Shown here in pieces: positions 1 to 64,000 of a stretch of DNA of 64,000 bases. A program made the translations under genes and the position numbers. Each line of letters begins with the position of its first letter. The stretch's first letter is position 1. The stretch is from assembly GCA_951406725.2 (NCBI GenBank), contig OX597817.1, positions 91,946,001 to 92,010,000 of the forward strand. Reading direction: 5' to 3'. The notes beneath the pieces were generated by a model. The model ran no database searches. It worked only from the letters and a program-made list of their open reading frames with translations, and was not told where the DNA came from. The DNA comes from Octopus vulgaris. Its lineage: Eukaryota.

Positions 1-544
1 GTCTCTGTGTCTTTGTGAAATTCTAATTCCTGCCTTCTAGATAACCTCCAGACTCAACATGAGTTATCTTTGCTTTGTTAGTATTTTTGTTCATTTCTTT
101 GCAGATTAAATATTGATAAATTATGTGCACATTATGTTATGTTCTGTTTATATTCAGTATTTTCAGCTGTGAAAATAGCTAGCCTTACAATGCCAAACTC
201 CATTGCTTCAATATGGATAATAGTTAAGAAAAATAAGAGATGTAACTATTAATGGTGTATAACTTATTTTGTATCATTGGTACCATCATATTTTTTAACC
301 TTCTTCACACAAACACACTCATATTGTATATATGTAAACTTCTATAAGTGCATATCCTCTCCTTCCTTCTCCCCCTTCTCTCCCCTGCTCTTCTCCTCTC
401 CTTCCTTCTCCCCCTTCCCCCTCCTCTTCTCCCCTTTCCTTCTCCCCTCTTCTCCCCTTTCTTTCTCCCCCTCCCCTCCCCCTCACCCCCTCTTACCTCA
501 TCTCCTCTCTCTACACTACACCATACGACTTTACACATCACATC

Positions 545-968
545 ATATATACATACACACGTCCAGACCTCTCATACGTACTAATACTCTCTCATACACA
601 CACACACACTCTTCTCATACACACACACACACTCTTATGTTGGAGCAAGGTCATTTAACCCTATTATCTCCCCTAATTTCGCTCTTGCGTCTCACGTTTG
701 ATCTTTGACTTCTGGCCGAAATCAGATCGCCATGTTGATTCATTAGCCTCTGCACGCATATTTTTTCTCTCCTTCTTTCTGTGTTTTTTCTCTGTGTATC
801 TTTCTGTTGAAGAGCGTAGGCTCGAAACGTTAAAGACTTGTTTTATTTATATTTCCTGAGTGCCATACTAATACAATTGTTTGTTTGTATTCCACCTGCC
901 TTCATCTTTTGTTTATTTCCGTAAACCTGCCTTCGTCTTTTGTCTATTTTCATAAAGCTTCCCGTTAT
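545..968 (+). mobile_element. Penelope-like pseudo-LTR / non-autonomous element, family P1 (carries hammerhead motif)
   Basis: Close second copy at about 11850-12300. Both end in CTTCCCGTT followed by (TA)n and both contain the same hammerhead-like motif. This copy has an extra 31-nt tandem duplication near 895-957. Confidence 0.65.
799..836 (+). ncRNA. Minimal type I hammerhead ribozyme motif, A6U core variant
   Basis: TCTTT-CTGTTGAA-GAGC(GTAG)GCTC-GAAAC-GTT-AAAGA: stem I TCTTT/AAAGA, 4-bp stem II, palindromic AACGTT stem III, GUU triplet. Confidence 0.6.
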
Positions 969-1082
969 ATATATATATATATATTAATAATAATAAAATG
1001 ACAACAAAAGAATGAGACCTCGATATTAGGTAAATAGAGGAATTTATATATGTATAGTATAGGACAATCAATAAGTTGTCAT

Positions 1083-1143
1083 AATAGGACTCAGAGTTTC
1101 AAATGCCAGAGCTAAGAGCTATGATGCATTTTCATCAGCTATT
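1083..1143 (-). ncRNA. Type I hammerhead ribozyme with canonical core
   Basis: Minus strand reads AATAG-CTGATGA-AAATGC...GCATTT-GAAAC-TCTGA-GTC-CTATT. All core nucleotides are present, the cleavage triplet is GUC, and stem III (ACTCTGAGT) is near-palindromic. Confidence 0.8.
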
Positions 1144-1320
1144 TTAACAATAGACGCTATGAAAAAAAAAACCGTTGAATAAAAGGGAAGTTATTCTAAT
1201 AGACAGGAAAAATTATAAAACATGTAAAATAAAAAATAAAAATTATAAAAAATACATGTAACCATATTCTCACAATACATATAAAACCTGCATTCGTAAA
1301 ATCTACATACATGCATATGA

Positions 1321-1520
1321 TTCTTGAAAGAACAAGGTATCAGCTATAATATTTACTGGGAGATCTTGGCCAAGTGTAAACCTTAAACCAATGGCAGTGG
1401 TAAGTGTGGTCTTTGTGATATGGAAAGATGGTTCATCTGGAAAAATTCCTTAGACCTCGCTACATGTCTAAATTCCAGAACTGAACTTTTTGGATCATGT
1501 CCATATATGAAAAAAATACT
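1321..1520 (+). pseudogene. C-terminal GIY-YIG endonuclease region of a Penelope-like ORF
   Basis: Reads FLKEQGISYNIYWEILAKCKP*TNGSGKCGLCDMERWFIWKNSLDLATCLNSRTELFGSCPY, fitting the W.IL...CxLC..E...LN.R.EL...C pattern of PLE C-termini. One in-frame stop. Confidence 0.75.
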
Positions 1521-1615
1521 TATTATGGTTTTGGGCCCCCCAAGGTCACGCATAGAACCTGCTTTTTTATTATGTTCTCGTACAAGCCTTCCATATGTCT
1601 TAACATTTTTTATTG

Positions 1616-1658
<43 letters not shown>

Positions 1659-2419
1659 TGTATTTTTTATTTTTTTCCTTTTTTAATTGTGTGATTGTAT
1701 ATGTATATGTATGCATATACTAAATGTGTATGTGTGTGCATGTGTATATATGTCTTCATGTGTATGTAAGTATATCTATTTCTTTATTGCCCACAAAGGG
1801 CTACACATAGAGAAGACAAACAAGGACACACTAAGGGATTAAGTCGATTACATCAACCCCAGTGCATAACTGGTACTTATTTAATCAACCCCGAAAGGAT
1901 GTGTTGATAGGAGGGTGTATATGTATGTAAGTGTATATCTGTATACATATGTACATATATGTATACTTATATATGAAGTGAGTGTGAATACATGCCTGTA
2001 CAAGTATGTATATATGTATGTGCTTGTGTATATGTGTGAGTATATTTTATATGGATAAATGTCTAATATATTTGTAAGCATATATCTATGTGTATATGAT
2101 GGAGTTGTGTACATATATATGTATGTATGTGTGTATATTTATACATATATGTGTATGTATATGTATATGTGCATGTGTGTGTGCATGTAGAGATGTGTAT
2201 ATGAGCACGTAAATGCATGTATATGTTTTGTGTGTGTATGGGCATATATATATACATGCTTGTGTGAGTGTGTACATATGTAGACTTTACAAACACAGAA
2301 GGTCTTATATGTATGATGAGAATATGGTTGCATGTATTTTTCGTAATTTTTTAAATTTAAAATTTTTTACCTTTTATAATTTTTCCTGTCTATTAGAGTA
2401 ACTTCCCTTTTATTCAACT

Positions 2420-2833
2420 CTTACTCTTTACTCTTTTACTTGTTTCAGTCATTTGACTGCAGCCATGCTGGAGCACCGCCTTTAATCGAGCAACTCGACC
2501 CCGGGACTTATTCTTTTGTAATCCTAGTACTTATTCTATCGGTCTCTTTTGCCGAACCGCTAAGTAACAGGAACATAAACACACCAGCATCGGTTGTCAA
2601 GCAATGCTAGGGGGACAAACACAGACACACAAACACACACACGCATATATATATATGTATACATATATACGATGGGCTTCTTTCAGTTTCCATCTACCAA
2701 ATCCACTCACAAGGCTTTGGTCAACCCGAGGCTATAGTAGAAGACACTTGCCCAAGGTGTCACGCAGAGGGACTGAACCCGGAACTATGTAGTTGGTAAA
2801 CAAGCTACTTACCACACAGCCACTCCTGCGCCT
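2420..2833 (-). mobile_element. tRNA-derived SINE, family S1
   Basis: Minus-strand head GGCGCAGGAGTGGCTGTGTGG...GGGTTCAGTCCC (Pol III A/B boxes) and a short tandem-repeat tail. Further copies near 24821, 25670, 33887, 50611, 53905 and 54930. Confidence 0.85.
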
Positions 2834-2984
2834 ATAACGTTTTTTTTTTTATAGCACCTATTATCAAAATATCCAACGAAATTTCATCATAGCTCTTAGC
2901 ACCGGCATCTGAAATTTTGAGTCCTATTATGGCAACTTACTGATAGTCCTATACTATACATACATATATGTGTGTGCGTGTAAG

Positions 2985-3332
2985 ATAAAAGGGTAAAGAC
3001 CCCCTGCAGTCATGAATGACTATGGGATTGCACCTAGAAAGTTCCCCTACAAGACACAAGTCCAGGCAAGATTGTTTATGGAAGACCAGCAGTCACCCAT
3101 GCATACCAGCCTCCCTTCTCCGTGCCACTGATGTTATCCAAAGGAAAGGCAATAGCTGATACAGCTTGGCACCAGTGATATCACAAACCATTTCTATAGT
3201 TGAGTGAACTGGAGCAACATGAAATAAAGTGTCTGCTTAACAACACAACACACAATCTGGTCCAGGAATTGAAATCACTACCTCATGATTGTGAGCCTGA
3301 TGCTCTAACTACTGAGCCATGCAGCTTCACCA
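2985..3332 (-). mobile_element. tRNA-derived SINE (decayed)
   Basis: Minus-strand head GCATGGCTCAGTAGTTAGAGCATCAGGCTCACAATCATGAGG is tRNA-like and related to the SINE at 12540-12845. Confidence 0.65.
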
Positions 3333-3432
3333 TATATATATGTACATACATACATACATACATACACGCATGCATGCATACATACATACATATATATATA
3401 TATGTGTGTGTGTACATATATATATATATATA

Positions 3433-5882
3433 TCATCATCATCGTTTAACGTCCGTTCTCCATGCTAGCATGGGTTGGATGGTTCGACCGGGGATCTGGG
3501 AAGCCAGAAGGCTGCACCAGGCTCCAGTCTTATCTGGCAGTGTTTCTACAGCTGGATGCCCTTCCTAACGCCAACCACTCCGTGAGTGTAGTGGGTGCTT
3601 TTTACGTTCCACCTGCACAGGTGCCAGGCGAGGCTGGCAACGGCCACGGACGGATTGGTGCATTTTACGTGCCACCGGCACAGAAGCCAGTCGAGGCGGC
3701 ACTGGCATCAGCCACAATTCGGATGGTGCTTTTTACGTGCCACCGGCACGGAAGCCAGTCGAGGCGGCGCTGGCATCAGCCATGATTCGGATAGTGCTTT
3801 TTACGTACCACCAGTCCAGGGGTCCTGGCATCTGCCGGGTGCCAGTCATAGGATTGGTTCAATTTTGATTCCGATTTCGATTTCACTTGCCCCAACAGGT
3901 CTTCGCAAGCAAAGGGGGGTAGGCATGGATGCCTGTCATTGGATGAGGTTCAATATCGACTTCGCTTGCCTCAACAGGTCTTTGTGTGTCCAAGGGAGGA
4001 AAGGCATGCATAAGTGGGCTGGACTCACTTGTCCTGCCTGGTCTTCTCACGCACAGCATATTTCCAAAGGTCTTGATCACTGGTTATTTCCTCAGTGAGG
4101 CCTAAAGTTCGAAGGTCGTGCTTCACCACCTCGTCCCAGGTTTTCCTGAGTCTACCTCTTCCACGGGTTCCCTCAACTGCTAGGGATTGGCACTTTTTCA
4201 CACACCTATCTTCATCCATTCTCGCCACATGACCATACCAGCGCAATCGTCTCTCTTGCACACCACAACTGATGCTTCTTAGGTCCAACATTTCTCTCAA
4301 GGTACTAACGCTCTGTCGAGTATGCACACTGACATTACACATCCATCGGAGCATACTGGCTTCATTCCTCGTGAGCTTACGCATGTCCTCAGCAGTCACA
4401 GCCCATGTTTCACTGCCATGTAGCATGGCTGTTCGTACATATGCATCATACAGTCTGCCTTTTACTCTGAGAGAGAGGCCTTTAGTCATGAGCAGAGGTA
4501 AGAGCTCCCTGAACGTTGCCCAGGCTATTCTTACTCTAGCAGTTACACTTTCAGCGCAACCCCCCACCCCACTACTGACTTGGTCACCTAGATAACGGAA
4601 GCTATCAACTACTTCTAGTTTTTCCCCCTGGAAAGTAACGGTAGTTGTTTTCTGCAGATTTTTAGAGTTTATTGCTCCTGAGCATCTGCCACATACAAAA
4701 ACTATCTTCCCAGTTAACCTTCCTTTGACATTGCTGCACCTCTTATGTGTCCATAGCTTACACTAGGTACATCTTATAGAGTTTCTACCTACACCTTTTC
4801 TACAGATCGAGCAGGGCCATCTTCCTGAAGATATTTGTGGTTTGTCTACCTTTCTACTTATTAGTACTTTGGTTGTAGCTAGGTTGACTCTAAGGCCCCT
4901 CGATTCTAATCCCTCCTTCCACACCTGGAACTTCTCCTCCAGTTCTGATAGTGACTCAGCAATTAGAGCAAGGTCGTCAGCATAGAGGAGCTCCCAGGGT
5001 CAACCTGTCTTGAATTCCTCCGTTATTGCCTGGAGGACTATGATAAATAGGAGGGGGCTGAGGACTGAACCCTGGTGGACCCCAACCTCTACTTTGAATT
5101 CTTCTGTGTACATGTTGCCAACCCTAACCTTACTTACGGCATCCCTGTACATGGCTTGCACAGCTCTCACCAGCCATTCATCTATCCCTAGTTTCCTCAT
5201 TGACCACCAGGTAAGGGATCGGGGGACCCTGTCAAAGGCTTTCTCCATGTCAACGAAAGCCAGGTACAGGGGCTTATCTTTGGCTAGGTATTTCTCCTGC
5301 AGCTGTCTCACCAGAAATATGGAATCAGTGGTGCTTTTCCCTGGCATGAAACCAAACTGCATCTCATCCAAGCTGACTCTTTCCTTAATCAGTTGGGCTA
5401 TGACCCTCTCTGTAACCTTCATTACCTGATCCAACAGCTTGATACCTCTGTAATTATTTGTATCTAGGGCATCTCCTTTACCTTTGTAGCAGTTGACTAT
5501 TATGCAGCTACACCAGTCATTGGGTATGACTCCTTCGTGTATCACCTCATTAACTATACGGGTGACTAGGTTATAGCCGACACGGCCAGATATTTTGAGC
5601 ATCTCTGCAGTAATTCCTCATGGGCCTTGGTCTTTCCCTGTCTTCATGCTTCTAATTGCCTTAACTACCAAAGAATTGTCAACTCGGATGGCTGGTCCCT
5701 CTGTTGGGTTGACATTCGGCAGACTCTCTTTATCCCATTCATTTTCTTTATTCAGCAACCTTTCATAGTGGCATCTCCAAACCTCTCTCTTTGCATCCTC
5801 ATTTAGCGCAAGTGAACCATCATCCATGCGGACACATTTCTCTCCTACCACATCACGATTCTCTCTCACACACTGTCTTGCA
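3433..5882 (-). mobile_element. 5'-truncated RTE-clade LINE (reverse transcriptase, disrupted)
   Basis: ORF pieces 5618-5869, 5000-5602 (NYRGIKLL, FVDMEKAFD, GVHQGSVLSPLLF), LYADDL near 4970-4990 and 4025-4567 (LHGSETW, RLRWYGHV). (ATG)n tail at about 3433. Confidence 0.93.
3592..3835. repeat. Four tandem units of about 63-68 bp in the RTE 3' UTR
   Basis: GGTGC(T/A)TTTTACGT recurs at about 3594, 3657, 3725 and 3793 with similar flanks. Confidence 0.8.
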
Positions 5883-6137
5883 ATATATATATATGGTAAA
5901 GCTGCATGGCTCAGTGGTTAAAGCATCAGGCTCATAATCATGAGGAAGCTTGTTTGAAAACATTGTAAGTGATGAAGCCTTAATAAAATTACAATGACTA
6001 GGATGCATAATTGTATATGGAGCAATATGTAGTTGCTGCAATGAAACATATGTTGGTCATTGTTATATATGCTGTAGAAAACTTTTTTAATAAAAAGTTT
6101 TGGATGTGAATAAATCTCCACTCTCCTCTTGGTTTTC

Positions 6138-6176
<39 letters not shown>

Positions 6177-6759
6177 TATACATATATACCCATATCTTAC
6201 TTCCTTTCTGCCTGCCCCCTTGCTTCCCTTCCGCTATAAATGTCGTGATCATCATTTAATGTCAGTTTTGCATGCTGGGATGAGTAGGACAGTTTGACAG
6301 GAAAGGCAAGTCAGAGGACTACACCAAGCCCTGCTGTCTGTTTTAGCATAGTTTCTACAGTTGGACGTTCTTCCAATTGTCAACCACTTTACAAAGTGTA
6401 CAGGGTGTTTTTTTTTATGTGGCACCAGCAGCAGTGACGTCACCACGTAACTTGCAGAACAAGACCCCTCAAATATAGGGAGTAGTTTTGTGGGACAGAA
6501 AAGGTGTCTTGCATTAGAAGAGAGACATGGCTTTCTCAGATAGAGAAGAGAGCAAGGAGAGCAAGATGGTGAGGGTGGTGTATATAGAGAAGTGGGCTGG
6601 AGATTGGAGAGGGTGGGTTGGTGGGTGAGTTCGCAGGATTTTGAAAGGAGAGTAGAAACTAGAGGTGGTGAGGAGGAGACGAATTTGACAGGGGTATATT
6701 GTCACTCCCTAATGTAACAACCATGCCAGTGTGAATACTCTTGGGGATTAAACACTTTT

Positions 6760-6980
6760 TCTGAAGGTACTTGATAACACCCCAATGCCAAATTTTGTTA
6801 GTTTTCAAGAGAAGTCACAACTAGTTACTTTTGAAGTTTTCTTTGAACAGTCGGATGTCAGTTTACCTGCAAAGAAACAATGCAGTTATTAATAAGAATA
6901 GTTGAAATTAATGGATGCAAGATTTCACAGCTCTAGCATCATTCCTTCATAGTCTATGAACTTTTCAGTCCACCCTCATA
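6760..6980 (-). mobile_element. Mariner 5' fragment with TIR (same family as 56313-57396)
   Basis: Similar to 57210-57396 and ends in CTTTTCAGTCCACCCTCA-TA. Confidence 0.6.
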
Positions 6981-7914
6981 GCATGAAATCTGAGAGTCGA
7001 AGGATGATATAGTAATGCAGATGATAGAAGGAGGAGAGATATTGAGTGGATGTGAGTAGAGCCAGTATGTAGTTTGCTGTGTCAGATGAGTAACAACTAT
7101 TGTAGTAGTAGTGGTGAAAGTGGCAGAGAGGAGATAACATGTGTCTGGGGGTCTATTGTTGTTTCTTTGGCAATCAATCAAATGGCATTGTTTTAGTTAT
7201 TATTTAATACGTTTGTAACAGCTGTAGCACTGCCCAGATATTTGGGGAGTACTCTTTAAGTTAATCTTACATGGGCATTACAGAGGGCACTAACAGTTGT
7301 TGGCAAAAGAAAAACAAATTACAGCTTAAGGCCTTGAAATCTGCACTGGCATCAAAATAATTTCTAATTTTCTTTAAATCTTCTTGTGTAATGCTTTTTG
7401 TAACAAGTGACACCAAGCTTTATATCACTTTCAATCTAGCTCTGATAGAGAGTCAGCAACTAACTGTGAGTGAAGTATTGAAGAAAATCTACTTCTTCTG
7501 AAGCACTTTTGTCAATGTTATATTTGTGGGGTCACCATGAGAACAGATTACAATAGAGTGTATGGGACAGCATTATGAAAGCCCATGTAGGCGAGTATAA
7601 TCAGAAAGCATTTGCAGATGGCTTTGGGAGTTTCAACCATGTTGTTGTTGTTGATTCATATTGAGAGTGTATCACCATAAGTCTGCTAACACACTGGACA
7701 GACTGAAATTAATGAATTCTAGATAAGAACATGCAACTAGACTTGTTGTAAATTAATTGTGGAATTCAAACCTCTACAGAGATCATGTTATCATGGAAAC
7801 ATGTTCATTAGTTGATGTTGTCATGGTCACATGCTATTATCAAGATGAAGTTAACTAAAGTAAATGGAGTCAACATTTTAGTGATTTAACAGCAGCCTCA
7901 TATGATAGCTAGTT

Positions 7915-8482
<568 letters not shown>

Positions 8483-9463
8483 ATATATATATATATAACT
8501 TTGCCATGCTTGTATAGCTCAGACAAAAATATGCTGAGTCAGATTTTCAGCTGGATACACTTCCTGATGTCAATTTTCCCTCATTTCCAAACATACAACA
8601 AACAGCCTGGACATGCTTTCTCAGTAGACTGCAAACAAATGACATCATATATATGAACAGTGAGGCTTTTATTCATAATCAGCACACACACATATGAATA
8701 CAAGGGAAAAATACAAACTGACTCATGCACAGATTCATACATACACACATTCATTGAAACATATATTCATGCATATATACATATATGTATACAGTTATGG
8801 ACTGGCTAGGTTGCCAGATTGCCCAATGGCAAGTGGACCCCTGTGCCATTAGAATCCATATATGGGGGCTCATGTTAGTATCTAAGGGACCTATTTCCTC
8901 AAGTTTGAGAATTTTTTATTCACTCCTGGAAGAATGCATTAATTATTTCAACCTGGCTGTGTTTGTAAACAGTTGAAAAGAATACTTTTAACAAAAAAAT
9001 AAAATTATATGATAGCATTATAGTTGCGGGTGGAACCCCTTGCAGTTGCAGGTGGACCCCCTTAGTCTCCTGGCAACCAATATTTTTAGACCCAGTTCGC
9101 CACTGTATGTATATGTGTAGTGTATGTGTGTATGTACATTCATGTGTGTATTTGTATATATGTGTATTTATCCAGTTCAAGCACATGAGTTAAAACTAAG
9201 GAAACTAACTGGTGTCACTTTCATAGCATTAGTACTATGTGACATGAGCTAATTAAAAGAGGCCTAACATCTCAAAATCATCTTAAACTTGTCTCAAATC
9301 TCTCTTTCTTCTCTCTCTCTCTCTATATATATATATATACATACACACACACACGTACATACATATGTACATACATACATATATGTGTGTATATATATAT
9401 ATATGTGTGTATGTATGTATGTATGTATGTATGTATGTATGTATGTATACATAGATATATATA

Positions 9464-11085
9464 CAGTAGAACATAGCAGTATGAGTAATTTGTTGTATGA
9501 GCTGAGGCGCATGCAAATTTTTGCCGTGAAGTATGAGTGGCAATCTGCAGTATGAACCAGTTTCATACAAACAATCACTAGTCAGCACTAAGCTCACACA
9601 CACTCTCCCAACAAGTGTAGCCTCTACTTGCTTAGTTCATGTGTTTATCTCATTGTGGCAGCATCCCTATTGTGTTTTACCCAGTGTTTCTTTTTTTAGT
9701 TTTGTGCTTTTTTTGCTATTATCTCTCTATATATAAACAGCAAAATGTCTGTGTGTGTGTCCTTTATAAAAATCCAAAATTTTTCCGTTAGAGGGCTCGC
9801 ATTTTCTATGGTCATTCAAAACCATCCAAGGGTGGTTATGCATATCTTTATATTTCTCCAGTTACCCCGCAAAGCCATTAAAAAATCAATAGAAGTGACT
9901 TTTTTTGTGAATTTTCTATCCAAAACCCAATCAAAATGCCCGATACTTGATACACCAATTGAAAGCTTGCTAGCTGTATGTGATTGGTCGGAGATTTGGA
10001 CAGTACTCACGTGTATGTGTGCATGCATGCAGCTGTATATGCATGCACTAGCAGTATGACCCGGCGTTGCCGGGTCATAATGCTAGTTTTATAATAATTA
10101 GTTGTGTTAATAATGGGTGCTAAGAAGGTTAGTGCAAAGGACAGTGCTGAGAAAAAGAAAAGCTGATTATGATAGAATTGAAGAAGGAAATCATTGATAA
10201 ACATGAGAGAGGAGTGTATGTAGTGGACATAGCATGTCAATACAACCAAAGCACATCGATAATCTGCACCATCCGGAAGAAAAAAGAATGGGATCAGGGC
10301 CATTGCAACTGCAAAGAAGAACCTGTATAACTGCAGAGGAGAAGAAAATGCCAAGCCACAAGCCTATGAAAGATAAGTTAACTCTTGCCCTTTGTGTCAA
10401 TGTTAGTAGATGTTTGAAGATTAAGCCACTACTTATCTACCATTCCAAAAACCTACGAGCATTCAAGTCACACAAAATCCTGAAGGAGAAGTTGCAGGTC
10501 AGGTGGAGGGAAAATGTTAAAGCCTGGGTCACCAGGCAATTCTTCACTGAGTGGGTCAACCTTATCTTCAGACCAGCAGTGAAAAAATACCTTCTGAAGA
10601 ACGATCTTCCTCTCAAGACCCTCCTCATCCTTGACAATGCTCCTGCTAACTCTCCTATCTTTGAAGATGATATCCTGGATGAATTTAAATCCATAAAAAT
10701 TCAATACTTTTTCCTGCAACACCGCACCTATCTTGCAACCCATGGACTGACAAGTGATTGCTAATTATAAGAAATTGTACACCAAACACCTGTTTTGTCT
10801 GTGTTTTGAAGTCACCGAAAATACAAATCTAACCCTTTGGGAGTTTTGGAAAGTGCACAACAGCATTTAAAATGTATGAAAATTATCAATATGGCCTGGC
10901 ACGGTGTAATGAGGAGAAAGATGAATTCTGCAAGGAGAAAACTGTGGCCTTTCTACTTTTCCAAAAGAGACTTTGAGGGGTTTGACTCTGAGACACCTGT
11001 CCATGGGCTTGAGGTTGACGATAGGGACATTAAGGATCTCATCGAGGAACACTCAGAGGGGATGATGACAGATGAATTCCTGCCG
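9464..11085 (+). mobile_element. Tigger/pogo-family DNA transposon (decayed transposase), interrupted by a Helitron
   Basis: TA-CAGT start and MGAKKVSAK start region near 10113. ORF 10234-10764 contains KDKLTLALC, KAWVT..FFTEW and LLILDNAP (DDE_1 type). Confidence 0.85.
9722..10086 (+). mobile_element. Non-autonomous Helitron, family H2
   Basis: 5' TCTCTCTATATATAAA, 3' GC-rich hairpin plus CTAG, inserted between A and T with no TSD. Confidence 0.75.
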
Positions 11086-11089
11086 CCTC

Positions 11090-11825
11090 TGAGGAAAGTT
11101 GATATTGCATTTTTGTGGCAGATGGCAGAGCTAGGGTTTGAAGAAGAAGGAGAGGAACCTCATGGGGAGGACAGAGCATCATGGTATGGGGCAAGATTGC
11201 ACTCAACCAGAAACTTGGACCGGTGGTTTTCCAAAACATCAGCCAAAGGCAGGGCAATGGAGTAACTGCTGCTCGATAGATTGACCAAGTGTTGAGGCCT
11301 CACATTGTGTCATACTTTGCCCATCCAACATGACAACACCTGTGCCCATACTGCCAGGTTGACAACAGACTTCTTCCAACAGCACAACATCCAGACACTG
11401 CCATGGCCTGCCCTAAGTCCAGAGTTGAACCCCATAGAGCACCTGGGGGACAAAATCCCAAGAAGGCTACATGACATCTGTCCAAGGCCAACAACTGTGG
11501 CACAACTCACTGCAAGTTTTAACAGAGTGTGGGGTGCTATCCCCATGACCTTCATCAGTCGTTTGGTACATTCAGTGTACAGAAGATACCTAGCTGCAAT
11601 CAATGCTAGTGGTGGTCACACAAGATATTGAATTTATCTCTTTGGATCCAGAACACTCTGTCACCACACAACACCATGTGACATCAAATATGTTTCAGGA
11701 AATGATGTTTTATCTTTAGGAAAGAACAGTTTCTTAATTAGCATTCTTCAATCAATGTTACGGCAGTCTGATAGTAAATCGGTTTCTATTTAGTATGTGT
11801 GTGACTTTTCTTTTGTAGTTCAGTT
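11090..11825 (+). mobile_element. Tc1-family transposon 3' fragment
   Basis: ORF 11305-11631 contains QHDNTCAHTA, WPALSPELNPIEHL and GGHTRY. Confidence 0.85.
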
Positions 11826-11849
11826 CAGATATATGTATGTATATACCAA

Positions 11850-12505
11850 CCCTATACATACACACGTCCAGACCCCTCATACGCACTTATACTCTCTCAT
11901 ACACACACACACACACTTATACATACTAATACGTACTAATACATACTAATACATACTAATACATACACCAACCCCATACATACGCCTGTCCAGACCTATC
12001 CTAGGGTCATTCAACCCTATTATCAACCCTATTATCTCCCCTTATTTCGCTCTCGCGTCTCATGTTTGATCTTTGACCTCTGGCTGAAATCAGATTGCCA
12101 TGTTGATTCGTTAGTTACTGCATGCATTTTTTTTCTTACTGTGTTTTTTTTCTCTCTGTGTATCTTTCTGTTGAAGAGCGTAGGCTCGAAACGTTAAAGA
12201 CTTGTTTTATTTATATTTCCTGAGCGCCATACAAATACAATTGTTTGTTTGTTTTCCACCTGCCTTCGTCTTTTGTCTATTTTCATAAAGCTTCCCGTTA
12301 TATATATATATATATATATCGCCATGATAGATCGTTAGCCACTACACACATATTTTTCTCTCCTTGTTTTTTTCTGTGTCCCTTTCTGTAGAAGAGCGTA
12401 GGCTCAAAACGTAAAAGACATTTTCTATTCCTGAGCGTTGTACTAATACATCTGTTTGTTTACTACACCACCTGTCTTTGTCTTTTGTTTTTTTTCGTAA
12501 ACTCT

Positions 12506-12510
<5 letters not shown>
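11850..12510 (+). mobile_element. Penelope-like pseudo-LTR family P1 copy plus a tandem related subfamily copy
   Basis: 11850-12300 matches 545-968. 12320-12510 is a diverged relative ending in (TA)n. Hammerhead motifs at 12163-12200 and 12382-12417. Confidence 0.65.
12163..12200 (+). ncRNA. Minimal hammerhead motif, A6U variant (identical to 799-836)
   Basis: TCTTTCTGTTGAAGAGCGTAGGCTCGAAACGTTAAAGA. Confidence 0.6.
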
Positions 12511-12539
<29 letters not shown>

Positions 12540-12549
<10 letters not shown>

Positions 12550-12845
12550 TATTCCTTCTCGCCCACACATGGCTCATAGGACCGGTTTCCCAGTTTCCTT
12601 GGTGTATAGGTTCCCCAACTGGACAGGACACCGGTCCATCGCAGGTGAGCTGCAAGATGCAGGAGGAAAGAATGAGAGAAAGTTGTGGCAAAAGAGTCAG
12701 CAGAAGTTCGCTATTACCTTCGGCCAGAGCCGTGTGGAGCTTAGGTGTTTTCCTCATAAACACACACATCACCCGGTCTGAGATTTGAACCCGCAATCCC
12801 TCAACCACGAGTCCACTGCTCTAATCACTAGGCCATGTGCCTCCA
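12540..12845 (-). mobile_element. tRNA-derived SINE
   Basis: Minus-strand head TGGCCTAGTGATTAGAGCAGTGGACTCGTGGTTGAGG...GGGTTCAAATCTC and an (AAC)n tail. Confidence 0.75.
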
Positions 12846-12869
12846 TACACACACACATGCACACATTTA

Positions 12870-13876
12870 TATATATATATATATATATAAACTGAGAATG
12901 TGTGTCTGTCTGTCTGTCTGTGTGTTTCCCTAAAACTTGAGAACTACACAACCAATTTCATTCAAATTTTACACATGCCTTACTTAGGGCCCATGTAGTT
13001 TCATGGGCAAAAAAATGTTCAACTTCTTGCCTAAGGCGAGACCATCGCAATATCATATCTTCTCCACTATTTCAGTATTATGTGTTAAAAGTGAAACAAA
13101 AACATTTCTCTATTTTATGTCAGATACTTTCACTTTAACAATAAAAATTAGAGATAATAATAACAATTGAATTATATGTAGTAAGTAATAATTAAAATCA
13201 AACTAAAATATAAAATAATCGTAACATAACAAAAGTAAAAATAGCAATTGGTATAAAATTGCATCAATGACTTGAACTTGAATAAGTGGTTTCACATGAA
13301 TGGGAATAAATTGAAAATAAAATTAATGCGCAGAAATGGAATAGTCTATTAAATTAAAGAAAAGACTATTGTCTATAAAGTATACAATGTAGTGAAAAAA
13401 AAAATTTGAACACCTGAAGGAAAGCACCATCGAAAAGTGTCTTGGTGCAACTATGAAAGATATCAAGTATCTAACCAGAGGCGGTAAATTTGCCACAATA
13501 GAAGCAAGGTTCGAGTCAACGGAGCGTGCAAGGGAGTACTTGACTGGAACCTTGCAAAGTGGAAATATTTTATTTTTACCTTTATATCTGGGACATAGGA
13601 CGACCCAGATAAAAATTTAAAATGTCCCCCCAGCAGTAAAGGTAGGCTGGATTGTAGCCACACTTCTATACAAGAGGGAGGACAAGATACAATTGATCGA
13701 AATTGCAAGAGACGGGCCTACAATTCCAGTCTGTTATATATTTTGAGTATTGTTATCACTAGCGATATCAAGATATAACTTTGTATTTTGTATTTTATGT
13801 GTAGATGAACACATATATATACACATATATACATGCACTAGCACTATGACCCGGCAACGCCGGGTCATAATACTAG
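12870..13876 (+). mobile_element. Non-autonomous Helitron, family H3, carrying a captured coding fragment
   Basis: 5' TATATAAACTGAGAATGTGTGTCTGTCTG, 3' palindromic hairpin plus CTAG-T. A longer copy lies inverted at 40611-42346. Confidence 0.75.
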
Positions 13877-13879
13877 TAT

Positions 13880-15080
13880 ATATATAAAACTGAGAATATA
13901 GTCGTGATTCATATCGAGCCCTTCTGGGTATTAGCGCGCGTCTACGATGAGTCTACGATTTTAAAAATAATTTACCATAATTTTTTTCCATTTTAAAGCA
14001 TATTTTGGGAGGTTCTTCCAATTTTTTCGTGTGTCGATGGCGGCGGAGTTCATGCTCACACCTGCACCTGTGTTGCTTCTCCCCCTTCTTCCCTCCCTCG
14101 TGAAGCTGTGGGGATGGGAGTGTAAAGAAATCAACGTCGTAAAGCGTTATCAAGGAGACCAGCGTTCTTTTAGAACAACGACTTCATGGCTTGAAGACAC
14201 CAAAACAGAAATGGCTAAGAAAGCCCGAAAGCAAATTCTACATAATCGGGAAACACACCACACAGGGAAGGTTTCCCGTGCAAAGAATTTGCACAACCGA
14301 ATGTTTTAGTTGTTGCACAACTTTTACTTAAAAAATATTATCCAAATACAAACTTTTGAAGGCAATATTGTATGGCGATGGTACTTGTGAAATATGGTAA
14401 TGGATTTAGTAGCCAAAAGGAGAGAGCAGAGGCATAGTATGGTGGTGGTGGAGGCAGTGGTAGTGGCAGCGGTGGTGGCGGTGGTGCTGCTAGTGGTGAT
14501 GGTGATCGTGGTCGTGGTGGTCGTCATGTTTGTGGTGGTGGTGGTGGTGTTGTTGTTGTTGTTGGTGGTGGTGGTCGTGGTGGTCGTGGTGGTGGGGATG
14601 GTGATGATGGTGGTGGTCGTGGTCGTGGTGATGATGGTGGTGGTCTTCGTGATGGTGGTGGCAATGGTGGTGGTGATGGTCATGGGCGTAGTGGTGGTGG
14701 TGGTCATGGTGGTAGTGGTGACGGTGTTGGTCGTGGTGGTGGTGGTGGTGGTGGCTGAAGCTGTCGTCTGGGTTCTTCCAATTTTTTCGTGTGTCGGTGG
14801 CGGCGTTGGCGTTCATGCTCGCACCTGCACCTGTGTAGCTCCTCCCCTCCTTCCCTCCCTCGTGAAGCTGTGGGGAAGACAGGGTAGGGAAATCAATGTC
14901 GTAAAGCTTTGTCAAGGAGACCAGCGTTCTTTTAGAACAACGACTTCATGGCTTGAAGTCGCCAAACAGAAATCGCTAAAAAAGCTGAAACAGATCCACA
15001 AAAACGGCAAAAACCGCCACACAGGGCAGGTTTCCTGTGCAAACAATTTGCACAACCGAATGTTTTAGTTGTTGCACAAA
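13880..15080 (+). repeat. Chimeric Helitron-associated block with two direct repeats of about 310 bp around a (GTG)n tract
   Basis: About 14011-14320 matches about 14771-15079. It begins with the H3 5' end fused to H1 internal sequence. Confidence 0.65.
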
Positions 15081-15459
15081 TCTTTATATATAAAAGTGAA
15101 GTTGTGTGTCTGTCTCCTTAGATTCCTAACTACTCCCACATTTTGCGGTGCAGTTTAACCAAAACCGGGTATCTTATAGTCGTGATTCATATCGAGCCCT
15201 TCTGGGTATTAGCGCGCGTCTACGATGAGTCTACGATTTAAAAAAAATTTACTATCATTTTTTCTGTTTTAATGCATTTTTTCGCTATTATATAAGGGAA
15301 GTAACTCTCTAAAAATGTCTACGATGAGTCAACGATTTAAAAAAAAATTACCATAATTTTTTATTCCATTTTTAATGCATTTTTTTGCTATAACTCTCTA
15401 AAAATGCTTATATAGTTATTTCCCTTACAAACCCGAGCAACGCCGGGCGATACTGCTAG
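15081..15459 (+). mobile_element. Non-autonomous Helitron, family H1
   Basis: A|TCTTTATATATAAAAG...CCCGAGCAACGCCGGG-CGATACTG-CTAG|T. Close inverted copy at 19950-20345. Confidence 0.8.
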
Positions 15460-15490
15460 TTTAGATATAAAACTTCTTTATAACTATTTA

Positions 15491-18400
15491 ACTGGACCGA
15501 GTGATTGAAATTAGAAGCGGACGGAGTGAAGTTGGTGTATTAGTTCGAGTGGAGTTCGTAGGAAAATCGGAAGGTGTCGGTTGGTTAGTTCGTTTGGAAT
15601 ATTGATTGTTGGTTCGTGACAAGACTGTTGGATCGTTACGTCGTTATTACGGCTGCATCATTATCTTGTTTACTGTTACTACACTGGTACAGTGTATCTA
15701 AACCATCCGTCACAATATTGTGGCGGTACCACAACACCGGAGACGGAGGATACAACATCTGGCAATGAAGGTTTCGAAGATCACGTAGGTTATTTAACAG
15801 TTTGTTCGTGATACAACTTGTTAAATGATGGAAGACCTAATAGCTTATATAATACAGTTGCAACAGCAACGGGGGTTGTAGAAGCAACTAGTACAGCAAC
15901 AACTCCAACAACAATTATTATTTGTTATACGCAAAGAACTTCGAAAATGCGGCATGTTCGTTTTCGCTAGACGGCGTATCAAACTCCATAACAGAATTCA
16001 GCTATACCCCAGAGGCGAGTATAACTTTAGCCGCATACTAAAGAAGGTGCGAGGAGATTTTTAAGGAGGATTGCAAAACATGGTCGGATGAAGGAAAAGT
16101 AAGGTTATTATTATGTAAATTAGCTCCGTCTGAGCATGAACGATACAGTAATTTCATATTGCCCAAAAAGCCTAGTGAAATTTGTTTTCAGGAAACAATC
16201 AAATTACTGCCAAATATGCTTGGTGATAAAATTTTTCTATTTAACACGCGAATAGAGTGTTGGAATTTAACTAAAAAAGAGGATGTTAAACTGCCTTATT
16301 TTTGTACAAGGCCCTACAGCAAACGCCGATACAGAAATACGAGCTAGAGATCTTTCAAAACTTGAACCAGATTTAACCCAGCAGACTGTCGCAGAAGAGT
16401 TTCAAAGGATGGTGAACCTGAAACACGACGTAAGAAAAATTCAAGAAAAGCATTTCGCAAAAATTCATATATGTCGACCGAGAAAGTATAACCAAAGAAG
16501 GTTACTGGGTCTTAATCCATATTACGGATGCCTACATTTCAGAAAAGATCGTCCTTTTAAAAACCAAAAGTGTTACAGAAGAACAAAAGTACGAAGGTCA
16601 AATGTAAAAAATTCTTAAGTGCTCTCAGCAGAAAGTAAAATCGACTCGCAAATAAGGAAATTTGTACAGGTAAAAGTTGATGGAGTAAATATTAAATAAC
16701 CATTGGATACTGGTAGTGACATTTCAATCATGAACACCGACATGTGGAAGAAAAACTGCGAAAACTGCACATAGTGTAAATGGGCAATAAACTGCACTTT
16801 GTAAGCGAAATGTGGAATGATGTCATATATTGAGGGAAAACGTGCAAGGCGAAAGTTTTCACTGTAAAGAACGTAACCAATCTGTTTGGTACCGATTGTT
16901 TGGAGTTATTTGACTTATGGGATCTCCCTATAAGTCGGTGCTGTAAAAAATTAAATGGTTGCCCCACCAGTGAAAAGACCTCAGCAGCGGAATTGAAGAA
17001 AGAATTCATTAAAAATCGTTATGTGTAATGTTATTCACTAACTGCCAGTGACAGCACATGATATAAAAATGAAATCCGAAGAGGATAATTACATTACAAG
17101 AATGAAAAAAATGTTGAAAAATAAGTGAAATAAAAATACAAGTTCGAATAATTTTTCACTATGTGACGATGTTTTAACATACGCGCAAAGAGTGATAGTA
17201 CCAACTGCACTACAGAAATGAGTAAAGAGTGATAGTACCAACTGCACTACAGAAATGAGTATTGCAGGAATTCCACACTGGACACCTGGAAATGTCGAGA
17301 ATGAAAGCTTTAATGAAAAGCTATGTATAATGGCCGACAATGGATCGGGACATTAAAAATTGTGTAAAATCATATAGAGGTTGTGCGCTATGGGTGAAAT
17401 ACCAATCGTGGCCTGAAACAGATTGTCCGTGGTCCAGGGTACATATCGACTACGCTGGACCGGTGAACGGTGCATACTATCTAATCGTTGTTGATAGTGA
17501 TACAAAGTAGCCAGAGGTATGCAGAAAACCAACCGCAAAGACAGTAACTTTCCTGTATGAATTATTTTCCCGATAAGGTGTTCCAGACACGTTGGTATAA
17601 GATAATGGAACACAATTTACGGGTTGTGAATTCAAAACTTTCTGCAAAATACACGCGATAAAGCATATTTTTACTTCGCTCTGCCACCCGAGGTCAAATG
17701 GGCAGGTAGAAAGATTCGTTAATATTTTCAAACAAGCGTTAAAAACAGCAAGGAATGACTTAAGAAATGATGAAGTGCTAACGAAATTCTTGAGGGTATA
17801 TAGAGTAACACCCAATCCGAATTCCAATTCAGGAAAGTCTCCGGCAGAGTTAATGTTTGCGTGAAAATCAAAATCGATCTTCGATAAATTATTGCCATGA
17901 CAAAATATATTTAAAAGAAATACAGAAAAGGTAACAAAACATTTCGAAGTAGGAGATAAAGTTCATTTTAAAATTTACGAAAATGGTAAAGAAGGTTACG
18001 AGGATGGTTCTGTAACTAAAAGACTAAGAAACATGATGTATGTAATAAAAGGACAACGTTGGGAACATAAGAGACATATAAACCAATTATAGACGAGCCA
18101 TACTGGAAAACGGAAGGAAATACCAATGGAAGTCTGCTATGACATGTTTGAGGTGTCAACATCGAAAGAGGATGAGCTTCGTAGAAGCAGTAGTAGAAAA
18201 AGGAAACAACTGTACACTTAGAAATAATGCCAAAATGAAAAATATATTAAAAGTAAAAAAGGGGAGAGATGCTGGAAAAATATAAAATAAAATAAGTTTC
18301 ACTTTTTACGGAAGTTGAAATCTCAAAAGTAGAGATGTTGTGATGAGAATCACGACGCCCCCTTAAGAGAAATCGACTGGACCGAGCAATTGTAAATAGT

Positions 18401-18615
18401 AGCGGTTGGAGTGAAGTTTGTGTGTTAGTTCGAGTGGAGTGGTTAGTTCATTTGGAATATTGATAGTTGCTTCATGAAGAGATTGTTGGAACGTTATGTT
18501 GTTATTGCGGCTGCATCATTATCTTGTTTACTGTTACTACACTGGTACAGTGTATCTAAACTATCCACCACAATATCGTGGAGGTACCACGACACTGGAG
18601 ACGGAGGATACAACA
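15491..18615 (+). mobile_element. Gypsy-type LTR retrotransposon, internally deleted (gag, protease and integrase remnants; no RT/RNase H seen)
   Basis: LTRs at 15491-15757 and 18336-18615 (TGTTG...CAACA), PBS-like TGGCAATGAAG at 15760, LDTGSD protease motif near 16705, and integrase motifs HIDYAGP, DNGTQF and HPRSNGQVERF at 17440-17720. Confidence 0.85.
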
Positions 18616-18620
18616 ATATA

Positions 18621-19700
18621 CAAGAGGGTACCCAAAAGAAACCGGAATTTTGCAATATTATGTTATTCACTTAGTTTTGTATACTTATACTTTTATCACC
18701 TTCAAAGTATTCTCCATTTGAAGCAATGCATTGGTCCAGATGTATTTTCCACAGTTCGAAGTCGTCTTGGAACTCTTGTGAAGTGATGCCTTTTAACGCT
18801 TCCGTAATTTTTTCCTCGCCTCTTCCACATCTGCAAAACATTTTCCTTTAAGGACTGTTTTTTATTCAGGGGAACAAAAAAAAAAGAGCACAGGGAGCAA
18901 GGTTGGGTGAATAGGGAGAGTGGGTAAGCGGGGTCATTTTTGACCAAAAATTGTCTCATATTCAAAGCGCTGTGTGCAGATGTATTGTTGTGATGAAACC
19001 AACACTCTTCATTTTGCCACAGGTCGTGGCATTTTCGTCTCATCGCATCTTGCAAACGCTTCAGAACTGCCAAATAAAATGTCTGGTTAACAGTTTGACC
19101 AGGAGGAACAAATTCTGTGTAAACAATTCCTTCCACATTGATGAAACAAACCAACATCGTCTTAACATTAAACTTCTCTTGACGCGCTTTTTTGGGGCTT
19201 GGTGACAGTGAATGCTTCTATTGATTTGATTGCAGCTTCATTTCCAGGTCATAGCCATAGCAACAACATTTGTCACCAGTAATGACCTTCAAAAGACGGT
19301 CTGGATCAACTTCCAGCTGTTCCTTAAGTTCACGACACGCATTGAGTTGTAACTGCTTTTGATCTTCCGTGAGCAAGTGATGTACAAATTTTTCCGTAAC
19401 TCTTTTCATATGCAATTCCTCTCTCAAAAATCCATTAGTAGGAGCTCCAGGACACACCAGTCATATCAACAAGTTCGTGAATTGTTCGGCGACTGTCCTC
19501 CATGATGTTTTTATTCGTTCGGGAGGTCGACGGTTGCCCTGAATGAGGCTGGTCCTCAAGCAACAACTGACCATTCCTAAAGCGTGAAAACCACTCGTAA
19601 ATTTGTGTTTTGCTCATGGTAGAGTCCTTGTAAGCTGTTTGAAGTATGACGACTGTTTTGGTCTCTGTTTGCTCCTTGGCTGAGTTTCCTGATTGGCTGG
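18621..19700 (-). mobile_element. Mariner transposon (decayed)
   Basis: TA-CAAGAGGGTACCCAAAAG terminus. ORFs 18702-19157, 19218-19457 and 19435-19902 contain mariner motifs (ITGD, YEWFSRF, HHNN.SAH). Confidence 0.85.
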
Positions 19701-19949
19701 AGTTTCCATAGCACAACTGTGCAACAACACGATAACAAAAATAGATTTTCTCACTCGCAACAGTACCCCCGCTCAGACTACAAGACGATACAAACAATAG
19801 TAATGCACAAGACAAAAAATGCAGAGCCAAATGTCCAAACAAGGAAAAAAACATGAATACATCAGGAAAAGCAATATTACAAATGCAAGAAAAGGCGAGC
19901 ATACGAAAATGAGAAAATGACAGGCACTTAAGGCAAGTTTATATATATA

Positions 19950-20345
19950 CTAGCAGTATCGCCCGGCGTTGCTCGGGTTTGTAAGGGAAATAACTATATA
20001 AGCATTTTTAGAGAGTTATAGCCAAAAAATAGCAAAAAAATGCATTAAAAATTGAAAAAAAATTAAGGTAAATTTTTTTTTTAAATCGTTGACACATCGT
20101 AGATATTTTTAGAGAGTTACTTCCCTTATATAAAAGCGAAAAAATGCATTAAAATGGAAAAATATGATGGTAAATTTTTTTTAAATCGTAGACTCATCGT
20201 AGACGCGCGCTAATACCCAGAAGGGCTCGATATGAATCACGACTATAAGATACCCGGTTTTGGTTAAACTGCACCGCAAAATGTGGGAGTAGTTACGAAT
20301 CTAAATCGTAGGAGACAGACACACAACTTCACTCTTATATAAAGA
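19950..20345 (-). mobile_element. Non-autonomous Helitron, family H1
   Basis: Reverse complement of 15081-15459, with TC/CTAG ends in an A|T target. Confidence 0.8.
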
Positions 20346-21246
20346 TGCTTTTTTTTTCAGTCATAGAGTTAGATTTATGAAGGTCTTCAGTAGAAAATCC
20401 TTCGAATTCTGACTCGCTGCTTGATATAATGAAATTCGTATCCATTTTTTGTCAGAATTACAAATTTTGAAAACACAATAGGAACAAATTTCGGAAAAAA
20501 ATCTCCCATAATTCACGGAATTAAAATTACACTTCGATTTTTGTACAAAACTGTATTTGAAGTGTTTACGAAGTATAATACGTGTTTTCACGAATGTACT
20601 AAAGAGATTTACTCTGATATTCTCATTTAAATATGAATAGGTAAATTCGGGCGGTTTGGTAACGAAAGGGTTAAACGGATGCATACATTTATTAATAACT
20701 ATATATAAGTGTCGTCTGTTTATACATAAACACTGTTTCATACTTTCAGTTTAGTCTTCCTCAAATCACTCTGTCGCTATTTACTCTCTTCCAAGAACTT
20801 TTTCACTCACTCTTATCTCTTAGCTTGCCATACATTTTACTCATGTATCTATCAGCGTGATAGACAGAAACAAATATAACATCGCCATCGCCATCCCATT
20901 CTATTGTCTACCTGTCAACACACACACAGTGAATTAGTTTCAGTTTATTCGTTGCACACTGTGTGTGTGCGTTTGCGTGTGCTGTAAACCAGACTAAGAA
21001 AAGCATTTGACATACACACCAGAATGTGAGTTTTCTGTAAATTTTGCTTAATTGGAGTTTAAATTTTAAAAACTGGACCTGGCATGACCCGATGCATTCT
21101 ACTCTTTAAAATGCTAGGTAAATTGTAATTGAAGAAATCCTATATTGTAGATTTCTATAAGTGACAAAGGGAGGCAGATAAAATCTGCCTTTTATAATAA
21201 GAGATACAATCTTGCAAAGTCTCTTAGGCCAATGGATGCGTGTTGG

Positions 21247-21365
21247 TAGAGGTGAGGGAGATGTGTGTGGAGGAGAGGGAGATGTGTGTGGAGGAGAGGG
21301 AGATGTGTGTGGAGATGAGGGAGATGTGTGTGGAGGTGAGGGAGATATGTGTGGAGCAGGGTGTG
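21247..21365. repeat. 18-bp minisatellite (GGAGAGGGAGATGTGTGT)n
   Basis: About 5-6 tandem units are visible. Confidence 0.85.
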
Positions 21366-21399
21366 TATGGGGTATAGGTGGCTCCGGAGTATGAACATC

Positions 21400-23390
21400 T
21401 TTTAAATCCTTCAGCAGAGACAGTGTCTTTGGAACCATTGCAGTCAATGGTGAAATGTTTGTTAGAATGAGAAAGAATATGATAGGGTCCTGAGTAAGGT
21501 TGGGTGAGAGGACTTCTCACGGCATCGTTTCTGACGAAAACATGTGTCCACGAGGCCATGTCGCTCAGGACTGCAGGTTTCACGTTTGGTTCCGAGTGTT
21601 CATTGGCGGTATGTCTTGAAGATATGTACAAAGGTGGTTCACATACAAAGTAAAATCCTGAGTCTACAGACCTACTGGGACAGGCATCTGTCCCGGTAAA
21701 GACAATGAAACACCGTACAGCAGCTCAGCTCCAATGATTTCTTTGAATGAAGCTTGAATGCTAAGGAGTACTATTGGGAGGTACTTGATCCAGCATTAAT
21801 TATCAAGATAAGTACAAAAGGCGGCTTTCAACTGTCGATGGAAACGCTCCATCATTCCGTTGGATGCAGGATGGTAACTTGTAGTACGTATCTGCTGGGT
21901 ACCACTGATCGTGGTAAGTTCTGTCTACCACAGTCTGTAGTGATGGTGATAAGAGACACCGTAATGTGATACCCAGTCCGATACCTGGGCTTGTGCTACA
22001 GTATAAGCAGAAATACCAGGGGAATGGCTTCAGGTCAGAGGATGAAAGATCAATACAAGTAAGGATGTAAGTATATCCTTAACTGATGGGCCAGGTTCCA
22101 ACAAGATCAATGTGGATGTGGCAGAAACATGAGTCTGGTGTGCTGTAGGTGCCGAGGGTTCATGAATGTGTTTATGCAGTGGAGGCAAGATTAAGATCAG
22201 TCAGTAATATCATGTCTCATGTTCAGCCAGAAGAATCTAGCCATAATGAGCTTCACTGAGGTTGAGGCTGCAGCATGCGATAGATTATGCAGGGCTTCAA
22301 ATACAGCTCGTCTCTGGGACGAGGGGATGTGGCGAATCTGTTGATACGTCACACAGGATATGTTTGTCAGAGGTTGACACGGGAAAGTATTTGATTTTGC
22401 ACATCACAAATCCAGAAGATAACTTGATTGAGTCCAGAGGAGGTTGCTATGAGGACAAAACATTGAGGTCGATATCCGCAGTGAGTGCTAAATAATTAAT
22501 CTGCAGACAGGACAATGCATCTGCAGCAGCGTTTTGTGCAATGGAGATGTGTTGAATATCGTTGGTGAATTGCGATATAAAGTCAAGGTGTCAAGTCTCT
22601 CTTGATGAGTACCTTTCCAGCTTAGACTGCAAGGCAAAGGTAAGAGGTTTGCTGTCAGAATATAGAGTGAAGATCCTTCCTTCAAGGATGTGTTGAAAAT
22701 GCTTCACAGAAAGGTAAATCGCCGACAATTTGCGACTGCCCGTATTCTAACACATTTCAGCCAGTTTCAGCTGTCGAGATAAAAAGGTGAGAGGTTGCAA
22801 GTGATGCTGATGAATTTGCCGTAAAACAGCACCAATTTCAGTGTCAGCCGCAGAAACCACAAGCGAAAGCTTTGCATCGGAAACAGGGAGTGCAAGGAGA
22901 AATGCTCAAGAAAGCTCATGTTTTACAGTATCAAAAGCTTTGGTTTGAGTAGGAGTCAGCGAAATGGTTTCATTCTTCTTACGTTTGTTTATGAGAATCT
23001 TGGTAAGTGGAATCAGGAGTCCAGCACAGTGAGGAATGAATCGACAATAGAAGTTAAGTAAGCCAAGGAAGTGGCGTAACTGACGAAGAGAGGTCGGAGG
23101 AGGAACGTCCTTAATAACTCAAACTTTGGTAGAGGTCGAATGCCATCTCCATCAATGGTGTGACCAAGAAACACAAGGGAGGATACGCCAAAAACACATT
23201 TAACCAGGTTAATTCACAACTTATATTGGATATGGTAAAGTAACCTTAAATGACGAGCAAGTTCTTCCAATGAAGAACTGGCAATCAGATCATTGATATA
23301 GGCATAAACAAAATCCAGTCCACGAATGACTTCATCTATGAGCTACTGAAAAGTGCTGGTAGCATTGTGGCGGCCAAATGGCATAGTCAA
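21400..23390 (-). mobile_element. Gypsy pol remnant (RT, RNase H, integrase)
   Basis: Minus strand gives MPFG...STFQ...GLDFVYAYIND near 23290-23385, FLGLLNFYCRFIP near 23050, and the GPY integrase tail HVFVRNDAVRSPLTQPYSGPYHIL. Confidence 0.85.
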
Positions 23391-23556
23391 GATTATCATT
23401 TTAGTCAGAGAACCCTAGGTAGCTATATTTCACAAGACTTTTCAGAGCTTTATTATAATACACATGTGTGAGTGTGTGTGTGTGTGTGTGTCATTGTTAT
23501 TATAATAAATTTATAGACTTTCTAGAGAATGTGGAATAATTTTCTTTTGGAATTGG

Positions 23557-23587
<31 letters not shown>

Positions 23588-23760
23588 GCAAGAAACTCAA
23601 AAGAGGGCAGCAATGTCAAACTCCTTCCTTCACCAAGAGCCAACTGCATAAGAGTGGCCATGGGAAAGATGATTAGACAGATGGTGCTCCAACCTTTGCG
23701 CTGAAATTCATAAAGAAAAAAAAAAGGAATATATATGTACATATATACATACACACACTC

Positions 23761-23834
<74 letters not shown>

Positions 23835-23862
23835 GAGTATGTGTATGTATATATGTATATAT

Positions 23863-24170
23863 GTGGTGCACAATGGCCCAGTGGTTAGGGCAGCGGACTT
23901 GCGGTCGTAGGATCACGGTTTCGATTCCCAGACCGGGCGTTGTGAGTGTTTATTGAGTGAAAACACCTAAAGCTCCACGAGGCTCCGGGAGGGGATGGTG
24001 GCAATCCCTGCTGTACTCTTTCACCACAACTTCCTCTCACTCTTTCTTCTGTTGGCCTGCTCACTTAGCCAGCGGGGTAGTGTCATTTGAAGGCTAAAAC
24101 AATGCGAAGCGCATTGTGACCAGCGATGTGTAGCAACATCTGATAGCCTGGTTGGTCACGTGATCACGTG
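23863..24170 (+). mobile_element. tRNA-derived SINE
   Basis: Head TGGCCCAGTGGTTAGGGCAGCGGACTTGCGGTCG...GGTTTCGATTCCC. Confidence 0.75.
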
Positions 24171-24198
24171 ATATATATATACATATATATATATATAC

Positions 24199-24315
<117 letters not shown>

Positions 24316-24474
24316 TCATCATCATCATCGTTTAGCGTCCGTTTTCCATGCTAGCATGGGTTGGACGGTTCAACTGGGGTCTGTGAAGCCAGAAGGCTTC
24401 ATCAGGCCTAGTCAGATCTGGCAGTGTTTCTACGGCTGGATGCCCTTCCTAATGCCAACCACTCTGTGAGTGTA

Positions 24475-24518
<44 letters not shown>

Positions 24519-24697
24519 TGATGATGATGATAATGATAACGAGAGGAATTCTTTGTGGCTTGAATAAGTCACACCTGGAAACACAGGTGTTATATATATA
24601 TATATATATATATGCATGTACAGTCGTTCTAATTAAAATGATGTTTCAGCATTAAATCTGTTTAAACTTCAAACCAAATGTTATAGTTCGTAATATT

Positions 24698-24810
24698 GTT
24701 TACAGCCATATCACATTGAAAATGCTGGTTCTCATCTAAAGTTAAGCAACGTTGAGCCCAGTTAGCACTTAAGTGGGTGATTACTTGGGAAATCTAGGTA
24801 CTGTAAACAT
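24698..24810 (+). pseudogene. 5S rRNA pseudogene
   Basis: GTTTACAGCCATATCACATTGAAAATGCTGGTTCTCATC...AAGTTAAGCAACGTTGAGCCCAGTTAGCACTT...TGGGTGA...TGGGAA...GGTACTGTAAAC follows invertebrate 5S rRNA, with CpG decay and a short deletion. Confidence 0.85.
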
Positions 24811-26658
24811 CTTTTATTCAGGCACAGGAGAGGCCATGTGGTGAAAAGCTTCTTAACCACATGGTTTCAGGTTCAATCCGACTGCATGGCACCTTGGGTA
24901 AGTGTCTTCTACTATAGCCTTGGGCCAACCAAAGCCTTGTGAATAGATTTGTTTATGTCCTCATTACTTAGCAGCTCAGCATAAGATCCATTAGAATAAG
25001 TACTAAGCTTAAGAAATAACAAAAAGAAAAAAGTATTGGAGTCAATTCATTCAACTAAAATTCTACAAGGCAGTGACCCAGCATGGCCACAGCCTAATGA
25101 CAGAAACAAGTAAAAGAATAAAAGATTTATGGTAATTAATATTGTAGTTTTAAGCAGTTACTGAGGTGGCTTAGGAAAGAGATGAAGATTTTTTTTTTCC
25201 TTAACATTTAATATATTTATAGAAAAGAAATGAATTCAAATGATGATAGATTCCATATCATAGGGAACGTTTTGGGCTTTTAAACTGAAGTTATGTTCAG
25301 CAAGAGAAGTAGAGTTCTTTAGAGTATCTTTAGAAAATCGATGGCAATGTGCATAAGATCTTTGTTTGAAGCTAGAAGTGGAACCAATATAGAATTTAGA
25401 AGAATTATGGGTTTAACAGTACATTAAAATATCTACAATATTAGATTTGCAATGACCATTAAGTAGGCCAGATTCTTTCACATTCTTTCTTTACATAAAT
25501 TTTTATCATGGAAAAATTCCTAGAGGCAGGTAGAGAATTGTTAGCATTGATATTTGAAAAAAATTTATTATTACTGTCAATTTTCATTCTTACTACTCTG
25601 TAGTCAATACAAGTATCATCCATGCTGCATCAATCGTTTTGATAGTTAGTGGTACTGTTCTTTATGTATTTCAGCTATTAGACTGTGGCCATACTGGAGC
25701 ATCACCTTGAGAAACTTTTAGTTGAATGAATCAACCCCAGTACTTTTTTCTGTTTATTCTATCAATCTCTTTTTGCCAAAGTACTAAGTTACAAGGATGT
25801 AAACAAGCCAACAGCAGTTGTCAAATGGGGGTAGAGGACAAACACAGATACAAAGACACCACCCCGCACAAACACACATATACAATGGGCTTCTTTCAGT
25901 TTCCCTCTACAAAATCCACTCTCAAGGCTTTGGTCATCCAGAGGCTGTAGTAGAAGACACTTATCCAAGGTGCCACACAGTGGAACTGAAACTGAGACCA
26001 TGCAGTTGGGAAGCAAGTTTCTTACCACACAGCTATGCCTGCACCTACCAATATTGCCAATATTATCTTTATTACAGCCTTGGCTACAACAGACAGTTAT
26101 TGTTGTTGTTGTTGTTGTTGTTGAGTGGGAGAGCAGTGTATGCCACCAAAGTGGCACTGGGGTACAAACATTCGAAGCCCAGTATACCCATCATGACTAC
26201 CCATCTGATAAGGGTACACTAGGCACATGCATCACAACCATATGTACATAACATGGTGATCTCATATCAAGATAAACAGCACATGACATTGCAGGTGTGT
26301 CCCAGTTAGAATTTTCTTCAGGTTGAGTCGCCCATCCCTCTTAAAAGGTCCCTGAATAAAGTTTGTTTAAGGATGATGAATGAAACACCCATGTTTCCAG
26401 AGGTGAATTATTCAAACGCCAAAGAATTCCTCTAAACACATGACTATGATGCTCCCCAACTACTTCTGCTCATGATCAGAGATGCACATATAATCAACCA
26501 CTAAGGGACATGCTCAACTGGTTACGGTCGAGCAACGGACAAGCAAATCTGTGGTATTGAGTAGAATATTTGCTGTAGCTCATCTTTCATACCAAGATAA
26601 AACATATACATGATAAGTAAAAGTCATAAGAGCCAGTACCTGATACTGCATCTGGGCA

Positions 26659-26701
<43 letters not shown>

Positions 26702-26899
26702 GGTGGCAAGCTGAGAGAATCATTAGCATGCTGGGCCAAAAGCTTAGCAGCAGTTCGTTCACCCTTATGCTCTGAGTTCAAATTCTTCCAAGGTCAATTT
26801 TGCTTTTCATCCTTTTAACATAAGTTCTGGTTGAGGACTGGGATTGATGTAATTGACTAGCTCCACCAAAAACATTTCAGACCTTTACTCAGAATTAGT

Positions 26900-28755
26900 C
26901 TTATTCCTGGTAAAGTTTACAACGACAGTGAGTTACTATCTGTAATCTTAGATATCCATATCCACATGATTTCAATATGCCATCAAGTGCTCAAAGCCCT
27001 TCTCATGATCTTTCCTTTTCCTAAGGAACAAACCTCATTGTTTTACTTATCTATTTACACAGAATCATGTCATAAGCTTTTTTATAATCCAACCTTGCCA
27101 CATTCAGTCCTGTCGGTTTATGTCATAAATTTCTAATTACCATTTTATCAACCAACAACTGATCTTTAGTTGCACTACTTCACCTCCTGCAGCCCTTTTG
27201 TTCCACTGGAAGTAAATTGTTACTTTCCAGATGATGATAAAACTTTTCTGCCAAGACACTGGCTATAAGCTTCCATGTAAGTGGCAAAGAGGTTGTAGAA
27301 TGACCGTGCGAAAGGAGAGGTGACGAATGAATGACTCCTTTAAACACCGCACGGTTGCCTTACAATAAAAGCCAAAATATGGATAAATGAATAAGAGTGC
27401 CAGAATGAATAAGGAGACGACACAACCGTAGAATTTTTAGAGAAAGGTTTTATTTAGATGTTAACATGTGGGTAGCAGAGTGTGTACGTGTATGCATCAG
27501 AAGTACATATATAATAAGAACAATGATAATAGACAGGCCGCCATGCATACAATAACGTGTATGTGTGTACAAACAAGGGCGTATGCGTGTGAGATAAGAT
27601 ACAGAGCATAGAAAAGGTCAATCAGGATGCTAGAAGTTCAGACACAATGAAGTGTGAGATAAATACCAGTTCGTAGTAATGAATGCAATAGTAGAAGTTC
27701 TGTCATTGGAACTGGCTGTGTCGCTGGGTGCTCTGTAGTCAGAAGTTAGTCCTTAGAAGGACTAGAACCAAAGATGACATAGGGTGAATCACTGAAGCTT
27801 TTATAGCAAATTATCAGCTCCAGCAGAGAATTTAGAAGACTGTCACAAGACCTTATCAGAAGGTTGCGATTGGCTGGGATGCACAGTGGTGTGTAATACA
27901 CCAAGAAGCAAGTTGCGCCAACACCAACCAGTCAGAATAGTGGACACAACAGGGCCTAATCGGCCGAAGGTTAGCTGTTATTTGCTACGTCCGTATTTAT
28001 GTTATATATGTCAGAGAGAGAGGATTTCATTAAGGGTATGCTACAAGGTTATGAGTTAAATTGACACCAATTTACCTTTCAAGGATCCACTTGTCATCCA
28101 AGTAAGAACATATTTTTACTGCAGGCATTCATCAAGGTGTGCTGTGATCAATTCATGTAGCTGTTAAAAATAATTCAGCCAATAACTGTGTATCCCATCC
28201 AGGCCTGGTTCTTCTAATTTGGTACTTTTTTCAGCTTCAATTTCATTGAGAACAGATATTAATCTGACATCCTTTTGTTTCTGCACATTAGCAAGTTTTC
28301 TTTCCACTTGTGTTGGCCACTTTTCTCTTTCATTAAATATCACTGACTTGTTCCAAGGTTCTCCCCAAAATGCTTTACTTTCTTCCACACCAGGAATTAC
28401 TTCTGGATGTTATTCCAGAACTATTTCCTTAAAAAGCTGTCTTCTATTCAATGAGAACAATCTATTCTGTTCAAAACCTTTGCATCAAGTATCATATCTT
28501 TTCAATTTGGCCTTAATGCTACCACTCTTTGAGACAATTCTTCATGCACTTCTCTTCCAACTCGTACTGTCCGTTCAATTTTCTGAATAGTTCCTCATTA
28601 TCGTATTTAATTGTCTCAGTTCTTTCTGTGTCTTCTCCAACTTCATTTGTATTCTCTTCTTCCAGTTTGGCTTTTTCTTTTCCTTTCTTTCTTTCAACTG
28701 TCTTCTGCTTATATTCTATTATCTCAGTTACAACATTAACAGTGGCTATCATTAC
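26900..28755 (-). mobile_element. R4/Dong-like LINE fragment (N-terminal region and RT)
   Basis: PGLDGIHSYWL, SLPLTWKL, EQKGCRR and WLDYKKAYDM on the minus strand. Interrupted by a solo LTR. Confidence 0.75.
27294..28045 (-). mobile_element. Solo LTR
   Basis: TGTAG...CTACA termini with a 4-bp TSD AGGT/AGGT. TATAAA and AATAAA lie on the minus strand. Related to 29912-30951. Confidence 0.85.
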
Positions 28756-29009
28756 TTAGTTTGTTTCAAGGTGGCGAACTGGCATAATCATTAGCATACC
28801 AGACAAAACGCCCAGTAGCATTTCATCTGTCTGTATGTGCAGTGATAAAATTTGGCCAAGATCAACTTTGTCTTTCATCCTTCTGGAGTCAATAAAATAA
28901 GTACCAGTTGAGCAATGGGGTTGATGCAATTGACTTAACCCCTCCCCTGAAATTGCTGGCCTTGTGTAAAAATTTGAAATCATCATCATCATTATTATTA
29001 TTATTATAT

Positions 29010-31110
29010 GAAAACTCACAGCTTATTTGGAAAATGTCAGCTGTCCACAACCAGCTAACGTGACACTTGTTTACCAGTCTACTTCAAGAACCTTGTGAAG
29101 AATTCTTGCAGTTCTAAGCAATGCTGATTTTCGTAGGTGTTCAACCTTCATACCTGCACCGACCTTTTTCAGCCATGTTGGTAGTTGAGTGCTGATACTT
29201 CCAAGTGCACCAATTACTATTGGTATCATGTCTAATCTCTTCATTAACCACGACCTTTGTATTCCCCACTTTAGATCATCATAGTTGTTTATTTTTTCTT
29301 CTTTCACATTGAACCTGTTTCACCAGGGCATGCTAAGTTGATTATCATACATGTTCTTACTTTTTTATTCACCACAACAATGTCCGGTTTCCTATGTCTG
29401 GTCAGGTGTCACACTGGATCATTACATTCCACAGGATTTTGCAGTTCTCATTTTTGGTGAGTCCTTCTGGAGTTTGTTCATACCATGCCTTGGCTCTTTG
29501 TAGGCTGTGATTTCCACAGAGCTCCCAATGGATCATTCTTGCCACATTGCTATGGTGTCATTTGTATTCACGTTGTGCCAGTTTTGGGCATTTGATAACA
29601 ATGTGCCATACCGTTTCACCCCTCTTACCATACATTCTGCATTTGCCGCTATCGGTAGTGTTGTCAATTCTGCACTTCATATAATTGGTCCTTAAGGCTT
29701 GTTCCTGAGCTGTGCATATGAGTGCTTCTGTCTCCATCTTTAGGTCACTCCTCCTCATCCATAGCCACCGGTCCACTGTAACTGTCTTGGTGTTCACATC
29801 TCTTGCAAACTGACCATACATTTTTTCTTCCATGCTTTTTCTCCTTTTTTTTGTTCATTTCTTGTTTAAATTTTTTTTTAGTTACACAATTTTCGATTTT
29901 GATGATGCCGGTGTAGTGAACGACCATACGCAAAGGAGTTGGTAACAGAAATGTCTCCTTTTAAAACATTGCACAGTCGTTCTTATAAAAGAATAAGCCA
30001 AATACATGGCATATTGAATAAAGAGTGCCAGTAAAGAATAAGGAGAGAAACACAACCGTTCTACTGTTTGAGAGAGAAAGACTTTATTTACAGAGGTGTA
30101 CAATGAGTGTGTATAATGCTAGGAGAGTGGAGTGTCAGAATGCATGCAACAAGTGTGTCTGTGTGTCCGTTGTAAGTACAACAACGATGTGTGCAACAAG
30201 TGTGTTGTGTTTGTGGGTTCATGTGTGTTATATGAGTGAAATAACAATACAGAGCAAAGAAAGAATGTCCAGACACAAGATGGAGAATAATTTACCAGTT
30301 CATACAGGTACACAATAGCAGTGGTTCTGTATCAATGAAGTCGGTGGCAAAGAGGAAATCGGTTACTACACGTGTAGAAGTTGGTGCTTCAATCCATTGC
30401 CAGGTTACATTGGTAGATCTCACAGGTGTCTGTGTGCTGTTAACCTTGGTGAATATCACAACAGCGTAAAAGTTAACCTGAGCAAGTTGTGTACGTATTG
30501 GTGTTGTTGGAGACAACGTGAAATTGAAGGGCAACAGTAGTGGAAACGTCCTGCTTGATGGTATATGTTGGTGTCGTCGCGGGAACTTGTGCTGGTTGAG
30601 TCGCAGGAACTGGCTGGTCTGGCGTCACTGAAACTGGCTGCTCTATGGGGGTATGGTCAATGGCCGAAGACCAAAGACAAGAAATAGTGATTTGCTGGCA
30701 CCTTATAAAGCAAAAGGGAGGCTCAAATTGGATTGTGAACAATCTGTCTCACATGATATTATTGGAAGGTTCTGATTGGTTGGTTTACTCATTGGCATGA
30801 AATAAGTCGAGAGACAAACTGCACCGATGCCAACCAATCAGAGTAGTGGACACAACAGGGTCCAAATAGCAGCCAAAAGTTAACTGTTATCTGCTACGAC
30901 GTTATTTGTACTGCATATCTCAGAGCGCGGATGCATTCCACCAATGCTACACTGGCCTTCTTCATGTGTTTCAATAGTGGCTCCGCAGCATTTTTAATAT
31001 ATCACCCTAGGCTGTTTTCGTCTGTTCCAATACAGTCCTTATAACTGATCAAACCTCTCCCACCTTTTCTTCTGGACAAGTACAGCCTATCAGTGTCACT
31101 CTTAGGGTGG
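29010..31110 (-). mobile_element. R4/Dong-like LINE 3' part (zinc knuckle and restriction-like endonuclease)
   Basis: ETEALICTAQEQALRT, CRM..KRGETVWHIVIKC, KPDIVVV, IPIVIGALG and KSALLRTARIL. The 3' end abuts (TAA)n. Confidence 0.85.
29912..30951 (-). mobile_element. Solo LTR (longer relative of 27294-28045)
   Basis: TGTAG...CTACA termini with TSD CCGG/CTGG. It shares ends with the first solo LTR and has an extra internal segment. Confidence 0.8.
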
Positions 31111-31239
31111 AAGGCTCCATGTACTACTCAATGGTTAAGGTCAAGCAACTAACAAGCAAATCTGTGGTACTGATCAGAATATTTGTTGTAGACCCATTCA
31201 ACATTTGATAGTTTTAGGCAAATTTCTACTGCATCATCT

Positions 31240-31890
31240 ACTGCACATCCATGTTGCTGAGATGTGTGCAACATAGTGCATTCTTGCTTTTGTTGGTGTT
31301 GGGTGAGTACAAACACTTCCTGGTACTGTGTTGCATTAGTTTGTTTTGTTATGGGGTTTGGCTTGAGTCTGTTATATTAATGTTGCATGTGTAATGTAAG
31401 TTGTATTCTTCTGTTGGCTATCTGACCTGTAAAGTATATGTTGTGGGGGTTGTTTATTTTATTGAATATTTGCAGTATAGAAAGTATCTTGTGTTTGTGG
31501 GTTGTTTTATTTGGGTTGTGCTATTGAATTGATAATGTCTTGAATAGAATGTGGGCTGTTCCTAGTAGATAGTGTGTAGTGTTAAGGGTCGAGGTATGGC
31601 TTCTACATTTTATTCATTTTTTTTTATCATACCCAATGTTCCAATTATTACTGGTATTGCTTTTACCTTCATACCCCATATTGTGAATATTTTGACAGTT
31701 TCTCCACTTCTTTTTGCAAACAACTTCAAATTGTCCATGTGAAATAAATGGTTTATGATCTTGTTAATTTTTTAACAATATACAGTGTTGTTCAATTCAT
31801 TTGAGAGTGGGGTTAGTGCCATGAAAAAAAGTAATGGGAAGAGAGAGCCACCTTGAAAGATGTCTCTTTTGCAGGTGGTATTCTGATCAT
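31240..31890 (-). mobile_element. Further decayed R4/Dong-like LINE pieces
   Basis: IFQGGSLFPLLFFMALTPL at about 31810-31870 and WGMKVKAIPVIIGTLG at about 31630-31680. Confidence 0.6.
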
Positions 31891-31939
31891 GATTTACAGT
31901 ATATAATTATTATTTGAAGTGGACCTAATAGATTTTGTC

Positions 31940-32600
31940 AAGAAGAGTTTAACATTACTTGTCTATTCAGAGGAATTCCTGTTTTTATAGAAAAAGATGA
32001 TGAGCAATTATATTTATCTCTGTTAGTAGGTAAATTCAACATTCCATTTTCATTTTTAGTGTGATTATAATCATATTGCCTTTTATCGTTTTTCATAGAA
32101 AAATATTTATTTATATGCTAATAGTTTTTAATCTTATTAGAAGTATTAATATAGCTAAGATAATTAATTTGATTAAGTTTCAAGTTTAGTAATATATATA
32201 TATATTTCATTTTTTCATCTAAAGCATATTGAATTATCATTAAAGATTTTTCATTAGGCAAAGATTGGAAATTCTAATTGTTATATTCTTAACTAAATTA
32301 TTTATTATGGATCTAAGATTATTGGATATTTCATTTATATAATGTTGAGTTATTTTGATTTATGTAAAGGATCATAAAACCAGAATTAAAATTAAGGATC
32401 ACATCAAGAGAATTTACAATTTTAGTACCCTTCTCAAAGGTAACAGATGAAATATAATTTTTAAAAGATTTATGTAGGGATTTGCATAAATCGTTCTGAT
32501 TAAGATAGAGAATAATAACTGGTAGTAAAGAGGGATTCATCATGATACAGACCAACCACAAGTTTTGGAAAGTTTCGATGCAATTCAAACGAGATAAATA
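31940..32600 (-). pseudogene. Decayed Penelope-like reverse transcriptase
   Basis: GLYHDES (compare GLYRDDG), KIVNSLDVILN (compare VNFLDVTL) and NNSTLY...SIINNLVKNITIRIS (PLE thumb-like). Confidence 0.6.
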
Positions 32601-33274
32601 ATCTTAGTACATCAGTTATGTAATTACTTAATTACTTAGCTCCTTGATTATGTAATAAATAAAAGAATTAATTATGTTTATTTTTAATGAAACAGATGTT
32701 GCAAGTTATTAAATTCTGATATATCTGAGATTTACATTTCTCTGCAATTTATTCTCTCACTCTCTCTCATTCTATTTACACACACACACACACACACATA
32801 CAAAGATGCATAATTAAAATAAGTGTTGTTATATGCATAGATAAAGTGCTGTTATATGCATAGAAATAGTAACAGAATGAAGGCCTCAGTAAATGTACAT
32901 GAACCAATATATATGAATACATGTATGCATGTTTGTGTGTGTACACATGTGAATATTTTTCACTGATGTATTTTAAGAATTTGGCAAAATAGCCAATCAA
33001 TCAGTCCTTCTGAGCAAAAATGATTTGTGGTATTTGTTCCACCTGAATTGTACAACCACTCAACATTCAGTTGTTGCTTTTACCTTTGTAAAAAAGCGAT
33101 TAGCTTGTTTGAACCCTATTGATCCTATTGTTCACAAAATATTATAAAATAATCAAATAAAAAGAGAACAAATATACTGGCTCATTCCACCCAGTTATGA
33201 TTTGGTATCACAATGATATGTGTGTGTTTATGTATTTATATGTATACATATACATACTTATATATATGTATACA

Positions 33275-33755
33275 TCATCATCATTGTTTGACCGTGGTCG
33301 AGACAATGGAATTTACCATGCTACGCCAGACTTCACTGTCCATCATAGCATTACGGAGGTCCTGTTGCTGGATGCCTGTATCCCTGAAGATTACATCAGG
33401 GTAGGAGAGTGTGTGCCCTCTGGTATTATGAGTAGATGGCTTCCAGAGAAGAGTAGAAATTGCCTCGTTTTCAGCTCTACAATGATGTCCAGCAAACTGG
33501 ACTCTCCTACCTTTCACAAGAGATGACACAGGTGGTAGTTTCCCATATATTTGCATTTTTGTTGGATGACGCTTCTACGAGAGATTTTGAGCTCTCATAA
33601 GGAGGCGAGTGTAGGTTCCATCCAACTGCCTCTCAAGCTTCTTTGATAACGTCCAGGTTTCTGAGCCATATAGTAGAATTGGTTCGACTGTGGCTTTGAA
33701 GATTTCAAGTTTGAAGTCTCTACTTAGATTTGATGACCAGATCTTATGCATGTCA
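33275..33755 (-). mobile_element. RTE-like LINE 3' fragment
   Basis: ATVEPILLYGSETWTL, RRVQFAGH and an (ATG)n tail. Confidence 0.75.
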
Positions 33756-33777
33756 TTACATTCATATGTATACATAC

Positions 33778-33818
<41 letters not shown>

Positions 33819-34975
33819 TATATATATGAACATGTATATATATATGTATATGTATATATACATGTGTACATGTATATATACATATATACAGGAGTGGCTG
33901 TGAGATAAGTAGCTTGCTTACCAACCACATGGTTCCAGGTTCAGTCTCACTGCTTGGCACTTTGGGCAAGTGTCTTCTAATATTGCGTCAGGTCAACTAA
34001 AGCCTTGTGAGTGGATTTGGTAGACAGAAACTGAAAGAAGCTCATCATATATATATGTGTGTGTGTGTGTGTGTTGGTGTTTTTATGTGCCTGCAACTTA
34101 GCAGTTCAGCAAAAGATACCGATAGAATAAGTACTAGGATTACAGAGAATAAGTACTGGGGTCGATTTGCTCGACTAAAGGCAGTGCTCCAGTATGACTG
34201 AAACAATTAAAAGAATAAAAGAATATATATATATATATGTATTTTTATATTTTATTGAATTAGAAAACAGAGGTCAAATAGATACAAATTAATTTCTTAA
34301 TTTCTTAACATATATACGTATATATATATATATATGTGTGTGTATGTATGTATATATGTGTGTGTGTGTGTGTGTATGGAAGTGTGCATATGTGTATGTG
34401 TGTGTGTGTGCGTGTGTATATATATATATATATATATATACGTATATAGTGAGAGAAGTGAACAGAGAGATGGAGATGTTTGTATAAAATTTATCTTTAT
34501 CAGTATCAACATTGTGGAATTGAGAAATAATTCAATAGCTGTATAATGTCTTAATTAATTAAGTGCACAAAATAATTTGTGGCATATCTAAAAGCATGAC
34601 TAAGAGTTGTAACAACAAGATCCTGATAGTACAATTGCTTGCATGCAATTATGTTATTTCAGCATAAACAATCCCCAGAGCTCATCTAAGCTTTTAATTT
34701 TTTCATTTGCATCTCACAAGAACATAGTGCTTAAATCATTACAAATTATTTAAAGTAGATGTTACAGGGTTACTTTGCAGTGCAGAGTTCAATATTTCTC
34801 ATGAGCAGTATTAAGTATAATAAATTTGAGCCCTGCTCAAATGTTGGTAGGAGAAACATTTGTCTCTCAAGTTCATACAGATGTTAAAACTGGAGATATA
34901 CACTGACTTCAAAGATCTTTTTGATCTCTACCTAACAACAATATTTTGAAGTATGACTCAAGCTGCTGGAAGTGG

Positions 34976-35008
<33 letters not shown>

Positions 35009-35039
35009 GTGTATGAATATGAAAAAATTCTCAAACATT

Positions 35040-35205
35040 GGATGGCTATGAAGATAGCTTAGATAATTGGGCAAATACAATTTTCAAAGACAGAAAAAAG
35101 TGGCCAGTAAGACTTTGATTTTCTGTAGAGGTTTTCTGGCCACTTTTTTTCCCTTCTTTTAAAAGGATATTTACCAAATTTTCTAAGCTGTCTTCACAGT
35201 CATCC
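35040..35205. repeat. Imperfect inverted repeat (fold-back, MITE-like), arms about 70 bp
   Basis: GGATGGCTATGAAGATAGCTTAGATAATT...AAAAAAGTGGCCAG pairs with CTGGCCACTTTTTT...TCTAAGCTGTCTTCACAGTCATCC. Confidence 0.75.
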
Positions 35206-35976
35206 TGCATTTGGGAGTTCCTTTGCTTTCTGTAGAATTCTGACTCATTTGACACTTGTAAGGTTGTTTATAGAATGTTTCCTTTTATAACATGGTTTCT
35301 GTATATGTCACCTTAGTGTCATGCAGAAATACAGTGTGATATATAGTACCACAGAACAGGGTAGATACCAACTGCCTCCACTTGATGTATTCCCAAATAC
35401 TCTGTCAACAACTGTTACCAATCCAAAACAACTCTTAATGAACTATAACAACTTCTCAACAATTTCTTGCAACTCCACACACTCCAAACAACACCTTTCA
35501 ACTTCCTGGGATTTCTCATCTCTTTCTCTCAGTCAAACACGCTGCTACTTAGTCGATTCTCACAGTGGGTGTCATGATTCTCACTATAACATTCTCACAT
35601 TTCAAAATCTATAATATGAATATATTTCATCATCACCATTCCAACATCCACTTTCCATACTTGGAGGTAATACACTGCAGCAGACTTTCTATGCCCAGAT
35701 TCCCATGTTAGACCAACATCTACCTGTTTCCAAGTATGGTAATATTTCAACTTGTCCAGATATGCTTCCATAGAAGACAGGAAACTAACTTTCTTTCTTC
35801 CTCTTTTTTTAAATTTTTTAATAAGTAAGTGTTCGCAGAGAACTGACTGATGAATATACATTTGCACATATTTAAAATTTTGTACAAGTAATTGATTGCA
35901 ACTGACTTCTATAAGGTGTGTCTATACTTTGTACCTTTGTTGATTGGATAGTTTGAGAACCTACATGTGACCGATT

Positions 35977-37120
35977 ATTGGGTTGGCAAGTAAGTTCCCA
36001 CTGTTTTTTTAAAAGGTTTAAGAAAAAATAACAACTAATCAATCAATAATGTAGTCACCTTTGTTGTTTACAACTTCTTCCCAACATTCAACAAGATTTT
36101 CAATACCTCATTAGTTGAAATCACCCGATTCTGACTCGAAAAATTGATCCAACCAAGCTCTCAATTCTGCATCAGTATTGAACAAAACTCCACACATAGC
36201 ATTTGAAAGAGATCAGAAGAGGTGGAAATTCATTGGTGCCAAATCAGGAGGGTACAGTGAGTGTGGCAGCACTTCCCAGCCATGTGTTTGAATGGCTTCC
36301 TTGGTCATATTGGCGATATGAGGGCAGGCGTTGTCGTGCAGCAGAAGAACTTCATGCAGATGATTAGGTCTTTTCTCTTGAATAGCCATGTTGAGTTGTT
36401 CCATCTGTTGAACACAGAGTTCCGCATTGGTTCCATTCAAGCAATTCATAATGGATAATCCCTTCCCAATCCCACCATATGCACAACACCATTTTACATG
36501 GATGAAGATCTTGTTTCACGCACAGTGTCGCTTGTTTACCAGGGCTAAGCCATTCCTTACACTGCTTCATATTGATGTACAGGCACCATTTTTCGTTGCC
36601 AGTAATGATTCGGTAAAGAAATCATTGCTTGTGTCGATGAGTTGAGCGGTGACGAGCAAGCAAACCAGCAGAGATTGTGGCTCGTTGGTTTTTGTTGTTG
36701 TCACTTAAAGCATGGAGAACCCATGCTCCATACTTTTGAACCTTTCCCATTGAGTGAAGATGCTTCCCTATAGCAGTGTGGGAGCATTCCATTTTCTCTG
36801 CCAGTTCCCTTGTCATTTGACGAGAATTTTCATGCAAAAGTTGGTTTAATCGCTCTTCATCAAACTGGACAGCCAGAATGAGGTGTGTCTTTGAGGTCAA
36901 ACTTTCCATTTTTGAACTTGGCATACCAATCATGAGCAGTTCTTTCAGCCATGTCACCCTCTCAATACACAGCACAAATTTTGCAAGCAGCTTTTGCGGC
37001 CTTAAAACCTTGATTAAAAGCAAAAAGGAGGTATTGAAAATGCTCGTTTCTCTTAACTTGACATTCCATTTTACTGATCTGAAAATAAACAAAAATTAAT
37101 TAAAATTATCTAGAAAAACA
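35977..37120 (-). mobile_element. Mariner transposon (decayed)
   Basis: TATTGGGTTGGCAA terminus, with WVLHAL, LCIWWDWEGII, LLHDNACPH and YPPDLAP..FHLF. Confidence 0.88.
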
Positions 37121-37819
37121 TTGTCTACAACGAAGTGCTATGTATTTGCCAAGGCTGAAGTGGGTACATTATTGTCATGCATGCATATAACGGGGTACAC
37201 TCAAAGACTTTTACTATTTTTCCCATATCAGACTGAAGCATCAGAAAAGGGTGCCTGCCTCTTGACATTCTGTGGGTTTATGGAAGGTGTTCATGTGGTG
37301 CTTCTATCATGGCAAAGAGGTGGTGATTCATGTCAGTTGCACAATAGTGCGAAGAAACAATGTTGTCAAACAGCTGCTACAAACGGACCAGCGAAAGAGC
37401 AGGTTAGGTATCACATACTTGAGGACATTTCTGCTGCCTTCTATATGGTTGATTACCTCAAGTATGTTTATTCATAACACTAAAGTGACCAATTCAATGG
37501 AAAGGATACCAATTTACAAAATTCATGGCAGCTACATGTTACATGAACCTCTTGAAGGTGACATTCCAACTGTTGACCATTAACCTCCTTCAACTGGGAG
37601 CAATCTATTGTTCAACTCGTTCTCTCTCTATACATTTATCTGTATGCTTCATTCTATGGCTTCATTCACAAGTGTATGGTTCTAATCTGCACTGAGCTGC
37701 GGAGTAAGGTGTTAAAATCAGAAGAGCATTGTGCAAACACGGTAGCAGAGGTAGGGCTCAAAAAATTTTCTCAGTTGTAAGGCCTCATCTTTTCACAGTT
37801 GAATGGTAATTTATTAAGA

Positions 37820-37847
37820 CCCATGCAACGCCAGGTACTACTGCTAG
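37820..37847 (+). mobile_element. Helitron-like 3' terminus
   Basis: CCCATGCAACGCCAGG-TACTACTG-CTAG|T resembles the H1 3' end. The 5' end was not identified. Confidence 0.45.
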
Positions 37848-37851
37848 TATA

Positions 37852-37900
<49 letters not shown>

Positions 37901-37904
37901 CTAT

Positions 37905-38850
37905 AAGGTAAAATTTATTTGCCAACGTAAAGTGGCAGTCCTGGTTAGGACAATGTTACTACCTTTTTTTAGCCCCCAGGAAAACATTTTTTACAGCTGG
38001 CTACCAACACACAACTGCATCCTTATACCTCGAACAAGGGAGTTAATGTCCCCACTCAGCCTTAAACAGTACCTGCAGAGCATGGTTTCTGGGTTATTTC
38101 TCTTCATTGGCATAGGATAGCCATTCACTAGAGATGACAGCACTAGGCCTTGCTTGAGGTATATACTTTTAAAGTGACACACAGTCACTGATCTCGTAAG
38201 AAGGAAAACAATTAGTTTTAAATCTCTGAGAAAGAAGTAAATAATAATACTACAGAGTAAAATCTATTTGCCAATGTAAAGTGGTGACCCTGGTTAGGAC
38301 GATATTACTACCTTCTTTAAACCTGGGAAGACATCTTTTCCAGTCGGTTACTGATGCACAACTGCGTCCTTATACCTCAAACAAGGGAGCTAATGTCCCC
38401 ACTCAGCCTTACACAGGAGTGCCACTTTACATTGGCAAATAGATTTTACTTTGTAGTAGTGTTACTATTTACTTCTTGCTCAGAGATTTAAAACTAATTG
38501 TTTTCCTTCTTACAAGATCAGTGACTGTGTATCACTTTAAAAGTATATACCTCAAGCGAGGCCTAGTGCTGCCATCTCTAGCCAACAGTTATCTTGTGCC
38601 AATGAAGAGAAATAACTCAGAAACCATGGTCTGCAGGTATGTTTAAGGCTGAGTGGGGACATTAGCTCCCTTGTTTGAGGTATAAGGACATAGTTGTGCA
38701 TCGGTAGCCAGCTGTAAAAGATGTTTTCCTGAGGTTAAAAAGGTAGTAACAGCATCCTAACCAGGACTGCCACTCTACGTTGGCAAATAGATTTTATGCT
38801 ACTACTCACTTCTCACTCAGAGATTTAAAACTAATTGTTTTCCTCTTTAT
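37905..38850. mobile_element. Inverted pair of tandem 349-bp monomers with hammerhead motif (retrozyme/pseudo-LTR-like, family P4)
   Basis: Left-arm period is 349 bp (37921 vs 38270) and right-arm period is 348 bp (38436 vs 38784). The arms are reverse complements and both ends lie at (TA)n. Confidence 0.7.
38593..38637 (+). ncRNA. Decayed minimal hammerhead motif
   Basis: CTTGTG-CCAATGAA-GAG(AAATAA)CTC-AGAAAC-CATG-GTC-TGCAGG, with palindromic ACCATGGT stem III and a GUC triplet. Mirror copy at 38072-38116 (-). Confidence 0.5.
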
Positions 38851-38875
38851 AACTATATGATTGTATATACATGTT

Positions 38876-38906
<31 letters not shown>

Positions 38907-40610
38907 AGGTGTATACAATACATATTCAGCTTCAAACCAGAGTTGATGCTGTGATCAAATGTGAATTACGAAACAGCTGTAAACATATAAAACATCTGTA
39001 TTGATAGGTTTGTTGGATCAGGCCTGATCTGGGGCTTAATAAAAAAACATAATAGCAACAACAACAATTGTCTTTAACTGTATGAAATTGATTGATTAGA
39101 ATTAATTTCCTTGGTTACATCCTTATTTAACTATTGTTAGGTAAAGCTTATTTGCCTCTTCCATATCATTGTCAGGACTGGTTAAGCCAATTGAGCAGAT
39201 TTGCTCAAAGTGGGCCCTGTACCAAGTTAGGTCCCCACGCACACATTCAAGCAGAGGACACTGTGATGAATTAAACCCTTTGTTGTATCAAGCAAAAATA
39301 TCAACATGATTCTTTTTATTTTTTTGTGCAAAAAGTGGATTTACCCTGTGACTGTAGAAAAATGTCTTATTTAACTGCGATATATATTTTCTGTGAAATG
39401 AGTGCTTGGTAACATCTGACAGGCAGGGAATTTTAATCAGCTCAGCTCAGTTATCTCTGTAAGCACAAGGCCTATTCCCTGACAGCATATCCATAATTAT
39501 CTTGATTTGTAATAAAACATTAAAACTTTCATATGAGGTGTCAATTTTTAGCATATTATCATTGGTAAATGTGGAGCCTCAAGCTTTTTGGTTGGGACTG
39601 GCATACTACACAAAGCATATGAAAAAATCAGTCTTCAGCTTTTGTAGAGAAGACGGTCTCACTGACAATTCTGTAATTGGGCCCTGCACTTCCTAGCACT
39701 GGCCCTGATATTTGTATGATTTTCTTACTACTGAAGAAAAAGCATCCACTACATTCTCAGAATGGTTGGTGTTAGGAAGGGCACCCAACTATAGAAACAT
39801 TGACAGATCAGATTGGAGCCTGGTGCAGCCACTGGCTTTCCAGACCTCAGACAAACCATCCAACCCATGCCAGCATCGAAAATGGATGTTAAATGATGAT
39901 CATGATCATCATCATCATCTTTACAGAGTGTCTTAGTTATTTCTTTCCAAGTGACATGATATGTTGCTTGTTTTCAATTATCAATAAATCTCCACCAGGA
40001 ATTTAAAAAGTTGATCAATTAAATGTAGAAGAATTCAACATTGTAAATTATTAAAATGCTCACCATTCCTATGGTACAATTAGTTCTACCACTGCCTCCA
40101 GCAATAAAACCACATAATGACCAGCATTACCTACCTAGATACAGTGCTACCACTAACTGGAACAAGGGTTTACACATCACAAGATTCAGTGGTGATTTAC
40201 ACACTACAACATCCACTATTAACTATCCACATACAGTGCTCCCACTGCCTAAAACAATGATTTGTACAACACAACACCCTGAATTACCAATCTATATACT
40301 GTGATACTACTATATAAAGACAGGTACCTGTGTACCAACAACAATGACTTACACTATGCAACACTTTGTAGTATCTACCTACACACAGTGCTACCACTGT
40401 CAACACCTAATACAACTATCTAAATACAGTGCTACAAGGTTGCCACTATCTTCAGCAGTGTCTTACCACAGTACCCAGTATTATTGGTCTATTTGGGTCA
40501 ATAGAAACTGGATCAGCCAGACACAGCTTGCTTGATCTCTGAAGCTCTCACTATTGAGGCCACAAGAATTCTTTGTAGCTTTCAACACAAGAAATGGATT
40601 ATATAAGAGA

Positions 40611-42346
40611 CTAGCATTATGACCCATCATTGCCGGGTCATAGTGCTAGTGCATATATATATATATGTGTGTACATATTACATGTACATCTATATATATA
40701 CATCTACACATAAAATAAAAATACAAAGTTATATCTTGATATCGCTAGTGATAACAATACTCAAAATATATAACAGACTGGAATTGTAGGCCCGTCTCTT
40801 GCAATTTCGATCAATTGTATCTTGTCCTCCCTCTTGTACAGAAGTGTGGCTACAATCCAGCCTACCATTACTTCTGGTGGGACATTTTAAATTTCTATCC
40901 GGGACGTCCTATGTCCCAGATATAAAGGTAAAAGTAAAATATTTCCACTTTGCAAGGTTCCAGTCGAGTACTCCCTTGCACGCTCCGTTGACTCGAACCT
41001 TGCTTCTATTGTGGCAAATTTACCACCTCTGGTTAGATATCTTTCATAGTCGCACCAAGACACTTTTCGATGGTGCTTTCCTCCAGGTGTTCAAATCATT
41101 TTTTTCTCTACATTGTATACTTTATAGACAATAGTCTTTTCTTTAATTTAATTTTTTATTTCGTTTGGTGGTGTTATCCTAGATTCACCGTCTTTGTTGG
41201 TGATCAATCTGAAATAGGTTTGTATTTCTTCCATTTTAATTTTAATGAGTTCCACCGACAGCTGCAGCGAAATTCATTTTTGGACTTACTTCTATCGAAG
41301 GCATTCTAACAAAAATACTTCCATGTAAACGGTGAAAATATTGTCAATTTCCCCAAACAGGGACACAATTCAATTTTTAAACAATAACCAAAGCTCCTTC
41401 TCCCAAAGGGGGAGGGTTACAATTTACAATTATTTAACAAATGCAACACAACAACGTTTCCCTTACGAGGAACCAACAAATGTGATAGCAATAGTTAAAC
41501 AGTAATAATAATAACAACAAACCTTATGGTGAATCAAAATGCAGTATGCAGTTAAAGCTATAGTCCTTTATGTATAAGAAATAAACCAACAGCAGTACTC
41601 AGTAGAAGCGGCTGTTTGAGAAAACAGACATTACATACAGCCAAACTTCATATAGATACTTAATGCTAGCTAATTAGCAGATAATCTAATGTAAAAGCCA
41701 TGGTAAACAGTATGTGCACACCTCCATCTGGACTATTCCATTTTTGCATGCTAATTTTATTTTTAATTTATTCCCATTCATGTGAAACCACTTATTCAAG
41801 TTCAAGTCATTGATGCAATTTTATACCAATTGCTATTTTTACTTTTGTTATGTTACAATTATATTATACTTTAGTTTGATTTTAATTATTACTTACTACA
41901 TATAATTCAATTGCTATTATTATCTCTAATTTTTATTGTTAAAGTGAAAGTATCTGACATAAAATAAAGAAATGTTTTTGTTTCACTTTTAACACATAAT
42001 ACTGAAATAGTGGAGAAGATATGATATTGCTATGGGCTCACCCTAGGCAAGAAGTTGAACATTTTTTTGCCTATGAAACTACATGGACCCTAAGTAAGGC
42101 ATGTGTAAAATTTGAATGAAATTGGTTGTGTAGTTATCAAGTTTTAGGGAATCGTAGTGGAGAAGATATGATATCGCTGTGGGCTCGCCCTAGGCAAAAA
42201 GTTAAAAAATTTTTTTGCCAATGACACTCCCCGGACCCTAAGTAAGGCATGTGTAAAATTTGAAATTGGTTGTGTAGTTCTCAAGTTTTAGGGAAACAGA
42301 CAGACAGACAGACAGACGCACATTCTCAGTTTTATATATAGAGAGA
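40611..42346 (-). mobile_element. Non-autonomous Helitron, family H3 (long form)
   Basis: TC...CTAG ends in an A|T site. Homologous to 12870-13876, with about 570 bp extra (41160-41730) and a duplicated subterminal block. Confidence 0.8.
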
Positions 42347-43755
42347 TAATTTCTCATTTATTTCTGTGGTTGAGAGAAGATGAATGAAAGAGAGAGAGGT
42401 TAGAGCGTGGTAAAGATAGAAACAGATTGCTAGATAAATAGAGAGAGAGAGAAAGAGACAGATAGACAGACAAAGAGAGAGACACAGGCTGACAGACATA
42501 CAAACAGACAGAGAGGAAAGTTGATCAATGGTAATAATGGTAAAAATCTTTTGGAGTCAGCTTAGAATTAAAAATTATTCAATGTAAGATTAAGAAAGAG
42601 TTCTAATTAACTCTTTCTTCACTAATTAATGTCTACATGCAACAAGTGACAGGAAATAATATGAAAGCTGACAACTCAGATCAGATTACACTTTCTCTCC
42701 CTCTTAGTCTCTCTCTCCACTTCTCCCTCTTCTCTTTATCTCTCTTTCTTTCTTTCTCTTTTTCTCTCTCTCAGTTATGACTTCTGTTTTTGCTGGTAGT
42801 AATTGATGCAGTTATGGACACGATGTCATTGTGTTTATCATCTGCACTTCCTTCCATTCCTTGTCATCATTATCTCCTCAGCATCATATCTTTCATCATA
42901 TCCATCATCACTACTTTTAGCCCCTACACAGCCATCTCTCATCATCATCATCACCACCACCACTACCACAAACAATAATGACACCATCTCTACTCTCTTC
43001 ATCATCATCATCATTTCATATGTTATTATCATGATGATGATGTGGTATGATCATAGCCTGAAGATAGATATTAAGTTTTGTGTCTATCTTAAAAATTATT
43101 AATTATTTTACTATAGAATTGGTGGACAGAGTAAATACTTTTGTATTTTTTTACATATGCCCCTCTGTGTGATATGTTCAAATCTCATTGAGGGTAATTT
43201 TGCCTGTCATCCTTCCAGGGGTAAGAAAATAAAATAATTGTCTTAGGAGTTGATATAATCAACAATAATTTCCCACTACACTTTCCACTATATATTCTGT
43301 GATTTTCTCACACTATATTCTCTCACTATACTCTCTCAGGATACCATTTTATGATCTCCTATAATAATCCTCAACTATATCCTCCATATTACTTTCCCTC
43401 TAAAATCTCCAAATATATCCTCCCACTGTACCCAGTACTGTAACCTCTCACTATACCCTCATACCATAAACTACCAGTATATTCCGACACTATATCCTTC
43501 CACAATAAGCTCCCACTATGCCCTCCCACTACATCTTCCTATTGACCCCTATCACTATATATTAACCCTTTAGCATTTAGATGCTTTTTTTATTTGCATT
43601 GTTTTCAATTAATCTTGTATTATCTTGTGGCTTTGAGATTTTGATGATGTGATTGTATATTTCTCAAATGACATTGTAGGGTATATCCAAGAAGATAGAT
43701 TTGGCCAACTTGAACCTAAAACAGGTAGAATATTTGGGTTGGATATGATCAGTCT

Positions 43756-44784
43756 TATTCACTTAGTTTTACATATTTACACTTTTATCACCTTCAAAGT
43801 ATTCTCCATTTAAAGTATTATGTTTTCCGCTGTTCAAAGCAGTGCTGGAACTCTTGAAAAGTGATGCCTTTTAACGCCTTCATCGTTTTTTTCTTCACCT
43901 CTTCCACATCTGCAAATTCTGTAGCATCAGCTTTTGTCATCAGAGATGATCATTGAAAAAAGGTCTGGATCAATTTCCAACTGTTCTTTCAGTTCACAAC
44001 ATGCATTCAGTTGTGATTGCTTTTGATCTTCTATGAGCAAGTGAAACATAAATCTTGTTACAACTCTTTTTCATTTGCAATCTCTAGCTCAAAATTCGTT
44101 AGCAGGAGCTCCAGGACACAAGTTTGTCAATTGTTCAGCAACAGTCCTCCAAGATCAGTTCATGAATTCTCATGATATTTTCATTTGTTCAGGAGGTCAG
44201 CGACAAGTAGCCATTCCTAAAGCATGAAAACCACTCTTAACCCTTTAGCATTTAAACCGGCCATATCCGGCCAAAAGTATTCTGCCTGTTTTATGTTCAA
44301 ACTGGCCAGATCTGGTCTCTCACTCCAACCCTACAATGTCGTTTTAAAAATTAACAGCTACCTCATCAAATTTTCATAGTTACAAGATAATGCATGATTA
44401 GTTCAAAACAATGTGGATAAAAAAGCATTAATTTGGGCAGAATAATGCGAACACTAAAGGGTTAAACTTGTGTTTTGCTCATGGTAGCATTCTTGTAAGC
44501 TGTTTGTGGCATGACAACTGTTTCAGCTGCCATTTTCCCTTGCAGAAAACAGAATTTCATGGAAGCATGCTGTTTCTTAATTTCAGTCATTGTAAAAATC
44601 AACAAACAGGTGAGAAGCATACAAAACAAAGATGCACCATGTGGCAGTATGATATCACCTGATGATGCTGATCAGCAAATTTTTGCCTGAGAGTTGCATC
44701 AAGTAGCTTCTAGCAGTGGAAGCCTGAACTACAATGGGCTTGTCCCACAGAGAACGTTTCTGGTTACTTTTGGGTACACCCTTG
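43756..44784 (-). mobile_element. Mariner (deleted copy of the 18621 family)
   Basis: Similar to 18663-19680 and ends in the TIR CTTTTGGGTACACCCTTG-TA. Confidence 0.75.
44241..44461. mobile_element. TTAA-flanked (piggyBac-type) MITE
   Basis: TTAA-CCCTTTAG...CTAAAGGG-TTAA. A related partial copy starts near 43566. Confidence 0.75.
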
Positions 44785-45181
44785 TACTAAAGTTAGAAAC
44801 CATAATAGTTATTAGCATTGTTACATTCCTTCTAGAAACAACTGTTAACTCAGCTTTCAGGGCTTTCTTGTACCTGGAGTCCTGCTAAGAAATTTCTTCT
44901 ATGCAATCATGAAACAAGGATTAATTGATAACCCCTCAGATATTCAAGGTCTGAGAATGCTACAAGATGAGTATCAGATGTTTTGACACAGCCTTTTTAG
45001 TGCCACATATTCAGTGACACTGGTATAATGGTGACTTAAATTTTGACACCAGACATATTTGTTTTTCTTGTTTTCTCTCTCTCTCTCTCTCTTTCCTGTT
45101 TATGCATGTGAGTACATTTCTTAATGTGACTGAGGAGAGGGAAAATGTTCATATCAATTGTGTTTAGCTAATAGATTTTAA

Positions 45182-45402
45182 CCCTTTCATTACTGTATTT
45201 ATTTTGAGATGCTCTGTGTTCCTTTCAATTGTTTTAAATATAACAAAGAATTTAGTAAAATAACTTAGTTATCATTAAGCTTGTGTTAGGAACATAAATT
45301 GTGACCAAGGTTTGGCAGAAGATTTTAATTCAAAACTTATGAAAACAAGACTTTTGTACTACAGAACCAGAGCCAGTTTTGGCCGGGTTGGTAACAAAAG
45401 TG
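45182..45402. mobile_element. TTAA-flanked (piggyBac-type) MITE
   Basis: TTAA-CCCTTTCATTAC...GTAACAAAAGTG-TTAA. A similar end GTAACGAAAGGG-TTAA occurs near 20660-20674. Confidence 0.6.
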
Positions 45403-45879
45403 TTAATGTCTCTCTCTCCCTCTATCTATATGTGTATTTTTCTACATGTACATGCATGTGTGCTTATGTGTATGCTTGCTTGCAGCACCAGAAAGTTCTG
45501 TTGCTAAAACAGGCTGAACTGTTTCCCTTTCACTATGGGCACCTTTGATTCCTATTTTACTTGGATAGATCCTCTTAGCAGTCAATGTTTTAAAAAATCC
45601 TATCAAATTTTTAGAATTAAATATTATTAGAAATTGTATTTAAAAAAATTGTTAATATATTATGTGTACTGTAGAAGTATAACCAATCTATGGCAAATAA
45701 ATTTTAACAACAAAATGTTATATGGATCCCAGTTGAGAATGACTGCTCTAACTGATAGTCAGATCCCAAGCAAAGATTGCTCTATCACACTCCTCACAAA
45801 TAGGTACAAGCAGTTTTCCTGTGTCCGTTTGACATATATCTCATAAATAGTGCATTTTTTTCAATTGCATGAACTAAAA

Positions 45880-46810
45880 GTTGGAGGGGGATGGGATAAA
45901 CTATCTGCATCAACTTGCTATAAAAGCAGGTAATAATTTTACCTGCTTTTATAGTATGCAGTTTGATTTTAACAATTATTTTTTTCAAAGCTATAATGGA
46001 AGTGACAAAGGAGCATATGCACCATATTTTGATTTATGAGTTCAATAAAGGCAACAATGCAACGGAAAGTGAAAGGAATATCAATGCAGTATATGGAGAT
46101 TGGACCATAAGCGTAAGCTGGAAACTATGGCCTAGGAGACAAGCCTTGTACTGGAAGATCTGTAGAGCTTGATGAGGATGTCCTGCAAACTGTGGTGGAA
46201 CAAAATTCCATCGTAACTGTTGAGGAACTAGCAGAGGAACTTGGATTTGGTCATTCATCAACACCTGTGTGCCATTGGAAAAGTCAGAAAATTGGGTGAA
46301 TGGGTTCCTCACAAACTTTCTAAGTCTAATCATGCACAGAGTGAATGTGTGCTCTCCTTTGTTGTTATGCCTCATGAATGAACCTTTATTGGACTGAAAA
46401 GAAGGTCTCCACCCATGTAAGGTGTTGTCATCTGTTTGGTGGGATATGAAAGGTTTAGTCCACTTTGATCTTTTAAATTCAAATGAAATAATAACAAAGG
46501 AGATCTACTGCAAGCAGCTTGAGCAGCTTAAGTCAGCAATAGAAAAAAAACGACCATCTTTAGTTTCAAGATGAAAGGTGCTTTTCCATCAGAATAATGC
46601 TCAGCAAGGATGACATTCCAGAGGCTGGAGCAGTTTGAATGGGAAACAATGCCCCACCCACCATATTTGCTGGACACTGCCCCACCTGATTATCATTTAT
46701 TCCACAGTCTTCAAAATATGAATTCTGCAGATGAGGTCAAAACAATACTGGAGGAGTAATTTTCATCACAAACAAGTGAATTTTGGGCCTTGCAAGTCTA
46801 CCAGATCAGG
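45880..46810 (+). mobile_element. Mariner transposon (decayed)
   Basis: KEHMHHILIYEFNKGNNATES, WVPHKL, SVWWDMKG and PHPPY..DTAPPDYHLF. Confidence 0.8.
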
Positions 46811-46894
46811 GCAGTAGTGGCCATCATCATCATCGTCGTCGTCATTGTCGTCGTCGTCATTGTCGTCGTCGTCATTGTCGTCGTCGTCGTCATC

Positions 46895-46942
<48 letters not shown>

Positions 46943-46961
46943 ATAATTTTTTTTAAGGTTA

Positions 46962-47825
46962 AGGTGGTGAGTTGGCAGAATCATTACCATGCTGGACAAA
47001 ATCCTCAGCCACATTTCCTCTGAGTTTGTGTTTTGAGTTCAAGTGCCACAGGGATGACTTTGATTTTCATTCATTCAGGGTCAATAAAATAAGTACCAGT
47101 TGAGCATTGGAGTTGATGTAATTGACTTAACCCTTCCCCCGAAACTGCTAAGCTTGTGCCAAAATTTTAAATTTGAAAATTTGATTAAGATGGCAAGTTG
47201 GCAAGATCAACAGTATTTCTTCCTACACTTTACTTTGAGTGCAAATTCTGCTGAGGTCAGCTTTGCCTTTTATCCTTTTGGGGTTAATAAAATAAGTGTC
47301 AGTCCAGCACTGGTTTCAATATAATCAACTCACTCCTCCTACAGACATTGTTGATTTTGTATCAAAGTTTGAAACCATGTAAGGTGGAAAGTTGGCAGAA
47401 TTATTAGCTCAACAGCACTTCTTCCAGCTTTTGCATTGTAAGTTCATATTCCAACAAGGCTGACAATGTCTTTCATCTTTTTGAGGGAAATAAATTAAAT
47501 ACTAGCCCATTAGTGAGGTCAATGTAATTAACTTGTCTGCTTTCCTCAAACTAACAGGCCTTGTGTCAAAATTTGAAACTATTATTATTGTTATTATAAT
47601 TATCATTATTAAGGCAGCAAGCTGGCAGAATCATTAACATATCAGGCAAAATGCTTAGTGGAATTTCATCTGTCCTTACGTTCTGTATTCAAATTCTGTT
47701 GAGGATGACTTTGCCATTTATCCTTTTGGGGTTGATAAATTAAGTGCCATTTGAGTACTGAGTTCAATGTAATCAATTATCTCTCTCCTCCAAATTTCAG
47801 GCTTTGTGCCTATAAGTAGAAAAGA
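46962..47825 (+). repeat. Tandem cluster of four SINEs, family S2
   Basis: Repeated GCTGGCAGAATCATTA...GAGTTCAAAT...CTTTCATCCTTTTGGGGT..ATAAAATAAGTACC units. A well-preserved copy lies at 50808-51037 (-). Confidence 0.75.
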
Positions 47826-49382
47826 TTATTATTATCATTATTAACTCTCTCTGAGTGAAGACATCATTTTTGGTATGATTTATTTGTGCATGCCAAATGA
47901 ATTTTTCCAAAGGTTTTTTGGTATGATTATAAAGTGAACTATAATTGCCTAAGGACGGGCATAATTATATGTGGCTATCATACTGATAATTATGCTACAA
48001 GATTAAACACTAGAATGACAAAAATAATTTTTTAAAAGAGAGAGTAAACATAAAATCATAACGCACAACTAAATGTACAAGGAAAAGATGATAGGACATA
48101 CCTAGGTAGAAGTTGTTGATGTAATTGGATTCTGATATAATTACTAAACTGACACAATCAATATTTAATCAGTAGATTAAATACTTTATAGTATTAAAGA
48201 TATTCTTCTGCATTCTGTGTTCAAATAGTACTGAGTTTAAAATAACATTATAATTCCCCAGAGTTAATAAAATAAGCAGCAGTCATGTCATTGGATTCAA
48301 CATGAGGGACTTATGTGTTTGTCTGTATGCTTGCATTTATTTTAATGTGTGTGTGTGTACATGTGTGCTTTTGCTTAACTATGTGTGTGTTAATGTGAAC
48401 ATTCATGTAATGTTCCGCAAGATTTTGAACATTTCTATATTGTCTGATAATCTGAATATCTTTCTTGTTTGTCATGTCAATGGTAAACCTGTTTGACTGC
48501 TAGGTGTGCTAAGGTAAGTATTGTATTGTACCTTGCCTGAAGTACAGTAGTAGTGCTAAGATTTGAACTTATGACCAGGTTACTTGTAAGGCAATACATT
48601 ATTTACTTTACAAATCATGAAATTATTAAATCATAATGATAATATGGAATCAGATTTAGAAGGCCAAATATTTCAGTGCTCCTTTTAATGAGACCTGTAT
48701 AATTGTTTGGATAAGTATCAATATATGACTCTTTGAATGGATCAAACCAATGAGGGAGTCCATATGTGGACATTTAGCTAGTCAGATATAGTAGTCAAAT
48801 CTCTCTTAAATTATACTCAAAAAATCCAAAAGAGGAAATTTACACAAGATTATAGAGTTGTAGATATGTCTTGCATGAAAAAATGGTGGCGTGGTCATGC
48901 TTAGAATGCCTTTAGTTTGCTCAATAAGGACCAAAAAACTACAAAAAACAACAGCCCTGAATGGATGGGATGTCAAATTTACTCTGGGGAAACGAAAACT
49001 TAGAATATAGAAGAAGGAATACTGTGAGGTATTTCATGACATTTAACTTTCATTTTTAAAATTTTAATTCTTTTATTTTTGTAATATGTTTTGATATGAC
49101 ACATCTACATTTTGTAGAGGAAATCGTTATAATTAATCGAAACAATTAATTTATGTAACTAAATAACAAGTTAATACTAACATGTTTAACATATGGTGCA
49201 TTAAAAAACTAACTAGAAATAAATTTTCAATAAGACAGATTGATAAACAGGTTAGTTTTAACATATTTAGTGCAGGTAGATTTGATTGCTATTTGAGCGA
49301 CCACGTGAAAATGTCACAATAACATTATCCGGAATAAAATTTAAGCAGATAACACATCGCGTGACACCGTTTAAGAAACAGC

Positions 49383-49508
49383 ATGGTGGATGTCATTACG
49401 AAATATATCAGTGCTGGTTGTAATAGCACACCTCATGTGGCAGACTGGGGCAAGAATGGCTGTATTTGCTTTGGTTCTTGCAATTCTGTAGCTGTTTACC
49501 AACCCCAG
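49383..49508 (+). CDS. ELP2: Elongator complex protein 2, exon 1
   Basis: MVDVITKYISAGCNSTPHVADWGKNGCICFGSCNSVAVYQPQ matches the ELP2 N-terminus pattern. GT donor at 49509, phase 0. Confidence 0.88.
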
Positions 49509-50807
49509 GTTAGTGTATCTCTGTTTATATCGTTAATGTATTTTATATTTATCGATAACGGTTACTTCGGTATGACTATCACGTTTGGCTTTGATATTTT
49601 GTGTTTGCGTAATGCATGTACAGGAGTGAATGACTGAATCGAGAGTAGTTTTGGTTTCGAGCTTTTAACTTCTGAGTTCAAATCTCTCTATTCTTTTCAT
49701 CTTGCTGAGACTGATATGACAGTAATACAGGTGATTGGATATAATCGTCTTCACTATTGAATGCCGTGCCCCATGTATAGCCACCGTTCAATGAATTAAA
49801 CCATTAAAAGAATAATGTGTATGTGTACACACACACACAGGAAACCGAGTCTTTTAATACTTTCGGTTAGTGTTACTATTTATTCACAAAATGTAATATA
49901 ATAGAATAGATAGATATTTAACACTTAATAAAAACATAGATGATGTAATCATCACACCGATTAATGTTCATACGTTTGAAACATATTCTAATTTCTTGTA
50001 ACTAAGATTTGTTAAAAGCCCATCTGGAACCCAGCCATAATAAAGACTACATCTGTATCCTCCACTCACATACAGACTATTGGGCCGGACAACCTACTGA
50101 ATTGAAGGGTTCCAACCTAAACTATAACAACTTATATAAAGTCTAGATCTGCATTGTCGATTGTAAACTTTCTTTCCTTAAGAAACTAGTATAGTTGATC
50201 TTTTTGCTATCGACCCTGGAAAGAGGATTGGTACAATCAACCTGGACAGGTTTTGAACTCAGATCGAGATTAAATTACTGTAAAGGATTTAATCTGATGC
50301 TCTGTTGTCTCAGCTACTATCACGGTTTTGCAGTCAGCGGGACCCAATCAACAAACTGTCCTTAAATGTACGCAAATGATATTTCTTTCGGTTGGGCCCT
50401 ACTGTATTACAACCCACATAGACCATCAGAGATGAATCACCTAATGATGAACTGGTGCTAGATAATTGTCTGCAAGATGAGCATCTAACAGTGAATAAGT
50501 ACTGGAATGATTCTATGAAGGTAATTACCAAACAAAAACTCTTAGTCTTTACAAATTGCTACACACACACACGTTTCTGATATATTTACAGGCACCTCAA
50601 TCCCTTAGATAGGCGCAGGCATAGTTGTGTGGTTAAGAAGCTTGCTTCCCAACCTTGTCTCAGGTTCAGTCCCACTGTGCAGCACCCTGGGCAAGTGTCT
50701 TTTATTATAGCCTAGCTTTTAGCCTTGTGTGTGGATTTGGTAGACGGAAACTGAAAGAAGCCATCGTGTGTGTGTATATATATATATAACATATATAAAA
50801 ATATATA

Positions 50808-51037
50808 TTTCTTTACTACCCACAAGGGGCTAAACGCAGGGGGGACAAACAAGGACAGACAAACGGATTAAGTCGATTATATCGACCCCAGTGCGTAACT
50901 GGTACTTATTTAATCGACCCCGAAAGGATGAAAGGCAAAGTCGACCTCGGCGGAATTTGAACTCAGAACGTAGCGGCAGACGAAATACGGCTACGCATTT
51001 CGCCTGGCGTGCTAACGTTTCTGCCAGCTCGCCGCCT
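50808..51037 (-). mobile_element. SINE family S2, young copy in ELP2 intron 1
   Basis: CpG-rich GGCGGCGAGCTGGCAGAAACGTTAGC...GAGTTCAAATTCC...GCCTTTCATCCTTTCGGGGTCGATTAAATAAGTACCAG. Confidence 0.8.
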
Positions 51038-51096
51038 CTATAAAAATATAGGAGAGTATTGTAGTTTGCTTGAAGCATTGTGTATTGTTTGTAAAG

Positions 51097-51350
51097 AATA
51101 AAAAGTTTTGGGTGGTACAACAATGCACTATAATACAGACAATGGGCTATATACCTGTTGTAATCTAGTCATCCATAGTCTGATATGAAAAGCCGTTAGA
51201 AAACCGATTATAGCAGCGACTCCATCTAAGAATCTCTGAAGAAGGAATTTTATTCCAAAATATCATATCAGACTATGGATGACTAGATTACAACAGGTAT
51301 ATAGCCCATTGTCTGTATTATAGTGCATTGTTGTACCACCCAAAACTTTT

Positions 51351-51354
<4 letters not shown>
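51097..51354 (+). mobile_element. Penelope-like inverted pseudo-LTR insertion, family P5 (perfect 92-bp inverted repeat with hammerhead remnant)
   Basis: 51097-51188 is the exact reverse complement of 51263-51354. CTGAAGAA-GGAAT(TTT)ATTCC-AAAATATC at 51236-51264. Ends at (TA)n. Confidence 0.65.
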
Positions 51355-51393
<39 letters not shown>

Positions 51394-51602
51394 CATACAT
51401 ACATACATACATATACCTACACCATGGCTGTCAACTTGTTGACTGAGGAAGACCGTCACTGAGCATTAGGAACATTGTGCACTCTCAGACAAATTTATAC
51501 TTTACACTTGTGGTTCCACCAGTTTACTAAGGAGCCCAGCTCGATAAAAATGTCCGCAGATATTGAAAACCAAGCTTCCCCCATTCATTACACTGATGGT
51601 GT

Positions 51603-51636
<34 letters not shown>

Positions 51637-52284
51637 TACACACATGTATGTATGTGTGTGTAACCTATGAAGTAGATATATAAGCATCTCCTTAAAAATG
51701 ATAAACTACATTAATCAATTTTTTAATCTTACTGGGTTTTCACACACACCAGCCTCAATCTCACACCCCCATGAACCAACACTTGGTGAATTTCCTTGTT
51801 TATAGCTTATGCTTACACTCACTAAATACACACATCGACACCAACCTCCCCATGCTCACTACCAAGCATGTACACACACTGACATTTGCACTGCCACACC
51901 CATCTGCCTCCTGTTTTGACTCTCACCCTCACAGAACAATTTTTATCTTGTTACCTCCCTACAATTAATTTTTTTCTTTACATTCATTTTCCTTTTTCTC
52001 TTTCACATACAGACACACACACATGCTCTCTGTTGCTCCTTCAACTTTTCATTCTGAAAGACCAATGTCTGAAACATCAAGACATTCAGTATTCACTTCT
52101 AGCATCAAATTAATGCCAGATATATCATACTTTGTTCTTTCTGTGTTGTATTTTTTACTGTTTTTTTTTTTTTGTTTTTCTTGTTTTGTTTTTTTTTTGT
52201 TTTTTACATTGCAATATATAATGAATTAAAGAATATTCTACATTTATATTGAGTTCTGTAATTTATCACTTCTGGTGAATCAAC

Positions 52285-52339
<55 letters not shown>

Positions 52340-52541
52340 ATCATCATCATCATTTAACATCTGTTGTCTATGTTGGCATGGGTTGGATGGTGTGATCAGA
52401 GCTGGCAAGCTGTGTGGGGGTGGGCTGCACCAGACTCCTGTCTGGTTTGGTATGGTTTCTACAGATGGATGTTTTTACATAGCACCACACAGGTGCTTTT
52501 ACACACATGCACATAAGTATATCTTTCTGCTATATTTTCAG

Positions 52542-52641
52542 GTACCTCAATCTCAAATAAAGGATGCTGGCTCCATTTTGTCCACTTTGAAGTCTCACAA
52601 AAATAGAGTAAATTGTGTAAAATGGATGAAAACAAGAAAAG
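52542..52641 (+). CDS. ELP2: ELP2 exon 2
   Basis: TTTCAG acceptor, VPQSQIKDAGSILSTLKSHKNRVNCVKWMKTRK (WD40 H..RVNC..W), GTTTGT donor, phase 0 to 1. Confidence 0.88.
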
Positions 52642-54268
52642 GTTTGTTATTATTTTGTTCAACTGTTTTGGAATGATTAGTTACCAACATCAGAATTCTC
52701 TTTGTCAGAAAACGCAGGTCATACCAGATATATGATCAAAAGCAATCAAACAATGACTATCCCATCTTTTTTCAGCTATTAGAGACTGGATCACATTGTT
52801 CAATGTATCCTTTTATGTGATGGTAGGTATGGTTTGAGGGAGATTTGGCTTCTGTTTCCAGCAGGTTGAGCAACCAAGCAGAGCTGCGACATGGAATTCC
52901 TCACCCACAATTAAATGTGAAACTACCTGCTAACAGTTTCTATAAACCCATATAAAATACAGTTCCAGCCTTAAGACCCTAACATTTATTTATGTTACAT
53001 ATGAATTTGTAAAATTAAAGATTTATTATGTTTTCAGTATCGATGTACCCCACTCCTGGCTTTTTATGTCCTTGCAAGTAAACTGGTTCTAAAAATTGTT
53101 GTCTATTCCTTGTACAAAGAATCTCTCACTAATTCCAGTATGGTTCCTAATAGATGTTGGATGCACAAATAAATTAAGCTAATTCTAGATCTTAGTGATG
53201 ATCTTACCATATTTTTACAAGTACAACTGAATGGAAGGCCACTCTAGTGGGAAAGCTAAGGCTATGGAATCTGCCAATCTTTGATTTGTAGATCAACTTT
53301 GCAGAATGTAAGATTTTGTCCCTCTTCATTGATCAGATGTCTTCAAGAGAGTCAGTTATGTGTCACCAGTTTTTGCTTCATTCTTTGAAGATGGGTCTTT
53401 GTATGTCTTTGAGAAATTGAATAAACCAAACTTAGCTATATCCTTGCCAAGTTTGGTATCATGAAATAATCAAACCCTCTGGTCCTCTAGTTTCAAGTTT
53501 TTAGCTTATTTATTTTTATGGAAAATTTTACTTATCATCCCTCATCTGAGGCCTGGCTTGTCAAAACTTTTGAAAAGTTTCTTCTATCTAAGCATTCAAG
53601 ATCACCAGCTTAGATTCAGGCCCCTACATTCTACAACTTCAGCAGTCATGCAATTCTCAACAACTTTTGCAATTAGATTTGAGTAGAAGACAAATACTTC
53701 GCACAGGACAGTTAATGATATAGTTGACCATTGTACAGGGTGGGGCATAAAGATCTCCCACATTTGGAGGAGGCACCGTGTGGACTTAAGTAGAACTAGA
53801 GAGGTGGGACAGGTTTCATTTGGAAGGCTAAGGTCTACTATTTTTTGTATTCATCATTAATTGCTTTCTTTTTTAGAACCCATGATAATTTGGAATGTAT
53901 GGCAACTTAGGCAAGTGTCTTCTACTATAGCCTTGGGCCAACCAAAGCCTGGTGGGTGGATTTGGTAGACTGAAACTGAAAGAAGCCTTTTGTGTGTGTG
54001 CCTTTGTCTTGATATTATGTAATAGTTGTAAATGAGTATTACCACCATATAATGTTGTTAACTTTCAATATTCCACGGAAAACATGGTCATGAGGAAATA
54101 TTTTCTTGCTTAGAAAGAGGTTAGGTTTCACTCCTGGAAGGGCATTTTGCTGTAGAAAAGCTGACTCAATAAATTCCGTCTGATGTCATGCAAACAGAAA
54201 ATAGATGCTAAACTATGGTGATGATGTGTGATTATATTACTTGTTAAATTTGTTCCATCTATCATCAG

Positions 54269-54339
54269 CTGCAGAATGGGAAATCATTTCTGGCTCTGTT
54301 GACAAGACAGCAATTCTGTGGACTCAAGTAGGCAATCAG
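54269..54339 (+). CDS. ELP2: ELP2 exon 3
   Basis: CAG acceptor, (A)AEWEIISGSVDKTAILWTQVGNQ (WD40 SGS.D....W), GTAACT donor, phase 1 to 0. Confidence 0.88.
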
Positions 54340-56312
54340 GTAACTTTTTTTCATTTGTTTCTTTCTTTGCATTTCTCAAAAAAATCTTTTCCTTAAACTC
54401 TAAATCACTCTCTTAATTGCAAAACCCCTCCACAAATCCTTCAGTTCCTTGTTAATTCCCTGACCCTTCACTAATAGTATAACATGAAAGTAAATGAGCG
54501 AGAAACTGACCTCATCATGACATTTGGTAATTATACAAGTTCATAAATAAGTGTACTTGTACTATATGACATTACTGTGCCATGTAGGTTGTTACAATTC
54601 TGTGTCATATTGGATGTTATTGCTATACCTTATGTGATACTACTTGTGACCGTATTTTGTGCAGTGCCTATACTCCAAGTATGTGTATTACATACACATG
54701 TGATGTATATAGTACATGAAGTAGATATGTACAGGGGCTAGTCGAAAAGGCAGCAACAGTACGATATGTGGTGACTGTTCTACATTATGCTATTTATAAT
54801 AACTATACATCATGTGATGGCTGTATTACATATGGTTATACATCATGTAACTATATGGCAATGTTTCTCAAGGTGGTATGTGGCTTATTTCAGAATGAGC
54901 TGTGTGTTGCAATAAAGGTTTAAAGTGTCTTTTATTCTTTTACTTGTTTCAGTCATGTGACTGCGACCATGCTGGAGCACAGCCTTTAGTCAAACAAACC
55001 AACCCAAGATTTATTCTTTGTAAGCCTAGTACTTATTCTATCAGTCTCTTTTGCTAAACCTCTAAGTTACAGGGACATAAACACACCAACATTGGTTGTC
55101 AAACAATGAGAGAAACACAGAGAAACAAACATATACAGACACACAAACACACACACATACATCTATATACAACGGGCCTCTTTTCAGTTTCTGTCTACCA
55201 GATCTACTTGCAAGCTTTGGTTGGCCCAAGGCTATAGTAGAAGACACTTGCCTAAGGTGCCACACAGTGGGAATGAACACAGAATCATATGTTTGGGAAG
55301 CAGGCTTCTTACTACACAGCCACGCCTACACCTATATATGTGTATGTATATATATATATATATATATTATAGGCGGTTTTAAGCTACCATGAGCTTTCTC
55401 TTAGGTTATATTATTATAATATATTCTCTAATTAGTTTTGTTACAGTAATGTAATGCTATTTATTGTTTTCTATTGAGAAATAGATTATTTTATTTGGCT
55501 TTTTAAGTAAGGGTGTATATAATGATTAAAACGTCACTTATAACTTAAGTGTTATCATTATATGCAAATCCAAACTATAGTATATAACGCCATAGAGAAA
55601 TATACTTATGGAACGCTAATAATATTAGCGTCATGTATGTATGATATTATCTTCGTGTTCATTTAACCGCTATAAGAAAATATAATTTACTGATTACAGA
55701 AATGCATATTTATACACAGTTGAAAAACGTGAAGAGAAAACATTTTCTTAATTAGTTTTATTATATAAATATAACATTTTATATTATTTACATGTGAAAG
55801 GAAGGATAATTTACGGCATGTAGAAGTATGACTATATATTTCACTAGCTAATTCATAAATCTAACTAACACTGAATCACAACAATTCAAAATAGACTTGT
55901 TGGATTTCCTTTGGACATGGCATGAAAATCACCAATGAGTGTCATGGTGTTCAGTTAAATCCAACAAACACTAAAGTTTTTCCAAAAATCCAGAGTTTTT
56001 ATAACTGCTCAACTTCACTAAAAAGAATCGAAATTTCATACAAATATTCTTTACTAATCCTTATATGAGCAGTTATATTAACCAATGGAAAAACGACAAT
56101 AATATTTCTTCGGCAATACGACATTACATCATATTGCCAGCTACTGCAAATTGGCGCATTATTTTAAAATGGCTACTTGCTGCTTGCTACAATATATATA
56201 TATACACACACTATCCTTGTCTGTTCATAATAGAGTTCACTTTTGCTGGGAAACAAAAGTAGAAAGTGGGGCAAAGTGGTTGATAAATGCTTTGCTGCTT
56301 TTAGTGACAATA

Positions 56313-57396
56313 CTAAGAAGGTTGGCTGAAAGTTCTTAGGCTGACCAAGATACTCTCATGGAATGGGATCAAATGAAATTTATTTTTCAACATAGTCTCC
56401 ATCTTGTAGTCCACACATTTCTTCCATTAATGTTGCAGTGCTTAGATCTCATTGGTGAAGAAGCTTTCATCTTGTCGCTCAAAAAGACATCATCACTGTA
56501 ATACAACTTCTAAGCCAAGTGTTTTTTCATGTAACGGAACACATGATAGTCAAATGGGGCCAAATCAGAATTATTGGGAGGGTGATCATTCATCAGTTTT
56601 CCTGGGCATTTGATCTTGATAGCCTTTGGTAACTGCTTCAGCAAGTTGACATAGTACTCTCCATAGATGGTTTGGCCCATTTCAAGATAGTCAGTAAACA
56701 TGATGCCTTTTGCATCTGCCAAAACTAAGTCCATCATCTTCCTTTCAGATGAAACTACTTTGGCCTTCTTTGGAGCAGGTGAGGAAGGGAGTTTCCACTG
56801 CATGGATTGTTTCTTTGTCTCTAGCTCAAAGTGATGAAACCAGCTGGATCTCAAACAATGTTAGATTTTTTCACATGGTGTGCTTTTGATCAGGTGTCAG
56901 AAGATGTGGCATCCACCAAGCAGAAACATTCGTCATACCAAGTTCATTACGTACAATATTCTCATCTCTCTCTGGGATGTATCAATAGCATTGACTATTT
57001 GATTTATAATCAATCACTTGTCATTTACCACTAGGTGGTGAACACAATTTCGTTGGTAGTGGGAGGTGCAGGATGTCCAGACCTTAGGTCATCTTCAAGA
57101 CTCTCCCTTCCCCTACTAAATTCAGCTTCCCACTTTTGCACTGTTGATGAAGGTGGAGCATCATCCCCTAATGTAGCTACCATGTTGGCATGAATGTCCT
57201 TGGGGGTTAAACCCTTTTTCTGTAGGTACTTGATAACACCACAATACTGAATTTTGTCCATTTTCTAAAGCAGTCACTACTAGTTACTTTTGAAGTCTTC
57301 TTTGAACTGTCAGATGCCAGTTTACCTGGAACGAAACAATAGCGTTATTAATAAGAGTTGACACTAATGCATGCAAGATTTCACTTTTCAGCCCAC
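56313..57396 (-). mobile_element. Mariner transposon (decayed) in ELP2 intron 3
   Basis: MDKIQYCGVIKYLQKKG, ETKKQSMQWK and SDLAPFDYHVF, with TIR-like ends GGTTGGCTGAAAG and CTTTTCAGCCCACC. Confidence 0.85.
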
Positions 57397-57539
57397 CGGA
57401 GCTTTGTTACACGTTGGAAAGGAGGAATTGCAACCACATTTCATGGTTTGCTACCTCAATAACTTATTTATAGGATCCAGTGGCTAAAGACATCATCAGG
57501 AGGAACCATGTCCATTTTCAGCTCTGGTGTTGAGTGCTT

Positions 57540-59335
57540 AAATGTCAGCCAGCCTCACCTAGCGATGCTATTTCCCAGTTGGCATGTTATGGCTTGAAAG
57601 ACATTTTGGGTTTTCTCGTTTCAGCCGTATATAGAAGCTGGCTTTATCGACTGCCACCTATATCCTCCTTATTACTTTTCTCAGTTCTAAGCCCGAGAAT
57701 GCAAACCTTCTTTTAAATAACATCACCATTTTCCTTTCAATGAAGCCTCTAGCCCCCACTGCCAGGTGGTAATACGTGACAGTCCATCCCTGTTCTCCAC
57801 ACTCTTCAATTAATCTCTCATACCTCTTCTCCTTCCATTGTTCTGCATTAGCAATATTCTTTTCCCATGGCACTGTCAGCTCCAGCAAAATCCAATTTTA
57901 CATTCTGTGTTCCATAGGATTAAGTCCGGTCTTTTTGTTGTTTTTATGAGTGGAAATATTAACAGTCTTTCCAAATCCACTGTCAGCTCCCAGTATCCCT
58001 TCCATCTTTCGTCTGTCTTGGATACTTTATTTGAAGGCTTGGCCTTATGTCCTTTTCCCTCCTGGAAGTATATCCTTCCATACTTTTCCACTTTTGGGTA
58101 CTCTCCTCTATTACATCCCTCAGTTTTCTCCTTCAGTACTGTGCTTATGATACTGAGGACTTGATTGTGATGCAATGTATATCTGTCTAGTGCTAGCCTG
58201 CAGTTTGACAGAACATGTCTCACTGTCGCTTTCTCTCCTCATCTATATTCATTAGTTGTTTGTATGTTCCACCAGACACGATCAGGAAGGATGCACTTGC
58301 TTGTTCCCAAGCCCAAAGTTCCTTCAGTGAGATTCTGTGACTGACATATTCCTCCCATCTCAGGCACTGTCCCTGTTGACTACATTTCTTCTTTCCTCCT
58401 TTCTCACGTTGTGTACTGTTATAAACCCAATCTCGAATATCTTTCATCTCTTTTACATTGCTCATGCAAAATGGTTTGAAATTGTGCAACCCTAGACTGG
58501 CTCTTGCTTCTTGCATTGCTCCAACTATATCAGCATGCCTTAGCTTTCTGATCACCCTGTTTACTGCCTCTTCCACTTTCCATTTCCTCCCTGTTCATAT
58601 CTTTGGAGGTTTTTTTCAGATGTTCTGATCTTTCGAATACCTTAGTATCATTACTGTCCTTGCCTTTCCTGCCTTATATTCTTCGGCGATTGATGTTATC
58701 GGTAGTTGCAGCATTGGTTTTCCATATAGTGCAGTTGTATTCAGTGGTTTGGGAAGACGAAGCCATTTTCTGATAACACACTGCATATTTGTTCTATTCT
58801 TTCTACTTTACTCGAGGCTATTTCGTACATTTACAATGGCCACATTATCGTTAGGTACAGTCCAAATTGCAGTATCCAACATTTGAATTTCCCCAGTAAT
58901 GTTCTGTCAACTGCCTTTAGACTCTGTTCCACGAAATCGTGTGTTTCTTATCATTTAGTAAATTTCTGTACCATCTGCTGAGACTCTTTACTAGTTTTCT
59001 TTCACTGTTGGTATATCTTCACCTCCTGTCCTGAATTTCACTTCATTTTGGACTCCTTTCGCGAAAGCCATGCTTCGAGATATTTTGGCTTTGAATTTCA
59101 TTCTCGCCCATCCTATTAGTTCGTCCAACCGCTCTAACGTTCCATCTGCTGCTTCTCTACTTCCTCACAGTTTGTTGATCGTAGTAACATCTCCATGACT
59201 AGCACAAATAAGATAACTGATATCATGCTCCCAGCTGCAATACCAACTTCAATCCGTTGCCACTCCATTGTGAACTTTGCTGCCGTAAATCTCATCCTCT
59301 ATTTATCGTAGTAATATTGCATGTGTTGTGGCCTT
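57540..59335 (-). mobile_element. HERO/R2-superfamily LINE with restriction-like endonuclease (decayed), antisense in ELP2 intron 3
   Basis: HVLSNC..ALDRY..HNQVL, RPDLILW, LELTVPWE...KEKRY and AVGARGF. Confidence 0.8.
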
Positions 59336-60170
59336 CCCAGTTATTTTTAACTCAAGATAAGCTATACGAGTTATCTCCCTTAGACCATTTCCATAGATAA
59401 TTTCGCCTCCACTTCATTTATATTTTAGTCAATAGTCTGTCTGTCATATTTTAATATAAATGAAATAAAACTTTACAGATAGACCGAGATTAGAATTTTA
59501 TTGTTCCAGTTTCTTTCCTGCTATAGAATTTTTTCTCTGTCAATTCTTATTAATATTAATGAAAATATATTTGCATATATATTACCTTTTTATCATCTGC
59601 TTTCATTTTTCACTCTGAATGAAAATTCATATAATTCTGTCTTTTGTGCAGGTTTAAATTTCCTATGTTTTTTGAATTTATTTTTATTAATATTTATTTA
59701 AAAATTTTTCTTGTTACTAAATCATGATGATGATGACCAGCATTGTTGTTGTCAATTTTTTCATCATTCGTCACTCATTTCTATGTATTCAAGACATCTG
59801 TTGTTTCATCTAGCTATCTTACCACAAAGTTTTCTTTTATCTACCCTCATCTTTTCTCTCTCAGTAAATGGAGCTTTTTATTTGGTTAGTTGACCTGCTA
59901 GAAATAGCATCCAAATCCCCCAAACAAACCCTATTGTCCTGAAAAGACAGTGAATAATATAGTATAGGCTTAGTATTTTGAAAACAAGTGACAGATTGTT
60001 CATGATTCGAATATTTTTTAATCATTGGCCTGCTTATTTGGAGCCAACTTAAGGTTATACATCAACAACAGTCTTTAATTCTAAAAATACTATCTGCATG
60101 TTTCAGCTATGCACTCTCATTTATCCTTAGCCACATTAAATATTTAGCATTCAACATACTTACATTTCAG

Positions 60171-60354
60171 TTCCAGTGTTCCCAAATTCTGGCTGGGCAC
60201 GATGGTGCTATTACAACTTTGGATAATATAGAAATTGAAGATTTGGATTTTGAACCAAAATCTGAAGTAACTGAATCTCCTTCAATCCATAACCTCATTG
60301 TAACCTCATCTGTAGATTCTACCATTAAAATTTGGCACCGGTTTAATTCTGAAG
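60171..60354 (+). CDS. ELP2: ELP2 exon 4
   Basis: TTTCAG acceptor, FQCSQILAGHDGAITTLD...LIVTSSVDSTIKIWHRFNSE (WD40 GH...SS.DS.IKIW), GTAAGC donor, phase 0 to 1. Confidence 0.9.
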
Positions 60355-62229
60355 GTAAGCACCTGTCTCTATATCTTTTGCATCATTCTGATTGTTTAGG
60401 TGAGCCACAGATGTTCTTAGAATATTAATATTCTACCTGAAGGAGACTATTTTCATATTGAGTCACTAGCATCATTGACTCTCCATAGCCAAATCCCTTT
60501 TATCTGTAAGTAGGTACTATAATATATGAAATGGGTCATTACTGCAAGCAGTGGCAACACTTTGAAACTGATGCAAGTTTCTATGTTGTATAGTACTAAG
60601 TTGAAGTATTATTTTCACTTTTATTCTTATCAAATGCAATAAACTGTAACATGGTCCTATGTTTAGTTTTAACCAAGTTACTCAAATTGATTCACACTGT
60701 TGTGACCAATTATTTGTGAATAAAATAAACCTCAGCCTTATATCTAACATCCTTTCAGTTCCATCAGATTATATACAGGGACCGTATTGTCCTCTATCAG
60801 CTCCTTTCATTCTCTTTCCAGCTTGTTCTTTTGTATTCATTCATTTTTATTTGGTATAGGTGTGTTATTTATACCTGTTTCCTCATTCTTCAGATGTTTT
60901 CCTCTTCTAGACATGTTTTAATCAGTCTTTCTTACTTTATCATGTTGCCTATATTCCTAATATATCTCCCAAGTTATTAAGTAATTGTATACTTTCCTCC
61001 TTACAATTAAGCATACAAATACCTCATGGTTGTATTTTGAGTTTGTCACTGTATTTCTGTAGTGTGTGTTTATGTATACATATCTAATTTAGTAAAGTTT
61101 GTAGTTGACTATGAAATCTAGAAACTGATTTCCTGTTGTATCAACAACATATGGAAATAAAGAGAAAAGCCAAGGAGGTAATTTCTTGTTACCTTAGCAA
61201 GAAGGGATTGTAACATAGCTCCATTAAGATGTATGAGAAAGATACTGGGTAGGTGTCTGTTTGAAATTCTCAGGTAAAAAGTAAATGGCTCACTATCAGT
61301 TTTGATGATGAGTATTCACTTGTTTGATTAACTGAATTACCTGCTCATTCAGTTAGCATGTAAGTGGCTGAGTGTTTCACAAGCACTTGTATCATCATCA
61401 TCAATTTACATGTTTTCCATCCTGTCATGGGTTAGATGAGTCGTCATGGTCTGAGCTGTTTCTTTTGGGAGCTACAACTCAGTAAAAGTCTGTCACTTGT
61501 ATATTTCATTTGCTCTTGGTTTTTCTAGATGGATGCCCTTCCTATCACCAACCACTTTACGCAATGTACTGGGTGTATTTTCTTGTCGCACTAACACCAT
61601 AGTATTCAGTGACATAAAGTCTGTAAACTGAGGAGCAGAATAGGAGAATAATAACAGCAGAAATGGGTGGTTGAGAGGTAGAGATATGAGTGTAGAGAAT
61701 ATTCATTAGTGCATTTGCATTTGCTCGGGTGACCTTAGAGGTGGCCGGAGGGGTGGAGTATATGAGAGAAAGGGAACAAGACCTGAGATAGAGCAGATGG
61801 GTAAAAATGTGGAAAGAACAAGAATATAATGTGAAAAGGCAGTGATATTTGAGGGTGATGTCAGGAGAGAAGTGATCAAAGGTAAGAGTCGATGAGATAA
61901 AAAGCAAGAGAAGGTGTTGGCTGGCAATAGATTTGATCCAGGTGAGTGATAATGCTGACTGGTAGTACAACAAGGTGAAGCTAGATTGTATTGGGTAAGG
62001 AGATGAGGGCAGTCCAATACAACCTCATATATGCAAGCTGAGAGAATGGCAAAGAGGTCAAAGTAAAATGAAGTGGATGATGGTGAGTTGACAGAAGGTG
62101 GGCTATGAGTGAGGAAAAGATGGAAGTGATGGGGGGCGGGAGTCAAGTAAGCCATAGGTATACATGAGGGAAGTGAAGGAGCAGCTAAGTAGGTTTGGCA
62201 GGATGCAAGCTTGTCATGATTTCTAAACA

Positions 62230-62660
62230 CTAACTTTTGTAACTGAGCATGTCTTGTCATGGGCAGAGATCTTCTGCAATTTTGCAGTCCTTTGTCATTT
62301 CTTCTGTTTGATGCAACATCATCAGATCATCTTTCACCTCTTGTTTCAAGTCTTTCATGTTCTCTTTCTTCCACATGTTTGACTAACTTCCTTATGTAGA
62401 AGTCCTCTTCCATACACATTACATGTTCATACCAGCACAGCCTCCTCTCTTGCACACTATACCTAATTCTTATACCCAGTCTTGCTCTGTGCTCATCTAT
62501 ACTTTGATATTCATGCTCACTAACATTATATTTCCATGGGAACATGCTGACTTCATTTCTTTCTAGCCTTCATATGTCTTCTACACTCATTGCCCGCATC
62601 TTGCTACCATGTAGCATCATAATTCTAATACAAACAACCTACCCGTCACTCTGTAAGAAA
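62230..62660 (-). mobile_element. RTE LINE 3' fragment (decayed)
   Basis: SVQERRLCWYEHV, homologous to 4025-4567. Confidence 0.7.
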
Positions 62661-62809
62661 AGATCATTATTAACTACAATGCTAATAACTCCTTAACTTT
62701 GTGTGTGTGTGTGTGTGTGTGTGTATGCAGGCATGCATACAGATAGATATATGTATATGGATAGATAAATGTGTATATTTATGTTTTTCTCTTTACCCTT
62801 TCTGGTCAG

Positions 62810-62890
62810 AATTTCATGACATCCAAACGATACCATTGAATACTGGGTTTGCCCTTGATGTGGCTCTGGTTTCACCTGAAAATTCTTCAG
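62810..62890 (+). CDS. ELP2: ELP2 exon 5 (gene continues beyond window)
   Basis: CAG acceptor after a pyrimidine tract, (E)FHDIQTIPLNTGFALDVALVSPENSS (compare the ELP2 QT....GFAL motif), GTAAGT donor, phase 1 to 1. Confidence 0.88.
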
Positions 62891-63419
62891 GTAAGTTATG
62901 GACATTATTCTTTTCTGTATTTGATTTAAAATTAAAGCATCACAATTATCCAAACATCAAAATATATGTAAATATTCTGTCAACTTTCTCAGAATTTCAT
63001 TGAGGTTTATCTTTAACATTAGTTACAAAGTCTAAAAGTGTTGTTAAAATGTTAATGATAGTAATGACTGTGTCGGTGGTGATGTTAATTATGACTTTGG
63101 TAATGGTGATAATAGTGATGACAATATGTTGTTGATGGTGGTGGTGGAGGTCCAACATGATTGGTGAGACTGATATGTTGACGTTTGCATTGAGTTGGTG
63201 CAGGAAAACTGTAGGTGAGAAAAGAATTGCAGAAAATCAAAGCCCTTTTGGATTTTTTACGTATGAAGCAACCACAACAGCTATAGCAACATTGTCCCAG
63301 ATGCAGATGTTTTGTCACTGAGCGTCTGGCATTAACAGCATAGTACTAGCCAGATGTAAGTGTAGCATTTCATTGTGGAATTCACTTGAACTTTGCTGAG
63401 AGTTACAAACAGTGGCCCC

Positions 63420-64000
63420 TGAAGAGGAAAACTAGCGAATGGGATAGTTTTTGGTCTGTTGTATGTGGGTCTAACCATCAAGGAAGATCAATGACTTTGA
63501 TACCTGAAGGAGTTGGAAGTTTGAGAACCCTTCACATGGTCAGAAATTTAGGGATATCCTTACCGAGAAATTTGATGTTAGAGAGGAGGAGCTACAGTCC
63601 TGTGACATAGAAGGCAGCTGGAAATTCCTGCAAGACAGCTTGCTGAGTGCCACAGACCAAATCTATGGCTGATGCAAAGTCCCTTCCAGACCTCAGGTAA
63701 CATGGTGGTGGAACAATACTGTAGACAGAGCCATTAGAACAAAGAAAAAGGCTTGGAAGGCCTGGAAGAGTTGGGGTAGCAGGAGAATGTGTTAGATAGC
63801 CAAAAGGGAAGCTAGGAGAAGGTGTATATAGCCAAGGGAGTAGCAGAAAAGAAGTTTACCAAATGTTCAGCAATGTGAGGACCAAAGAACTGAAGTATTT
63901 CAGATTGCAAGACAATGTGTGAGAGAAAACCATGATGTCACAGGAGAGAAATGTGTTCGCATGGATGATGGTGCCCTTGCTTTTAATGATTCTGCAAAGA
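63420..64000 (+). mobile_element. RTE LINE fragment (region upstream of RT), same family as 3433-5882
   Basis: 63905-63995 matches the reverse complement of about 5790-5882 (CVREN.DV.GEKCVRMDDG). WWWNN motif near 63700. Confidence 0.8.

Follow-up and report, generated by a model that had tools for sequence, protein, structure and literature searches.

Can a hammerhead ribozyme work with a uridine at position 6 of its core, or does such a motif persist as a relic of the element that carries it? The question is raised by three minimal type I hammerhead motifs on the forward strand of a 64,000-nt stretch of the Octopus vulgaris genome (contig OX597817.1; hereafter the window). The initial annotation of this DNA had held that A6 is nearly invariant in hammerheads. 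This is so, yet a natural A6C hammerhead of low activity has been published (PMC3088659, PMC7151607). Copy 1 (799-836), defined by pattern scan and sequence comparison, is composed of stem I (799-803/832-836), the core segment C3 to A9 (804-810), an extra A (811), stem II (812-815/820-823), G12 to A14 (824-826), a palindromic stem III (827-830) and a U as H17 (831). The A inserted after A9 is a usual feature of minimal hammerheads of this type. Copy 2 (12163-12200; N7 at 12172, G12 at 12188, H17 at 12195) is identical to copy 1 in 38 of 38 bases, as had been annotated, and the exact match runs a further 10 nt to the left and 24 nt to the right of the motif, 72 nt in total. Copy 3 (12382-12417) has the U6, the GAGC-GTAG-GCTC stem II, the CTTT/AAAG stem I and the GUA triplet that were ascribed to it. 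It differs from the other two at N7 (A, 12390), at G12 (A, 12406, in a CpG context), at H17 (A, 12413) and at the outermost base of stem I (12381). Counting from C3 at 804, 12168 and 12386, position 6 is T in the DNA at 807, 12171 and 12389, where the consensus has A. A scan of the window with a 19-base pattern, unconstrained at positions 6 and 7 and in loop 2 and tolerant of up to three mismatches, returned exactly these three matches, compared to a mean of 0.01 in shuffled sequences, none of which (0/100) reached three.

The assignment of the copies to two subfamilies is a fair reading of their divergence. With the motif excluded, 16 of 232 aligned bases (6.9%) distinguish copy 1 from copy 2, and copies 2 and 3 are further apart, with differences at 36 of 148 (24%). 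Position 6 apart, all of them follow the order of a type I three-way junction (stem I-CUGANGA-stem II-GAAA-stem III-NUH-stem I). The core positions C3, U4, G5, G8, A9, G12, A13, A14, A15.1, U16.1 and H17 are complete in copies 1 and 2, while copy 3 carries G12A, a minority allele of the family. With U at position 6 in three of three copies, the motif is a variant and not a canonical member of the hammerhead class. Stem I can be extended by two pairs (GU/AC) past a 2-nt bulge (794-838 and 12376-12420); the letters of the bulge differ between the subfamilies, and loop 2 might make its loop 1 contact here.

By its sequence, the motif matches the metazoan consensus of the minimal hammerheads found in the pseudo-LTRs of Penelope-like elements (PLEs; CUGANGAH, G..C stem II, GAAAN-palindrome-NUH) except at position 6. 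The examples given in the available parts of PMC4209133, including that of the Acropora digitifera Neptune element, share with it the short stem I, the extra nucleotide after A9, the G10.1-C11.1 pair, the 4-bp stem II ending in GCUC with a 4-nt loop, the CG palindrome of stem III (palindromic 15.2-16.2) and the NUH triplet. They share also the U-rich flank and the occurrence as dispersed single copies. The difference lies in U6, compared to A6 in 56 of 56 representatives, a count read from the extracted text of Fig S3 for motifs whose descriptor itself required the core, and in the lack here of a linked frame for reverse transcriptase and endonuclease. The only core change of minimal hammerheads reported in those parts of the paper is U3-A8.

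Each motif sits in a non-coding, U-rich repeat of ~0.2-0.45 kb that ends in a (TA)n tract. Copy 1 of the repeat occupies 548-965 (U-rich on the forward strand), and its tract 966-986. Copy 2 covers 11853-12298, with the 5' ends of both copies approximate, and a second (TA)n tract (12299-12319) separates it from copy 3 (12321-12508). The latter, of the second subfamily, is 5'-truncated, lies head-to-tail behind copy 2 and ends in a third tract (12509-12539). By blastn, copies 1 and 2 align at 548-613 with 11853-11918 (93.9%) and, with gaps, at 657-984 with 12025-12317 (82.9%). The tract at the end of copy 1 is likely the target into which the repeat inserted, and a (TA)n insertion bias is documented for several PLE clades in the portions of 10.1101/2021.04.23.441226 that we used. 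Because of the architecture of the motif and the (TA)n ends, the repeat likely descends from the terminal part of a Penelope-like retrotransposon. No PLE reading frame or autonomous partner adjoining the three copies was found by Pfam among selected frames, and none of 10 selected window frames (49 frames were listed, and 15 tested overall) gave a GIY-YIG match. The upstream part of the repeat was also considered as a remnant of a GIY-YIG C-terminus; the one frame tried did not align to the metagenome locus L056 described below. In terms of retrozyme-type tandems, the window has one monomer and one partial dimer, formed by copies 2 and 3, whose cores are separated by 218 nt. Animal non-LTR retrozymes and non-autonomous PLE derivatives (PMC7229834, bioRxiv 10.64898/2026.07.22.740005, each in part) likewise combine a non-coding unit of 0.2-0.45 kb, one type I hammerhead, and monomers with partial tandems. 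Their hammerhead is canonical, whereas the one here is minimal with a U6 core and forms no long array in the window.

The window is otherwise repeat-rich animal DNA. A broken non-LTR retrotransposon reverse transcriptase lies at 4025-5617 on the reverse strand (RVT_1, E 2e-21 on 5000-5617), and its motifs are, we assume, not Penelope-like. A long dispersed repeat (12926-13789 and 40718-42151, in opposite orientations and 92-97% alike) starts ~400 nt past copy 3 and is probably a young transposon. Another repeat, at 47057-47823 and 28865-28980, has ~203-nt tandem spacing and dispersed copies too. The 5S rRNA-like segment at 24698-24809 (forward strand; 65.2 bits, above the Rfam gathering score, with a short deletion) is likely a pseudogene or a 5S-derived SINE head. 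A WD40 exon fragment is found at 60006-60428 on the forward strand (E 6e-5) and perhaps another at 52230-52676; from the former, the window probably holds introns of a host WD-repeat gene.

A canonical hammerhead of a different repeat family was located by descriptor scan at 1083-1143 on the reverse strand. It has the A6 core CUGAUGA, a long stem II and a near-palindromic stem III, and it faces copy 1 from ~250 nt away. A relative at 2839-2969 (forward strand, 84%) has a decayed core. A6 hammerheads thus exist in this genome, and the motif at 1083-1143 serves as an internal control. Rfam reported no hammerhead among its 98 matches in the window, nor among three matches in 700-1300, a negative of little weight because the canonical motif was missed as well.

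Is U6 a property of these three copies or of their family? The stretch is present in 20 of the 24 sequencing runs listed, which come from 10 studies and four organisms. We aligned the contigs of four runs (32,155, 27,655, 17,156 and 10,542 aligned contigs) to 12020-12520, spanning copies 2 and 3, at a likeness of at least 80%; summed depth was not taken as copy number. At position 6 (12171 and 12389) there was no variant among the 40 listed of 86 variant rows. The neighboring N7 did vary among the listed rows, with T>G at 7.7-9.7% of depth at 12172 in all four runs, and A>G and A>T at 2-7% each at 12390. Since these adjacent alleles are visible while position 6 has no listed row, U6 appears to be family-wide. 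If the rows are ranked by depth, as they seem to be, an A6 allele is bounded at ~1.8% of depth at 12171 and ~2.9% at 12389. This bound was derived from 23 of the 40 listed rows, namely those in the motif and the weakest (smallest summed depth 221k; the remaining 17 are larger), and contig depth may understate rare alleles. The other 46 of the 86 rows include four to six T>A rows per run, which counts against our best reading. An alignment to a 66-nt stretch yielded no variants at all, although alleles at N7 and H17 are known to exist; it was uninformative and was not counted as absence of A6.

The listed rows also document how the rest of the motif varies. H17 carries T>A at 52-86% of depth in the four runs. 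At 12406 the change is A>G, with G at 70-90% of the depth aligned there. Transitions in CpG context occur within the motif at 12397, 12398, 12410 and 12411. A stem I pair is disrupted by G>T at 12417 (5-16%), and the listed rows contain no matching change in its partner. The annotation had attributed G12A in copy 3 to CpG decay. The pooled data support this, with A12 at ~2-8% of depth, a share comparable to that of the CpG transitions in stem III (~2-4%), and this resemblance suggests that most copies decay passively.

For comparison, we scanned metagenomes with positions 6 and 7 left open. Among the 108 loci recovered, position 6 was A in 98, G in four, C in three and T in three. Eighty-seven loci (71 distinct) continue into stem III and the NUH triplet, and every one of them (87/87) has A6; they are mostly of one family and so are not independent. 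The three loci with T do not continue into stem III and NUH; we took them for chance matches, and no member of the present U6 repeat family is among the 108. The stem II design of the window motif occurs with A6 in the 87 comparators, whose family is one stem II letter off the Acropora digitifera Neptune motif (as printed in Fig S3 of PMC4209133). In one of them, L056, a weak GIY-YIG match (E 0.0018, short of the Pfam cutoff) precedes the A6 motif by 98 nt. For many of these metagenome copies (L001-L108; for example L056:201-742, L062 and L068), the start apparently falls immediately 5' of the hammerhead, and in some the core is repeated in inverse orientation right upstream, a layout expected for inverted, 5'-truncated PLE insertions. 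In viral contigs, the family pattern had no matches and a looser U6 pattern gave 36, none of which (0/36) forms a full hammerhead.

The comparators all have A6 while the listed rows of the family show no A6, which makes decay of single copies an unlikely source of U6. Thus, U6 is likely the majority state of the family, inherited from master copies. One could still argue that U6 reflects local decay or a minor lineage within a family whose consensus is A6, given that the evidence against A6 comes from 40 listed of 86 rows of contig depth. U6 is found, however, in three of three copies across a subfamily split of 24%, and with N7 alleles visible at 2-10% of depth a major A6 allele should have appeared among the listed rows. 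We regard an A6 consensus as very improbable; a major A6 subfamily is unlikely, with room left for scattered A6 copies. A family-wide U6 would, on the sequence evidence, likely add a new core variant to a known class of ribozyme. We found no natural A6U family in the literature text that was searched, including the portions covered of PMC6765202, PMC6962438 and PMC7229834, and a term search of the main text of the 2026 Octopus repeat annotation (PMC13282606) found no mention of hammerheads. The initial annotation proposed that the retention of U6 marks a real variant. The proposal stands insofar as U6 is the majority state of the family and not random decay; that the variant functions is not established by this retention, because transposon copies share U6 by descent, whether they cleave or not.

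Selection on the motif is weakly suggested by the pattern of variation. Depth on the motif is 5-9x that of the upstream body and 1.2-3.1x that of the downstream peak, and the largest groups of loose contig ends fall at the edges of the motif (12164 and 12203). Many contigs therefore share the motif without sharing the flanks, although indels between the subfamilies contribute to these ends. Of the positions from C3 to H17, only N7 and H17 carry non-CpG variants in the listed rows (p 0.056 counted by site and 0.016 by event, both post hoc), and H17 remains non-G among them. In a broader test, the chance that four variable sites all miss 11 core positions out of 38 was p 0.24. Conservation of motif versus flank in pairwise comparisons of the three window copies was not significant (Fisher p 0.14, 0.08 and 0.33). 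Nor do the stems offer support from covariation: stem II has the same sequence in each of the three copies, and no compensatory pair is found among the listed rows.

Folding predictions point to a specific effect of U6. The predicted pairing of U6 with A15.1 has a probability of 0.98 in copy 1 and 0.82 in copy 3, worth 2.4 and 1.8 kcal/mol, respectively, and the U4-G5-U6/A15.1-C-G helix of which it is part vanishes from the prediction once position 6 is barred from pairing. Such a helix is predicted to hide the palindrome in monomers. The natural tandem of copies 2 and 3 can form all the pairs required for a double-hammerhead fold, at -27.8 versus -39.8 kcal/mol for the minimum-energy fold, a cost of 12 kcal/mol; for a homodimer of copy 1 the values are -13.7 and -26.8 kcal/mol. 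These are nearest-neighbor energies that exclude the tertiary energy of the core.

The biochemical precedents concern related motifs. Published minimal hammerheads are inactive as monomers and weakly active as dimers (PMC4209133). The Poseidon PAc hammerhead of Anolis is likewise of the PLE type and likely poor on its own; it belongs to an autonomous element and needs its protein for activity, whereas the motif here has no linked frame (PMC11167929). In that active PLE, catalytic mutants of the hammerhead left insertion in vitro unimpaired, and RNA-seq revealed no ends at the cut site (PMC11167929). Naiads proliferate although a canonical hammerhead was not detected in them (10.1101/2021.04.23.441226, within the portion covered). 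For a type III hammerhead, single and double mutants of the CUGA turn all had low activity, the C3/G8 swap excepted, with no second-site rescue; the passage gives no value for A6U (PMC9901934). The natural A6C hammerhead of phage Bcep176 is the closest parallel as a natural substitution at position 6. It has C6 at a single phage locus with measured activity (kobs under 0.1 per min, Mn preferred; PMC3088659, PMC7151607), whereas U6 is likely the state of a whole animal repeat family. In Table 2 of PMC7151607, the Bcep176_Rev4 primer for the well-cleaving 'C6A' construct, reverse-complemented by eye, reads U6, while the RNA is printed with A6. This may be a misprint or an unintended sign that U6 can function, and we treat it as a lead only.

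We favor, at a probability of about one half, a weakened, slow and dimer-dependent U6 ribozyme within a very abundant PLE-derived repeat. The depth tables suggest a single origin of A6U, in a master element prior to the divergence of the subfamilies, followed by spread through descent. Single copies would be held by the predicted U6-A15.1 pairing in an inactive hairpin. By analogy with PLE hammerhead biology, two motifs would pair through the ACGU palindrome so that one core cuts after the GUH of its partner, probably with help from a PLE protein. In the natural tandem, the intact core of copy 2 could cut the GUA of copy 3 at 12413, while the G12A core of copy 3 would be dead. Most genomic copies would be decaying passengers, with any selection acting on a few transposing masters. 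A bolder form of this idea, in which a working A6U hammerhead is fixed in one of the most abundant repeat families of an animal genome and U6 is a lock released by tandem copies or by the Penelope protein, we consider doubtful.

A dead relic, to which we assign clearly less than even odds while considering it a serious possibility, would explain much of the same material. A6U would have inactivated the founder, spread would have continued because cleavage was dispensable, and the motif would have been kept as a signal in RNA structure or protein binding, or simply by descent. PLE insertion in vitro needs no cleavage (PMC11167929), which would allow an inactive core to become fixed without penalty. 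The unhindered insertion of catalytic mutants and the lack of RNA-seq ends at the cut site agree with such a relic, as do the weak CUGA mutants without rescue, the proliferation of Naiads and the predicted preference of U6 for an inactive fold. A relic would, however, be expected to take hits at C3, G5, G8, A9 or A13-A15.1 or to acquire a G at position 17, whereas the listed rows show changes at N7 and H17, and the motif is common to contigs whose flanks diverge. At the other end, U6 might be compensated by dimer geometry, by a contact of the 2-nt stem I bulge with loop 2, by a different metal or by the PLE protein, so that the motif cleaves about as well as with A6. We consider such full competence unlikely. 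The good activity that A6C keeps in Mn, the U6 primer (if not a typo; both PMC7151607) and the protein-assisted nature of the PLE hammerhead (PMC11167929) speak for it; the CUGA mutagenesis (PMC9901934) and the uniform A6 of the 87 comparators of the same architecture and of the 56 published representatives (selected, as noted, with a core-requiring descriptor; PMC4209133) speak against it.

Either outcome would matter for PLE hammerheads. A near-matched natural comparator with A6 and the same stem II exists in motifs of the L056 type. An attenuated U6 switch, if true, would be invisible to all searches based on CUGANGA. If U6 cleaves, the hammerhead core tolerates more than descriptors allow, and these have overlooked a large class of genomic ribozymes. 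Should it prove inactive, the spread of a Penelope-type element to very high copy number will have taken place in the absence of ribozyme cleavage, a natural demonstration that would bear on what the hammerheads of PLEs are for.
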